From Bdellovibrionales bacterium (lineage in GTDB: Bacteria; Bdellovibrionota; Bdellovibrionia; Bdellovibrionales; JAUICD01), in NCBI GenBank assembly GCA_965262715.1, contig OZ253553.1:448001-512000 (forward strand): a DNA stretch of 64,000 nt, given 5' to 3'. Positions within the stretch are counted from its first letter, which is position 1. Each line of letters starts with the position of its first letter. Positions 1 through 64,000 of this stretch are shown here, piece after piece. A model generated the notes under the pieces. The model ran no database searches. It was given only the letters and a program-made list of their open reading frames with translations, and was not told where the DNA came from. The position numbers were made by a program, and so were the translations under genes.

Positions 1-140
1 AAGAGAGTTAAAGAATTTTTTCAGTAGAAAAGATCATATTAGTGCCAAAGATCATGGCCTTAAGTGTCTTTACTTCAGTGTTTTTATAGGTTAAATGAAA
101 TAAAATGTATTTCTACTAAAATCAAATAAAGGAGCATTTT

Positions 141-1160
141 ATGGTCAAACAGTATTTTAAATCATATCTAACAGTATTATCTTTGTTATTTTTTATTGTT
201 GCCACTTATAGTCTTTCTCTTCACAGTCAGGCAAAAAAAGCGAGGACACAATTTGTTACAATTGGAACAGGTGGTATCACTGGAGTTTATTATCCAACAG
301 GTGGAGCTATTTCAAAAATTATTAATAAGAAAAGAGATAGAGATAAAATACGCGCAAGTGTTGAATCTACTCCTGGATCTGTTTTTAATGTCAATGCTGT
401 TGTTTCCAATGATTTAGAATTTGGTATTGTTCAATCAGACAGGCAATATCAGGCTGTTAAAGGTTTATCAGAGTGGAAAAGACGGGGCGGACAGAAAACT
501 CTGAGGTCTGTACTTAGTCTTCACTCAGAGGTTGTCACCTTAGTGGCCTCTGTGGACAGTAAAATTCAAGAAATAAAAGACTTAAAAGGTAAAAGAGTAA
601 ATGTTGGGAATTTTGGCTCGGGACAACGTCAAAATGCGATGGATGTTTTAAAGGTCTCTGGTCTTGATTGGCAAAAGGATTTTAAAGCTGAAGCTTTAAA
701 GTCAGCTGAATCTCCTAAGATGCTGCAAGATAGTCGTATAGATGCTTTTTTCTTCACAGTAGGTCATCCAAGTGGAACTATAACAGAAGCGACCTCAGGA
801 AAAACAAAAGTGCGATTTGTTCCTATTATTAATGACAAGTTGTTAAAGCAATTTCCTTATTATACAAAGGCAAGTATTAAAAGAGCTACGTACCCGATGG
901 CCCAAAATAAAAAGGATATATCCTCTATTGGAATGAAGGCGACTCTAATTACATCATCAGATGTATCAGAGGATGTTGTCTACAAGGTGACTAAGGCTAT
1001 TTTTGAAAACTTAGATGAGTTTAAAAAGAGTCATCCAGCTTTATCTGGTTTAAAAAAACAAGGTATGTTTTTAGGTTTATCAGCTCCACTTCATAAAGGT
1101 GCTGTTAAGTATTATAAAGAGGCTAAACTAGATAAACATATTCCTAAAGAGCTGTTATAA
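141..1160 (+). CDS. TAXI-family TRAP transporter solute-binding protein
   Basis: Signal peptide; TIGTGGITGVYYPTGG, STPGSVFN and PLHKGAVKYYKE motifs. Confidence 0.95.
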   Translation: MVKQYFKSYLTVLSLLFFIVATYSLSLHSQAKKARTQFVTIGTGGITGVYYPTGGAISKIINKKRDRDKIRASVESTPGSVFNVNAVVSNDLEFGIVQSDRQYQAVKGLSEWKRRGGQKTLRSVLSLHSEVVTLVASVDSKIQEIKDLKGKRVNVGNFGSGQRQNAMDVLKVSGLDWQKDFKAEALKSAESPKMLQDSRIDAFFFTVGHPSGTITEATSGKTKVRFVPIINDKLLKQFPYYTKASIKRATYPMAQNKKDISSIGMKATLITSSDVSEDVVYKVTKAIFENLDEFKKSHPALSGLKKQGMFLGLSAPLHKGAVKYYKEAKLDKHIPKELL

Positions 1161-1288
1161 ACCACATAGACACTTTATTTTTTGGACTGATATTAGCAAA
1201 TAGTCTGGTTGTTGGGGGTGTATGTGAAGAGGAAGACAACAGAGGCAACAAAAGTCTCATATAACTTATTCTTCAGAGCAACAAAAAG

Positions 1289-3433
1289 ATGAAAAGTAGA
1301 ACTTTATCAATCATTTTTGTTACTGGGTGCTGGTTCTTATTTTCATTGTTTCAACTCACTTTACCTCAATTTATTCTTTTAAATCCAGAGTACATGAAAT
1401 TCATTCATTTAGGGTTTGCCACCATTTTAGTTTGTCTGCTTCCTATCAGGTTTTTAATTCCTTTTGTTGCTGGTTGCTGGTCATTATTTCAGCTAGCTCT
1501 GCCTAAATTTATTCTTTTAAATTCAGAATATATTCGAAGTATTCATTTAGGGTTTGCTATCTTTTTAGTTTATCTAAGCTTTCCTCTTGTCAAGAATTCT
1601 TTCCTTGTTAAGAAACTAAAACAGGCTCCTAAATTTCTACAATTTTTATATGTAAAAGAGCCAGGTTTTTTACGTCTTTTTCTTGCAATCATTTCATCTG
1701 CTTGTGCTCTGTATCTATTTTTTGATTACATAGGTATTGGGGAGCGTTCAGGTATCCCTAGTACAAGAGACATTGTCATAGGTAGTTTACTGATTATACT
1801 TCTTTTAGAAGCAGCTAGAAGATCACTAGGCCCTTCACTGCCTATCATTGCCGGCGCTTTTTTAGTTTATAGTTTTTTTAGTGAATACATGCCGGAGGTG
1901 ATCGCCTTTAAAAATGCGACTTTAGCTAAAGTGATCTCTAAGATTGCTATGGGAAGTGAGGGTATCTATGGTATTCCGCTTGATGTGTCAGCTTCTACTG
2001 TGTTTTTATTTGTTCTTTTTGGAACTATGTTAGAAAAAAGTGGTGGTGGGCAATACTTCATTCAGATCGCTTTCAGTTTGCTAGGTAAATTTAGAGGAGG
2101 GCCAGCAAAGGCTGCTGTTTTGGCTAGTGGCCTTACAGGGATGGTTTCAGGCTCTAGTATTGCAAATACAGTGACAACAGGGACATTCACTATTCCTCTT
2201 ATGAAAAAAGCGGGGTTTCCAGGATACAAAGCAGCAGCTGTGGAGGTGGCTGCTAGCACGAACGGTCAATTGATGCCTCCTATTATGGGAGCTGCTGCTT
2301 TTATCATTGCTGAATATTGTAGCATTTCTTATTTTGAAGTTTTAAAAGCAGCTATTATACCTGCCTTTGTATCTTATATTGCACTTATTTATATTGTTGA
2401 TTTAGAAGCTAAAAAAATGCAGCTACGTCCTGTTCCAAAAGAGCAGCTTCCTAAGTTCTGGCCCACATTTTTATCGGGCATACATTTTTTTATTCCTTTA
2501 GGATTTCTTATTTATCAATTGATTATTTTAAGAAGATCAGCATCTCTATCAGCTTATTATGCGATAACGGCTTTGATGGTCTTAATACTTGTGCGCAATC
2601 TTATTGTAGATTGTAAGAATGAGAGAAGAGGCAAACAAGTTGTTTCATCAATTTATCAGAGTTTTCGAGGGATATGGCACACCTTAGTAGCTGGCGCCTA
2701 TAATATGATGAGCATCAGTGTAGCTGTAGCCACGGCTGGTATTATTGTAGGAATTGTTACTTTAGGATTAGGCGGTGTTATGACAGATGTGATTGACTTG
2801 GTTGCAGGCGGTCATCTTATGCCGATGTTGTTGGTCACTGCAGGAGTGAGTCTACTTTTAGGTCTTGGTCTTCCAACGACAGCCAACTATATTGTTATGG
2901 CTTCACTGACTGCTCCTGCTATGGTAGCTCTTTCTGGAGACTTAGGGTTAGTAGTTCCTCTCATCGCAGCCCATTTATTTTGTTTTTATTTTGGTATTTT
3001 GGCAGATGATACACCACCTGTTGGTTTAGCTGCTTATGCTGCTGCTGCTATAGCAAAAGAAAACCCTATTAAAGTTGGAATACAAAGCTTTAAATATGAT
3101 ATGAGGACAGCTATTTTGCCTTTTATGTTTATATTTAATACAGAGATTCTCTTAGTAGGAGTTGATTCTATTTTATATGGATCTTTTATATTTATAACAA
3201 CTCTCATTGCTATGTTTGCATTTGTTTCTTGTGCGCAAGGCATCTTTTTTGTGAAATGTACTTGGTATGAAAGAGCTGTTTTGATATTACCTACATTGAT
3301 TTTATTTCGACCTGATCTGTTTATGGACTTATATCAAGATTGGAATATAAATGTATGGAGAGTTATTGGCATATTGTTATTTTTTGGAATTTACTCTTTT
3401 CAAAGGTTAAGAGTTTTAGCTTATAGTAGATAA
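1289..3433 (+). CDS. TRAP transporter 4TM/12TM fused permease
   Basis: GGPAKAAV, SGSSIANTVTTG, GQLMPPIMGAAAF, GLPTTANY and DDTPPV motifs; follows the TAXI gene. Confidence 0.95.
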   Translation: MKSRTLSIIFVTGCWFLFSLFQLTLPQFILLNPEYMKFIHLGFATILVCLLPIRFLIPFVAGCWSLFQLALPKFILLNSEYIRSIHLGFAIFLVYLSFPLVKNSFLVKKLKQAPKFLQFLYVKEPGFLRLFLAIISSACALYLFFDYIGIGERSGIPSTRDIVIGSLLIILLLEAARRSLGPSLPIIAGAFLVYSFFSEYMPEVIAFKNATLAKVISKIAMGSEGIYGIPLDVSASTVFLFVLFGTMLEKSGGGQYFIQIAFSLLGKFRGGPAKAAVLASGLTGMVSGSSIANTVTTGTFTIPLMKKAGFPGYKAAAVEVAASTNGQLMPPIMGAAAFIIAEYCSISYFEVLKAAIIPAFVSYIALIYIVDLEAKKMQLRPVPKEQLPKFWPTFLSGIHFFIPLGFLIYQLIILRRSASLSAYYAITALMVLILVRNLIVDCKNERRGKQVVSSIYQSFRGIWHTLVAGAYNMMSISVAVATAGIIVGIVTLGLGGVMTDVIDLVAGGHLMPMLLVTAGVSLLLGLGLPTTANYIVMASLTAPAMVALSGDLGLVVPLIAAHLFCFYFGILADDTPPVGLAAYAAAAIAKENPIKVGIQSFKYDMRTAILPFMFIFNTEILLVGVDSILYGSFIFITTLIAMFAFVSCAQGIFFVKCTWYERAVLILPTLILFRPDLFMDLYQDWNINVWRVIGILLFFGIYSFQRLRVLAYSR

Positions 3434-3618
3434 TCAATAGAAATATCTCGATCCATAACAGTTTTTCGGCCATTCGACTTAGCACTTTCAATACCTTTCT
3501 TACATAGGATTTCAACGGCTTTAGAAAGTTGCTCTAGACTTTTAGCAGATGCTTGAAGATCACCGGTATCTTTAATGTATTTTTTAACTTTGCTTGCTAC
3601 GACTAATAGTTCTGCCAT
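3421..3618 (-). CDS. Bacterial singlet histone-fold protein (Bd0055/HBb-like)
   Basis: MAELLVVASKVKKYIK...GRKTVMDRDI closely matches Bdellovibrio Bd0055 as recalled; RKTV..RD histone motif; GGAGG RBS upstream. Confidence 0.92.
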   Translation of the reverse strand: MAELLVVASKVKKYIKDTGDLQASAKSLEQLSKAVEILCKKGIESAKSNGRKTVMDRDISIDYLL

Positions 3619-3979
3619 GTCGACCCTCCATATTTTATTGTTGTTAATAATATCGTATGAGTCATTTTTTAGATAGGCAATATAATGGCAATATATCCTA
3701 GTCCCTTGTCCTAATTGAAATGTCTTTTGTTGAAAAAACAGTTGAATGAAGTGAAAAAAGAACTTATTGAGGTAATTCCATTTGAATATAGGAATAAATC
3801 ATGATAAAAACAATAGATATCAACCATAGTCAAGGTTTTAAAGGTTTTGATACAAAAGAGCTAACAGATTAACAATCTCTTGTTGCAAAAATATGCCCCC
3901 ACCTCTTGTAGTTACCTATTCAGAAAAATAAGCCTTTTCTAACTGTTTATTTAAAAAAGTAGGTGTATAAATAAAAAAG

Positions 3980-5275
3980 ATGAACTATGTAAAGCAAAAT
4001 CCATTCAATCCTAATTCAATAGTAAGTCCTAATTTATTTACTGGACGCGCTACACAAATTTCTCAGGTCATTAGAAGGCTTGCTCAAACGAGAGAAGGAA
4101 TATTAGCAAACTTTATTATTCAAGATGAAAGAGGTATTGGTAAGACAGCTTTTGCTAAGTTTTCTATGTTTTTAGCTCAAAAACAAGATCCAAAATTGGA
4201 AAATTTAAGTTTTTTAACAACATATTATGCTATTGAAAAAGATCAATCTTTTCAATCTGTATTACAGTCATCATTAAACCTTTTGACAGACCAGCTTCCA
4301 GAAACGTCCATCGATCGGTTAAAGACTCGCTTAGGTGATTTTTTTAGAAATGGAAAGTTTAATGTTGGAGCATTTGGAGATAGAGCTATTGTTGATCAGA
4401 CGATAAAGACTACCCAAGAATTCTTTATGGTAAAAGATCAGGTTATTTCTATTTTAACTAATATCATCAAAGGAATTCAAGAAGATAAAAAGACTAATAA
4501 GAAAAAGATGTATGATGGAATATTAATTGTCTTAGATGATATTCATAATACAAAAGAACTTAATGCTATTGCCCAGATACTTCGCAACATATCTACAATT
4601 TTAGATATAAATGGTCTTAGCAATATTTCATTTATGATTATAGGTCATGAAGAGGGAATTCAACAATTTTTTGATGGAGATCCGTCTGCTAAACACAATT
4701 TTGATTTTATTCCACTAGGAGTCATGTCTGGTATTGAAGCAGAAGAGATATTAAAAAAAGGTTTTAAACAAGCGCAAGTGGGATATAATAAATCCGTTTT
4801 AACAGAAATGGTTAAGAATGTAGGAGGATATCCTTACTCTATAAAAACTCTAGGGCGCAACCTCATTGACACAGATAAAGATAATTACATTGATCAGAAG
4901 GATTGGAAAGAGGCGATATCTAAAACGCTCGATGAATTACAATCAAAGGATTTCTCTGATATGTACAACTTTGAGAGGCCAGTGACGTTGCGTGAGAAAG
5001 TATTAAACTTTTTAGCGTTCCGATCTGAACCCATTTCAAAAAAAGAGCTTGCAGAGTTTTTTAATGGGATAAATATCTATACGAGATCATGTCTTCCAAA
5101 ACTAAAAAGTTTAGGAGCTATAAAAGAAAATAAAGAGACAGGTTACTTAGATATGCAATCAACATTATTTAAGTCAGTTGTTAGGTTGCATTTAATTTCT
5201 AAATCCCTAGAAGAGAAAAAATATCCAATGTATATAAAACAAGTAGGAAAAAGTAAAATAGTTATAAACCCTTAA
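3980..5275 (+). CDS. AAA+/STAND-like P-loop ATPase with probable C-terminal winged helix
   Basis: NPFNP..FTGR N-terminus, Walker A ERGIGKT, Walker B ILIVLDD, GGYPY motif. Confidence 0.8.
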   Translation: MNYVKQNPFNPNSIVSPNLFTGRATQISQVIRRLAQTREGILANFIIQDERGIGKTAFAKFSMFLAQKQDPKLENLSFLTTYYAIEKDQSFQSVLQSSLNLLTDQLPETSIDRLKTRLGDFFRNGKFNVGAFGDRAIVDQTIKTTQEFFMVKDQVISILTNIIKGIQEDKKTNKKKMYDGILIVLDDIHNTKELNAIAQILRNISTILDINGLSNISFMIIGHEEGIQQFFDGDPSAKHNFDFIPLGVMSGIEAEEILKKGFKQAQVGYNKSVLTEMVKNVGGYPYSIKTLGRNLIDTDKDNYIDQKDWKEAISKTLDELQSKDFSDMYNFERPVTLREKVLNFLAFRSEPISKKELAEFFNGINIYTRSCLPKLKSLGAIKENKETGYLDMQSTLFKSVVRLHLISKSLEEKKYPMYIKQVGKSKIVINP

Positions 5276-5290
5276 TGAGTATGAACTTCA

Positions 5291-5603
5291 TGATTTTTTG
5301 GATTTTAAATGTGATCGGTGAACAAAAGTCACAGTACAAACATAAAGCCAATGTAATAGCACAAAGCCTGAGACGTACTCGATCCCACCTCCTCCAAATC
5401 CATAAGAGTGCAAGCCAGCACCTAATACAAAGTTAACTCCGTACCAGGCCATCAATACCAATGAGAAACAAATACCACTCCAAGCCAGAAACCCAAAGTT
5501 TCCAAGCCATCCAGAAAGCCTGCCATGTATGACTGCAATATATCCTAAAAGGGCAATTAGAGCCCATGTCTCTTTAGGGTCCCAGCCCCAAAATCGTCCT
5601 CAT
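5291..5603 (-). repeat. 313-bp direct-repeat copy of the ccsA 3' end (partner 21251-21563)
   Basis: Near-identical to 21251-21563; differences mostly synonymous in the ccsA frame. Confidence 0.95.
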
Positions 5604-5680
5604 TAGATATGCAATCCACATTATTTAAGTCAGTTGTTAGACTACATTTAATTTCTAAATCACTAAAAGAAAAATATTAA
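5603..5680 (+). repeat. Copy of the 3' end of the AAA ATPase gene (partner 5147-~5224)
   Basis: Encodes LDMQSTLFKSVVRLHLISKSLKEKY*, versus LDMQSTLFKSVVRLHLISKSLEEKKY in the gene. Confidence 0.9.
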
Positions 5681-5880
5681 ACCTCAAGTAAAAATAACAA
5701 ACATTTGTAGTGATCTTTAAAGCACATAACTTATTGAAATTATTGAATGAGTCATGTGTAATATGTTGAAGTTTGGGAAAAGATTTTGCTTTCAAGAAGG
5801 ACAGGCTCAATAGATATAAGATACATTTTTTAAATGAAGATCATTTAGTCATTTTGGATCAGTTAGTCCTGTGAAAAAAG

Positions 5881-5905
5881 TGTAACCTATGTCTCAATAT
5901 GTACA
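5881..5905 (+). mobile_element. Probable IS481-like terminal remnant
   Basis: tgtaacctatgtctcaatatgtaca; near-identical motifs recur at 59207-59274. Confidence 0.4.
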
Positions 5906-6133
5906 GTAGTTTGTAAAAATTCAAGTTCAATTTTGATATTCACTTCATAATTGAAGTTGGCCTCTTTTCTTGAGGTTTATTAAAGCTTGAAGATTTCTGC
6001 TTAAAATCAAGAGAGACAGATGCTGAAAACCAGCATTTCATGGCTATAATAAAAAAACTGAGCTTAAAATCATACAGATAGTTTATTTTTATGGTAAAAA
6101 TCCGAAATATTAAAAATATGGGGTCATAAATCT

Positions 6134-8338
6134 ATGGACAATAATGATCAGCAAACATTTAGAGATATAACAAATCAGCTAAAGTTTGAATCTTCTAGAG
6201 ATAACATTCTTAATGATTTTTACGTACCTATTTTAAAAAGAGCCAAAAAATATGATCGCATGGCAGGTTTTTTCAGTTCATCGTCATTAGCTATAGCAGT
6301 TAATGGATTCTCAGAATTTTTTATCAAATCAGGGCAAATGCGGATGATTTGTTGTGCAAAAATCGACCAAAAAGATATTGAAAGTATAAATGCTAAAAAT
6401 TTACAAGTATCTGAAATTATAGATCAATTTAGCAATCTTTCAATTAAAGAAATAAAAGATGAGATCATTCAAAATAGAATGAAAATTCTGTGTTGGTTAG
6501 TGAAAACTGGCAGGCTGCAAATAAAAATTGCATTTTTCAGAGATATATCTGGGAAGATCATACCTTCTTCAAAGTCTAAGGCCCTGCAACATTCTAAGGT
6601 AGGTGTTATGGAAGATGAATTTGGGAATAAAATATCATTTAGTGGTTCTGTCAACGAATCTGCAATGGGTTGGGGGAAAAATATAGAAGAATTTAAGGTT
6701 TTTAGAAATTGGATACCTATTCAAAGTGATTACTTTGAGTTAGATGAAAAAAAGTTTGAACAATATTGGAATGGAGAAATAAAATCTATAGCATTGATAG
6801 ATATTCCTGAAGCTGTAAAAGAGAATTTGATTGAATTTGCACCAAAAGATGAAATGGAATTGCATGAAGAAATTGCAAAGTTGAAAGGAGAAGCACTTAG
6901 AGATAAAAGTAGTGATAGCATTTCAGGGCCATCTCTTCCAAAAGAATTAAAGTTAAGAGGTTATCAAAGAAAAGCTATTGACAAATGGATCAATCAAAAT
7001 GGAAAAGGTGTGTTTAAAATGGCTACAGGGACAGGCAAAACAAAAACTGCTCTAGGGTCTCTTTTAAAACTCTATGAAATTTTAGACACAACTAAAAAGC
7101 TTCCTCTTGTAGTGATTATCGTATGTCCATATCAACATCTTGTAAGACAATGGGAAGAAGAATGTTCCAGCTTTGGTTTTAAGCCTTTACTTTGTTTTAA
7201 AAGTAGACGTACATGGGAGAAAAAGTTGGCTAAAGGAAGATATGAAGTCAATACTGGAATGACAAATTTTTTATCACTAATTGTGACAAATTCCACATTT
7301 ATCAGAACTGACTTTCAGAGTGAAATCTCTAATATAAGAAAAAATATTCTTTTGATCTGTGATGAGGCTCATAATTTAGGAGCTGAAAGAACAAAAGATA
7401 AACTTCCTGATAAAGCGGCGTTTAGGTTAGCACTTTCTGCTACTTTTGAAAGACATCTTGATGAGGAAGGGACAGAAGACCTTAGAAAATATTTTGGACA
7501 CACTTGTATAGATTTTGGCCTTAAAGAAGCTATTGAAAGTGGTTGCCTCTCTGAATATCATTATTATCCTCAGTTAGTTGAATTGACAAATGAAGAAAAT
7601 AGAGAGTATGAAGAAATTTCAAAATCAATAGCTCGATTAAATAAAGGAAAAGAGAAATTAGATTTTAATAATCCTCAGATAAAGAGCTTACTGTTAAAAA
7701 GAGCTAGAATTATTGGCAAGGCAGAAAATAAATATCAAAAGTTAGATGAAATGTTTTCTAAGATTGAAGATCTTAAGAGTGTAAAAAACACTTTGATATT
7801 TTGTGGTGATGGAATGGTCGAAGATGAAACAGATCAAAACAAAACAGGAAGCCATTTTATTAGGCAAGTAGAAAGAATCACAAAACTTTTAGGAGACAAG
7901 TTTCAGCTTAAGGTCAGATCATATACTGCCGAAAACTCTTATGAAAGCAGAAAATTGATCACAGACTCATTTAAGCGAAAGGAGACTCAAGTTGTTGTAG
8001 CTATAAGATGTTTAGATGAGGGTGTAGATATTCCTTCTGCAGAATGTGCCTATTTTTTAGCAAGCAGCCAAAATCCAAAACAATTTATTCAAAGAAGGGG
8101 GCGGATTTTAAGGAAAGATCCTCAAAATCCTAACAAAGTAGCAAAAATCTATGATTTTATTGTGATCCCCTCTTTTATAGAGAGATATAATGATAGAACT
8201 TTTTCTATTGAGAGGAATTTAATTAAAAAAGAGTTTAAGAGAGCAATGGAGTTTGCAAAGTATGCTCGCAATGCACACGCATCAAGAGCTATTCTTTTGG
8301 AATTGCAAAGTAAATATCATTTATTGGGTATGGAGTGA
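6134..8338 (+). CDS. pbeA: Phosphorothioation-associated PLD + SF2 helicase (PbeA-like)
   Basis: N-terminal PLD HSK...SGSVN; MATGTGKT, DEAH, LDEGVDIP, QRRGR; first gene of a 4-gene operon next to dnd. Confidence 0.8.
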   Translation: MDNNDQQTFRDITNQLKFESSRDNILNDFYVPILKRAKKYDRMAGFFSSSSLAIAVNGFSEFFIKSGQMRMICCAKIDQKDIESINAKNLQVSEIIDQFSNLSIKEIKDEIIQNRMKILCWLVKTGRLQIKIAFFRDISGKIIPSSKSKALQHSKVGVMEDEFGNKISFSGSVNESAMGWGKNIEEFKVFRNWIPIQSDYFELDEKKFEQYWNGEIKSIALIDIPEAVKENLIEFAPKDEMELHEEIAKLKGEALRDKSSDSISGPSLPKELKLRGYQRKAIDKWINQNGKGVFKMATGTGKTKTALGSLLKLYEILDTTKKLPLVVIIVCPYQHLVRQWEEECSSFGFKPLLCFKSRRTWEKKLAKGRYEVNTGMTNFLSLIVTNSTFIRTDFQSEISNIRKNILLICDEAHNLGAERTKDKLPDKAAFRLALSATFERHLDEEGTEDLRKYFGHTCIDFGLKEAIESGCLSEYHYYPQLVELTNEENREYEEISKSIARLNKGKEKLDFNNPQIKSLLLKRARIIGKAENKYQKLDEMFSKIEDLKSVKNTLIFCGDGMVEDETDQNKTGSHFIRQVERITKLLGDKFQLKVRSYTAENSYESRKLITDSFKRKETQVVVAIRCLDEGVDIPSAECAYFLASSQNPKQFIQRRGRILRKDPQNPNKVAKIYDFIVIPSFIERYNDRTFSIERNLIKKEFKRAMEFAKYARNAHASRAILLELQSKYHLLGME

Positions 8339-8343
8339 TTTAG

Positions 8344-8523
8344 ATGGAAAGTATGCAGAATGAAAGAAAAAAAGAATTAAAAAATCAGTCTGATAATTTT
8401 TCAGATGATGAGAACAAGATTATAAAGGAGATTCTTGAGATTCATAGAAAGACAGCGCATATCGTCAATCCAAGTCAAATAGATGAAATTAAGGAGATCA
8501 TAGAAGGAAGGATTAAAAAATGA
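8344..8523 (+). CDS. pbeB: Small 59-aa protein (PbeB-like), not in the ORF track
   Basis: ORF MESMQNERKKELK...IIEGRIKK*, whose stop overlaps the next start (ATGA); lies between pbeA and pbeC. Confidence 0.65.
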   Translation: MESMQNERKKELKNQSDNFSDDENKIIKEILEIHRKTAHIVNPSQIDEIKEIIEGRIKK

Positions 8524-10628
8524 TTCTTAAGGAGATCACTCTTTATAATTTTAGACAGTTTTATGATGAGTATACTTTAAAATTTAACACATCAACAAAT
8601 CCAGGGAAAAATGTAACCCTTGTTATTGGGCAGAATGGAAGTGGAAAAACAGCACTACTAAATTCTATCTGGTGGTGTTTGTATGGTAAAACCACTGAAA
8701 GTTTTAAAGGCTCAGAAAAGATAATTAGCCTTAAAGCTATTGCAGAATCTCAAGTTGATCAACAAGTTAGTTGTAAAGTTTCTATTATCTTTGAGCATAA
8801 TGATGGTTTAGAATATGCCATTACAAGACAGAGGATAGGAAGAGTTAGTGATAATTTAAATTTAAAAGAAAAAGATGAAAAACTTACTTTTAAGAAGGGT
8901 AATGAAGAAGAAGATCAAAATCCTTCAAAACAAAAGCAAGAGACTTATCAAGAACAAATTGAAAAATTATTACCAATAGCTTTGGCCCCTTATTTCTTCT
9001 TTGATGGGGAGTCTTTACAATATATGACTAGTAAAAATGAAAAAACGGCAACAGCTATAAGACTGATTATGGGAATAATAGTACTTACAAGATCTGCTAA
9101 TGATTTAAAAGAGATATCTAAAAAGTTTATGCATCGATGGAGAAATAATTCAGAAAATAAAAAGCTCGAGATCCAAACAGAAAAATTAGACAACATGATT
9201 GAGAAATTAAGAAAAGATGAAAAGCAATTAGAACTTGAAAATAAAGAGATTAAAGCCATTGGGGAGCGCATATCTTCTATAGAAAAAAGACTTGAAGAAG
9301 ATGAATTTACAAGACAAAGTCAAAAGGAGTTGAAAGAGGTTGAAGAAAAAATTAAGGATATAAAAAATAAACAAACTGAAAATCAAAAGAATAAAGCTGA
9401 AGCTCTATCCTCTATAGGGTGTCTTATATTCCTTGAAGATATGATAAAAAACGTTGAAAAACTGATAAAAAAATCTAAAAAAGCGGGACTTATTCCTAAA
9501 CCTTATCAAAAGGCATTTATAGAAGATTTATTAAATAGAAAAAAATGTATTTGTGGAAGTGATATTACTCAAGGGACAGAGGTATTTAATAAAATCCATC
9601 AATTAAGAGATCAAGGTAGTGATGATGATGTTGATCAGAAAGTAGCAGAACTCAATGGAAAGGTTGAGGATTACAAAGATAAAACAGAAAGTTTTAAGAA
9701 TGATTTGGATCATTATTTAAATCAGGAAGGACAACTAGAAAGTAGCCTTCTAGAATTTCAAGAAAGAGAAACTGTTATTTCAAAGAAATTAGGAAAACAA
9801 GCTAGGCAAATTGAAGAGAGTGAAAACCTTGCAGAAATAGCCGAAAGACTTAAGAAAGAAAAAGAGGAAAAAAATAAAGAAGTAAATCGTCTTGAAAATG
9901 AAATCAAAAATAATAAAAATGATCAAGATAAACTAAGAAATGAATTAAAAAAATTGACTGAAAAGGACAGAAAAGGAAAGCTTGCTAAACAAAGAATGGA
10001 GGTTGCAGAAAAAATTGGTAGCTTTTTAGAAAGCTTTGCAGAATGGCAAGAACAACAGATTCATAAAGAGTTACAAGAAGGTATAAATGAAACCTTCAAA
10101 AAAATTGCTATAAAGCCTTTTAAGATTGAATTATCTTCTTCCTATAAGTTCAAGGTTTTAAATGAATTTGGTCAAAACCATATAGAAATTGGAGAATCTG
10201 CTGGTGAATCCCAAATGCTATCACTTGCTTTTATTGGCAATCTATTACAATTAGCAAAGAAACCTAAAAATCCGCTTGCTCAAATGTTTTCAGAAGGTAT
10301 TGGTGGTCATTATCCTTTGGTGATAGACTCTCCTTTTGGGCCATTAGATGATAACTACCGTCCACAAATTATAGAAGCTGAGATAAATCTAGCACCTCAA
10401 GTGATTATTTTTGCTTCTGGCTCTCAATGGGATGATGCAATTGATAAGAAAGTCAGGCCTTATATTAATTCCCAATATTTCATCAAATATTTTAAACCTG
10501 AACATCAATGGAAGGATGAAGATAATAAGGGTTATATTTTGAAAATAAATAACAAAGAATATAAATTTCTAGAGAAAACAAGTGAATGTTTTGAGTTTTC
10601 AAAATTGGAAAAAATTAGAAATGAATAA
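8520..10628 (+). CDS. pbeC: SMC/Rad50-like ATPase (PbeC-like)
   Basis: GQNGSGKT, FFFDGE, coiled coil with CICG hinge, ESAGE signature, VIDSPFG. Confidence 0.8.
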   Translation: MILKEITLYNFRQFYDEYTLKFNTSTNPGKNVTLVIGQNGSGKTALLNSIWWCLYGKTTESFKGSEKIISLKAIAESQVDQQVSCKVSIIFEHNDGLEYAITRQRIGRVSDNLNLKEKDEKLTFKKGNEEEDQNPSKQKQETYQEQIEKLLPIALAPYFFFDGESLQYMTSKNEKTATAIRLIMGIIVLTRSANDLKEISKKFMHRWRNNSENKKLEIQTEKLDNMIEKLRKDEKQLELENKEIKAIGERISSIEKRLEEDEFTRQSQKELKEVEEKIKDIKNKQTENQKNKAEALSSIGCLIFLEDMIKNVEKLIKKSKKAGLIPKPYQKAFIEDLLNRKKCICGSDITQGTEVFNKIHQLRDQGSDDDVDQKVAELNGKVEDYKDKTESFKNDLDHYLNQEGQLESSLLEFQERETVISKKLGKQARQIEESENLAEIAERLKKEKEEKNKEVNRLENEIKNNKNDQDKLRNELKKLTEKDRKGKLAKQRMEVAEKIGSFLESFAEWQEQQIHKELQEGINETFKKIAIKPFKIELSSSYKFKVLNEFGQNHIEIGESAGESQMLSLAFIGNLLQLAKKPKNPLAQMFSEGIGGHYPLVIDSPFGPLDDNYRPQIIEAEINLAPQVIIFASGSQWDDAIDKKVRPYINSQYFIKYFKPEHQWKDEDNKGYILKINNKEYKFLEKTSECFEFSKLEKIRNE

Positions 10629-10660
10629 TAATCTAACTTTTAAAAAGTGAGTTTTTAAAT

Positions 10661-11134
10661 ATGGAAAGAGGCATTAAAAGACCTTTAGAATTTAAAACGC
10701 TGATTGAATCTTTAAGAACAGATAAAGATGATGTGTTAAAAGAATCTCCTTTTAGAACTTATGCAGAGATTATGGCCTTTTCTGCAAGTGTTGGAGCAAA
10801 GCTATCTCCAGAAGGCTTTAAAAATAATTATAAACCTGATGGTGAACCTATAAAATATTATACTTTCAAAAATGAGGGTTTTGATGGAATTATAAATATT
10901 TTAGCAGTGTATAAAACGAATAATTTAAATGTACTGACATCTGAAGGAGAACAAAAAGATAAGAAAATTGCTATCTTTGAGGGGTATGCTTATGCAGGAC
11001 TAAAAAAACTACAGTCTGTTCTTAATCGCCCTGGTATGACCCTTGATAACTTAGTAGAATTTGTGAAAGAACATATAGAAGAGAAGAAAGAAAATCAAAA
11101 AGGAGAGATAGATTTACAATCACTTTTATCTTGA
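10661..11134 (+). CDS. pbeD: DNA phosphorothioation-associated protein 4 (PbeD-like)
   Basis: PFRTYAEIMAFSASVG and IFEGYAYAGL motifs; last gene of the pbe block. Confidence 0.75.
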   Translation: MERGIKRPLEFKTLIESLRTDKDDVLKESPFRTYAEIMAFSASVGAKLSPEGFKNNYKPDGEPIKYYTFKNEGFDGIINILAVYKTNNLNVLTSEGEQKDKKIAIFEGYAYAGLKKLQSVLNRPGMTLDNLVEFVKEHIEEKKENQKGEIDLQSLLS

Positions 11135-11209
11135 CCTTAGAGCAGAAAAATATCTAATTTTTATTATAATTTTTATAAAAAACTTTTAGTGAAAAAGGGA
11201 ATTTAAAAT

Positions 11210-12499
11210 ATGAGTTTCAAAGGAATTGAAGTGAAAAATCTTTTAATTAATACAGAAAATCCCCGATTTGCTCCTGTTGAAAATCAACAATCTGCTATTG
11301 ATACTATGCTTACAGACAAGAGGTCAAATCTAAAAAACTTAGCCAAAAATATAGCAGAAAAGGGTTTGAACCCTGGAGAGCTGTTATATGTTACAAAGGA
11401 AAACAAAAAATATATTGTTCTTGAAGGTAATCGTAGAGTGACAGCTATAAAATTAATCACTGATCCTCAGCTTGTAAGAAATAACGCAAAGAATAAAAAG
11501 TTTTTTCAGGATTTAAGCAATAAATACATAGATAATTTATCATTGAAATTAAATTGTGTGGTTTTTAATAATAAAAAAGATGCAGAACATTGGGTTAAGC
11601 AAAGACATACTGGCGAGAATAAGGGTATTGGAACGGTTGCATGGAGTACTGAACAACAAGAACGGTATCGATCTCAAGTCACTGGATCACCGTCCAAACT
11701 TGTTCAAGTTCTTGATTTTATAAGAAAACACAATATTAGACATAGTAGTAAAAAAGATACAATTATTCAAAAAGTACTTAGCACTCCTTATGTGCGAAAG
11801 CAAATAGGCATAGACTTCAGAAAGGGAAAACTAATATTAGTTCAAGATGAAAAAAGTGTTGTTAGAAATTTTGAAAAAGTTATAAATAAAATAGATGCTT
11901 CTAATTTTAGTCCTAGAGATACTATTGATTCAAAAGAGAAAAGAAGAATATGGATAGATAACGTTTTAGGAGATCAAACTCCTAAAAAGACATCTAAGGC
12001 AGAAAGAGAAAGAAATAATAAAAAAATAAAGAAACAAACATCGATCAACAATAGAAGTAGAAAAACATTAATCCCTTCAGATTTTATACTTAATATCACT
12101 CAAGAAAGGATTAACTTAATTTATGAGGAATTAAAGTCTTTGGAGATCAAGAAGTATAACAATGCTGTAGCTGTTCTCTTTCGTGTTTTTTTAGAATTAA
12201 GCTTAGATCATTTTATTGATGAGAATAAAGAAAGAATAAAGCTAAGATCAGAAAAAAATACGAGACCACCTACACTTAAGGATAAATTAGAAGGCATTGT
12301 TAAATATATGGAAGAGGAGAAGATTTTAACAAAACATGAGCTAAAACCTATTCGCACAAGTATATCAGATAACGACTCTCTATTCTCTGTTGATACATTT
12401 AATTCTTATGTCCATAATCGAGACCATAATCCCATTACTGAATATTTAGAGAAAACTTGGAGCAATTATAGTAAGTTTATTCCAAAATTATGGGAATAA
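11210..12499 (+). CDS. ParB/Srx-like N-terminal domain protein with possible HEPN-like C-terminus
   Basis: ENPRF and VLEGNRR; C-terminal AVLFRVFLE...FNSYVHN. Confidence 0.65.
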   Translation: MSFKGIEVKNLLINTENPRFAPVENQQSAIDTMLTDKRSNLKNLAKNIAEKGLNPGELLYVTKENKKYIVLEGNRRVTAIKLITDPQLVRNNAKNKKFFQDLSNKYIDNLSLKLNCVVFNNKKDAEHWVKQRHTGENKGIGTVAWSTEQQERYRSQVTGSPSKLVQVLDFIRKHNIRHSSKKDTIIQKVLSTPYVRKQIGIDFRKGKLILVQDEKSVVRNFEKVINKIDASNFSPRDTIDSKEKRRIWIDNVLGDQTPKKTSKAERERNNKKIKKQTSINNRSRKTLIPSDFILNITQERINLIYEELKSLEIKKYNNAVAVLFRVFLELSLDHFIDENKERIKLRSEKNTRPPTLKDKLEGIVKYMEEEKILTKHELKPIRTSISDNDSLFSVDTFNSYVHNRDHNPITEYLEKTWSNYSKFIPKLWE

Positions 12500-12638
12500 C
12501 TCGAAAAATAAAATCAAACCTAGTATGTGTTACATTTTGAAAAACAGATTATTCCTTTTCTAAAGAGATTTTCATTTCCTTTTAGCCTCAAATATCTTTC
12601 CAAATAATTTGAAAATGTTGATTTAATATAAGGTCAAT

Positions 12639-13766
12639 TTAATGAATAAAGTGCTTGAGTTCTTTGGCAATTTGAGAGGCTTCTTTTTGGCTTATGCTAT
12701 AACCAATAGATAATCGAATGGAGGATAAACTCTCTTCATCTGTCAGCCCAATAGCTTTTAAAACATGGCTGGGTTGATAATCATGAGAAGTGCAAGCAGA
12801 GCCATTGCTCAAAGCAAGCTCTTTAAGCCTTAAAAATAAAGCTTCTGACCTCACTCCCTGTATTCTAAAACTTAAAGTAGTGGCAAGCTTGGAGTCTATC
12901 TCTACATTGAATTGAATCAATGGAGATTGTGTTAGCTCTGACTTAATAGAGTTTAAAATAGATAAAAGTTTTTTTTTGTTGACCCTAGAGTGCAGCTTTT
13001 GACAAACCTCTGATGCTTTTGCAAATCCTGCAATTAAAGGAGTGGGGAGTGTACCAGATCTAAGTCCTCCTTCATGTCCTCCACCAAAAATAATAGGACT
13101 TAATGGTTTTCGTGATTTTCTACCATTAATAAAAAGACAACCAATGCCCTTTGGACCATAAATTTTATGAGCCGAAGCTGTATAATAGTCAATACTCTGA
13201 TTCAAGTTTAAAGGGACTTTACAAAATCCTTGAGCTCCATCCACATGAACAAAAGCTCCTGCCTCTTTTGCTAAACTCGCCACATCTTGCACAGGTTGAA
13301 TTGTACCAAGTTCATTGTTGACATGCATTAATGAAACAAGGCCTGTTTTTTCATCTAGAACTTTAGCAAAGTCTTCAGGGCAAACATAACCTGTCTTCTT
13401 TGGCTTTATATAGATGATTTCAAATCCTTCTTCTTGCAAGTGATTTAAAGGGTCTAAGACAGACTTATGTTCAAACTCTGAAGTAATGATTTTTGTCCTG
13501 CCTATTTCTTTAAGGTGTTTTTTAATTCCCAAAATGACTAAATTATTAGCTTCAGTCGCTCCGGAAGTGAAAATAACGTATTTTGACTCTAAGCTAAATA
13601 AAGAAGCTAATTTTGATCTGCACTCAGAGATCACTTTATGGGTTTGTCTGCCTGGTTCGTGAGTTCTTGAAGCTGGATTAGCAAATTTTTCAGAAAAATA
13701 AGGAAGCATTGCATCTAGCACTTCATGATGGACAGGCGTTGTGGCATTGTAATCAAGATAAATCAT
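12639..13766 (-). CDS. dndA: Cysteine desulfurase DndA
   Basis: YLDYNATTP, SAHKIYGPKGIG, SNGSACTS; end of the dnd operon. Confidence 0.93.
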   Translation of the reverse strand: MIYLDYNATTPVHHEVLDAMLPYFSEKFANPASRTHEPGRQTHKVISECRSKLASLFSLESKYVIFTSGATEANNLVILGIKKHLKEIGRTKIITSEFEHKSVLDPLNHLQEEGFEIIYIKPKKTGYVCPEDFAKVLDEKTGLVSLMHVNNELGTIQPVQDVASLAKEAGAFVHVDGAQGFCKVPLNLNQSIDYYTASAHKIYGPKGIGCLFINGRKSRKPLSPIIFGGGHEGGLRSGTLPTPLIAGFAKASEVCQKLHSRVNKKKLLSILNSIKSELTQSPLIQFNVEIDSKLATTLSFRIQGVRSEALFLRLKELALSNGSACTSHDYQPSHVLKAIGLTDEESLSSIRLSIGYSISQKEASQIAKELKHFIH

Positions 13767-14158
13767 AAGTTTTGTTCTTTTATGAGATAAAGAATATCTT
13801 CCTGATTTTTAACTCTTGCAGAAAGTGCTATTACACCTCTATTAATGTGAGCCACCATATAAGACGTAATCTCTTTAGAAGTCATCGAGTTTTCTTTTTG
13901 AGAGTTGTTTTTTTTATAAAGTCCTCTCTCCTTCAACATACACATATAAATAGGGTCATATTCACCAAATAGGGTTAAACGATTAAATTCCATACCGTCC
14001 TCTCTGTAGAAATCTTTTTGAGGGGGTCTATCATCTTCAAGAGATAATGCTAAAGCTATTCTGGCAATAGGATAGAGTGATTCTGTTTTAAGACGCATCT
14101 TTAATTGCCTCATCTTATCAGTAGCTTCTTGTGAAACTTTAATTCTATTTGTTATCAT
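13763..14158 (-). CDS. dndE: DNA sulfur modification protein DndE
   Basis: RIKVSQEAT, EFNRLTLFGE, AHINRG motifs; between dndD and dndA. Confidence 0.9.
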   Translation of the reverse strand: MITNRIKVSQEATDKMRQLKMRLKTESLYPIARIALALSLEDDRPPQKDFYREDGMEFNRLTLFGEYDPIYMCMLKERGLYKKNNSQKENSMTSKEITSYMVAHINRGVIALSARVKNQEDILYLIKEQNL

Positions 14159-16173
14159 TGCATACCATCCATAGAAATTTGATCTGGAAAAAGATAGCCT
14201 TTATGAATATTTGAATAGCCCTTTTGAAGATTAAAGTTAATGCTGTAAGAGTGAGAAATATGTTTTTGCATTTTATCAAAGTAACTTTTGTGAATCTCTG
14301 TATCAGTAGAGAGGATAACAACTTGATGACTTGCCTTAGGAAAGAAGTTTTTAATTAGCTGATCTCTATGATGGGCATCTAATCGCCCTAAAGGAGTATC
14401 AATAATCATGGGTAATGCTTTACCTGATGTTTTAGCTAAAGCCCATAAAACAGAAATAGCATAGATTTGTTTTTCTCCAGCAGATAACATATCAACAGGA
14501 ATGACTTTTTGATTCTTGTCAAGCATAGTGACCTCAAAACAAGATGGGTCAATTTTTACACTTTTAATAAATCCTGATTTACCATGAACTTGAGAATAAC
14601 AATCATAGATTGCACCTTCTAATTGTTTTAATTTTTGCTGAGTTAATTCCTTTTCAAACTGAAAGAGCACTTTTTTTATATTGTCAATTCTTGCATAACA
14701 GTCTTTTTGTTCCTTATTTTTTTCAAGGTCATCATGTAATTTTTTTTGTCTTTTAGAAAGCAGCTCAAGTTCTCTTTTATTTTTACCTAATTCTTTATCA
14801 TACAACTGAACTTCTTTTTCTTGTGAACCAAGTATTTGGTTTTGTGTACTGATTTCTTTATGAAGTTGTATTACAGTATCACTTTCAAGAGTGCGCTCTA
14901 TTTGGCTTTCTACTTTCTTAATATGACGACTTAACTTTTCCAATTCCTTAAATAGTTCAACTAATTCATTTTTTTCCTCTTTTGTGTTATTTAACAGATC
15001 AAGACATTGATAAGCAGAACGAACATCTAACTCATATTTAATATCCTCTTTAGAAAAATCAGAAAGCCAAGTACTAGTATAACCAGAGAGTTGATCGGAA
15101 AGAGATTGAGCAATGTTGTGTTTGATTTTAAGCTCTTTCGCAATACGTTTGACAGTTTTGTCTAATTCTATTCTTTTCTTGGCAAGAACATCATTAGAAA
15201 TTTTAATTTCTAAAGCTTGAATTTCTTTTTTAAGTTGAAGTGAAACTTTTTTAATCAAAGAGGGAGCTAACATAAAAGGAATATGACTTTCACACTTATA
15301 TGCCACTGCTTGTCTCGTTTGATCAATTTTTATATTATCTTCTTTTTGATATTCTTTTAATTTATCTCGTTTTTCGTAATATTCTCCTCCCTCCTTTTTT
15401 AGTTTTTCTTCTAGTCGTTTTATATATGATTTTGTAGAGCTTACTTTACTATTTGAAGAGGCATGAGATGACTGGCATTTATCAAACTCTTTTTTAAGAA
15501 CAGATATTTTATTAGAAATATTTTTTAACTCCTTAGAAGTGAGAACCCCTTTAGAGGTTTCTATATGTTTTTTATAGATCATTTGAAGGTCTGTTGAAAG
15601 ACTTGGGATAATTGATAAGTTTAAAAGGGACTTTACAGAATAGGCTAAATTTTGATTTGAGCCTTCAGCAAGGGTTTGAATTTTTTCACCATCAAAGAAG
15701 AACAAATCAATCACACCTTGAGGGATAAGGTCTTCTATAAAATCTTGCCAAAAAGAAGGATCTAAGTTTAAAAGCTGTCCATCTTGTTCGATTGATAGAT
15801 CTTCCTTAATGGAGTGACCTGATAAATACCACTTACGAACAATATTGTATTCATATTCTCTTGACTTTGTAGGATGATCACCTTCTCTGAAAGCTTTGAA
15901 CTTCAGTTGAACAAAAGTCATTTCATCTTTTTTTGTAAACCAATTGATTCGAGACTTGAGGTAAGATAAATATTCTGACGTTGATATCCTTTCATTAAGT
16001 GACTTAGAACCATATAAACATAACTTAATAGCTTCAAATAGAGTTGATTTTCCAGCTCCATTTTTTCCGCCAATGAGTAAAACACTTTTCTTTTGTGTTT
16101 TTGGGGTTAAATCTAAATTATGGCATCCATTATAAATACCAAAGTTTTGTAACTTAATAGCAGATATTAGCAT
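14155..16173 (-). CDS. dndD: DNA sulfur modification ATPase DndD
   Basis: GKNGAGKST, LFFFDGEKI, LSAGEKQ, IIDTPLGRLD, ASHQVVILSTDTEI. Confidence 0.95.
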   Translation of the reverse strand: MLISAIKLQNFGIYNGCHNLDLTPKTQKKSVLLIGGKNGAGKSTLFEAIKLCLYGSKSLNERISTSEYLSYLKSRINWFTKKDEMTFVQLKFKAFREGDHPTKSREYEYNIVRKWYLSGHSIKEDLSIEQDGQLLNLDPSFWQDFIEDLIPQGVIDLFFFDGEKIQTLAEGSNQNLAYSVKSLLNLSIIPSLSTDLQMIYKKHIETSKGVLTSKELKNISNKISVLKKEFDKCQSSHASSNSKVSSTKSYIKRLEEKLKKEGGEYYEKRDKLKEYQKEDNIKIDQTRQAVAYKCESHIPFMLAPSLIKKVSLQLKKEIQALEIKISNDVLAKKRIELDKTVKRIAKELKIKHNIAQSLSDQLSGYTSTWLSDFSKEDIKYELDVRSAYQCLDLLNNTKEEKNELVELFKELEKLSRHIKKVESQIERTLESDTVIQLHKEISTQNQILGSQEKEVQLYDKELGKNKRELELLSKRQKKLHDDLEKNKEQKDCYARIDNIKKVLFQFEKELTQQKLKQLEGAIYDCYSQVHGKSGFIKSVKIDPSCFEVTMLDKNQKVIPVDMLSAGEKQIYAISVLWALAKTSGKALPMIIDTPLGRLDAHHRDQLIKNFFPKASHQVVILSTDTEIHKSYFDKMQKHISHSYSINFNLQKGYSNIHKGYLFPDQISMDGMQ

Positions 16174-16191
16174 TTGTTTCTCTCTTTGGTT

Positions 16192-17703
16192 TTATTTTAA
16201 GAGTTGATAAATTTTATGAGTTTGTATGTTTTCGGTTTTAAGTCTTTTCTTTCGAGACTTTATAATTTCAGATGTCGCTCTCCATTCCTCTGTAATAACA
16301 TTTTCTAGGTCGTGAATGACTTTAGTTCTTCTTTTAAGGCCATCATAGGACCTTGCTGTATCAAGCAGTTTTGCAACGAGTTGCGTAGGCACATTGTTTT
16401 CCTGACATATATGATCAAGTAGACGATAATCTAATCCATTAAATCCACCTCCTTTTATATTTTTAAGAGGATATTCTTTTTGCATAATCTCTTCATAAAT
16501 CTGAGGAACACTATCATCCCAGTCTTGAAGTTCAATTCGCCAAAGCTTTCTGATTTCCTCTAACTCTGCCATTGAGATTAGTTCAAAATATTCTTTTGTA
16601 GTGTTTTTTGCATTGACCTTTTTTTCAGTCAAAAGAAGTTTTTTTAAAAAATCTTTTAAGTATTTAAACTTATAAGGCCCATAAGATAACTGTGAAGAGG
16701 TACGCTCTTTTTCTTTTCGACTGCTCTTTTCATTATTTGTTTTTCGAGTTAACCAGTGAGCTTGTCCAGATCTTCTTTTATGATCTCGATATTTCTTTTT
16801 ACCTTCTGGGGTTTGTGTTTCTGCTAACATATCCCGAAAATCAAGCAGTGGTTCCAACCATCCTTCACCATTTTCTACCATAGCTGTAAGCGCTTTGTCT
16901 TGTTTAACTACAGTGCATGTCCAGCAACCAAAACGGCTATTTCCACAGGAAGCTGTTGAAGTATCTATCACAAGAGGGCATTCTCCTGCATTGGCTGATT
17001 TATAAAGTGACAAAAGAGAGTGATTGTCAAATCCCCAAGGACAGTCATATTGTAATAAGAAAGCCCAAACATCATCTGTTGAAAAGTCTTTGATTGGAGG
17101 ATAAACGTATGCGCCGCTTAGTGTAGAGTGTCTTGAAAGTAATGCATTAGGGTTGTATTTATCCTTATTTTTTTTGAATGTGCTAGCACGAGCAGTAGAC
17201 TCATTTGCTCTTACACCTAGTACCATAATAACTTCACCATACCGTGAAACTTGATCTGCTATAAATTTATTAGCAGGTTTGATCTTCATTCGGTCAGTGC
17301 ACCAACGAAATTGTTGGGATGGGGCAGGATAACCTCTTCCTAATAAATTCACCCAGAAAGTATTTGTAACTTCTGGCTCTACTTTGACTGCTTTAATGGG
17401 CAAGTTATCTTTTTTTGCAGCTTTTTCGATAAGTGCTAAATTGATATCTACATGATTTACAATTGCTGGAGTTTCTACTTTTGTATCTGATGAAAGAACA
17501 TAAACTGTTTTATTAAGTTCCTTCAGTGGCAAGTCAAGTAGAGATAGGTAAATAAGTTGTGTGATAGCTGTAGAATCTTTTCCTCCAGAGTAGCCAATAA
17601 TCCATGGAGTGTTGTTTTTAAGGTATAGATCCTGAATTTCTTGTTTCAAACTGTGAAGTTTTCTTCCTCCAAAACTATTTAAAGATGTTTTTGTTGTTGT
17701 CAT
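16192..17703 (-). CDS. dndC: Phosphorothioation sulfurtransferase DndC
   Basis: PWIIGYSGGKDS, FRWCTDRMKIKP, CGNSRFGCWTCTVV. Confidence 0.97.
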   Translation of the reverse strand: MTTTKTSLNSFGGRKLHSLKQEIQDLYLKNNTPWIIGYSGGKDSTAITQLIYLSLLDLPLKELNKTVYVLSSDTKVETPAIVNHVDINLALIEKAAKKDNLPIKAVKVEPEVTNTFWVNLLGRGYPAPSQQFRWCTDRMKIKPANKFIADQVSRYGEVIMVLGVRANESTARASTFKKNKDKYNPNALLSRHSTLSGAYVYPPIKDFSTDDVWAFLLQYDCPWGFDNHSLLSLYKSANAGECPLVIDTSTASCGNSRFGCWTCTVVKQDKALTAMVENGEGWLEPLLDFRDMLAETQTPEGKKKYRDHKRRSGQAHWLTRKTNNEKSSRKEKERTSSQLSYGPYKFKYLKDFLKKLLLTEKKVNAKNTTKEYFELISMAELEEIRKLWRIELQDWDDSVPQIYEEIMQKEYPLKNIKGGGFNGLDYRLLDHICQENNVPTQLVAKLLDTARSYDGLKRRTKVIHDLENVITEEWRATSEIIKSRKKRLKTENIQTHKIYQLLK

Positions 17704-17760
17704 TTCTATCTAACCTTTTTTAATTTTTAAAACACACAATCTTTAGCAAAACTTATTTTT

Positions 17761-18840
17761 TTAAAGAGTTCTTGTATTTATATACTGTTTATCTTCATTA
17801 GTCAGTGGAATCTTTAACTGTTGTTTGATCACAATCGAAGTACGCTTCACACTATCTGCTGATTTAGATACTCGTCCGTTGATCAGAGCATTTCCCTCCC
17901 AAAGCTTTGTATTTGATCTAGCCCAATCAATGCCACTAAGACCTTTTAGATAGCTCTGCCATTTCTTGGTGTATCTTTTTGTTATATCATAACCTACATT
18001 ACCAATAGCTTGCAGGGCAACCCCATGCCCATGAACATATTCTTCTCTTAACAAAGCTGAAGAAATCTTACGTGCTTTAGCTGCCTTCCACTGGTGCATA
18101 TTTTTTGTCACATGATTCCAGAAAGTTATAGCTTTTTCTCTGTCTAATTCTGTAATAAGATCATCTTTCTTACGGCTATCTAATAAAACTTTTGTTGCGT
18201 TATAGATAGAAGAAAGAGTGAATAGTTTTGTCGAGCGGTTGGAAATAGAGCTTTTTTCTTTCTCAGTTAATCCATTGAAAATATTGTTTTTTTCGATGAT
18301 ATCCCTTGTCAACTGGCTCAAAGGGCTTCGGTGATCATATAAAATACCTATTGATTGAGTTGGACGCACTGCATGCCTATTCAAATCTGCAAAAAGTTGT
18401 TGAGATCGTTTAAGCCCTTCATCAACAAGAAAAACAACAGATATTGACTCGCCGCCCAATTCAGGTATAGTTTTAAGAGCTTCTTCTATTGCTGCCCTGC
18501 GGTGTTGTCCATCGTTTATGATAAATTTACAGTCCATAGATATAGAGAGCATGCCAATATTTGGATTGTCATTATGAGCTTTAAAATCATATTCGGAGTC
18601 AATGGAAGCAGTAATGGATGAGAAGACATAATTTTTTGGATTATAAATCAAATAGTTTGTCATTTCTGGAATACGGGCTTTATTAAGCACTCTCTGAGCA
18701 CGCAATTCGGGTCTTAATTCTTCATCAATAAAAGTAAAGATTTTAGGGACAAGCCGCAGTGGACACATCACAGTGAAATATTCCTTACAAGCCTGTATAC
18801 CCCTAATTGCTGGAAAAGAAAATGCATTTGTGATGGCCAT
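17761..18840 (-). CDS. dndB: DndB regulator (DGQHR domain)
   Basis: FPAIRGIQA, RAQRVLNKARIP, INDGQHRRAAIE, QQLFADLN. Confidence 0.95.
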   Translation of the reverse strand: MAITNAFSFPAIRGIQACKEYFTVMCPLRLVPKIFTFIDEELRPELRAQRVLNKARIPEMTNYLIYNPKNYVFSSITASIDSEYDFKAHNDNPNIGMLSISMDCKFIINDGQHRRAAIEEALKTIPELGGESISVVFLVDEGLKRSQQLFADLNRHAVRPTQSIGILYDHRSPLSQLTRDIIEKNNIFNGLTEKEKSSISNRSTKLFTLSSIYNATKVLLDSRKKDDLITELDREKAITFWNHVTKNMHQWKAAKARKISSALLREEYVHGHGVALQAIGNVGYDITKRYTKKWQSYLKGLSGIDWARSNTKLWEGNALINGRVSKSADSVKRTSIVIKQQLKIPLTNEDKQYINTRTL

Positions 18841-19000
18841 AATTATCCTCCTTTATGATTTGATCTGATTTCACACTGTGGAAGTTAAAAAATAAACTTC
18901 CAAAGTAAAAAAATAAACTTCCTTTATAAGAAGAATAGACAAAATTTAACAAAGTACAATATCGGGAGATGCAGATAAAGTCTTAGGTCTAGGATGGTTT

Positions 19001-19963
19001 TTAATATTCAGATTGAACTAGTTCAAAAGAACTCAGTGGCATTTTTGAAATGCATTCAGATTTAATCATAGATAGAAGTCTTTGCCGATCTACAAATAAG
19101 CAGTTTTCTACCGGTTTTTCTTTAATAAAATCATTATTGTCATTTCTATAAGAGGCAGGTATAAAAAACATATTGATGGGATTATTTGAGAAGGTCATAT
19201 AACGGTTAAAATTAATGGGATGAGCCTCAAGGACTTCTTTTTCAAAATCTTGGCTTTTAGCTTTACATTGTCCAAAAATTACAATACCGCCCTGTTGTCC
19301 ATCAGAAAGTCTTCTAACTCCAACAAGATCAAGTCCTTTGTCACCAGCAGCATGTAGTTTATTAATTTGCTTCTCGTGTGGTTCTTCACCTATAAAGTTT
19401 GCTAATTTTACAAGAGCACCTCTTAAATTTGTATCAAAACAATCTCTCCGGTCATCAGATTGTAGACTGAATAGTTTAAAATCGAAGCCAGGCAGCCATT
19501 CTGCAGTAGCAATCCTGCAGATTTCTTCAAAATTATATGCAAGAGTAAGCCGTGAAGACCGATTCACGTGCTTTAGTCTGCTTGCTATTAAAAGATTGAG
19601 GTATAATTTGTATTCAGGTTTATCTTTCCAATTTTCTTTTAGAATTAATCTACTTTCTTTAAAATCAAATGGATAGTATGTAGACAGTAATGCTGTATTT
19701 ACTCTCATCTGAAAATGAGGCAAAGCTGAGTTCCATATCTTATCAGTTTTTTCTATATCTTTTTCGTCATTATCACTGTTATCTTCATTTTCATCACCAT
19801 TCCCTTCATTTATATTATTTTCGCTTATAATTAATGATTCTATTTCAGATCTTGATAAAAAATCTTCATTACTTAGCAAAAGCCTTAATTCTAATTCATC
19901 TGTCAAAATGTAGGGCTTACGTATTTCAAATTCATTAAAGGAAAGGGAAACTGATATATTCAT
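19001..19963 (-). CDS. Putative PD-(D/E)XK restriction-endonuclease-like protein
   Basis: FEEIC...GDKGLDLVG...FGQCKA motif pattern. Confidence 0.6.
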   Translation of the reverse strand: MNISVSLSFNEFEIRKPYILTDELELRLLLSNEDFLSRSEIESLIISENNINEGNGDENEDNSDNDEKDIEKTDKIWNSALPHFQMRVNTALLSTYYPFDFKESRLILKENWKDKPEYKLYLNLLIASRLKHVNRSSRLTLAYNFEEICRIATAEWLPGFDFKLFSLQSDDRRDCFDTNLRGALVKLANFIGEEPHEKQINKLHAAGDKGLDLVGVRRLSDGQQGGIVIFGQCKAKSQDFEKEVLEAHPINFNRYMTFSNNPINMFFIPASYRNDNNDFIKEKPVENCLFVDRQRLLSMIKSECISKMPLSSFELVQSEY

Positions 19964-21057
19964 TAATCATCTATCTTCTTTAGTCTTTCTTCTATTACTT
20001 TTAATCTTTCTTTTATAATTTCAATAACTTCATCAATTTCTTTCTTATTATCTATTACAGATGTTTCTTGTATGTTGTTTTGAGCATCACCTAATATGTT
20101 TTTAGCTTTATACAAATTGCTAACAAACTCTTTTGCAGCTGAGTTCAATATTCTTAAAGCTTCTTTTATGGAGTTAGTTTGTCTTAATTTTTTCACAGCT
20201 TCAGATTCAGTAACAATTTCTGCCAAGTCATTTAAATGCCTAGGATTACCAAGAATTGTACGCCCTTTATCATCTCTTTCGCAGATAACTTTTACGATAA
20301 GTTTTAAATTTTTCATCTTCATTTTATCTGCAAAATCTAATCGAAAGTCATTTGGGATACCAACAAAATCTCTAATATCAAGATTTGATATGGCTCTATA
20401 AAAAACATAAGATTGAAAGGTTTTTTCACTAACTTCGTTTAACTCAAAAAAATCATTATCTTTAACGATATTGTAAATATATAAAGTTAATAAATTTCTT
20501 CTGATATAGTCAGATTTACTTCCTATAGATCGTGTCACACTCAAAACTCTTTCATTTATATCCAATGATTCATCAGTTTTATCGAATAACTTTCTGATAT
20601 ACCTTGCTTTGGCTATAAGATCCCAGCTTTTAACTCCACTAATATGCCTTAAGCCTAGATAAGAAAGCACTTTTCCTCTGTTATCAAATTTAACACATGG
20701 AATTTTTTTAGGCTTATGTTCTGCATCTTCAGCTTTTTTGGCCAAATTTCTAAGATGATATTTTTTAGCTAAGTTAGGATTGTTTAAAACCTTTAAAGCT
20801 GATAGTCTTCTGTTCCCTTCTACAACTGTATATTTCTCAGAATCTTCTTTAGATGGAATGACAATCAGAGGTTCTCCTGCAAAATAGTCGTTTTCACCTA
20901 TTGCTTGAACTAACTCATCAATATCATATTGTTCAATGATGTGTTCAAAGGCTTGTTCTTGATTGCTTACAGCAATATCCTCTGGAAGCCTTGGATTGTC
21001 TAAGTCTAGTAGTAAGTTGTTAATTCTAATTTTTTCAATATTTCGACCATCAGTCAT
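19963..21057 (-). CDS. ParB/Srx-like N-terminal domain protein
   Basis: DLDNPRL, VVEGNRRLSALK, RHISGVKSW; stop/start overlap with the nuclease gene. Confidence 0.7.
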   Translation of the reverse strand: MTDGRNIEKIRINNLLLDLDNPRLPEDIAVSNQEQAFEHIIEQYDIDELVQAIGENDYFAGEPLIVIPSKEDSEKYTVVEGNRRLSALKVLNNPNLAKKYHLRNLAKKAEDAEHKPKKIPCVKFDNRGKVLSYLGLRHISGVKSWDLIAKARYIRKLFDKTDESLDINERVLSVTRSIGSKSDYIRRNLLTLYIYNIVKDNDFFELNEVSEKTFQSYVFYRAISNLDIRDFVGIPNDFRLDFADKMKMKNLKLIVKVICERDDKGRTILGNPRHLNDLAEIVTESEAVKKLRQTNSIKEALRILNSAAKEFVSNLYKAKNILGDAQNNIQETSVIDNKKEIDEVIEIIKERLKVIEERLKKIDD

Positions 21058-21244
21058 ATACTTTTACCCTTAGCAAAATAGATTCACAAACTAATAAATA
21101 AGAATCTAATTTTTCAAATGTTTCTTATCTATCTAACTTCTAACTAATTGTTAATAAATTTTACTTTTATATTTTAATGATATTTAATTATACTTTTTTC
21201 CAGAAGCAAGTAAAAAAACTGCCCTTTATCCTATAAATCTAAGT

Positions 21245-22942
21245 TTAAGCTGATTTTTTGGATTTTAAATGTGATCGGTGAATAAATGTAACGGTACAAA
21301 CATAAAGCCAATGTAATAGCACAAAGCCTGAGACGTACTCGATCCCACCTCCTCCAAATCCATAAGAGTGCAAGCCAGCGCCTAATACAAAGTTGACTCC
21401 GTACCAGGCCATCAATACCAATGAGAAACAAATACCACTCCAAGCCAGAAACCCAAAGTTTCCAAGCCATCCAGACAGTCTGCCATGTATGACTGCAATA
21501 TACCCTAAAAGGGCAATCAAAGCCCATGTCTCTTTGGGGTCCCAGCCCCAAAATCGTCCCCATGAGTAATCAGCCCACACTCCACCTAAAATGGTTCCAG
21601 CAGCCAGTAAAACTACACCTACTTGTATGGCGTAGTAGGAGGCATTGATGAAAGATAAAATAAGAGCTTTTTTTGAAGAAGGAAGTTTTTGAATGTCTTT
21701 GAAAAACCATCCAAGTCCTATATTAGATAAGACAAATGAGAGGAAGAAAGCAGAGTAACCTAATGTTATGGTCATAACATGCACAATGAGCCAGAGATTG
21801 CTGCGTAAGACAGGGACAAGAGGTTGCAGTGAAGGATCTAAGATTGTAGGTGCCATGTCTGCTGTGATAAGACAGAGAGTTGCTACAATGCAGGCAGAGA
21901 AAATATAATAGATGCGTTTTTGTCGCCATTCAAAAAGCATTGCAAAAAAGACAGCTCCCCATGCGACCCAAATGACAGATTCATACATATTTGAAACAGG
22001 AGGGCGTTCTGTTAAGTAAACTCGCAAAGCAAAACCATAGGTATGTAATAAAAATGCGAAGGCTAAATTAACAAGGCCGATATATGTTCCCCACTTCCAG
22101 CCTAAAAGAGCAATGAGGAAAAAAATAGCACCGAATATATAAAACACCCAGGCCCACTTAAAAGGTGATAGAAAGTTATAATGAAGTTCGATGGAGATTT
22201 TATCAAGATTTGGGTACTGAGAGGGGTTTTCAGCTCTTGCTGCTTGTATAAAATCTTCTAAAGATTTTTCTAGTTCTAGAGAGTTATTATCTTGTATTCC
22301 TTGAATAAAGCTTTTTGCAACTCTCTCAAATCTTGATTTCCAGGTTTCATTGAAATGGGATAAGGGTACCCATGACTCTGTATTTTCCTGAGGGATAAGG
22401 GCAAGCGCTTGTCCCGATGTGATGGCTTGAAAAGTTTGTATTTGCGCTTCTAGTCTTTGAATGGATTGAAAATAAGGGCTTAATTTGACGCGATCTTTTC
22501 TTAAAGCTTCTAGTTCTTGAAAAATGAGGGTTAATCTAGGGCTAGCTGCGAGGGCTTTAAAAGAAAAATGTTTTTTTTGAGCATCTAATTTAAGATTTTG
22601 TTTGAGATCTAAGCGAGTAATTTCAATGATATCAACTTGGGACCAATGTGTAGGTAATAGAAGCCATGTAAAAATGACTTCAGAAGGTGATTTATTTTCG
22701 TAATGGGATCTTCCATAAATAAGTTGTAGAGATTCTTTTGCAAATGTGCCAAAAGGTTTAACGCGTCCCCCAGATTGAATAGGTAGGGCGTCTAATAAGG
22801 ATGACATGTCTGCCATTGCTAAGGTTTGGCAAAAAATAATTATTAGTGAAGTTATAAGCTTGAGTTTCATAAATTTCTGATCCTCATAAAAAATGCCATT
22901 ATCAGTTAGCTGGACTTTAGAATATGTCATAGCCTTAGCCAA
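21245..22942 (-). CDS. ccsA: Cytochrome c biogenesis protein CcsA (system II)
   Basis: [18 protein letters not shown] (WWD domain), GLHSYG, PPVSNMYES; true start may be a downstream Met. Confidence 0.92.
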   Translation of the reverse strand: MAKAMTYSKVQLTDNGIFYEDQKFMKLKLITSLIIIFCQTLAMADMSSLLDALPIQSGGRVKPFGTFAKESLQLIYGRSHYENKSPSEVIFTWLLLPTHWSQVDIIEITRLDLKQNLKLDAQKKHFSFKALAASPRLTLIFQELEALRKDRVKLSPYFQSIQRLEAQIQTFQAITSGQALALIPQENTESWVPLSHFNETWKSRFERVAKSFIQGIQDNNSLELEKSLEDFIQAARAENPSQYPNLDKISIELHYNFLSPFKWAWVFYIFGAIFFLIALLGWKWGTYIGLVNLAFAFLLHTYGFALRVYLTERPPVSNMYESVIWVAWGAVFFAMLFEWRQKRIYYIFSACIVATLCLITADMAPTILDPSLQPLVPVLRSNLWLIVHVMTITLGYSAFFLSFVLSNIGLGWFFKDIQKLPSSKKALILSFINASYYAIQVGVVLLAAGTILGGVWADYSWGRFWGWDPKETWALIALLGYIAVIHGRLSGWLGNFGFLAWSGICFSLVLMAWYGVNFVLGAGLHSYGFGGGGIEYVSGFVLLHWLYVCTVTFIHRSHLKSKKSA

Positions 22943-23168
22943 TGCTTATTTTCAAGCAATTTTATATTTATTTTTTGAAGAAGTAGGACCAAGGTACTTA
23001 AGATCTTATAATTTCTTAAGAATCAAGATTAAATGCACTTAAAAATTCAAGTTAGAAAATATGATATACCGATAAATTTTTAAGTTTGGTTTATTATTAA
23101 GCCATTTAAAGTGTCACATAATTTAATGTGTAGCTCATTTTTTTGACTCATACCTAAACAAAGTCAGC

Positions 23169-23996
23169 TTGCGGGCACTTCACTTAGGCGGGAGGAGGAT
23201 TAAAGTGATATTAAAAAATCGATTTAAAGCAAAGAAAGCTTTACTTCTCATTTGCTCTCCCCTTTATATTATTTTTCTTCAAGGTTGTACAGATAACCTT
23301 AATAATAATAATACAGGATTTTTTGATTCTGGCAGTTGTCCTATTGAATCAGTTCCTGCTTTAACAGATAAATCTTTATGTATTAGCATAAATGATTGTC
23401 CGTTTCAATTTTGTTCAGCAGGTTCAGGTGGTGATTTTGAAGTTATTATAGGGCATCGAGATGGAGGTGTCAATCAGTTGCAATGTAATAGAAGATTAGT
23501 AAATTTATCTTTACATTCTTGTTCTTTTGGAGTTGGTAGTAGCAACAAAGCTAAGATTAAGTCTCTTGAGGTCGTGCGTGAAGATGATGGGACTAATAGG
23601 ATTCATCTGTCAATGGCAAAAGGGGCCATTATAGAGCCAGAAAAAGAAGATGATGGCGAAGGTGATGATAATAATGATAACAACAATGACACAGGCAATA
23701 AAAATGATAAAGGACTGCGTTTGGTGAGTTTTTATTCTTTAAGATGCGGTGGATATATCAATCAAAATTCTCTTTTAACATCAGGCTCGTTATATAAAGC
23801 GAGGCTAGATAAAGATAAAGGAAGTATGATCATTTCAGATAGTAACATTATATGTGGAAAGGTTGAGGAAGGAGCATCAGAAGCAACACTTGAATGTACT
23901 TACAATGCCAACTCAGGTTGTATTTTTACCCTCTCTTTATGGGGTTATGACTCTCGAAATAACTTTTCTAATCGTAAAACTATTGAAATTAGGTAA
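23169..23996 (+). CDS. Hypothetical Cys-rich lipoprotein
   Basis: LQGC lipobox after a hydrophobic stretch; start uncertain. Confidence 0.6.
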   Translation: MRALHLGGRRIKVILKNRFKAKKALLLICSPLYIIFLQGCTDNLNNNNTGFFDSGSCPIESVPALTDKSLCISINDCPFQFCSAGSGGDFEVIIGHRDGGVNQLQCNRRLVNLSLHSCSFGVGSSNKAKIKSLEVVREDDGTNRIHLSMAKGAIIEPEKEDDGEGDDNNDNNNDTGNKNDKGLRLVSFYSLRCGGYINQNSLLTSGSLYKARLDKDKGSMIISDSNIICGKVEEGASEATLECTYNANSGCIFTLSLWGYDSRNNFSNRKTIEIR

Positions 23997-24017
23997 AATC
24001 AGTGAGAGTTTGTATGG

Positions 24018-25370
24018 GTGAAAAAGCAATCCTCTTTTTATAGTCATAGCAATTCCTTTAAGGCAGCGATCTTAGGATCTCCTAATGTAGGTAAATCAAC
24101 TCTTTTTAATATTATGACAGATAGCAGGGATGCCTTAGTCAAAGACCAGCCGGGTGTGACTCGTGATATTCATATAGGCCAAGTTCATTGGGAGCATCAT
24201 CAATTTGAAGTGATAGATACAGGTGGTTTGACAGAGCAAAAGGATGATGGCTTTTCTATTTTAATCAAAAATAAAATACAAGAAGTGATTTCTTTTGTAG
24301 ATTGTTTGATCATTGTGATGGACGGAAGGGCTGGTTTATGCCCAGAGGACATTTTTGTAGTAGAGCTTGCAAGACAAGCAAATAAGCCTTTTTTGATTGT
24401 AGTGAATAAGATCGATAGTATTAAGAGTTGGGACTTAGTGCAAGTGGACTTTTGTCAATTAGGATGCCTTGTTTATCCATCTGCTTTTGAAAGAAGGATG
24501 GGTGTTTCAGAAGTTTTAGATTGGATTGTTTCTCATTTCTCTCCCTGTAAGTTAGGTGCCAAAAAGGCTTCATTTGTGATCAAGCCTGCTTTAGCACTTA
24601 TTGGCAAGCCTAATGTGGGGAAAAGTTCTCTCTGTAATCGGTTGCATGCTTTAGAGCGTATGTTAGTGACAGAAAAACCTGGCACAACAACAGATAGTAT
24701 ACAGAGCCTCATAGAATATAAAGGAAAATCTTATACTTTAATTGATACAGCAGGGATGAGAAGGAAGTCTAAGCAAGCAAAAGAAGGCTTAGAGGTCTTA
24801 GCAAGTTATAAAACAAAACATTCTATGGGCTTCGCAGATATAAATTTATTGCTCATTGATGGTCTTCAAGGACCTAGTCATCAAGATGCTAAGTTGGTTG
24901 ATGAGTCTTTAAAGTTGCAAAAACCTGTTATATTACTCGTGAACAAGACAGATTTAGGGCAAAATGGATTTCGTAAAAAATTAAGGGAGCAGATCAAAGA
25001 TTGCTTTCATTTTATCACTGATATACCCATTGTGTTTATCAGTGCAAAAACAGGGTTAGGCTTAGATGCTCTTTTTGTCAAGATAGAAGAGATATGGAAA
25101 AAGCTGCACTTTCACATTCCAACCTCTCAATTAAATAAATTTTTTACAAATACTATAACTCAAGCTCCTTCACCTTTTGTGGGGTCCAAGCCTGTTAAGT
25201 TTTATTATTTAACACAGACAAAACAGGTACCTCCTAGTTTTATTGCTTTTATGAATGAGCCTAAGGGACTTACTACTTCTTATGAAAGATTTCTTATACG
25301 TAAGATCAAGCAGGAATGGTCTTTGTTCGAGATTCCTATTCGTATTTTTCCTCTTAAAAAGGGATCTTAA
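24018..25370 (+). CDS. der: Ribosome biogenesis GTPase Der (EngA)
   Basis: Two tandem G domains (GSPNVGKS, GKPNVGKS) and a KH-like C-terminus. Confidence 0.95.
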   Translation: MKKQSSFYSHSNSFKAAILGSPNVGKSTLFNIMTDSRDALVKDQPGVTRDIHIGQVHWEHHQFEVIDTGGLTEQKDDGFSILIKNKIQEVISFVDCLIIVMDGRAGLCPEDIFVVELARQANKPFLIVVNKIDSIKSWDLVQVDFCQLGCLVYPSAFERRMGVSEVLDWIVSHFSPCKLGAKKASFVIKPALALIGKPNVGKSSLCNRLHALERMLVTEKPGTTTDSIQSLIEYKGKSYTLIDTAGMRRKSKQAKEGLEVLASYKTKHSMGFADINLLLIDGLQGPSHQDAKLVDESLKLQKPVILLVNKTDLGQNGFRKKLREQIKDCFHFITDIPIVFISAKTGLGLDALFVKIEEIWKKLHFHIPTSQLNKFFTNTITQAPSPFVGSKPVKFYYLTQTKQVPPSFIAFMNEPKGLTTSYERFLIRKIKQEWSLFEIPIRIFPLKKGS

Positions 25371-26173
25371 AAATTGACACCAAGGATGCCAATCCCTTTA
25401 AAGACATGAGTTGGACTACGAAGGTTAAATTGCTCTCCACCTAGACCTATAGTAGGGAATTTAACAAATTGATATTGTACTTCAAGTCCAAAAAAAATCT
25501 TATTGAGTGTGAGTGGAAACTCTATACCTATTCCTCCATGAAACCCAAAGATTCTTTTAAGATCAGCAACAGTACCTTCATTTCTAAATTTTATCCTTCG
25601 GGTGATGCTGCTTCCTCCAATCATGAAATAAGGATTGAAAGAGGCTAGGCCTTCTGTGATGTTTTGAGTATTTAGGTAATATTTTAAGTCGAAACCTATT
25701 TGTGAAAGCAACATTTCACTTACAAAACGTTCTCTGTTTGGATCGTTTATTTCTACCTCCAAGCTTCTAAAAGGGTGTATACCTGTGGTGTAGTGAAATT
25801 GTATGGCAATTCTCATGTTGAAGAAGAAAGAGAAAAAGCCTCCTATTATAAATCCTTGCCTTGTATGTTGCCCCAACTTCTGTGTGAGCATTCTCATGCC
25901 TCCTAATAATCCTATAGATAGCAAACGTCCATGTTTGAAAAAGTAAATATCAGCTTCTTCTGTAGTAGTATCTTGAAACTCTGAATAATCTGTAAAAGGA
26001 TCATAGGTATCACTTGGATCTGAGTATTGTTGTTGTGCTAAATAAGTGTCCTTTTGTTCAAAGGAGAGGGTGTTTTCAGAGGCATTTGCGAAAGGGATCG
26101 CTAAAAAAGATAAAAAAGCGATAAAATAGCTTTTTTGTATAATAATGAGATAAAATCGATGGTTAAATAGCAC
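25367..26173 (-). CDS. Outer-membrane beta-barrel protein
   Basis: Signal peptide, amphipathic beta strands, C-terminal Phe. Confidence 0.7.
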   Translation of the reverse strand: MLFNHRFYLIIIQKSYFIAFLSFLAIPFANASENTLSFEQKDTYLAQQQYSDPSDTYDPFTDYSEFQDTTTEEADIYFFKHGRLLSIGLLGGMRMLTQKLGQHTRQGFIIGGFFSFFFNMRIAIQFHYTTGIHPFRSLEVEINDPNRERFVSEMLLSQIGFDLKYYLNTQNITEGLASFNPYFMIGGSSITRRIKFRNEGTVADLKRIFGFHGGIGIEFPLTLNKIFFGLEVQYQFVKFPTIGLGGEQFNLRSPTHVFKGIGILGVNF

Positions 26174-26446
26174 TTTCTTCTCTTTAATTATTTATTTTGT
26201 TAAGTTTAAGTTCTCATATTTCAATTCATAAAGGTGTATAGGTTTTATAATATAGACCTGCTTATATATCTTTCGTCATTTTAACTGTGATATTTAATAT
26301 TTTAGTTATAAAATGAATCAATTGATAAAAGATAGAGAGATATACTTTGCTAGATAACGCCTTTATTATTAGATCAAATGATTTGTTTTTAGCTATTTAC
26401 TTGTTATAGTTGTTGTAAGTCAATTCTCGTGTTGTGAATCAGGGGG

Positions 26447-28695
26447 ATGCTATTAACAGTGGGACGTCTTGAGATATTTCATGTTATTCTGTTGTTATGC
26501 TTATTCTTTACAAGCTCAGCTTTGTTAGCCCGTCAATATGAGACAAATTCATTGATTTTTTTAGATAGAGATATTTTATCCAGTGATGATATATTAAGCT
26601 GTTCTACTCAACAGGATATGCAAAATATTTTATCGCAGAGTCAGAATTTAAGTTCATCAAATAGCTTAATAAATGATCGGCGAGCGAATGTAAAAGCAAA
26701 TTGGTTAGCGGATGACCTACTTGGATTTCCTTTAACAAGGTTAAATCAATCAATAATCATTCGTGGGGTTGTAACTCATTTGCCAGATAATGGTGAGACT
26801 CCCTTAGATCGCATGAATCGAAAAAATGTGCTTGCAGGATATAGGTAAGCAATATAACAAATAGAGTACAAGCTAGAGTTACTTCTGATGATGAGAGTTG
26901 TTTTTTAACTTTAGTTTATTGTAACCAAGGAGGTGATTGCCTTAATGAAGAGGGTCGGCTTAATATCTATACGCAATTTCCTATTTTAGGTTTCTCTAAA
27001 AAGCATCAGGTTATAATAATTGACCCTTCTTTGTTTGGTAGATATTTGAGTGATCAAATAACTAGTTTTCCTATAAGGCATCCTCTTATTAATGAACCAC
27101 AGTTTATATCTAAAGTTCTTACAGGGGATTCTCAATCCTCTATTGTAGATTTTTCTCAAGAAACTTTGATTTTTGATGTCACATCGACAATTAACTGGTC
27201 GAAAGTACATTTTGAAGAGGATGGATTAATATTTAGAGATGATTTTAGGGAAGGCATTTCTGATGAATATCTTTCAGAGATAACTTCTCGTTGGGCTATA
27301 AAATTTAATAAAGATGTAACAGAAAACAACTTTATTACCAGAGTTCCAATAGATGGAATTGAGACCATAAATGTATATTCAACTTTATATGGTAAACCTG
27401 TTATTCAGAAGTGGAGGCTTGTTGATGATAGTGGCAACCCTCGTTTTATAAATTATTATGTAAAAAATGTACCTGAAATGTGGCAAAGTTCTTTTCGAGA
27501 AGGTTTTGAATATTGGAATTCTATTTCTATGGAACTTAGAGGAAGTCCTATTTTTACTTACAAATTTATTCAAGGCGACTATGATGGTCAGCAGGAAGTT
27601 ATCACAGGAGATATAAGGTTTAATGTATTGGAATGGGACACTCAGTACAAACAGAGATATTTAGGTACAGCATCTGGTTCCTATGACAACGCAGGAGAGG
27701 TTTTACACTCAAGTATTTTGGTACAGGGGCCTCGATTGGTGGATGAGTATCAAAGATGGTTTCGATACAGTCAAATGATCAGGTCAGGTGAGCCTATAGA
27801 AGATATACCCTTGTCTGCAAATCGTTTTGAAAGAGATATGATGAAAATAGTCTCTCAAGTGAATTTACAAGACCAGAGAAAAACTCACTTGCAAGTCTTA
27901 CAGCTAGCTCCGGCAAGTGAAACCTTTGAAGATTATATGTCAGGATTTTTTAGACTCTTAGTTGCTCATGAATTAGGACATCCATTAGGGCTTGGTCACT
28001 ATTATATGGCTAACATTTACGCGCAAGATGGCTATGTCGGCAATTCTGTTATGGACCTTGCAGGAAGAGTTGATGGATATAAACTAAGTTCAAGACATTA
28101 TGACCGAAAGGCCATTGCCTATATCTATCTAGGTATATTACCTGATTTTAATCAAAAAGTTGTATCTTGTTCAAGAAGAAATTTAATCACACTTGATCGT
28201 ATTGATAAAAATATGTTTCCAGAATGTTCTGATATAGATGCCACTAACAATCCTCTTGAAAGTTTTGCGCGAGAATTGCAAGAAACTTTTGATTTATTAA
28301 CGGAAAGGAGAAATATTCAAGCGAATCCTTATCTTATCTGGAATGATCAAGTTGAAATATATATTAGAAGTCGTATTTTAGGCATTATGTCTTATTATGT
28401 TTCAGCAGATTTTAGTTATGATAAGGTTCAAAGTGTTTTAATAGAAGGTCGCAGTCCAGTAAGTCCTCAAGAACTTAAGCAGGTTGTTTTAGAAAAATAT
28501 ATCACACCTATAGTTTGTCAAGCCAGTAGTATGATGATAAAAAATAGTTTTCAAAACCAAGATCATCCTCAAACTTTTTCTGATAGGCTTATTCAAACAA
28601 ATTCTACTCATTTTCAGAGGATTGTCAGGTCCGGCGCACTTCCCTATTTAGATGAATCGCTACAATGTCCAAGTGTAGAGATAACAACACATTAG
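26447..28695 (+). pseudogene. Frameshifted secreted zinc metalloprotease (metzincin-type)
   Basis: ORF 26447-26848 carries the signal peptide; the frame of ORF 27031 is open from 26845; HELGHPLGLGH and SVMD Met-turn. Confidence 0.7.
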
Positions 28696-28713
28696 AAAAG
28701 CAGTTCTTTATAC

Positions 28714-28925
28714 CTTTTTACCATCCGTGCATGGGCGCAGTTGTTTCCCTAAAAATGCTCTGGCCTCTGGCCACTTTTTGACAACCAGCCTGACTAGCTC
28801 TCGCTGTCAGGCAAATAGCTGGTTGTCTAAAAAGATTGAGCATTTTCAAGAGGGAGAATCCTCTTATTTTTTTTAAACGATGTTAAGAAAATGAGAGCTT
28901 TCTATTGCCCGTGCATGGGCGTAAC
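28714..28925 (-). CRISPR. Degenerate repeat - ~155-bp hairpin element - repeat unit 1
   Basis: Repeat variants at 28714-28741 and 28898-28925 flank a close copy of 34120-34274. Confidence 0.85.
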
Positions 28926-29135
28926 AACTAACTTTAGAAATATCCATAACTTATTTTATAATGGAGAAAGCTCCATGATGTTGAACTCGTTTTCAATTAT
29001 ATTAGAATAATTATCTTTATTTTCCCCTACAAATTCAGAACTGGATGCCATTTGAGAGGCTAAGCTTATTATTTTAGCTCCAATAGTTTCAAAAGTATCT
29101 TCACTGGATATTAATGGTAAATGCTCAGCAAACAA

Positions 29136-29462
29136 AATTACTATGTCTTTTTTATTTACATCTGAATGGGTATATATTTTATGCCAGATTCCTGCATAAA
29201 CTTTAAAGCCCATAACATGCCTATTCCCTGGAAGTCCATAGTCCCCACAATTTTCAAAAACTTGTTTAGCAGTATCCTCACCATCATCGCAAGGATAATT
29301 GCTAAACTTTTTACTAAAAGGATGTATATATAGGTCTTTATCGGGACTAATGAGATAAGCATGAAATTCAGCTTGGCCTTCATTAATAGCAGCAATACAA
29401 CCTTTATATGTATTACAACATATACTCTCAGACAAAACTCTTTTACATTCTTTTTGTGTAGA
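29136..29462 (+). repeat. 327-bp target duplication of IS1634 (second copy 31419-31571 + 32987-33160)
   Basis: Matching sequence on both sides of the IS; the second copy is split by IS256. Confidence 0.92.
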
Positions 29463-31418
29463 CCTGAGTTTGACAGTTGCGAAAATAAAGTTAAGTTATT
29501 TTAGTTAGTTACAGTGGATGTGTGATTTTGTACCACTACATTTTGATTTTGTGGTAGAGATTTAAGAGATTGTTTGTAGGTCTAAGTAGATTCTACTTTA
29601 AGTTGTTTTGATGGGATCTTTGCTCCAATAGCTTTAAATACATCAGCATTGTTACCGTTAATATCTGTTCTGATCCAAAGTGTCTTATCCTTTACCCTCA
29701 CAGGTATAGCTCGTACTTCTTTCAGCTTTGACATAGCTTCTGCCACACTCAATGGCCTTGACTTTATTCTCTTGTCTGTAATTGCTTTATCTTTTAATGT
29801 GATGTTTCTCTGATGTAACTTCTTTGAAAAATAAGCCTCACATAAGTAAGATAAAAAACACACAACTAAATGTCCTAAGATCCTCTTATCTGTCCAGTGG
29901 AACATAGGACGTGTCTTTAATGTACCTTTCAATTCTCTAAATGAATTCTCTACCTTCCATAATTGCTTATAGTTCGTTATAATCTCTTCAGAACTTAAAC
30001 TATCTGTATTTGTAATGATTCCAAAAAAACCATCTGTCCTCTCTGATTGTTCTATGGCTGACTTATTTAAAGTAGGCTTGCCTTTACTCTTAGGATGAAT
30101 AATATACTTCTTATAATTGCTATTAGATACAAAATCCTTTGTGCTTGATGACGATTTTGAAAGCTTATCTTCTAACTTAGATAGAATATCTTCTCTTACT
30201 TTCTTATCTCGTTCTGCTCTCTTTCTTGACCAGGTAATTATACAACGATTATCATTATAACTCGTCTCGTATATAGCTAAATTTTCATTTATAAATTTAA
30301 AATTCTTTAAATTGTATATCTCTGCATGACGATCCTTTAATAAACCTAGCTTTAATCCTACTATAAATTCATCTCCCTTTGCTTTTACAGATTGTAAATT
30401 CTCATTAGAAAATAAACCTCTATCTCCTACTAATATAAATCTTCTGATCTTAAACTTCTTTTTTAGTTTCTCCATAACTGAAGGTATGGTTTTACCTTCA
30501 AAGGTATTTCCAGGATAAACATCAAAGCCTAAGGGCATACCTTCTCTATCTACTAAAAGTCCAAATACCACCTGGGTACAATCACTCCTCTTCTCTTTGC
30601 TATAACCAAATCTTCGAAGATTATCTAAATCCTCTCGGGTACTCTCAAATCTCAATGTCGTTAAATCATACAAAATAACATCACACTCATTGAAAAAACT
30701 TAACTGAGACTTACCTTGTGTATAAAGAGTCTTCTCTATATCTTCCTTATGCTTACTTAGAATATCTAAAGAACGATAAATGTCTTGAAGATGAAGCTCC
30801 TCTTCTAAAAAATCAGGGTAAAATAACTTCTGCCAGTGTGAAAATACTTTAAGCTTAGAACATGGCTCTACAAAACGGCTTATAACCAATGTAAAAATAA
30901 TCTTAACAAAATCAAATTGTACTTTAGGGTGCTTTTGTTTTAAATCTGTTAATAATTCATAGAGATTTAATTGTTTGAAAATAGCATCTATTATAAGTAA
31001 GGGACCTAATATAAAAGTGTCTTTAACATCAATCTCTTTTAATAACTTACTAGCAGGAATTATCTCTAACTCTTTAGATAATACTTCTAGAAGCTTCTTC
31101 AAGTTAACTTCCTTATCCGCGGCTTTACCTAAAGACATTAGAATCCTTTGCTTCACTTGAGAACCTAATCTGTAGCTCTCAACAAGATGATAATATATGT
31201 CTCCTCTCGGATTTCTTGTAGACCTTATGAACATAAAAATACATTACAAGAAAAATATAAAAAATAAAAGAAAATAAGGTATATGACGCGTAGTGTATGA
31301 TAAATAAGTACACTACACTTTTTGACCAAAATACAAACACAATAACCGCTAATGACTATAAATACAACATTCCTTGAAAAAAATATCACGAAAATTCAAA
31401 TTAAGTGTCAAACTCAGG
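29463..31418 (-). mobile_element. IS1634-family insertion sequence
   Basis: 13-bp TIR cctgagtttgaca/tgtcaaactcagg; long direct repeat; transposase inside. Confidence 0.93.
29582..31234 (-). CDS. IS1634-family DDE transposase
   Basis: LYDLTTLRFE, FGYSKEKRSD, VGDRG, YKQLWKVENSFRELK, RPMFHW. Confidence 0.93.
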   Translation of the reverse strand: MFIRSTRNPRGDIYYHLVESYRLGSQVKQRILMSLGKAADKEVNLKKLLEVLSKELEIIPASKLLKEIDVKDTFILGPLLIIDAIFKQLNLYELLTDLKQKHPKVQFDFVKIIFTLVISRFVEPCSKLKVFSHWQKLFYPDFLEEELHLQDIYRSLDILSKHKEDIEKTLYTQGKSQLSFFNECDVILYDLTTLRFESTREDLDNLRRFGYSKEKRSDCTQVVFGLLVDREGMPLGFDVYPGNTFEGKTIPSVMEKLKKKFKIRRFILVGDRGLFSNENLQSVKAKGDEFIVGLKLGLLKDRHAEIYNLKNFKFINENLAIYETSYNDNRCIITWSRKRAERDKKVREDILSKLEDKLSKSSSSTKDFVSNSNYKKYIIHPKSKGKPTLNKSAIEQSERTDGFFGIITNTDSLSSEEIITNYKQLWKVENSFRELKGTLKTRPMFHWTDKRILGHLVVCFLSYLCEAYFSKKLHQRNITLKDKAITDKRIKSRPLSVAEAMSKLKEVRAIPVRVKDKTLWIRTDINGNNADVFKAIGAKIPSKQLKVEST

Positions 31419-31571
31419 AATTACTATGTCTTTTTTATTTACATCTGAATGGGTATATATTTTATGCCAGATTCCTGCATAAACTTTAAAGCCCATAACA
31501 TGCCTATTCCCTGGAAGTCCATAGTCCCCACAATTTTCAAAAACTTGTTTAGCAGTATCCTCACCATCATC

Positions 31572-32978
31572 GAGGTTGTCCCATAGATCGGTGAAATTTT
31601 CTTATAGGAATTAGAAGAAAGTAGAGCTCTCGGCTATCCTAAGTGGTCTAGCCGTTGTTTACTGTTTTTATTTTATCAGGAAATAGATAACAGAAAGGAG
31701 CTATTATGAAGAGTAGTAAGAATGGTTATTCAATTCAAGTTTTATCATCTGAGTCAAATGAGATTCGAGAGATCCTAGAGCATCGCATGAGATCAATGGT
31801 TATTAATATGATCCATGATTTCTTTGAGGATGAGTTATTATCACTGTGTGGTAAGCGTCATGTTCGTGGTCGTGATACAAGATATTACAGAGCGGGTAGT
31901 GATTCTGGGAGTGTTCTTGCACAAGGTCAAAGGCTTCAGGTGAGGAAGCCTAGGGTGAAGGAGAAGGGAGGTTCTGATATTAAGCTGCGGTCTTATTCAG
32001 TGCTTCAAAAGTATGACATACTTTGTGATAAAGTTTTGAGTCATGCTATGAGAGGGGTATCTTGTCGTAATTACAATGAACTTCTTGATGATATTGTAGG
32101 AGGGACGGGTCTTTCTAAGAGTACAGTGAGCAGAGTCTTTAATAAGTCATCTAGGAAGTTTCTTGAATCTTTAAATGGTCGTGATCTGAGTAAGGATAAG
32201 TTTTCATCAATTATGATTGATGGTGTTGTTTTTGGATCAAGGACAGTGGTTGTAGCTCTTGGCATCACAGTTGAAGGTAAGAAGTTAGTTCTGGGTCTTA
32301 GAGAGGGTCATACAGAGAACTGGGAAGTTTGCAAGGACTTATTAGAGAGTTTAATAGCAAGAGGTCTTTGTTCAGATAAGCCTTACCTTTTTGTAATTGA
32401 TGGTAGCAGATCTTTAAGGACAGCTATTAATAGAGTTTTTGGTAAGAGAGCAGTAGTTCAACGCTGTATTCACCACAAGGAGAGGAATGTTTTAAGTTAT
32501 TTACCTCAGGAACGTCATTTAGAGTTTAAGCGTCGCTGGAAGATGGTGCATGGTTTTAATGATTATGATTCTTCTCAGAGAGAATACAATAAGTTACTGA
32601 GTTGGTTAAGCAGGATTAATTATGCAGCATTGGCTTCACTTAAGGAAGCAAAGGAGGAGACACTGACAGTTATCAAGTTGAAGGTATCTCCACTGCTAAG
32701 GAGAACCTTATCTTCTACAAATCCTATTGAGTCTGCTTTTTCTATTGTAAGAGATAAAGTCAGCAGGGTTAAGAACTGGAGAAGTTCTCCAGATCAGGTT
32801 ATGAGATGGGCTGCTGCTTCTTTAGTTGAAGCTGAAAAAAAGTTTAGAGCTATTAAAGGGTATAAAGATTTAAATACAATGGAAGAAAATTTAAACCTAT
32901 TGACTAACAATAGAAACAGGCGTAGCAAAACATCAAGCTCTGCTTAACTTCAATTTCACCGAAACGTGGGACATCCTC
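31572..32978 (+). mobile_element. IS256-family insertion sequence
   Basis: Imperfect 27-bp TIRs (gaggttgtccca...ggtgaaatt); 8-bp TSD ccatcatc. Confidence 0.93.
31706..32947 (+). CDS. IS256-family transposase
   Basis: IMIDG, FVIDGS, QRCIHHKERNV, STNPIESAFS. Confidence 0.93.
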   Translation: MKSSKNGYSIQVLSSESNEIREILEHRMRSMVINMIHDFFEDELLSLCGKRHVRGRDTRYYRAGSDSGSVLAQGQRLQVRKPRVKEKGGSDIKLRSYSVLQKYDILCDKVLSHAMRGVSCRNYNELLDDIVGGTGLSKSTVSRVFNKSSRKFLESLNGRDLSKDKFSSIMIDGVVFGSRTVVVALGITVEGKKLVLGLREGHTENWEVCKDLLESLIARGLCSDKPYLFVIDGSRSLRTAINRVFGKRAVVQRCIHHKERNVLSYLPQERHLEFKRRWKMVHGFNDYDSSQREYNKLLSWLSRINYAALASLKEAKEETLTVIKLKVSPLLRRTLSSTNPIESAFSIVRDKVSRVKNWRSSPDQVMRWAAASLVEAEKKFRAIKGYKDLNTMEENLNLLTNNRNRRSKTSSSA

Positions 32979-34091
32979 CCATCATCGCAAGGATAATTGC
33001 TAAACTTTTTACTAAAAGGATGTATATATAGGTCTTTATCGGGACTAATGAGATAAGCATGAAATTCAGCTTGGCCTTCATTAATAGCAGCAATACAACC
33101 TTTATATGTATTACAACATATACTCTCAGACAAAACTCTTTTACATTCTTTTTGTGTAGATGTTGAATAATGGCCTTCATTTTCATTGGAATAAGTAAGA
33201 TTAGCATGTCCAGACTCATGCAAAAGAGTTTCAAAACTATTACCTTCAAAGAAGAGATCATCCTCATCTATTCTTAGAGCTATAGTATTTGTACCAGGAT
33301 GCCAAAGACCATTGACCCAACCAACTATATTGTATTCATCAGAAAATGTGTTCTTATCCATCAATTTCACATTTATACTTCCATCTTTTGCATAAAAAGT
33401 GCCTGCATTTAATTCCATCCATTCTTTTTGATACATAAGCCAGTGATAAACTGATGCTTGATGACCTGTTTTATTAATATCATTGAGGTTACTCTTTGTC
33501 CATTTACCCTTTGTAAGAGCAGCTTTTTTAAGTGGAGCATTATCCCAAAATGCTGATATTTTATAAGAAGCATTTTCAAGGGCATCGTTTGTAGAAGTAC
33601 CCAATATATTAACTCCAAACAAATTTTCTGTTGGAGGGTCTGACATATGTAGAGGATATTTTCTTTTAAAAATACAAGCATTAAATTCGGGATTTGTATG
33701 ACAGTCGGGCATCCTTTCTGATCCAAATCCCATTGAGGGGAGTTGAATTTCTATATCTACTGTTGTATTAGTCGTAGTAGTAACAGTAACAGTAGTCGTC
33801 GTTATAGGTGTCGCCTCTGATGTTTTTATCTCTGAATGAGATTGAGATTCTATCTTTTCAGTTGGTGATTCACAATTCTGAAAATTGATCGCTAAAAATA
33901 AAAGGGAAGAAGTTAAAATAAATATCTGTGAATATCGTTTCTCTTTTAAAAAACAATATTTCTGTCTCAGTGATCTTAACCTATAACTAAAATATTTTAA
34001 GATAGTTATAATCATTTTAAATCCAATAAGTCATTTATAATATAATCGGTATAGGTCTTAAATAACTTTAGAAATATCAATAATTTATTTA

Positions 34092-34302
34092 CTTTCTACC
34101 GCCCACGCATGGGCGCAGCTGTTTCCCTAAAAATGCTCTGACCTCTGGCCACTTTTTGACAACCAGCCTGACTAGCTTTCGCTGTCAGGCAAATAGCTGG
34201 TTGCCTAAAAAGATTGAGCATTTTTAGGAAGGAGAATCCTCTCATTTTTTTTTACAATGTTAAGGAAATGAAAACTTTCTACCGCCCACGCATGGGCGTA
34301 AC
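34092..34302 (-). CRISPR. Repeat - 155-bp hairpin element - repeat unit 2 (distal end of the main array)
   Basis: Degenerate repeat 34092-34119, element 34120-34274, perfect repeat 34275-34302. Confidence 0.9.
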
Positions 34303-35082
34303 TCCTCAGGAAGTCTTAGATAAATTTGATTATTCTTTCTACCGCCCACGCATGGGCGTAACTTTAAGCGATGATGATTTAAACGAGATTTTCGCTTTCT
34401 ACCGCCCACGCATGGGCGTAACTCGCAGCGCGCAATAATAAAGAATAAACTATTCTTTCTACCGCCCACGCATGGGCGTAACTTAACTACGAAAAAGACT
34501 TTAAAAATTGTGCACTTTCTACCGCCCACGCATGGGCGTAACAGAATGGGTAATCGACTAAAAGTTACAGATCTCTTTCTACCGCCCACGCATGGGCGTA
34601 ACTGTTATTATTTCAACATTGAGACTGATTCAATCTTTCTACCGCCCACGCATGGGCGTAACCTAAATAAGATGATCCATCCTCTGCGATCTCCCTTTCT
34701 ACCGCCCACGCATGGGCGTAACTTCTTACACTGCACCTGTTTCTTGATATCATTCTTTCTACCGCCCACGCATGGGCGTAACTCGCAGCGCGTAATACTA
34801 AAGAATAAACTATTCTTTCTACCGCCCACGCATGGGCGTAACTTACACACTTTATGTACGCACTCAGCCTATTGCTTTCTACCGCCCACGCATGGGCGTA
34901 ACAAGTTGTATAGAAGGGATTCTCCACAATCGCTCTTTCTACCGCCCACGCATGGGCGTAACCACATTAGTAATAACCACATCATCAACACCTGCTTTCT
35001 ACCGCCCACGCATGGGCGTAACTCTTGACGCACCTATATCAAGAATAAATTCTTCTTTCTACCGCCCACGCATGGGCGTAAC
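34275..35082 (-). CRISPR. CRISPR array: 14 identical 28-bp repeats and 13 spacers of 32 bp
   Basis: Repeat GTTACGCCCATGCGTGGGCGGTAGAAAG (minus strand), exact 60-bp period; CGCCCA-TGCG-TGGGCG hairpin followed by an 8-nt handle; only 44 bp from cas2. Confidence 0.99.
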
Positions 35083-35126
35083 ACATACATAAATATACTC
35101 AATAATATCAGTAAGTTTAAGATAAT

Positions 35127-35420
35127 TTAATGATTATTATTAATGCCTAATAGATGATTAAATATTCCTTCATTAGTTTGACGGCTTCTCAAGTCTCCAA
35201 AGACATAAGATCGAAATCCTAAATGATGAGTAGCATCAGACCATATAAATACCACTCTAAAATCTGTGTTTACTTTTTCCAATTCTTTTATAATTTCTTC
35301 TCTAATACCATTTTTTGGCCATACCCATACATCCATAGCTATTCTCCAACAGTACCTACCAATAATTCCACGAGCCTTATCACTTTTTTCTTTTAAAGCA
35401 TCATTAATAATAACAATCAT
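35127..35420 (-). CDS. cas2: Stand-alone Cas2
   Basis: 97 aa directly after cas1; MIVIIND start; RIAMDVW resembles the I-F Cas2 domain. Confidence 0.8.
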   Translation of the reverse strand: MIVIINDALKEKSDKARGIIGRYCWRIAMDVWVWPKNGIREEIIKELEKVNTDFRVVFIWSDATHHLGFRSYVFGDLRSRQTNEGIFNHLLGINNNH

Positions 35421-36296
35421 TCAATTATCCTTTTTAAAAACCTCATTTAATGTTCTCAATAAATAATTTAAAACGTCTATATCTAATACTAATTTCATAA
35501 ATTGATTTTTTATTTCTGTTAAACTCCATTTTTCTTTGGCAGCAATAAAAGAAAGATTTAAAGCAATGACAGGTTTGACAACATCTGCAAGATCATAAGA
35601 TAAACCTCCTCCTTTTGTTCTCCCATGTAGTACACCAATATTAGGATCATAACCTAAATGCAAAATGGTTAAATCTGCTAAAGAATAAGATAAAAAGTTC
35701 AAGAATGTGAGAAAATCTTTTTTCCCTCTAAAAGGTTTCCCTCTTGCCACTCTTGGAACATCATATTGCATAGCTAAAGATTTATAAGTTTCTCTTGCCC
35801 ATGCTCCTTCTTTTGATAAAAGTGTATTGATGGTGTCTTCATCCTTTCCTAAAGGAAATTCAGGTAGCTTTATAGAGGAATACTTCTTTATAAACAAAGA
35901 CCTCCTTTTAAAAAGAATTTTTGCAGATTCAATTCTTTTAACTTCATCACATATAATATTATGCTGTCTGATACGTGGAAGCGGTGACCTGTGCTGTGTA
36001 GAGCATAGATAAAGAGGAGCAGCATTGCCACCCATAACACCTATCAAACAACCCCTTGAAGATATAATCCTCATAGCTTCTGATGTGATGCTTGTGCCTG
36101 GACCTAAAAATAAGCCTCCAATGCCAGAAACTGGAATAGAATATTCTTCTTTTAAATTTGCTTTGAAGATTCTTATATCATTATCCTTTCTTTTAATCTT
36201 GCTATATTCTGTATAATAAAAAGGGATCCTTCTTGATAGAGGGATTAATGGTTGAACTTCATCAATACTGATATAATTCCGTTTAACTTGAGTCAT
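35421..36296 (-). CDS. cas1: Cas1 with mixed I-E/I-F features
   Basis: LGPGTSIT, KEG, VLHGRTKGGGLSYDLAD catalytic region. Confidence 0.93.
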   Translation of the reverse strand: MTQVKRNYISIDEVQPLIPLSRRIPFYYTEYSKIKRKDNDIRIFKANLKEEYSIPVSGIGGLFLGPGTSITSEAMRIISSRGCLIGVMGGNAAPLYLCSTQHRSPLPRIRQHNIICDEVKRIESAKILFKRRSLFIKKYSSIKLPEFPLGKDEDTINTLLSKEGAWARETYKSLAMQYDVPRVARGKPFRGKKDFLTFLNFLSYSLADLTILHLGYDPNIGVLHGRTKGGGLSYDLADVVKPVIALNLSFIAAKEKWSLTEIKNQFMKLVLDIDVLNYLLRTLNEVFKKDN

Positions 36297-38899
36297 TTTT
36301 TAAAAATCTTATTTAGAGTTTCTTTTTTAACTAATCCAAATTTTTTATGATACACTCTATGTGTTGTTTTTCCACTGTCTTCATCAAAAAGTGCTTTTTT
36401 AAAACATTCGTTTATTTCTTTATCAAAATGAGAACATAATAAAGGTCGCTCTGTTTTAAACCCAAAAGTTTTTATGTACCTATTGTATTCAAATACTTCT
36501 TGATCATTGATTTTATTCGCCTTATTGCATTTTGATATTGTCTTCAAACAAGTGCTCATAGCTTCTTCTATCTTCTTTATAAACCATATTCTACTTTCAT
36601 TAAGTAAATCCTCATCTCGTAGCTGATTTTGTAATCGTCCTTTATCATCCACAACACAAGCACTTAAAAGACGAGATTCACCTCTAAATAAACTGTTAAA
36701 CACCTGTGAAGATGCTTTTTTGTTTTTACCAAGTGAAAACCTTTTTGGAATATATTTATTTAATTCTTCAATAGCCTTTTTTTGCTGTTTTTTTAAAACT
36801 CCAAGAGATATCTCGATGTTTTCTTTACTCCAAAAAGTATCATAAACTTGCATAAGTTTTCTAATAGAAATAGCTTTATTATCTTGATCTATAATAAAAG
36901 ATAAAAAATGCTTTTTCCAATTCTGATGAATTTTTTTGAAATCTGCTTTTCTTTCATCAAAAAAGTTCTCTGATTCTTCATTGTAAATAAAATGAATTTC
37001 TGCATCTGGTTTGTTTTCAAACCTATTGATTCTTCCAGCAGTCTGACAATCTGTATGAGGCTGTGATAACTCTACGAGTGCTTTATCAAAGCTAAGATTG
37101 TAAGAGGATTGCAACATTTTAGATGTAATGACTGAATTTTGACTTATATAAGCGGTTTTTTGTCCATGCTCTTTTAAAATATTTTCCAATAACTCTTTTT
37201 TGTCCTCAGTTGTAAAATAGGTATGTATCATTTTTATTTGATCTTTATAAGTTTTAAAAAGACGAGAAAAGACTTCTTGGCAAGACTCAACCCTCAAGAA
37301 AGAATACAAACAATCAGGAATAAATTCTTTAATATCTTCTATTTCTTTCTCTTGAGCAGAAATTTTAAATTTGTGACCTTCTCTTGACGATAGTTCATCT
37401 CTTTTGAAAACAAATTTATCTTCTATATTAATATTAATTAGTTTTAAAAGAGATGGTTCTGGTGTTCCACTGAGCATTAAAGTTTTAACTCCAGAATCAA
37501 GCCAGGACCTAATAGTTAATACCTCTTTTAAAGAAGGAATCATTTTAGGAATATCTTTAAATTCATGAAACTCATCAAGAACTAAATGAGATCGAAGCAT
37601 TTTTACAAACTCTGAAGACTGGCTTCTCTTATAATAAGGGCTTAAAAATCGATCAAAAACCATGATATTAATATCTAAAATTAAAAAGTCCTCCTCCTCC
37701 TCTGGGTTCCAATTACAATGTTGTCTTTGCCCATTAAAAACTCCTTCTATTTTGATTTTTTGATCCCCATAAACTCTTTGGCTATCTTCTTCTAAAGACT
37801 TAGCCCATTAAAAACTCCTTCTATTTTGATATCCCCATAAATATCTTCTTCTAAGAGACTGGCAGGTAAATAAACCAGTGATTTGATGTTGCCTTGGAAG
37901 GGCTATCATTAAAGGATACTCATTATGGCAGTGATGCCACCAATAAAGTGCAATACTGGTTTTACCTCCTGCTGGATCAACTCCGCAAACAGAAAGTTTT
38001 TTATCTGACATTTTTTGGGCTAAATCATTCTGTTCTTTACTTTTTGGATTGTTATTCAGGTTTTCTAAAAGAATAGGTTTTTCTCTTTTGTGTGAATTAG
38101 TTTTAAAATTTTTCCAGTCATTTAAAAACCCTTGTAATTCTTCTAGACTCCAAGAAGAAACTGTCCTATCAGACTCAAGAAGTAAATTTAAACAAAGCTG
38201 CTTGCAGGCATTATCTATAACAGAATCCATTTTATGTTTAAAAAATTCAGGATATTGAAATCTTTTAACATTTTTTTGATTTGGATCTTCTAAATCTGGC
38301 GGACAATTTATCTTAAGATATGTTGAAAAAGAACAAAAAAGATCACAAATAAATTTATAAATTTGAAAAAGAACAAAAAAGATCACAAATAAATTTGCTA
38401 TTTGACTTTCTTTTACACTTTCAAAAATGTCTTTAGAATTTTCAAAACGTATTTTATTTTTTTCATCACACCAATTAGCTGAGTGATGCCAATAAACAGA
38501 ATGTTGAACCGTATCTTCTATTTTTTCATTTTGAAAACCAATAAAATTAGCAATGTAAGCCCAAGATATCTCATTGTGGAATGGCCCTTTAAATGTTTTT
38601 GGTCTAGAAGATTCAGCATCTGTAGGGAGTTCTATTGAGTCATTGTTATTAGATTTTTTCTTAATGTGATTTTGAAAATTATCTGAAACTTTTCCTATAT
38701 CATGTAATAGACTGGAGTAAATCAAATATTTATTGATCTTTTCTTCTTTGTCTGACTTGAATTTTAAGGATTTTAACAATAAATGCCCATAGAGGGCTAT
38801 GGCTATGGAATGCTCTTTTAAAGGTTGCCCTTTTGTATTGGCCAATAAAGTATTTTCATTGTTTTTTTGATTCTTGTTCATTGCTTTCTTCCCAGTCAT
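36293..38899 (-). pseudogene. cas3: Cas3 HD nuclease-helicase, no Cas2 fusion, interrupted by an in-frame stop
   Basis: LKEHS, LHDIGK, HNEIS, WHH (HD); GGKT, DEFH, QTAGRINR; both ORFs share a frame; TAA at 37808-37810 inside a 66-bp insertion. Confidence 0.88.
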
Positions 38900-38935
38900 A
38901 TTTTTTAATTTTCATCCCTGCTTTTCTTAAATCTT

Positions 38936-39940
38936 TTATTTTATTTGTACAAAAATATCATCTTTTATCTCATAACCACGTCCCATTTCATCCAAGCCTT
39001 CATAACTTACAAATGCAACTCCACCTTCACCCCATCTGGCTAGATTTGGGCCTTGCCTTAATTTTTCGATAAGTTCATCCCAAGCCCAATGCTTAGAGAG
39101 GTCTTGTTGATCTTCAAAGGCACTTTGTGCAAAATAAACATTGAAATCCACGCAGGCAATAAACGCAGGCTTTCCTCTCACAATTTTATGATATTTTTTA
39201 TCGACCCAAAATTTTGTAAACTTGGGACAAGCAAATGAGCTAAATTGATTCTGATTAAAATTTGTAAAATTCTGTCCAAATTTAGAGTCCTTTAAACAAA
39301 GAGAGTTGACTTCATCAATTATTCCCATAGTCTTTTTATAGATTGGTGTTCCTTTTTGTTGCATCTTTTTAAAATAAATCTTCATTTCCTTACCAAGCTT
39401 TGTATTAGGTATAGCTTCACTTCTAGGATTTTTTAAATCATCATACTCTGAGTCCTTCTTTTCAACTTTACTTTCTGAAATTCCTTCATTAACTGTACCA
39501 AGTGAATTTGTTTCAAAAATATTTCTTAGTGGTTGTTTAAAAAGTTTTATTGTTGGATTTGCCGTTTCAAAAGTGTGTTGATGAAGGTTCACATTAGGAT
39601 CAGCTTTAAAGTTTTTTGTATGAACATCTCTTCTTTCAAAAAAAGTAGTAACATAAAGTTCTGATACTTTTTTACAGGCAGATGCTTGAACCATTATATC
39701 CAAAGTAGTATTCAACTTTTGAATTGAGATATCAGTGCTATTCTCTATTTTCTTTATTTTTTGAGTTTCTCCCATTAAATAAGCAAATAAACCCTTTAAA
39801 GAACTTGATCTCACAAGAGGTAAAACTTTTTGATTCTTATCTGTTGGATGATCTGAAAGATTAAGATTGACTGGATTAAAATCTTTATTTTGTTTGATAT
39901 AAATACCACCAGATCGAACTTTTAATTGAATATAAGACAT
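38936..39940 (-). CDS. cas5: Cas5fv (Cas5f2)-like Cascade subunit
   Basis: 334 aa; KGLFAYLMGE, KIVRGKP and RWGEGGVAFVS resemble Shewanella Cas5fv as recalled; position after cas7. Confidence 0.7.
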   Translation of the reverse strand: MSYIQLKVRSGGIYIKQNKDFNPVNLNLSDHPTDKNQKVLPLVRSSSLKGLFAYLMGETQKIKKIENSTDISIQKLNTTLDIMVQASACKKVSELYVTTFFERRDVHTKNFKADPNVNLHQHTFETANPTIKLFKQPLRNIFETNSLGTVNEGISESKVEKKDSEYDDLKNPRSEAIPNTKLGKEMKIYFKKMQQKGTPIYKKTMGIIDEVNSLCLKDSKFGQNFTNFNQNQFSSFACPKFTKFWVDKKYHKIVRGKPAFIACVDFNVYFAQSAFEDQQDLSKHWAWDELIEKLRQGPNLARWGEGGVAFVSYEGLDEMGRGYEIKDDIFVQIK

Positions 39941-39954
39941 AATCTTTCACCACC

Positions 39955-40911
39955 CTAAGCTGCTTTTTTAGATTCTTCAAAAAAATGATGAAACTTTATA
40001 CTATTCAATTTTTCTTTTAAATCAGATTCACCTATATCCATAGAATCTTCTCCATCAAAGAAATGAACTGTTAAAGAGCCTTTCAGATAAGCTAATCTAG
40101 CTCCTGCTTTAAGGCCATGTATCATTTTGATTCTTTGAAATACTACTTTTACCAAATGACAGATTTGCTCTTGATTAAGTAAAATACCTGTTCTTGGATT
40201 TTTATAAACTGCTGTTGAATCAATATAATCCTTCACTTCAAGAGTTTCATCCACGCCATGTTTTTTAAAGTATTCTTTAAGAAGACTTATAAACTCATCC
40301 TTTTTGTCTTTAGGGATCATTGCAAAATCATTATCAACTCCATATAAAGATAAAAATTGAAGCTCTTTGAGATTGATTCCACCTAGAAGTTCTTGTTGTC
40401 TATAAGGAACATTGTCTTTTGAGAACATAGCAATATCACCTTTTTCTTTGCCTTGTGCTTTCCCTTCTTCTTTCGGTTTTGAACTTGAACCTTGGTCAAA
40501 AACAATTTCTACATCACCAATGGTTTGAGCATCTGCTATATGTAGAGGAGAGCATCTTTTAAGACCTTTAAGACCTTTAGAATCACCTTTTTCATCCGGC
40601 GATAAATAGCCTCTCAAAAGCCCGACTTCTGAAGCGACCATTTGAATAAATTGATCAGCAAATGTTTTGCTGGAAGGCTGTCTTGGTTGAATATCTTTAA
40701 AAATCTCATGTCTTATACAACGTGAAGATGTATAGTCAATTTCTTTTTCTAAACCTTTATCATCTTTAATTTTAAATATTTTTGCACCAATATTATTCTT
40801 GTACCATTGATTACTGTCAGGATCTTTTCTATCTTTTTTAGCATTATAGTTATAGATTCCCCATACATCTAACTTTCCTTCAAAAGTAATACATTTAACT
40901 TGCTGACTCAT
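39955..40911 (-). CDS. cas7: Cas7fv (Cas7f2)-like backbone subunit
   Basis: YTSSRCIRHEIF, ASEVGLLRGY, KRCSPL, FSK, LQFLSL, GILLN match Shewanella Cas7fv motifs in order, as recalled. Confidence 0.88.
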   Translation of the reverse strand: MSQQVKCITFEGKLDVWGIYNYNAKKDRKDPDSNQWYKNNIGAKIFKIKDDKGLEKEIDYTSSRCIRHEIFKDIQPRQPSSKTFADQFIQMVASEVGLLRGYLSPDEKGDSKGLKGLKRCSPLHIADAQTIGDVEIVFDQGSSSKPKEEGKAQGKEKGDIAMFSKDNVPYRQQELLGGINLKELQFLSLYGVDNDFAMIPKDKKDEFISLLKEYFKKHGVDETLEVKDYIDSTAVYKNPRTGILLNQEQICHLVKVVFQRIKMIHGLKAGARLAYLKGSLTVHFFDGEDSMDIGESDLKEKLNSIKFHHFFEESKKAA

Positions 40912-41446
40912 ACTTTTCTCCTCCTTTAATTAAAATTAATCCATAGCCATAAGACTTTCTTGATCCTATGCCTTCTGTTAATGCTTGATTAAATTTATCA
41001 TGATCTAAGATGTGAAATAATCCTTCTATGTGAAAAGCATTATGAACATGAAATTTCTTTTCACATTGAGGACCAAGAAATTCACAAGTTGCTTTATCTT
41101 CTTTAAGACCAGATAAAAAACAAAATTTTTCCAATGCCTCTTTTGAATACATTTTTTTAGGGACAATTGTTTTTCCATCTGTATCACGAAGTGATATATG
41201 CTTGTTACAAAATGCAACATGAGTTTCTAATTCTACCATCTTACAACTCTTATTTACCAAAACAGTCTTTTGAAAATTATGATGCAGGGATTTTACAGGG
41301 GGTATTTTTGAGAGAACATATAGTAAGTCACCTTGAGATAAAGATGGACATATATTTCGAGGTGAATTAAATAATTCTCTGATCAGTGAGTGAATTGATG
41401 AGTAACCTGCTTCAAATAGAGAAAAACAATAAATATTTCTCATCAA
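40895..41446 (-). CDS. cas6: Cas6e-like crRNA endoribonuclease
   Basis: YSSIHSLIRELF, LYVLSKIPP and IEGLFHILD..F..ALTEGIGSRKSYGYGLI G-loop typical of I-E Cas6. Confidence 0.85.
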   Translation of the reverse strand: MMRNIYCFSLFEAGYSSIHSLIRELFNSPRNICPSLSQGDLLYVLSKIPPVKSLHHNFQKTVLVNKSCKMVELETHVAFCNKHISLRDTDGKTIVPKKMYSKEALEKFCFLSGLKEDKATCEFLGPQCEKKFHVHNAFHIEGLFHILDHDKFNQALTEGIGSRKSYGYGLILIKGGEKYESAS

Positions 41447-41856
41447 ATAATCCTATATTATTAATGATCGATTGAAAAAATACATTGATTTTACTTGCTT
41501 TAGTTGAAGTGATGATTTGACTGTGGTATGACTAGGTGCTGTATTTATAGTTTATCGGATAATTAAAAGTTTTCTTAAGAGATCATTTTAAATTAAATAA
41601 GAATGTATGTTTCTTGATATGTTTTTGTTTAAGTTATGTTTCTTTTTAAGAACTTACAGATATTACTGGGGCTGTTGTTGTTTTATTTTAAGCTAGTCTG
41701 TTTAAAATATTCTTTTCTGGTTTTTTAACCTATAATGCTTAACAAAATACCAAATTTAAATAATATCTATTTTTTTTAAAGTTCTAAGTCCGCAAGCTAT
41801 TATATTTTTTTGAAGATGAATGACTTGATCACCTAAGTAGATACAGTAAAGTTGAT

Positions 41857-42069
41857 CTAACTTAAGGTGTTTTCAATGATTATTTCAACCCATGCTGTTT
41901 TTTTATTGTTATGTTCTATAAAGTTGCTAAATATGTAATCTTTACCATTGATTTTGACTTTTTGTCCCGTTTTCAGGTTTTGGTCATCCAAGTTATAGTC
42001 TAGACACTGTCTAACGATTAAAAACTCTACATCTTCTATATATTCTCGTTTAAATATCATTACTTTCAT
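41857..42069 (-). CDS. Small hypothetical protein
   Basis: 70-aa ORF with an AAGGA RBS upstream. Confidence 0.4.
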   Translation of the reverse strand: MKVMIFKREYIEDVEFLIVRQCLDYNLDDQNLKTGQKVKINGKDYIFSNFIEHNNKKTAWVEIIIENTLS

Positions 42070-42430
42070 ATTTCATATCCTTAAAAAAAGCTACCTAGAT
42101 TAGAACCTAAAGGGCTTTCACAGAAGTCTATTCATATTTTTATTACTGTGAAGCTTCGGCTTCTTTTTTGGTTTGCGCCTCTTCCTATTCTAAGGCCTTC
42201 TCATAACCAATTCAAGGTGATTTAGCATTTTTAAATGTCGATCAATAGCTCCTTGAGTTTGAGATGAAAGACAGTTATAACGGCTTCCTTTAGAGGAGTG
42301 TGCATATGATCTCTTAAACTGAACCTTATATTACATTTCACACGTTCCAAAGCCTCTTTGAAGCTCAAAATCTTCAATGTTAGGATGTTCTTCGGTTATG
42401 TCATGATGACAGTTATTAGCTTATGACATT

Positions 42431-42641
42431 CTTTCTACCACCCACGCATGGGCGCGATTGTTTCCCTAAAAATGCTCTGGCCTCTGGCCACTTTTTGACA
42501 ACCAGCCTGACTAGCTCTCGCTGTCAGGCAAATAACTGGTTGTCTAAAAAGATTGAGCATTTTTAGGAAGGAGAATCTTCTCATTTTTTTAAACGATGTT
42601 AAGGAAATGAAAGCTTTCTACCGCCCACGCATGGGCGTAAC
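42431..42641 (-). CRISPR. Repeat - 155-bp hairpin element - repeat unit 3 (upstream of the cas operon)
   Basis: Degenerate repeat 42431-42458, perfect repeat 42614-42641. Confidence 0.9.
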
Positions 42642-42979
42642 AAAAGTTTTCTATTCATTAATAATGAGTGTACAAGAATAATGGTTGAAAAGCTATATGA
42701 AATTTCGATATTGGATGTCGAGATTTCATACTATATTTATGTGTCTTTATGATACATTTGTCCGACTGCTTATCTTATGTACTTTTACATAGCTTATCTT
42801 GATTCATAATCTGATTATTTGTATTGATTTTCTATTCAAATGAGTTGAAGTGATGATTTGATTATGATATGACTAGCTGTACTTAATAGTTATCCAGGTG
42901 ATTAAAGATTCTCTTAGCAGGTTATCTTAATCCAAGATATAATATATCAAGATATAATAAGTCATAAGGAGTTAAAAGT

Positions 42980-43603
42980 ATGGATATGATGGATCAAATT
43001 AAACAAAGCATTAAGGACTTAGTAGAAGCTCAAAAGAAAGGTCAAGAAGATGTAGATAAAAAGTTTAAGGAAGTTGCAGAAAGCCGAAAGAAAGGTCGAG
43101 AGGAAGTAGATAAAGAATTTAAAGAGCTTGCAGAAATCAATAAAAAAACAGATAAAAGGATCAATCAACTTATAGGTGAATGGGGTAATCAATGGGGAGA
43201 GTTTATTGAAAAGTTAGTAGACTCTAATATGATACGCCTTCTAGAACAACAAGGCATTGAGGTCAAACAAACTACAACCCGAGTTAAAGATAAAAGACCT
43301 CATCACCGTTGGGAGATTGACATTTTAGCTATAAACGGAAAAGAGATTGTTGCTATAGAAGTCAAAAAAACCTTAAAAAAAGAAGATGTAGATTATTTTA
43401 TAGAAGTTTTAAATATGTTTAAAAATGATTGGGCTGATTGTGCCAACAAAACTCTTTATGGAGGAATGGCCTATCTTGCCTGTAAAGAGCAAGTCGTCAA
43501 ATATGCAGAAAAATTGGGTTTATTTGTTTTTCAAGCTACAGGTAATAGTGCTACACTAGTGAATGAGCCTGGCTTTAAACCTAAGGCGATTTTATCAACT
43601 TAA
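42980..43603 (+). CDS. Coiled-coil plus PD-(D/E)XK-fold protein (DUF3782-like)
   Basis: N-terminal heptad repeats; WGEFIE, EIDILAING...IEVKK. Confidence 0.7.
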   Translation: MDMMDQIKQSIKDLVEAQKKGQEDVDKKFKEVAESRKKGREEVDKEFKELAEINKKTDKRINQLIGEWGNQWGEFIEKLVDSNMIRLLEQQGIEVKQTTTRVKDKRPHHRWEIDILAINGKEIVAIEVKKTLKKEDVDYFIEVLNMFKNDWADCANKTLYGGMAYLACKEQVVKYAEKLGLFVFQATGNSATLVNEPGFKPKAILST

Positions 43604-43722
43604 TTGTAAAACCATTATCAATGTATTATCCACATAAGAAAAGTCATTAGATATAAGCATTCTTTAGATATTTGTAGGAAAGCTAACACCATAATAGTAT
43701 TGTTGTGTTATATCTCTTGAAT

Positions 43723-45933
43723 TTAAGATGTGTAAATCTTAGCATCCTTAGAAGAAGAAGCAAGATTCTTTAAATAAGAAGAACATTCAAAATGTCTGCC
43801 ATGTTTCTTGTGAAGTGTATCTAGTTTTTCAACAATCTTGTTAATTCCAATTGTATCTGCATACCTTAAAAGTCCTCCATGGAATGGTGGAAACCCTGTT
43901 CCCATGATCATGGCTAAATCAATATCTTCAGGCTTTTCAACTAATTGTTCTTCTAAAGCATACCCTGCTTCATTGATCATAGCATATAAAGGTCTTGTAA
44001 GGATTTTTTCTTCTGTTTCCTCTGATGGCTCTTGGCGTTTTGTAATCTTAAACTGATCATAAAAATTAATATTTACTCCAACCTCCTGTGACTTGGAGTT
44101 ATAAATGTAAAAGCCTTTCTTGCTCTTTTTACCATAATGTCCTTCAGATAGCTTTGGGTCAGATAGAGAGGACATTAAAGGAGAAGGTTTTACTCTCTCT
44201 CCAAAACTTTGATAAAAGATATTGGCAACTTTAACAGCTACATCAATACCAATTTCATCAAGCAAACGGAGTGGGCCCATTGGCATACCAAAATGAACAA
44301 AAACTTCATCAATCCAATCGATAGAGTAACCTTCTTCCAATAAATAAATAGCTTCATTTAAATAAGGTAGTAAAAGACGATTCACTAAAAATCCAGGACG
44401 ATCTTTGACCACGACCGGCATCTTGCCCATTTTTTTGGCAAGGTGAAAAGTGGTTGCGATAGCTTCATCTGAAGACTTCTCTCCTCGAATCACTTCTACC
44501 AAAGGCATCTTGTGAACAGGATTGAAAAAATGCATGCCTACTACATTTTCAGGTTTATTGTGAGCCTCTGCTATTTGAGTGACACTTAATGAGGATGTGT
44601 TTGTTGCTATAATACATTTATCATGACATTTTTTTGATAACTCAGTAATGACAGTTTTTTTGATGCTTATATCTTCAATAACAGCTTCCACTATAAAATC
44701 CATTTGCTTAAAACCATCATAAGAGATACCTGCGCTTAAAAGGCTTTGTTTTTTTTGCAGGTCAAACTTTGTCATACGTCGTCTTTTTAGTTGAGTGCCC
44801 CAAAGACGGTGGGCTTCTTTAAGCCCTAGAGACAATGCTTTTGTAGTTATATCTTTCATCCTCACTTTTAAACCTTTGTCAGCAAAGAGGTGGGCAATGC
44901 CGCCTCCCATAGTGCCAGCACCCAATACTCCTACTTGTTTAATAGGAAGTATTTCTACACTTTTATCTGAAACACCTGTTTGCTTTTTGATGGCCTCTGT
45001 CATGTAGAAAAGACGAATAAGGTTTTTACTCACATCTGTAGTGGCCACTTGACCAAAACCATGAGCCTCAATTTTCATAGCCTTCTTTCTATCAGATAAT
45101 TTGTAAGTCGATCTGATCACTTCAATAGCTTTTAGCAGCGCAGGGTAATGTCCACCTGATTTTTTCATCACCATTTTTTTCGTCTCACGAAATACAATAG
45201 GAGTTCCAATAAAGCTATTTAAAAAAGAATTTCTCCATGTCTTGGACTTGAAAGTACCTACTCGCTTCTTAGAATCTGAAGCAATTAATTGGCTTGCGAA
45301 TTTAAAAGCTTGTTCTTCTAAATTAGATGCAGAAACAAGTTGATCAATTAATTTAAGTTTCAAAGCCTTCTTACCATTAACGCTTTTTCCACCGAGAATG
45401 ATATCTAAACCAGCTTCAAGGCCAATAAGCTTTGGCAGTCTCCAACATCCTCCAAATCCTGGGATTACACCTAACTTTGTTTCAGGTAGTCCAATACGCG
45501 TCGAAGAGTCATCAGTAGCTATTCTGTAATCACAAGCAAGAGCCACCTCACATCCTCCACCTAAACAGGCTCCATTGATGGCCGCAATAAAAGGAATAGG
45601 TAAGTCTTCTATCTGATTGAGAAGATTTTGGCCTATACCACACATAGATTGGGCTTTATCAGCATCTGTTATATTTTGAATTTCGGCAATATCTGCTCCC
45701 GCAATGAAAATTCTTGGTTTTCTAGAAATCATCACAATAGCTTTGTATTTAGAAGTGTTCACTCCTTCTTGAATTTCATCTATGATTTTTTGCAATTTTT
45801 GAATCACAGGAGTAGAAAGCTTATTGACTTTTTCACCTTTCAGATCCCATTCAATCACACCTATACCCTCTGGTATGGTGTGAGAATTATCTTTTGATAA
45901 GAGGTTTAATCCTTCTGCTAAATGTTCTGTCAT
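43723..45933 (-). CDS. fadJ: Fatty-acid oxidation complex alpha subunit (enoyl-CoA hydratase/3-hydroxyacyl-CoA dehydrogenase)
   Basis: AGADI, GLPETKLG, GAGTMGGG, HFFNPV; start taken at MTEHL (45933). Confidence 0.88.
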   Translation of the reverse strand: MTEHLAEGLNLLSKDNSHTIPEGIGVIEWDLKGEKVNKLSTPVIQKLQKIIDEIQEGVNTSKYKAIVMISRKPRIFIAGADIAEIQNITDADKAQSMCGIGQNLLNQIEDLPIPFIAAINGACLGGGCEVALACDYRIATDDSSTRIGLPETKLGVIPGFGGCWRLPKLIGLEAGLDIILGGKSVNGKKALKLKLIDQLVSASNLEEQAFKFASQLIASDSKKRVGTFKSKTWRNSFLNSFIGTPIVFRETKKMVMKKSGGHYPALLKAIEVIRSTYKLSDRKKAMKIEAHGFGQVATTDVSKNLIRLFYMTEAIKKQTGVSDKSVEILPIKQVGVLGAGTMGGGIAHLFADKGLKVRMKDITTKALSLGLKEAHRLWGTQLKRRRMTKFDLQKKQSLLSAGISYDGFKQMDFIVEAVIEDISIKKTVITELSKKCHDKCIIATNTSSLSVTQIAEAHNKPENVVGMHFFNPVHKMPLVEVIRGEKSSDEAIATTFHLAKKMGKMPVVVKDRPGFLVNRLLLPYLNEAIYLLEEGYSIDWIDEVFVHFGMPMGPLRLLDEIGIDVAVKVANIFYQSFGERVKPSPLMSSLSDPKLSEGHYGKKSKKGFYIYNSKSQEVGVNINFYDQFKITKRQEPSEETEEKILTRPLYAMINEAGYALEEQLVEKPEDIDLAMIMGTGFPPFHGGLLRYADTIGINKIVEKLDTLHKKHGRHFECSSYLKNLASSSKDAKIYTS

Positions 45934-45935
45934 AA

Positions 45936-47252
45936 TTAATGCTCTCTCTCTAAAATCATTGCGCCTCCCTGCCCTCCACCAATGCAAAGAGTTGCTAGTC
46001 CAAATCTTACTTCTGAACGTTTTAACATTTCTGTCATAAGTGTTAAGACTAGTCGCGAACCAGTAGCACCTACTGGATGGCCTAAAGCAATGGCACCTCC
46101 ATTGACATTGAGTTTCTCAAGGTCAAGTGTGCCTATAGATTCTGTCAGTCCTAAATTGGATTTGCAGAATTGATCATCTTCAAATGCTTTTTTACAAGCT
46201 AGAACTTGCGCCGCAAAAGCCTCATTTAGCTCTATAAGGCCTATATCTTTTAAAGAGAGATTTGCTCTTTTAAGAGCTAATGCCGTAGAATAAACAGGGC
46301 CTAAACCCATCCTTTCTGGATCCAAACCACGAAAACCATAGGATCTAATAGTTACTAACGGCTTAACATCTAACTCCTGAGCTTTTGCTCTTGTCATTAG
46401 CATCACCATTGCCGCCCCATCTGTGATGGGGCAAGTGTTGCCAGCCGTTACTGTGCCATATTTTTTATCGAAAAATGGTCTTAATTTAGCTAAAGCCTTA
46501 AGTGTTTGGTTCTCTCTAGGGCCTATATCCTCTTCAGCTATAACTTTATGTTCTGGTGAAATAAAAACAGGAGTGATTTCTTCAGCTAATCTTCCTGACT
46601 TCTGGGCCTGCACCGCTCTTTGGTGACTTTGTAGGGCAAATTCATCTTGCTCCTGACGTGAAATATGAAACTCTTTAGCTAAAACTTCAGCTGTTTGTCC
46701 CATATTTAAACCACAAAAAGGATCTGTAAGTCCCTCCATAAGCGCAATTCTTGGTTTTAAGTGTTTTAGTTTCAGTTTAGATAAAGCAGAAAGTTTTTTC
46801 TGAAGAGTTTTTGCAAATATAAATTCTGAAAAAATATCTGTAAAGCTTTGTTGGAAAACTAAAGGTATTTGAGACATGCTTTCTGTACCGCCTGCAACCA
46901 CAACATCTGCCATACCTGCTTTGATTTTATCAAATCCTGTTGCAATACTCTCTAATGCAGAAGCGCAATTGCGATGGACAGTGTGTGCAGAGATAGATTT
47001 TGGAAGTCCCGCATTTAAAGCGATAACTCGTGCAATATTTACAGTATCAATAGGGTTACCAATGTTACCAACAATGACTTCTTGGATTTGATCTGAATCG
47101 ATCTCTACCTTGTATAAAAGTTCTCTTAAGGCTATGGCCCCTAGCTCTGCAGCATGGATGGCTTTCAAAGTTGTATTCGCTTTGGCAAAAGGTGTTCTTA
47201 CACCTCCGACAATCACAACATCTATTAATTTAGAATTAGAAGCTTCTATCAT
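45936..47252 (-). CDS. fadI: Acetyl-CoA C-acyltransferase (thiolase)
   Basis: [26 protein letters not shown]. Confidence 0.9.
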
Positions 47253-47607
47253 TTTAACCTAGTTCTTATTGACTGTGTTTTTTTATGTCTCTATTTAATA
47301 TGCTAAAGATCATTATAACATGTCAACTGTTTCCCTCAAAATAAACCAACCTCTATTTCACTAAAATGCACCTACTCTCTCGAGACGAGTCTCTGATCAT
47401 TTTTGGCAATGACTTCGATAGTCTTGCGTCTCAGTTCCCAGCAATGTTTGGTTATTGTTCACCATGGATACCTATCTCTTATGACCATGTATGTAGTAGA
47501 GCTTGTGATTTTTGCTAGGTATGTGAAGGTATAAGTGGCGGAAAAAGTATCTCCCTAAAAAAAGCTGCATGAAATGGCAATAATCTACATATTATATCGG
47601 GTTATAT

Positions 47608-48501
47608 CTATCGGTATCGAGCTTCTGTCACTTTCATTTTTAAATAGTCTTCAGTGAAAGAAGAACTCTCAGCCACTTGTTCGATAGGCTCATTGTCTTT
47701 TAAGACTCTGGCTACGGCCCTTTCTATTCGTGAATTGTGGGTTAAGTCTTTTGTGCCCCGATTGTCTCTGCTCTCTGGGTGAAACAATCTCAAGATTTCG
47801 TATTCGGGTATAAGAGTTATACTAGAAATCTCTGAGGCAAGTATTCCTTGTTTGAGCATTTCAGTTGCTTTATTTTTAATCCAACTATTTAGAGTAGAGA
47901 AACTTACTTGAAATAATTTAGCTAAATAACGCCGATCTATATTATAAGGAGGTAAAGCTAATTCTGCGCCTTTTAATCTTTGCTTTTCACGATAAGATAT
48001 TTTTTTCTCCCTTTCTTTAAGGTAAAAAGAAGGGAGATTACCTAGGTTGTCTGTAGTTTCTGGGTCAATTCCTAGCTTAATTAAAATATAAATAGTATCG
48101 AAGCGGGAGAAGATATTCTTATTTAAAGCAGCATAATGCAAGGCTGTTCTTTTATTTGAATCCTCTGTATTCACATCAACATTTAGTTCAGAGACAATAG
48201 CTTCAATCGAATCAGGTTCTCCTAAGAGAGAGGCGTAATAAAGTAAACTGTTGCCATTATTATGTAACTCCTCGTATGCTTTCTCCAAATAACCTTGATC
48301 TTCTAAAAGATGACCTAAATTATCTTGCTCTATAGCTTCGTATGTCTGATGTAAAAACCTAGTCGTATCCCCCAATAAAGCTTTTTTACATGCATCTAAG
48401 TTAAAATCACTAGCATGAGCCTTATTAAAATCACTAGCATGAGCTTTATAAGTTAAGATCAAAATAAGAGATATTAAAAGAGGTTTAATAAAGTATCTCA
48501 T
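47608..48501 (-). CDS. Secreted ankyrin-repeat protein with HTH-like C-terminus
   Basis: Signal peptide; GNSLLYYA and RTALHYAA ankyrin repeats; KAHASDFN duplicated. Confidence 0.7.
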   Translation of the reverse strand: MRYFIKPLLISLILILTYKAHASDFNKAHASDFNLDACKKALLGDTTRFLHQTYEAIEQDNLGHLLEDQGYLEKAYEELHNNGNSLLYYASLLGEPDSIEAIVSELNVDVNTEDSNKRTALHYAALNKNIFSRFDTIYILIKLGIDPETTDNLGNLPSFYLKEREKKISYREKQRLKGAELALPPYNIDRRYLAKLFQVSFSTLNSWIKNKATEMLKQGILASEISSITLIPEYEILRLFHPESRDNRGTKDLTHNSRIERAVARVLKDNEPIEQVAESSSFTEDYLKMKVTEARYR

Positions 48502-48997
48502 GCTTAACAGCTATAAATTAACCGTTAGGGTTTTTCAATTGATTTTTCAAAAAAAAATATAGAACTCCAAAAACAGTAGCTCCTATAGCTGTTAGAATGA
48601 TTACTGTTAAAAAAGCCTTCTGTAGTTGCTTTAATTTTGACTTCAAGTTCCTAAAATATATCTAATAATTGACTAGCATGCCCATGATAGCCTACCGAAT
48701 CTTGACTATCTTTGTGGCACAATCTAAACACGGATATGATCTTAGCTTGTTCCATGAAGAGATTTAAATAAGGAAATACTTTTGTTTTCGTTTCCTTATT
48801 CTTTCTTGTCCTCTCACCCTTAACAACAAATCACCTAAATCTTTACAACTAGTAAAAAATTTGATGCTTTAAGCTAAAGACAATATCTTTTGCAAAGCAA
48901 TTGCCATCGGCAATTTTTTAAGGGCTTACGATTTAGTTTGAAATATTAGAAGCCATCTCAAAAATAAAGTTTTATATCACCCGTTGAGAAATAAAAG

Positions 48998-49160
48998 CAT
49001 TTCCCTTAACATTGTGTAAAAAAATGAGAGATATCTACCTTACTCAAAATAAACAGATTTTTGAGGTAGCCAGCATTTTACTGACAGTGTGAACTGTCAG
49101 GCTGGTTACCCAAAAACAACCAGAGGCCCGCCTCGAGGGGTTGGTTTATTTTGAGTGAAA
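48998..49160 (-). repeat. Diverged copy of the 155-bp hairpin element without CRISPR repeats
   Basis: Reverse complement aligns with 34120-34274 (ggcctctgg, aaccagcctgac, tgtcag, gctgg, ctctcattttttt, caatgttaagg). Confidence 0.75.
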
Positions 49161-49623
49161 TAAATTAAATACAAAACATAATATAACTAAAGATGGCTTC
49201 TTACTCAAAATGGACAGACTTGACAAGAGCCACGATAGTGGCCCTACGGGAAGCCGTAAAGGTCCATTACCATTCGAGTTCAATGCTTCGATTTGTAAGC
49301 ACTTTATTTGAATGCCGGATAAGTAAGAAGTGATAATAGCTAATGATATGAATGGGAAAGAGTTCTGGCCTCAGGGCAATGATTTTGAAATTCAAGAAAT
49401 AAATTGAAGGTCCAGCTCAATTTGAGTGAAACAGTTCTTTTATGCGGTACTTAAATTAAGAGGTTGTTTTGAAAACGTGGATATTAGAAGTAATTTTGAG
49501 ATGAGTTCTAAATATGTACTGAAAAGAAACATTTTTAAAAAAATAAACTTACAAACTGTTTTTAAGTAATAAAAAAATAAATTCCTCTTTCACAAAAAGA
49601 GAAAAAACTTATATACTAAGCGT

Positions 49624-51015
49624 ATGCGTATTTTATTTTCTTTTTTCATAATTATTGCTTATGTTAGCTTGTTTTTGCCCCAAACTGGTCAGGCACAAAT
49701 ACTGCGCTCTAAAAATATAGCTATTACTATAGATCAAGCTAAGATTCAAAAAAGTCTTATAGCTATGCCTGACTTTCAAGGAAATAGCTCTGCTGGCAGG
49801 GTGCTTTATAATACTATACGTAATAATTTAGATATCAATTCCTTCTTTCAATTAATTGATCCAAAAGCCTTTTTAGAAGATTCAAATGTATCATTAAGAC
49901 CTTATCCAGAAAACCCCGATGGATTTAAGTTTGAAAACTGGAAAGTCATTAATGCTGAATTTTTAATCCGTGGAAGCCATCGTATTTCAGGAGGACAGTT
50001 GTATTTTGAAAGTTATGTTTATCATGTGCCACGCTCTAAACTCATATTTAAAAAAGAATATAAAGCTCAAGCTCGTCAAGGCAGATGGATAGCTCATACA
50101 TTTTCTAATGACTTGTTTAAAACTTTAACAGGAAGAGAAGGCATGTTCTTATCCCAAGTGGTTGTCGGCAGTGATAGATCAGGAGGTAAATGGCGAGAAA
50201 TTTATGTTATGGATTGGGATGGTGATAATATGCAGAGGATGACTCGACATCGGTCTATTTCTCTTTCACCATCATGGTCTCAAGATGGAAAGTCTATCGC
50301 TTACAGCACTTACACTCTCCGACGTGATAGAGGCAGTCGTAATAAGTTTACCAATTTAGATCTTCTCCATTTGGATATAGCTTCTAGAAAGAAAAAACTT
50401 CTTTCAGGAAAAAAAGGCCTCAACTCTGGGTCAGTTTTTCATCCAAATGGAAGGCATGTATTTCTAAGTTTAATCTCTCAAGGAAGTGCTAATATTTTTC
50501 GAATCCGTACTACAGATAGGAAAGATGTGACTAGAATCACTAAGGGGCCTTATAGGGCTATGAATGTAGAGCCTTCTGTAAGTCCTGATGGTCGTAAAAT
50601 AGCTTTTTCCTCTGATAGGTCAGGTCGGCCAATGATCTATATTATGAATACAGATGGCTCGCAGCCTAAGAGATTAACTTTTGCAGGTCATTATAATTCA
50701 TCTCCATCATGGTCTCCAGATGGTAAATGGATTGCCTTTTCTAGTTATCAAAAAAGATATAATGATATTTTTGTGATTAGATCTGATGGTACAGGATTGA
50801 AAAGATTAACAAGTTCTAAAGGTAAAGATGGAAAGAGAGCTAATAATGAAGAACCTACATTCTCACCAGATAGTGGACATGTGATATTTGTGAGCGATAG
50901 AACAGGTAAAAAGCAGCTACATATAGTTGGTATTGATGGTACAAATGAAAAAAGAATTACTTCTGATAATTATAACTACTATAAACCTAAATGGGGACCT
51001 TCTTTATCCAATTAA
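49624..51015 (+). CDS. tolB: Tol-Pal system beta-propeller protein TolB
   Basis: TolB N-terminal domain plus repeated PD40 (PSWSPDG) motifs. Confidence 0.88.
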   Translation: MRILFSFFIIIAYVSLFLPQTGQAQILRSKNIAITIDQAKIQKSLIAMPDFQGNSSAGRVLYNTIRNNLDINSFFQLIDPKAFLEDSNVSLRPYPENPDGFKFENWKVINAEFLIRGSHRISGGQLYFESYVYHVPRSKLIFKKEYKAQARQGRWIAHTFSNDLFKTLTGREGMFLSQVVVGSDRSGGKWREIYVMDWDGDNMQRMTRHRSISLSPSWSQDGKSIAYSTYTLRRDRGSRNKFTNLDLLHLDIASRKKKLLSGKKGLNSGSVFHPNGRHVFLSLISQGSANIFRIRTTDRKDVTRITKGPYRAMNVEPSVSPDGRKIAFSSDRSGRPMIYIMNTDGSQPKRLTFAGHYNSSPSWSPDGKWIAFSSYQKRYNDIFVIRSDGTGLKRLTSSKGKDGKRANNEEPTFSPDSGHVIFVSDRTGKKQLHIVGIDGTNEKRITSDNYNYYKPKWGPSLSN

Positions 51016-51211
51016 TTATTATTATTTCGATCTACAAGAATGACTAAAGCTCTTTTGTAGCATAGAACCTTCAATTTGTTTTTTGAACTTCAAAATCATT
51101 GCCCTAAGGCTAGACTCATGAGGTTAGCCTCTGTCTACTTGTATCATTAGAAGCAGTCTTACAAAATGCTGTGTCTATTATTTTAACTTACCTTAATGAC
51201 GCAGTGATTTA

Positions 51212-51364
51212 GAGCTATGGCAAGCTTCCTCTATAAGCAAACAGGCAACCCCCGCGCCTTGCATTCTATTATTTTATGATTTTACTCTAGAATAGAGCAC
51301 TTTAAAGAGAACTTCATTTTCTCAGGCGCTGGCCTGAGCTTATTTCAGAAGCTTGCCATAGCTC
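51212..51364. mobile_element. MITE-like element with a perfect 17-bp TIR
   Basis: gagctatggcaagcttc ... gaagcttgccatagctc; no ORF inside. Confidence 0.6.
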
Positions 51365-51606
51365 CATGCTTTAGATATTCAGGGAGAGTTTTATATCAAA
51401 TATTTGGTATTTCAGATATAAGTCTAAAGTGCTCATATCAAAAACTTTATCTTTGTTATGATTTCAGATAACTTGCCAATATAGTGCTAATTAATTGTAC
51501 TTGTTATAGAGCCAACAAGGTTTTTAACTATATTTTTATTTTTATAAACTTATGTTGACTTTGGGGTTTTGTTATTGATACAAAGGACTTTATTTAGAAG
51601 GTCTTT

Positions 51607-52242
51607 ATGATGAATTGGGTTAAGTACTCTATTAAAACTTATTTGCTATGTATATTAGCAATAAGCTTTTTTATACAAACAGATATGCAGGCTCAACAGA
51701 TTTCTCAACTGCCTTGTCTACCATCTTGGTGGTCTCAAGATCATACTCCAGAAGAGGTAGAAACAGTACATGCATCTGATGATAATGTCTTACTCCAACA
51801 ATGTGATGAAGATGGAAATACTCCTCTTCATATTGCTTTAATTAGTTTAAAGCTCGATCCTTTATCTGTAGATCAAACAGGCTTAATATGTGCTTGGGCT
51901 AGAGATATTGGTAGAGATGGTCTCCAACTCTACAGGAATAGACAAGGAGAAAATCCTTTAATGCTTTTTGAGGCAAGGTTTGGAAGAATGTTAGCAGAAA
52001 TAAGTTATAGTTCATCAGAAGAACTTCAAAACTTATTTGAAGAAGAATCTTTTGTTATGGAAGTAGTTCTTTATATTTTAGTACAGACAACTATTATGGG
52101 AAATTCACGGGAAAGAGCAATGAGTGAAGTTTTAACTGCTGGAATTTCTTCTTTGCTTGACCAACTAGGTGAAGGTGCTAGAGAATTTTTTTTGGAAAGG
52201 CTTCTTGAAATGGAGTCTATGTCATCTCAAGAGCACCCTTAG
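51607..52242 (+). CDS. Secreted hypothetical protein with ankyrin-like motifs
   Basis: Signal peptide; DGNTPLHIA and QGENPLM. Confidence 0.6.
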   Translation: MMNWVKYSIKTYLLCILAISFFIQTDMQAQQISQLPCLPSWWSQDHTPEEVETVHASDDNVLLQQCDEDGNTPLHIALISLKLDPLSVDQTGLICAWARDIGRDGLQLYRNRQGENPLMLFEARFGRMLAEISYSSSEELQNLFEEESFVMEVVLYILVQTTIMGNSRERAMSEVLTAGISSLLDQLGEGAREFFLERLLEMESMSSQEHP

Positions 52243-52527
52243 ATTTAGAACTTTTTAAACTTTAATAACTCGTCCTGATAATTAATTATGTTAAAGAATC
52301 TCTCAATGAGATCATTATTGATCTATGTAGAGGAATAAATCGCCTTTTTCTAATTATCAGAAAGGGATAAAGATGGAAGATTTTTTTTATTGTGAAAGAG
52401 TGAAAGTGTTCTTATTTTGAGTCGAAAAAAAAACAAGCTGTCTTATATTGAAGCTATCTTACCTTCTTTAAGTTACTATTATTGATATCCTTACAAATTT
52501 AGATTATAATAAATAGTATATAGGGAG

Positions 52528-52806
52528 GTGGTTTTGATTTCAGCCGTATGTCCTTTGGGAATTATTTGTGTCATAGTTATGTTACCTTTTATAATTATAC
52601 TCATTCCAGTCATTACAGCTTTGCATGTTTTTAACTTCTTTACTTCAACATTTGGTACTCCTATAGGCCTTTTACTCTTTTCTGCTTTAGCCCTTATAAT
52701 GATATCTGCTTTATATAAGCTGTTTAGAGTTATACAGGCAAAAAGACAAAATCTTTGTTTGGAACAAAGAGATAGAATATTTAATGAGTACATCCTCCGA
52801 CGTTAG
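52528..52806 (+). CDS. Small membrane protein
   Basis: Two hydrophobic helices; start uncertain. Confidence 0.4.
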   Translation: MVLISAVCPLGIICVIVMLPFIIILIPVITALHVFNFFTSTFGTPIGLLLFSALALIMISALYKLFRVIQAKRQNLCLEQRDRIFNEYILRR

Positions 52807-52840
52807 CTCATTTTTAAATCTTTATGTAACAACACCTTTT

Positions 52841-54802
52841 CTAAGTACTTTCTATATTAAGAAGGATTTTTTTATATTGGTCTAAACATTGAGGATTGGC
52901 AAGGCTCTGAAAACTCTCGCTATCATGACCTTCAAATAAATTGCGGATCAATATCTCCATTTTTTTACCATTTCTAGTGTAAGGAATATCATCCACTTGA
53001 AAGATATAAGAAGGGAGATGTCTTATAGTCAGTCTCTTCTTGATCCGATCACGTATAAGATGCTTAAAATCTTCGTCAAATAGATCTTTTTGACACTTTA
53101 CAAAAAGTAAGACTTTCACATCATTATCAAAGGTTTTACCTATACATAAACTGTCCTCAATACCATTAAACCCTTCAAGGACATTATAAATTTCTGCTGT
53201 GCCAATGCGCACTCCTCCAGGGTTTAAAGTGGCATCGGAACGCCCAAACATACATACAGTTCCTTTATCTGATAGGCGCACTTGATCTCCATGTCGCCAA
53301 GTATTGGGATAAACAGAAAAATAAGCTTTTTTATAATTTTCTCTATCATCCTTGAATATATCTAAAACAGGTTGTGATGGAAAACTCTGTTGACAAACAA
53401 GCTCTCCTTCTTCTCCTATGATAGCCTTTCCTTTATGATCAAAGACAGCTACATCCATGCCCAAACCAATACAAGTGATCTCTCCACTATAAACAGGTAG
53501 TATAGGATTTCCTAACATAAAGCAGCTTAAAATATCTGTGCCACCTGCAATGCTAGATAACATCACATCTGATTTTATATTGTGATACACAAACTCAAAA
53601 AGCTCATTGCTCAGCGGAGCTCCTGTGGAAAGAATGGTCTCTAATGTTGGTAGATTTAAATCTTTATTATAACCTGATTCTTTTAGCATTTGTAGAAATT
53701 TTGGACTTGTTCCAAAAATATTAATTTTATGCCTATTGATAATATCAAAAAAATGCTTTGTAGAAAGAAATTTTGGAGAGCCTTCAAAAAAGCAAATAGT
53801 ACCACCAAAAAATAAACCACTTATAAGCCAGTTCCACATCATCCATGCGCAAGTAGTAAAATAAAAAAGCGTTTTATCTAAGTTAAAATCACAATGAAGT
53901 CCCAATTCTTTGATATGCTGAAGCAGTGTTCCTCCTACACTATGGATAATGCATTTTGGCTTTCCTGTTGTTCCTGAAGAGTACATAATATAAAGTGGAC
54001 TTTTAAATGGAACTCTAACAAATTTGAGATCTACAGCCTCTGTCTTGCTGATTGTTTTTTCCCAAATATCTACTTTTTTAATGGTGCTGCCTGTATTTAA
54101 AAAGTCAATGGCAATAATCTTTTTAAGACTTTTTAGAGAAGTCATAATCTCTTGAATATTGTCTTTAAGGTGATAGCGTTTTCTGTTGTATTCATAAGCG
54201 GTAGCTGTGACGAGGACTTTGGGTTTTGTTTGAGCAAAACGATTTAAAACACTTTGAACACCAAAATCGCAACTGATAGAGGTAAAAGTGCCTCCTAAAG
54301 AGGCTGTTCCAAGCATAGCAATTACAGTCTCTACAGTATTTGGCATATAGGCGGCTACCACATCATTAACACCAACAACATCTTTGATATAGTTTTGAAA
54401 CTTTGCTACTTCTGATCGCAGTTCTTTATAAGATAGTTTTTTAACATGGCCTGACTCGCTTTCAAATGTTAAAGCAATTTGATCATCTTTTCCTTGAGAT
54501 AATAAGTTTTCGGCAAAGTTAAGCTTAAGAGAAGGAAACCAAGTGTAATCAAAAAATGTGTTTTTAGTAGAGATAAGTGTTGGGTCACCTTCATAAATCA
54601 CAGGGTAAAAGTTTAAAAGATCTCTCCAAAATGTACCTTTGTTTTTTTGTGGAGGGTTTGTTGGTGGTTGAATACTATATTGGTAAAGTTCTTGATAGGA
54701 AGAAAATCCTCTCTTTTTCATAAACTTTAACATTTGAGATTGAGCTTGCCTTTCTTGACTGGCTTGCCATATTTTCTTAAGCTTTGTAGCTTTGTCTTTC
54801 AA
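52841..54802 (-). CDS. Acetoacetate--CoA ligase
   Basis: LNFAENLL, YSSGTTGKPKCIIH, WMMWNW, GRSDATLNPGGVRIGTAEIY. Confidence 0.93.
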   Translation of the reverse strand: MKDKATKLKKIWQASQERQAQSQMLKFMKKRGFSSYQELYQYSIQPPTNPPQKNKGTFWRDLLNFYPVIYEGDPTLISTKNTFFDYTWFPSLKLNFAENLLSQGKDDQIALTFESESGHVKKLSYKELRSEVAKFQNYIKDVVGVNDVVAAYMPNTVETVIAMLGTASLGGTFTSISCDFGVQSVLNRFAQTKPKVLVTATAYEYNRKRYHLKDNIQEIMTSLKSLKKIIAIDFLNTGSTIKKVDIWEKTISKTEAVDLKFVRVPFKSPLYIMYSSGTTGKPKCIIHSVGGTLLQHIKELGLHCDFNLDKTLFYFTTCAWMMWNWLISGLFFGGTICFFEGSPKFLSTKHFFDIINRHKINIFGTSPKFLQMLKESGYNKDLNLPTLETILSTGAPLSNELFEFVYHNIKSDVMLSSIAGGTDILSCFMLGNPILPVYSGEITCIGLGMDVAVFDHKGKAIIGEEGELVCQQSFPSQPVLDIFKDDRENYKKAYFSVYPNTWRHGDQVRLSDKGTVCMFGRSDATLNPGGVRIGTAEIYNVLEGFNGIEDSLCIGKTFDNDVKVLLFVKCQKDLFDEDFKHLIRDRIKKRLTIRHLPSYIFQVDDIPYTRNGKKMEILIRNLFEGHDSESFQSLANPQCLDQYKKILLNIEST

Positions 54803-54885
54803 AATAACTCCCCTGTACTTTTTAAGTTCTTTAGCTTAATTGTATTTGTCAAGATGAATACCACACAGCACAGTAAATATAATGA

Positions 54886-57576
54886 CTAGTGGCAGGCGGC
54901 TTTAGCAGCAGCTAGTTTTGCAATAGGTATCCTGTAAGGTGAGCAGCTCACATAATCCAAACCTAACTTATGAAAAAACTCGATGCTTTTAGGATCACCA
55001 CCGTGTTCTCCACAAATACCTAACTTCAAATTTGGATTTGATTGTCGACCTAACTTCACAGCTAGCTTCATTAAAGCGCCAACTCCTTTTTGATCAATAC
55101 TTACAAAGGGATCTTGTTCATAGATTTGAAGTGCTACATAATTTTCTAAAAATAAGGCTGCATCATCTCTAGATAGTCCAAGTGTTGTTTGTGTTAAGTC
55201 ATTTGTACCAAAGCTAAAAAAGTCTACAGATAGAGCGATTTCATCAGCTGTGATAGCAGCTCTTGGAAGTTCAATCATCGTACCTATTGAAAAAGAAAAA
55301 GACACTTTTTTGTTTTGTTGCACAGATAAAACGACCTTTTTGATATCTTCTTTGATTATGTCAATTTCTTTTTTGGTTGAAGTTAGAGGAATCATAATTT
55401 CCACAAGTGGTTTTTTATCTTCTGCCATCCTTTTAAAATCATCTTGAGAAGTGCCACTGTTTATTATCAAATCTGCGATAGCTTCAGCTATGGCTCTTAT
55501 CTGCATTTTGTAAATTTCAGGGTAAGTGATAGCCAAACGACAACCTCGGTGCCCTAGCATAGGATTGGTCTCTTTCAAGTTTTGCATACGTAAGTAAAGC
55601 TTTTTTTCATCCACGTGCAATCGCTTTGCAAGAGATTTAACTTGATCTGTTGTCTGAGGTAGAAATTCATGCAGTGGAGGGTCTAATAAACGGATTGTTA
55701 CAGGCAGGCCTTTCATCTCTTGAAGTAAAGCCATAAAATCAGATTTTTGTATGGGTTGCAGTTCCCTAAGGGCATCTTGTCTTTCAGACAAACTATCTGC
55801 AAGGATCATCCTTCTTACAATATCAATACGTCTAGGATCAAAAAACATATGTTCAGTTCGACAAAGTCCAATACCTTCACTTCCAAATTGTTTTGCCAGT
55901 TTTGCGTCGCATGGTGTATCTACATTGCTGCGCACTTTTAGTTTTCTATATTTATCAGCAAGATCCATCAATCTTTGAAATTCTCCTGTCAGTTTAGGTG
56001 GATCTGTTTTTGCCTCTCCTTTTAAAATTTTTCCAGATGTACCGTCAATAGTGATCACATCTCCTAATTTCAAGAGGATATCACCAATTTTTAATGTTCT
56101 TTGGGCTTCATTGACTTCTAAGTCTCCGCAACCGACGATACAAGGCTTGCCCATACCTCTTGCTACAACGGCTGCATGGGATGTCATACCACCTCTTGCA
56201 GTTAGAATGCCAGATGAAGCAATCATTCCATGGATATCCTCAGGAGATGTTTCAAATCTGACTAGAATAGCACTTTCGCCTTGCATTTTCATGTCTTCGG
56301 CTTCTTGACTTTGAAAGACAATTTTTCCAATAGCAGCTCCTGGGCTTGCAGGAAGTCCGCGAGCCATGATACTTTTTGAAGGTATATCAGATGCTAAGTT
56401 AGGATGTAGAAATTTGTCCAAGCCAGTAGGATCAATACTTAATAAGGCCTCCTTTTCAGTGGTAAATCCCTCATCCATCATATCTATAGCTATTTTTAAT
56501 CCAGCTTGTGGAGTTCTCTTTCCACTACGTGTTTGTAAGAGCCAAAGTCGATGGTTTTCAATAGTGAATTCTAAGTCTTGCATATCTCGATAATGTCTTT
56601 CTAGTTTCTGGGCAATGACGACTAATTGTTTATAAATATCTGGCATAAGTTTTTCTAAAGATATTTGATCTGACTTTCTTATAAGATGTTCTGTAAGAGG
56701 CTGTGGAGTTCGAAGGCCAGCCACCACATCTTCTCCTTGAGCATTGAGTAAATATTCTCCAAAGAATAGCTTTTGGCCTGTGGATGGGTCACGTGTAAAA
56801 GCTACACCTGTAGCAGAATGGTTTCCTAAATTTCCAAAAACCATAGCCTGAACATTGACAGCTGTCCCCCAACCTTGGCTGTAGCCATGTAACTTACGAT
56901 AAGTTTTTGCTCTTGGTGTATTCCAACTTTCAAAAACTGATGAGATCGCAGAAAAAAGTTGATCATAAGGATCATCAGGAAAGATTTTTCCTGTTTCAGT
57001 TAGAATTTGAGATTTGAACTCTTCAACTATGGATTTTAAATCATCCACATTAAAGTCCTTACCCTTTTGAGCTTGTCTATTCTCCATGATAATTTCTAGT
57101 TGGCTATAATTCATATTCATAACAACATTAGCATACATTTGAATAAATCTACGGTAGGAATCATAAGCAAAAAAAGCGTTCTCCGAGGTTTGAGCTAACC
57201 CCTCTACAGTTTTGTCATTTAACCCTAAGTTTAAAATGGTATCCATCATACCAGGCATGCTCACTCTTGCGCCAGACCTTATGCTGAGCAATAAAGGATT
57301 TTCACCATCTCCAAATGATTTACCTGTTATTTCTTTAACTTGTGATAAGGCTTTTACAATTTGAGACTTAATTTCAGGGTGAAGTGTTTTGTTATTTTCA
57401 TAATAGATACGACAGATTTCAGTTGAGATGGTAAAGCCTGGAGGTACAGGAATGCCTAAGGATGACATTTCTGCAAGATTTGCCCCTTTGCCTCCAAGTA
57501 GGTCCTTCATTCCTGCATGACCATCTGTTTTTTGTTCTGAAAAGAAATACAAAAATTTCTTTGGTATCTGATCCAT
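54886..57576 (-). CDS. ppdK: Pyruvate, phosphate dikinase
   Basis: LGGKGANL, GGMTSHAAVVARG, GLCRTEHMF, CGEHGGDP. Confidence 0.98.
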   Translation of the reverse strand: MDQIPKKFLYFFSEQKTDGHAGMKDLLGGKGANLAEMSSLGIPVPPGFTISTEICRIYYENNKTLHPEIKSQIVKALSQVKEITGKSFGDGENPLLLSIRSGARVSMPGMMDTILNLGLNDKTVEGLAQTSENAFFAYDSYRRFIQMYANVVMNMNYSQLEIIMENRQAQKGKDFNVDDLKSIVEEFKSQILTETGKIFPDDPYDQLFSAISSVFESWNTPRAKTYRKLHGYSQGWGTAVNVQAMVFGNLGNHSATGVAFTRDPSTGQKLFFGEYLLNAQGEDVVAGLRTPQPLTEHLIRKSDQISLEKLMPDIYKQLVVIAQKLERHYRDMQDLEFTIENHRLWLLQTRSGKRTPQAGLKIAIDMMDEGFTTEKEALLSIDPTGLDKFLHPNLASDIPSKSIMARGLPASPGAAIGKIVFQSQEAEDMKMQGESAILVRFETSPEDIHGMIASSGILTARGGMTSHAAVVARGMGKPCIVGCGDLEVNEAQRTLKIGDILLKLGDVITIDGTSGKILKGEAKTDPPKLTGEFQRLMDLADKYRKLKVRSNVDTPCDAKLAKQFGSEGIGLCRTEHMFFDPRRIDIVRRMILADSLSERQDALRELQPIQKSDFMALLQEMKGLPVTIRLLDPPLHEFLPQTTDQVKSLAKRLHVDEKKLYLRMQNLKETNPMLGHRGCRLAITYPEIYKMQIRAIAEAIADLIINSGTSQDDFKRMAEDKKPLVEIMIPLTSTKKEIDIIKEDIKKVVLSVQQNKKVSFSFSIGTMIELPRAAITADEIALSVDFFSFGTNDLTQTTLGLSRDDAALFLENYVALQIYEQDPFVSIDQKGVGALMKLAVKLGRQSNPNLKLGICGEHGGDPKSIEFFHKLGLDYVSCSPYRIPIAKLAAAKAACH

Positions 57577-57611
57577 GATTTCTCTATATGTTAATATTAA
57601 AAATAGCCATT

Positions 57612-58964
57612 TTACTTATGTTTTAATTGATCTCTAATATAAGATGGTAACTGTGATATACTAATGCGTTCTTGTTTCATAGAATCCCTATCTCTAACAG
57701 TTACCTTTTCATCTTCTAAGGATTCAAAATCCACTGTTACACAAAATACAGTGCCAATCTCATCTTGTCTTCTATATCTTTTACCAATACTACCTGTTTC
57801 ATCATACTGCAGTGATATATCTTCTAAAGTAAAATCTTTATAGACATCTTCGTATAGTTTCTCTGCAATTTCTTTTAAAGAGGCTTTTTTAGAAAGGGGA
57901 AGGATAGCAAGTGTGACAGGAGATAAAAGAGGATGAAGTTTCATAACAACTCGCATGTCATTTTCTTGATTCTTAGAAGGTATACTTTCTTGTCTATAGG
58001 CATCACAAAGAGACATTAAAACAAATCGGTCACAACCTGCAGATGTTTCAATCACATAAGGTAAAAATTTTTCTTTACTATCTTCACTAAAAAATTCAAG
58101 ATTTTTACCTGAGAACTTTTGATGTTGTTTGAGATCAAAGTCCGAACGGTGATGTATGCCTTCCACCTCTTGCCAACCTATAGGGAACTTGTACTCAATA
58201 TCAAAAGCTGCCTTTGCATAATGGGCTAACTCATCAGATTTATGTTGTCTTATTCTTATGTTGTTTTTATCAAAGTGTTGATAAAATTTCAGACGTATAT
58301 CCTTCCACTCCTTAAGATATTTTTCATCAGTGCCTGGCTTAACAAAATATTGCATTTCCATTTGTTCAAACTCTCTAGTGCGAAAAGTAAAATTACCGGG
58401 TGTGATTTCATTTCTAAAAGCTTTTCCTATTTGAGCGATACCAAAAGGGATTTTCTTTCTCATACTCACATAAATATTTTCAAAATTAACAAAAATACCT
58501 TGTGCTGTCTCTGGTCTTAAATATATTTGGGAAGCAGAATCTTCCATAGCTCCCATAAATGTTTTGAACATAAGGTTAAATTGTTTAGGTGGTGTAAGAT
58601 TTGTGCTTTTGCAATCAGGACACTGCGTATTTTTTGCATCATCTTCTGGTCTAAATCTGATTTTACAGTCTCTACATTGAATAAGAGGATCTGAAAAGCC
58701 ATCTACATGACCTGAGGCCTCCCAGATTCTAGGGTGCATCAAAATAGCAGCATCAACTCCAACAATGTCTCTTCTAGATGTCATAGACTTCCACCAAAGC
58801 TTTTTAACATTTTGTTTTAATTGTACTCCTAGAGGGCCATAGTCATAACAGGCATTTAAGCCTCCATAGATCTGACTGCTTGGAAAAATAAATCCTCGTC
58901 TTTTGCACAAAGATACAAGAGTTTGTAAATCTTCTAATCTTTTAGATTTATCAGCTTCTTTCAT
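57612..58964 (-). CDS. glyQS: Glycine--tRNA ligase (alpha2 type)
   Basis: [31 protein letters not shown]. Confidence 0.97.
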
Positions 58965-59186
58965 GATTAGGATTCTTTTATTTGGCCTCGTTTAATTTAT
59001 CTTAACTTTCCTATGTCCTTATCCTCATTTCAATAGATGACTCAAATCTTTATAGTTAACAAAAAGATTTGGAGTGATCCGCAAATGACAGGAATTGTAA
59101 GGAATGATTTCCTTTAAATATAAAAAAATGAGTATATCTCTATTCTTTCTGGGAAACTTATCAAGCTAGTAACCTGTTTATGGCAA

Positions 59187-59274
59187 CTGTTGCTTATGTA
59201 TCAATCTGTAACCTATGCCTAAATATGTACACATGTGTCAAGAATAAACTGTTACCTACGTCTCAATATGTACA
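59187..59274 (+). mobile_element. IS481-like terminal region with tandem tgtaacctatg-type motifs
   Basis: Three related motifs, two ending in TACA; similar to 5881-5905. Confidence 0.45.
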
Positions 59275-59719
59275 TTTCATATAAGTAGCTGGAGAAGTGG
59301 AAGAAACTCCTTTTTTTGAAGCTTTGTATCGTCTTTTAAGGACATTTAAGAAGCGATCTAAGCTAGAGGCACTCATTTCTTGTAAAAGACTTCTAACCTG
59401 ATTATTTACATTATAATAAGGTAATCAATTTCTGAAGGCAGCTTTCATTCCTCTAGCAGATATTCGATCCATCTGTTTCCAAAGATATTCAATATGAGGT
59501 AAGAGCAACTCTTGAGGATACTTCTGTTTTACTCCGCACCTTCTTATTATTGGATAATGTACTGTCTCTTGATATCTTCAGTTGCCTGATGATAGTTTTT
59601 CTGTGAAGTCCGGTGACTTAAGTAGCATGCTTTTATATATCAGTCTTTTCAATCTTCCTAGATTCAAAGTAGAAGTTGGCTAATTCATTGATATATTCTC
59701 AGCTAGTATAGCAGATCAT
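59275..59719 (-). pseudogene. Degraded N-terminal fragment of an ISNCY-type transposase
   Basis: Minus-strand translation TGLHRKTIIR...KYPQELL...LWKQMDRISAR.MK...MSASSLDRFL with several stops and a frameshift. Confidence 0.65.
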
Positions 59720-59810
59720 GATTGCCTCTCTTGTTTGGTAAATTCATTGAAAAACTTGACTTTTTTTAATGATAAACAAGGGAGGGATTCTAAGACAAGC
59801 AATCCGAAAA

Positions 59811-59950
59811 TCAAAATTACATCACCAAGCTTTGGTAACATATATTCTGAGGTAATTCGACCAGCTTGCTTCGTTTGCCAGAATATTGAATTTTGTATGA
59901 AGTCGAGTTATACTTATTTTAAAATACGAAACTTATTTTTTGAGGACCCT
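59811..59950 (+). repeat. 140-bp MITE-like repeat (partner 63737-63876)
   Basis: Near-identical direct copies on both sides of the adhesin gene. Confidence 0.85.
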
Positions 59951-60114
59951 TTCTAAGGTTTATTACCATAGCAAATTATCAATAAACTTAAAGTTGTCCT
60001 GTTGAGAGACAGATATTTTATCAATTCGCAACAAGTTTATAAATTTCTGAACTTAAATGTTGTCTTAATACTAGACTAGATAGTCCAGTGTCTTAATGAT
60101 TTCAGCTACTTAGC

Positions 60115-60278
60115 AGTGTAACTTACGTACATAAGTTACAGTCCTGTAACCTTAAAATCATTGATGTTTTTGGCCATGTTCCATACCAATGACCGTCAAT
60201 GAAAACCTCATTCTCTTATCCTATATCGGTAGTTATTTCAATAACTTAATACTGTAACTTATGTACGTAAGTTACAGT
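60115..60278. promoter_or_regulatory. Pair of inverted 11-6-11 palindromic sites enclosing a sigma28-like promoter
   Basis: agtgtaactta-cgtaca-taagttacagt and actgtaactta-tgtacg-taagttacagt; TTAAG-N15-CCGATA on the minus strand at 60224-60249. Confidence 0.5.
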
Positions 60279-60526
60279 CCAGTTGAGCTAAAAAGCAGCC
60301 TTTTGGCTTGGTATTTAAGGTTTTCACTTCTGATATTTTTGGTCATGTTTCCTTTCAAATTAAGCATCTTGAGAAGACAGATAAAAGAAAAATGATATAG
60401 AAAATTAAATTTATTATCTTAAATAACATTTATTTTTTATTAATTAGGGAGTTTTTATCATGAAAACATTTTTAGTAAGTGGTGATTGATGAAAGATATA
60501 AAGTGTGAAAGTGAAGGAGAGCTATT

Positions 60527-63500
60527 GTGGTATCATTTCTTCGGAGGATGAATTGTCTTACTTCTAAAATTAATTCTTTAGTTAATCTCAAATTGTTTAA
60601 TCGGTTAAGTAATTTAAAAAAAACAGTCACCTCTCTCACCTTCTTTAGTGTAGGAATTAAGTTCTATGTTCGTTCTCGTGAGAGTGGAATGATGCTGGTA
60701 GAAGTTATCTTAATAGCTGTTTTTTTACTTGGCACAGCTTTAGGAGCTACTTATTTTTTTACTCAAACAGAAGTCACTATGAAGTCCTCTTCTCAAGTGA
60801 TAGAATGTCAAACTATTGTCAAACAAGCTTTAGAAGATGTTGTGTCACTAGGAACTCGTCTTTATGGTTATAAAATTAAACATGACACTTCTAACTTAAG
60901 TTACACCCCTCTTTTTATTACAAAAGACTCAAAAGCTTATAATGTGGATGATAATATAAAAGATGTGGGTGATGGAAGTGAATTAAGTTTTCCTCCTGAG
61001 ATGTATCAAGAACTCTATAGAAACCTTGTGGGTATGGACATTGATCCTCCTATAAAAGTTAGTCCAGAAAGTAACACCGGTAAACCTATTATCAGTGATA
61101 GAAATACACATCCTATTGAAGTTTCCACATCCACACTCATTGTCAATTCTACCAATGTTTTGCAATATCTCTATAATGCAGACCCTGCTTATTCTACAGG
61201 TGATGGCAAATTACTGAATAACAATAACGGTCTTATATCTTCTGTTTTACAAAAATATAAAGAACAATTTGATTTAAGTAATATCGAACTTTATTTGAAG
61301 ATCACACCTGTTAAAGGTAATACTGTTATCAGTACAATGCCTGTTTTAACTCGTCCATATTTTCTTGCAAATTCTAACGAAATATCTTCGGATTTAACAA
61401 TTTTAGGAGAAGCAGGTATTGGGTTTGAAGTTAGAGTCAAATTGCAATATGAAAGCAATAATCAAGAATTTACTTGTGACGGTGCACATCAGTTTCATCA
61501 TCAAACAACAGGGGAAAGTGGAAACCCTACAGCTTTAGATGTGACTTTAAAGGGTTTAAAAAATGGAACTGGTAAAGATTTTCTACAAGATGCAAGTTTA
61601 GTAAAGACATCTTGTGACACATATGGTGGTGGATATGAAGATATAACTGTGACATTGGACTTTAACACACTGACAAAAAGTCAACAATTTGGAACAGTTA
61701 TTTTATGTCAAATGAATACTTATTGTCGGAGTGAGGGAGACGATGGGGATTACACTGATCCTAAATCTGGAGCAATTTGCACACCTGAGAAAGGGCGTTT
61801 TCAAAGGTGTCATAATATTAATCCTAAACCTAGTTCAGATCAAGAGTGGACATTTAAGTCAAAGCTAGAGTCAGAGCAAGTTCTGGTTTTGCAATTTAAT
61901 GATATGAAGGACAATAGAAGATATGACCTAAATGTAGCAGAATTTGCTTTAGATGGAGAAATACTGAGGTCGTCTCAGAAGTTCATATTTTATATAGATG
62001 AAAGAAGACCTTATGTAGGTGATAGACAGATCACAGGAGATGATGTGGGTCTTCCCACTGATAATATAAAAGAGCGAGACTATAATGGTCCTTTTACCAA
62101 TTGGAAAAAACCAGTGGATTCTCCAAATGATAAGTGGCTTCAATGCAATAAACAACCTGTGGATTTTGGGATCACAATAGAAGATCAATTCACGCATAAT
62201 TTGAGAAACTGTGATATCTCATGGAAGAGAGAGGATGGAGCCGGTAGCACTTCCTCTGCTCCTGTCACTTCAACTTTTGATAGTCCTAATGGGACTTGCA
62301 AAGGAAGTTTGGGTACGATTGAACAAGGGCGTCAAACGATTCAGTTTAACCCAAAAGATACTTGTGAGCCAGGACCTTGGAATACAGAAAACTTAGTATG
62401 GGATACAGATCTACCAAGTAGTTACAAAGTACAAGACTTTCCAAGTACAATATGGTTACCGGGTAACAGTCAAGATGGTTATGCTATAGACACAATTGTT
62501 CCAGCAAAAAACCAAGTTGGAAAACTTCCAAAACATTACTCTGTAGATTGCCAAGAAAATTATATGGGAAACAATCCTAGAGATGACGGCGATGGTAAGC
62601 CTTTACAATGTAAAATTATAAATACCTATGCAGGGAATGACGATGGGGCCAAACTAAATACTGTAGGAGTTAGATATTATCATGTGTGTGGCAATCAAGG
62701 AAAAAGTTGTCAGAATACAACAAAACGGACAGACTGGGGTATTTACAACCCCGATGATTCAAGCTGCGATGTTACGTGTGGTCCTCAGAGTTCTTGTTGT
62801 AGAGGACTCCCATGTGAGTTTGATTATGGTGCAACGGGGATACAAAAAAGTGATGATGTATCTTCACCTCAAAACAGGCTTAAATTGTCTAAGGCTTTAG
62901 GCGACTGTGTAAAAATAAGTGGTAGTGGTTGTTATACAAGTACAGCACCTACAACCGGGGCATACGTTGGTACTTGCATGAAATCTTTTTGTTCGATAGG
63001 TTGTTCAAATCCTGTAGGCGGAACTCAAACTGGAAAGCTTGCACAAGGAGAAGGTGGCAGTGTAAAGGATGATCCAAGATATCCTGAAAGAAAAACGAGG
63101 CAGGACTTTAGGGATAACGACCCTGGCTGTCCACCTTCTGGAGTTTGTAATTGTAGTTATAATGCGCCATGTAAAGCTGACCAGCCATTTGAAGAGTACG
63201 AGAGGGTAACTTCCTCTTGTAATGGACTTCGGGAAGGGGCTGATTGTTCATTTACACAAAAGTATCGTTGTCAATTGGACAACCCTGCCAGACAGACAAC
63301 TGATGCTCCCTATAGTGGGACATGTGTTTATCTCACAATGAGAACAGGACCTGTACCTATGGGGGTATCTTGTACGGTCCCTGCTAGATGTACAAATGGT
63401 CAATATAAACGAGATAACAACGGCAACCTGGTATTCGATGCAAATGGCCAAATGATATATGAGTGTTTATCAGTATATGAACCTGGCAATACTTTTACAT

Positions 63501-63676
63501 GTAGTATTAGCTTCACAGGTGGAAAATGTCCAAAACCTAGTGGGAACTGTACTCCAAACGATGGAGATATGACTGGGGAAGCAGCTACATCAAGAGATAT
63601 AAGTTGTATTGCCTGTGATTCTAGTACGACATGCTGTCCGGGAGATTCTAGCGTGACTAATCCTAATTGCCCTTAA
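60527..63676 (+). CDS. Large type IV pilin-like adhesin with Cys-rich C-terminus
   Basis: Prepilin motif SG|MMLVEVIL plus hydrophobic helix; Cys-rich last ~350 aa; true start probably downstream of 60527. Confidence 0.75.
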   Translation: MVSFLRRMNCLTSKINSLVNLKLFNRLSNLKKTVTSLTFFSVGIKFYVRSRESGMMLVEVILIAVFLLGTALGATYFFTQTEVTMKSSSQVIECQTIVKQALEDVVSLGTRLYGYKIKHDTSNLSYTPLFITKDSKAYNVDDNIKDVGDGSELSFPPEMYQELYRNLVGMDIDPPIKVSPESNTGKPIISDRNTHPIEVSTSTLIVNSTNVLQYLYNADPAYSTGDGKLLNNNNGLISSVLQKYKEQFDLSNIELYLKITPVKGNTVISTMPVLTRPYFLANSNEISSDLTILGEAGIGFEVRVKLQYESNNQEFTCDGAHQFHHQTTGESGNPTALDVTLKGLKNGTGKDFLQDASLVKTSCDTYGGGYEDITVTLDFNTLTKSQQFGTVILCQMNTYCRSEGDDGDYTDPKSGAICTPEKGRFQRCHNINPKPSSDQEWTFKSKLESEQVLVLQFNDMKDNRRYDLNVAEFALDGEILRSSQKFIFYIDERRPYVGDRQITGDDVGLPTDNIKERDYNGPFTNWKKPVDSPNDKWLQCNKQPVDFGITIEDQFTHNLRNCDISWKREDGAGSTSSAPVTSTFDSPNGTCKGSLGTIEQGRQTIQFNPKDTCEPGPWNTENLVWDTDLPSSYKVQDFPSTIWLPGNSQDGYAIDTIVPAKNQVGKLPKHYSVDCQENYMGNNPRDDGDGKPLQCKIINTYAGNDDGAKLNTVGVRYYHVCGNQGKSCQNTTKRTDWGIYNPDDSSCDVTCGPQSSCCRGLPCEFDYGATGIQKSDDVSSPQNRLKLSKALGDCVKISGSGCYTSTAPTTGAYVGTCMKSFCSIGCSNPVGGTQTGKLAQGEGGSVKDDPRYPERKTRQDFRDNDPGCPPSGVCNCSYNAPCKADQPFEEYERVTSSCNGLREGADCSFTQKYRCQLDNPARQTTDAPYSGTCVYLTMRTGPVPMGVSCTVPARCTNGQYKRDNNGNLVFDANGQMIYECLSVYEPGNTFTCSISFTGGKCPKPSGNCTPNDGDMTGEAATSRDISCIACDSSTTCCPGDSSVTNPNCP

Positions 63677-63736
63677 GCATTGAGGAATTTGTCATCTGAA
63701 AAGTTCTCTTATTTTCATATTTATTTAGAATTCATC

Positions 63737-63876
63737 TCAAAATTACATCACCAAGCTTTGATAACATATATTCTGAGGTAATTCGATCAGCTTACTTCGT
63801 TTGCCAGAATATTGAATTTTGTATGAAGTTGAGTTATGCTTATTTTAAAATACGAAACTTATTTTTTGAGGACCCT
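63737..63876 (+). repeat. 140-bp MITE-like repeat (partner 59811-59950)
   Basis: Near-identical to 59811-59950. Confidence 0.85.
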
Positions 63877-63877
63877 T

Positions 63878-63973
63878 GTGTCATGCAACTCTTATCAAGG
63901 GGATGCTTGTTGTACAACGCTTCCATGTGAGTTTGAGTTTGGTAGTATAGGGGAGACTGCGGAGACTGCGTAA
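63878..63973 (+). pseudogene. Orphan fragment paralogous to the adhesin Cys-rich region
   Basis: VSCNSYQGDACCTTLPCEFEFG versus VTCGPQSSCCRGLPCEFDYG in the gene. Confidence 0.55.
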
Positions 63974-64000
63974 AGTTGTAAAGCTTGCGTAAGGTGAGTT

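Follow-up and report, generated by a model that had tools for sequence, protein, structure and literature searches.

Why does one and the same element of about 155 nt lie between two CRISPR repeats at three places around a single cas locus? The original prediction had offered two answers: either Cas6 releases a structured regulatory or decoy RNA, comparable to CreA or Racr RNAs, or a MITE-like element inserts at CRISPR repeats and duplicates them, possibly using Cas1. The features of the window, i.e., of the whole stretch of 64,000 nt that was analyzed, that bear on this question are the following:

28714..28925, minus strand: unit 1, with left repeat 28714-28741, element 28742-28891, a 6-nt remnant and repeat 28898-28925
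28926..28957, minus strand: S1, 32 nt directly after unit 1
28956..34015, minus strand: gene G, between S1 and S2
29582-31234 and 31706-32947: an IS1634 and an IS256 transposase gene, respectively, both interrupting gene G
34060..34091, minus strand: S2, 32 nt directly before unit 2
34092..34302, minus strand: unit 2, with left repeat 34092-34119, element 34120-34268, remnant 34269-34274 and perfect repeat 34275-34302
34275..35082, minus strand: CRISPR array with 13 spacers between 14 identical repeats of 28 nt
35083-35126: putative leader, adjoining cas2
35127..41446, minus strand: cas operon, type I, without cas8
35127-35420, minus strand: cas2, a separate gene
35421-36296, minus strand: cas1
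38899-36293, minus strand: cas3, split in the present assembly
38936-39940, minus strand: probable cas5
39955-40911, minus strand: Cas7fv-like gene
40895-41446, minus strand: cas6
42431..42641, minus strand: unit 3, with left repeat 42431-42458, element 42459-42607, a 6-nt remnant and perfect repeat 42614-42641
49001..49161, minus strand: fourth element copy, without CRISPR repeats

All three units with their shared element are present at these positions in array orientation, which was derived from the direction of the cas genes and the 8-nt tail behind the repeat hairpin, and the stated length of ordinary spacers, exactly 32 nt, was confirmed for 13 of 13. Unit 2 is the last interval of the array, unit 3 is an orphan about 1 kb upstream of cas6, and the repeats of unit 1 are the array-type repeats furthest from the leader. 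Unit 1 is probably the old trailer end of the array. S1 and S2 are identical at 28 of 32 positions, in exact register, and probably represent one former spacer that now exists in two copies. The family of gene G has at least seven other tblastn matches in the genome. A genome-wide scan (up to 8 mismatches) revealed 19 repeat-like sites, every one of them inside the CRISPR locus. The Cas7fv model match reached 89 bits, against a cut-off of 200 in the membership test for type I-Fv/I-F2, Cas6 and Cas2 matched I-E models, and the cas5 slot yielded weak matches only. A cas8 gene was not found in the operon, and type I-Fv is expected to have Cas7fv, Cas5fv and Cas6f but neither a large nor a small subunit. 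No relatives were found for Cas7 among genome contigs or for Cas1 among metagenome contigs, and comparison of the spacers with phage records gave a single chance match (E 0.8).

The inserts of units 1, 2 and 3 are 156, 155 and 155 nt long, and each consists of 149-150 nt of a family element plus 6 extra nt. A genome-wide count of copies with and without repeats had been proposed, and an nhmmer model built without the three CRISPR units gave 456 matches, 287 of them full length, which make up about 2% of the genome, and none in the reversed genome. The copy at 49161-49001 is an example without repeats. The insert is thus not CRISPR-specific, but a member of a folded, dispersed non-coding repeat family. 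The family is short, multi-copy and intergenic (2.9% of the matches lie mostly inside crude ORFs), and it is clustered, with 2-16 copies at 100 of 221 loci. At least two Watson-Crick types were observed for 25 of 33 well-kept pairs (229 distinct copies). Three of 41 genomes contain the family: the present one (G000), G001 of the same genus, and G004; in G002 and G003 it was not found. Rfam covariance models had no match between 28000 and 50000 at E values up to 1, and a literature search, with most subscription journals outside its coverage, found no description of the family.

The predicted nested stems are present in all three inserts and are intact in unit 3 except for one pair, while units 1 and 2 have a few stem mismatches. 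The fold of unit 2 has a z-score of -9.45 as RNA (minus strand) and of -7.75 as DNA, and none of 200 shuffled sequences folds as well. The 40 or so nucleotides behind the repeat handle, which had been described as unpaired, are not specially open, because their mean unpaired probability of 0.36-0.47 compares with 0.29-0.72 for the 13 ordinary spacers. Pairing between the two repeats as a special feature of units 2 and 3 was dropped, since 12 of 12 ordinary repeat-spacer-repeat controls pair likewise in equilibrium folding.

The three whole units share 89-94% identity with one another. Their inserts differ at 9-13 of 155-156 nt (92-94% alike), and the next-nearest family copy is only 81% identical; the three copies are therefore of common origin and do not represent three independent insertions. 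This trims the MITE-like answer, which is otherwise largely right, in that the insert is a dispersed non-coding repeat and sits between duplicated repeats. The flanks outside of the repeats are not common to the units, with the exception of the 32-nt pair S1/S2, which speaks against the alternative that a single segmental duplication with shared flanks generated the copies. The shared flanks of unit 3 end exactly at the repeat ends, a stop that a random capture of flanks would not predict. A mis-assembly, like the single segmental duplication, is very improbable. It could be suspected because read contigs of the runs X1 and X3 lack stretches of 66 nt and 27 nt of the cas3 gene of the assembly, and because the element-repeat junction of unit 2 itself is not bridged with zero differences among the X1 contigs listed. 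However, X1 contigs cross all three left junctions with zero differences, run X5 contains repeat-element as well as element-repeat junctions, and the alleles by which the copies can be told apart are all present in X1 contigs.

X5, a second strain from a second study, harbors the element at unit 2. At the position of unit 1 it has one decayed repeat and no element. A single-repeat state, for which a search in related strains had been proposed, therefore exists, and unit 1 differs between strains by presence or absence of the element. A comparison with G001 by synteny gave no empty site, because the two genomes have no gene order in common around the CRISPR locus. The interruption of gene G by IS genes is also absent from X5, and the listed X5 matches do not cover the left flank of unit 3. 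X5 is also longer by 60 nt in the interval from S2 to unit 2, which corresponds to one repeat with its spacer. As a side observation, the final 11 nt of the unit 2 insert may form the end of one X5 spacer; this was left out of the argument.

The repeats themselves are unequally preserved. The left repeats match the consensus only over their first 24 nt, with no mismatch there in unit 2, one in unit 3 and five in unit 1, while two to three of the last 4 nt deviate in each unit. The repeats of unit 1 have 8 (left) and 4 mismatches in total and are decaying.

Hundreds of copies elsewhere in the genome allow a comparison of these junctions with the habits of the family, which are a fixed left junction, a variable right junction and long duplications of the flank. 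Direct repeats, often of 20-55 nt, surround 24 of 137 copies with clean flanks (score of at least 14; 1.2 expected), many of them in tandem arrays; for isolated copies the number is 9 of 58, two of which are CRISPR units (0.41 expected). Of 262 copies, 53, among them the three units, have both flanks in common with a partner that is more than 1.5 kb distant. Nested copies begin exactly 26 nt past another left end in 28 of 44 cases, and at 26-27 nt in 4 of 5 cases in G001. Seven left ends lie within -3 to +8 nt of the end of a tRNA gene, compared to 0.24 expected (p = 7e-9). The link is weaker in G001, where it was seen at 3 of the 30 tRNAs that were examined out of a total of 35 (expectation about 0.76, p = 0.04), and the strict tRNA-end pattern did not occur in G001-G004. 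At a tRNA-Pro gene, a 30-nt fragment is found on both sides of an element, and this element recurs together with part of both flanks 10.7 kb away, with no link to cas genes. This fragment-element-fragment unit with its distant copy mirrors the CRISPR units. Targeting of hairpins was rejected as a general rule, because hairpins were found at 10 of 142 left flanks versus 11.2 in shuffles; an earlier version of the test had given 6 of 137 versus 3.5, with a maximum of 7.

We consider it likely, with a probability of roughly 75%, that one copy of the genome-wide repeat entered the old array end once and was then copied with its flanking repeats to two nearby sites. The element, a non-coding three-way-junction repeat, would have attached itself where a CRISPR repeat ends, in the manner in which other family members attach to the ends of tRNA genes; recombination or local duplication may then have copied it together with the two flanking repeats. 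We infer the order of copying, as well as a gain or loss at unit 1. The insertion itself may have been single-stranded, guided by structure and catalyzed by an enzyme. Points against this reading are that a search for a mobilizing enzyme gave none (see below), that hairpins are not generally preferred, that the tRNA link is weaker in G001, that a family member in G001 also starts exactly at repeat position 29, and that the shared flanks of unit 3 stop exactly at the repeat ends.

Could the adaptation machinery have done this instead, i.e., did Cas1-Cas2 integrate an excised element as an oversized spacer and duplicate the repeat in doing so? In G001 a family member occupies the last array interval and, as in the present genome, its conserved left end coincides exactly with repeat position 29, i.e., with the junction to the spacer. 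An intergenic stretch of the size of the array is expected to contain about 0.3 element loci, so that an element may easily be present by chance, which does not hold for its exact register. The register in G001 exceeds chance placement and could reflect targeting, a participation of Cas1 or the retention of an old junction. Since CAAC or AAAC forms the end of related repeats, the 4 deviating nt of the left repeats may derive from an older repeat type. Against this stand the imprecision of the junction, with changes of the left repeat clustered in these 4 nt (2/2 and 3/4, and 4/4 in G001), the 6 or 10 extra nt on the far side of the insert in the present genome and G001, and the failure to find a leader-like flank at units 1 and 3. 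In addition, all ordinary spacers seen are 32-33 nt long, compared to the insert of 155 nt; the related arrays of G205, G286 and L067, with 22, 6 and 19 repeats, contain only such spacers and no insert. Because the same target-element-target layout arises at the tRNA-Pro fragment and at other non-CRISPR sites, Cas1 is not needed, and integration by Cas1-Cas2 is improbable.

Equally improbable is the other proposed answer, a domesticated crRNA-like RNA of 183 nt that is released by Cas6 with its handle, is kept by selection, and represses a promoter like CreA and mini-arrays or soaks up Cas6 and Cas7 like Racrs. In agreement with it, the repeat hairpins of units 2 and 3 are still foldable, the element is found in the array in both genomes of the genus and in strain X5, and unit 3 has a position upstream of cas6 at which regulatory mini-arrays are described to occur (bioRxiv 10.1101/2023.03.03.530964). 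Furthermore, every non-Watson-Crick stem pair that was scored in units 1 to 3 is compatible with G-U pairing on the array strand; this was discarded as a signal, because the cases are not numerous enough and the family as a whole shows the same tendency (203 vs. 143). No seed-perfect site with a CC PAM, which was assumed from related type I-F systems, was present genome-wide among 3, 8 and 7 candidate sites (up to 8 mismatches), and neither a PAM-flanked target upstream of cas6 nor a sigma-70-like site upstream of unit 3 on the minus strand was found. The cas gene order in G001, G205 and G286 is the same as here, but orphan repeats were found neither in G001 (whole genome with up to 3 mismatches, 50 kb with up to 9) nor in G205 and G286 (20 kb each). 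The insert of G001 is 313 nt long and differently built, and with a similarity of only 69.8% to unit 2 it takes rank 63 of 262. Unit 1 is absent in X5, and in the present genome its repeat hairpins are broken and the basal C-G pair, which type I-F Cas6f needs according to the account in PMC10651486, is lost. The lack of a PAM-flanked target, the missing conservation in relatives, the variation between strains and the broken hairpins of unit 1 thus leave the CreA/Racr branch unsupported. The units are chromosomal, and viral contigs had no match to the repeat pattern or to the element-end pattern. With the single insertion followed by local copying, a 183-nt RNA would still be predicted, as a targetless by-product: Cas6 would probably cleave unit 2, provided that the array is transcribed to its end, and likewise unit 3, provided that it has a promoter.

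The family has only weak terminal inverted repeats (on average 8.6 of 15 matches in the best register, 208 cores). A target duplication of fixed length was sought at 209 flank pairs (2-10 nt, 36 settings) and showed no general excess; exceptions were one 4-nt setting (7 vs. 1.5) and one 5-nt setting (3 vs. 0.55). No mobilizing enzyme was found among Y1, IS110, tyrosine recombinase and reverse transcriptase candidates. The single Y1 HUH gene of the genome has its own end hairpins and is about 1.8 kb away from the nearest element match, while G001, which is 90% complete, and G004 yielded no such gene; IS110 genes were not found, neither of two tyrosine recombinase genes is bordered by elements, and three reverse transcriptases contrast with none in G001 and G004. 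It is a bold and improbable idea that a hitherto undescribed class of non-coding elements using neither DDE nor RAYT enzymes reads the ends of single-stranded DNA stems, docks at CRISPR repeats as well as tRNA ends, and thereby makes orphan mini-arrays around cas loci, from which Cas6 produces 183-nt RNAs that tie up a minimal Cascade.

As CRISPR biology the locus is modest, because mobile elements within arrays have been published before. It illustrates how orphan repeats and units resembling mini-arrays may arise beside cas genes without being regulators, which is relevant to genome searches for RNAs of the CreA or Racr kind. In addition, it reveals how an abundant repeat family forms its junctions, i.e., fixed left and variable right junctions, long target duplications and a preference for tRNA ends, and therefore the mechanism of the family becomes testable with defined targets.

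Several known systems, as described in the accounts cited here, share parts of this pattern. In Anabaena sp. PCC 7120 a 134-nt MITE separates the arrays CR_6 and CR_7 (bioRxiv 10.1101/2020.04.14.041012, citing Hou et al. 2019), which is comparable in that a short, non-autonomous repeat has come to lie within a CRISPR array; the present element differs by its lack of a fixed target duplication, its weak terminal inverted repeats, a left end that lines up with the end of the repeat, and the recurrence of the unit at two more sites. REP/BIME sequences with TnpA-REP (PMC3333891) are also intergenic palindromes in hundreds of copies, with local tandem amplification, variable linkers and no fixed target duplication. 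In contrast, the present element is about 149 nt long with a three-way junction, the REP foot tetranucleotide GTAG/GGAG is seen at the left end of only 3 of 208 cores and at the right end of one, and no REP-flanked Y1 gene was found. In Tn7-like transposons, too, a single element family occurs at tRNA genes as well as at CRISPR arrays, but these transposons encode Tns proteins and recognize a sequence motif that the targets share (PMC11837452), whereas the present element codes for nothing and most of its copies lie at neither a tRNA gene nor an array. Mini-arrays and CreA (bioRxiv 10.1101/2023.03.03.530964) as well as Racrs (PMC10651486) resemble the units in having two repeats, one of them degenerate, apart from the array and near the cas operon, but here the spacer is 155 nt instead of short, has no PAM-flanked promoter target, is not conserved in related loci and is chromosomal rather than phage-borne. 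Oversized array intervals have also been described for E. coli, P. aeruginosa and S. thermophilus, where most of the long spacers (at least 100 nt) are transposon-like (PMC4524480); in the present case, the genome itself contains hundreds of copies that reveal from which family the insert stems and how this family forms its junctions.

The three CRISPR repeat-insert-repeat units around the cas locus were confirmed, all oriented like the array:

Repeat-insert-repeat units in the window
28714-28925, array orientation: unit 1, insert of 156 nt
34092-34302, array orientation: unit 2, insert of 155 nt
42431-42641, array orientation: unit 3, insert of 155 nt

They are best explained, with a probability of about 75%, by one insertion of a dispersed repeat element, followed by local copying together with the flanking repeats. 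All 13 ordinary spacers are 32 nt long, as originally predicted, and a scan of the 2.94-Mb genome allowing 8 mismatches gave only 19 repeat-like sites, of which 14 form the array and the other five belong to the units. Each insert does lie between two repeats, but in every unit the left one is changed in its last 4 nt. The inserts consist of 149-150 nt of the dispersed repeat plus 6 nt. Their strong folding was verified (unit 2: z -9.45 as RNA, -7.75 as DNA), and the fold had no match in an Rfam search. The roughly 40 nt after the repeat handle, which had been described as unpaired, are no more open than ordinary spacers (mean unpaired probability 0.36-0.47 versus 0.29-0.72).

A profile built from 99 element copies outside the CRISPR units gave 456 matches, 287 of full length, which cover 60 kb or 2% of the genome; the reversed genome gave none. 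The 221 element loci are nearly all intergenic and follow no clear strand rule. A three-way-junction fold is maintained by compensating changes, with at least two Watson-Crick types at 25 of 33 well-kept pairs (229 distinct copies). The family is abundant in the same-genus genome G001, sparse in the related genome G004, and was not found in the 38 other relatives searched.

The three inserts differ from each other by 9-13 nt, whereas the nearest other family member is only 81% identical, and therefore all three go back to one insertion. The 32 nt after unit 1 (28926-28957) recur before unit 2 (34060-34091) in exact register, with 28 of 32 positions identical. This pair flanks gene G, the gene between the two units, as if the gene had entered the array and doubled one spacer. 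The simplest reading is that there was a single array, in which gene G split and doubled the last spacer, with unit 1 as the old trailer. Gene G is interrupted by IS1634 and IS256, and these insertions come with exact duplications of 154 nt and 182 nt:

Duplications accompanying the IS insertions in gene G
29136-29462, 31419-31572 and 32979-33160 of the window

Sequencing run X5, which represents another strain and comes from a second study, contains gene G without the IS elements, and the whole 3,698-nt interruption is absent. Unit 1 consists there of one decayed repeat, a single-repeat site of the kind envisaged in the original prediction. Its unit 2 carries the element, and the 60 extra nt beyond equal a further repeat plus spacer in length; all X5 observations come from single contigs at a depth of 4-6. 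That the three units are an artefact is extremely improbable. In the alignment, a 32-nt X5 spacer covers the final 11 nt of the unit 2 insert (34264-34274); should the match be exact, this would be the spacer that preceded the insertion. Between units 1 and 3 the repeats diverge more (8/52) than the insert (9/156; p 0.04), and two changes common to both unit 1 repeats are also present in the single repeat of X5. This would fit recombination of a younger element into an old repeat at unit 1, but a deletion in X5 would leave the same single repeat, so the strains may differ by gain or by loss. The shared flanks of unit 3 end exactly at the repeat ends, an exactness not predicted by random flank capture; the unit probably arose by local copying. 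A 91-nt direct repeat (76%; 41502-41591 and 42843-42930) brackets unit 3 and two small ORFs of unknown kind (41857-42069 and 42231-42377), which had no PADLOC match.

Throughout the genome, the left end of the element is precise: 44 of 209 distinct copies are preceded by another copy's left stub, and 28 of these 44 start at exactly 26 nt (in G001 four of five at 26-27). The right end is less well defined: between several nested copies and the continuation of the host copy stand about 14 nt of unrelated sequence. The copies are not surrounded by a short target duplication of fixed length. A copy is present within 60 nt of 10 of the 39 tRNA/tmRNA calls (1.6 expected), and seven left ends lie -3 to +8 nt from a tRNA end (0.24 expected), five at the CCA end and two, on the other strand, at the 5' end; for right ends the count is 1 versus 0.29 expected. 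In G001 a left end adjoins the tRNA end in three of 30 tRNAs examined (about 0.76 expected, p 0.04), and two further tRNAs have nested stacks whose outer stub, judged by eye, starts within about 7 nt; the strict tRNA-end pattern had zero matches there. Local hairpins in general are not preferred (10/142 versus 11.2). We infer that the element inserts on single-stranded, folded DNA. Tandem element arrays stand at two tRNA genes:

Tandem element arrays
G000:C1:858165-861000: at tRNA-Ser, seven copies, 38 nt of the tRNA 5' end before each later copy
G000:C1:1103535-1104410: at tRNA-Arg, tRNA 3' fragments between copies

Direct repeats flank 24 of 137 copies with clean flanks (1.2 expected; many in tandem arrays) and nine of 58 isolated copies, seven of them non-CRISPR (0.41 expected). 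The closest analogue to the CRISPR units lies downstream of tRNA-Pro, where an exact 30-nt tRNA fragment stands on each side of an element that recurs 10.7 kb away with part of both flanks. Both flanks are shared with a partner more than 1.5 kb away by 53 of 262 copies, the three CRISPR units included. The long duplications, the tRNA-Pro unit and the shared-flank copies argue that no Cas protein is needed for repeat-element-repeat units and their nearby copies, and a capture of the element by Cas1 is improbable.

No mobiliser of the family was found. A single Y1 gene was rejected, since it has its own end hairpins and no Y1 gene was found in G001, as was a reverse transcriptase, none being found in G001 or G004; IS110 was not found. 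The GTAG signature of REPs is missing from the family. The element behaves like a REP/BIME-type or MITE-like repeat, yet the membership tests place it in neither class.

The array direction was deduced from gene direction, from an AT-rich stretch beside cas2 and from the tail of 8 nt that follows the hairpin.

cas operon of the window
35127-41446, minus strand: cas6, a Cas7fv-like gene, probable cas5, cas3, cas1 and a separate cas2

The operon has no cas8. Because the Cas7fv match is below the cut-off, and because I-E models are the ones that Cas6 and Cas2 resemble, the label is limited to I-Fv-like; the operon fits I-F2 uncleanly and may be an unclassified subtype. In the window cas3 is split by an imperfect 66-nt tandem duplication (37801-37866). 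Contigs of two sequencing runs (X1, X3) lack these 66 nt and a further 27-nt stretch (38366-38392), and the former is also absent from X5; without both, cas3 is one in-frame run of 837 codons. The extra stretches are probably an assembly error or minor variant and, with cas3 in frame in read contigs, the CRISPR-Cas system is probably intact. Spacers 3 (34423-34454) and 9 (34783-34814) differ at 2 of their 32 positions, and spacer 13 (35023-35054) is similar, which suggests that variants of one target were sampled repeatedly; no match to phage was found for them.

The compact cas8-less gene order is shared with G001 and the related genomes G205 and G286, the last two being the only other genomes with Cas7 matches among 401. 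G205, G286 and the related record L067 contain 22, 6 and 19 repeats, with all spacers of 32-33 nt, and there is no orphan repeat within 20 kb in G205 and G286. The operon recurs in G001 (Cas1 83%) in another gene context. The last array interval of G001, 313 nt long, comprises a pair of inverted family copies and a tail of 21 nt, and the repeat is altered in the same last 4 nt as in our units. The tail also stands before the outer repeat, an arrangement suggestive of recent duplication on the spot. As the first copy has 69.8% similarity to unit 2 (rank 63 of 262), the insert is either independent or an old junction with replaced interior. An intergenic stretch the size of an array is expected to contain about 0.3 element loci, so an element in the G001 array is unremarkable; real targeting is hinted at best by the common register at repeat position 29. 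In the G001 array (L020:4870-5200) two spacers each occur three times in succession.

The units might instead encode a domesticated RNA. The repeat hairpins of units 2 and 3 are still foldable, from which Cas6 release of a product of 8 + 155 + 20 = 183 nt is predicted. According to passages of PMC4937334, longer spacers recruit more Cas7fv in the S. putrefaciens I-Fv system and interference drops beyond about +9 nt, and by analogy a decoy effect of a long unit RNA is conceivable. However, the basal C-G pair on which type I-F Cas6f depends is missing from unit 1, the repeat-insert-repeat arrangement is not conserved in related loci, and no promoter-like site precedes unit 3 on the minus strand. 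Nor was a seed-perfect, CC-flanked target found genome-wide (at most 8 mismatches) or upstream of cas6, with a PAM assumed from related systems. A domesticated RNA is thus an improbable explanation.

Passages of published work describe an Anabaena array split by a 134-nt MITE (bioRxiv 10.1101/2020.04.14.041012), transposon-like long spacers (PMC4524480), and Tn7-like elements that use both tRNA genes and arrays (PMC11837452). Compared with these passages, the junction register, its tRNA-end parallel and the spread of whole repeat-element-repeat units are new, and closer cases may be contained in table S4 of Kupczok. A second dispersed repeat family, represented at 49263-49421 of the window (about 158 nt), has 38 matches in the genome, 18 of them of at least 120 nt, and many in G001 at 81-84%.
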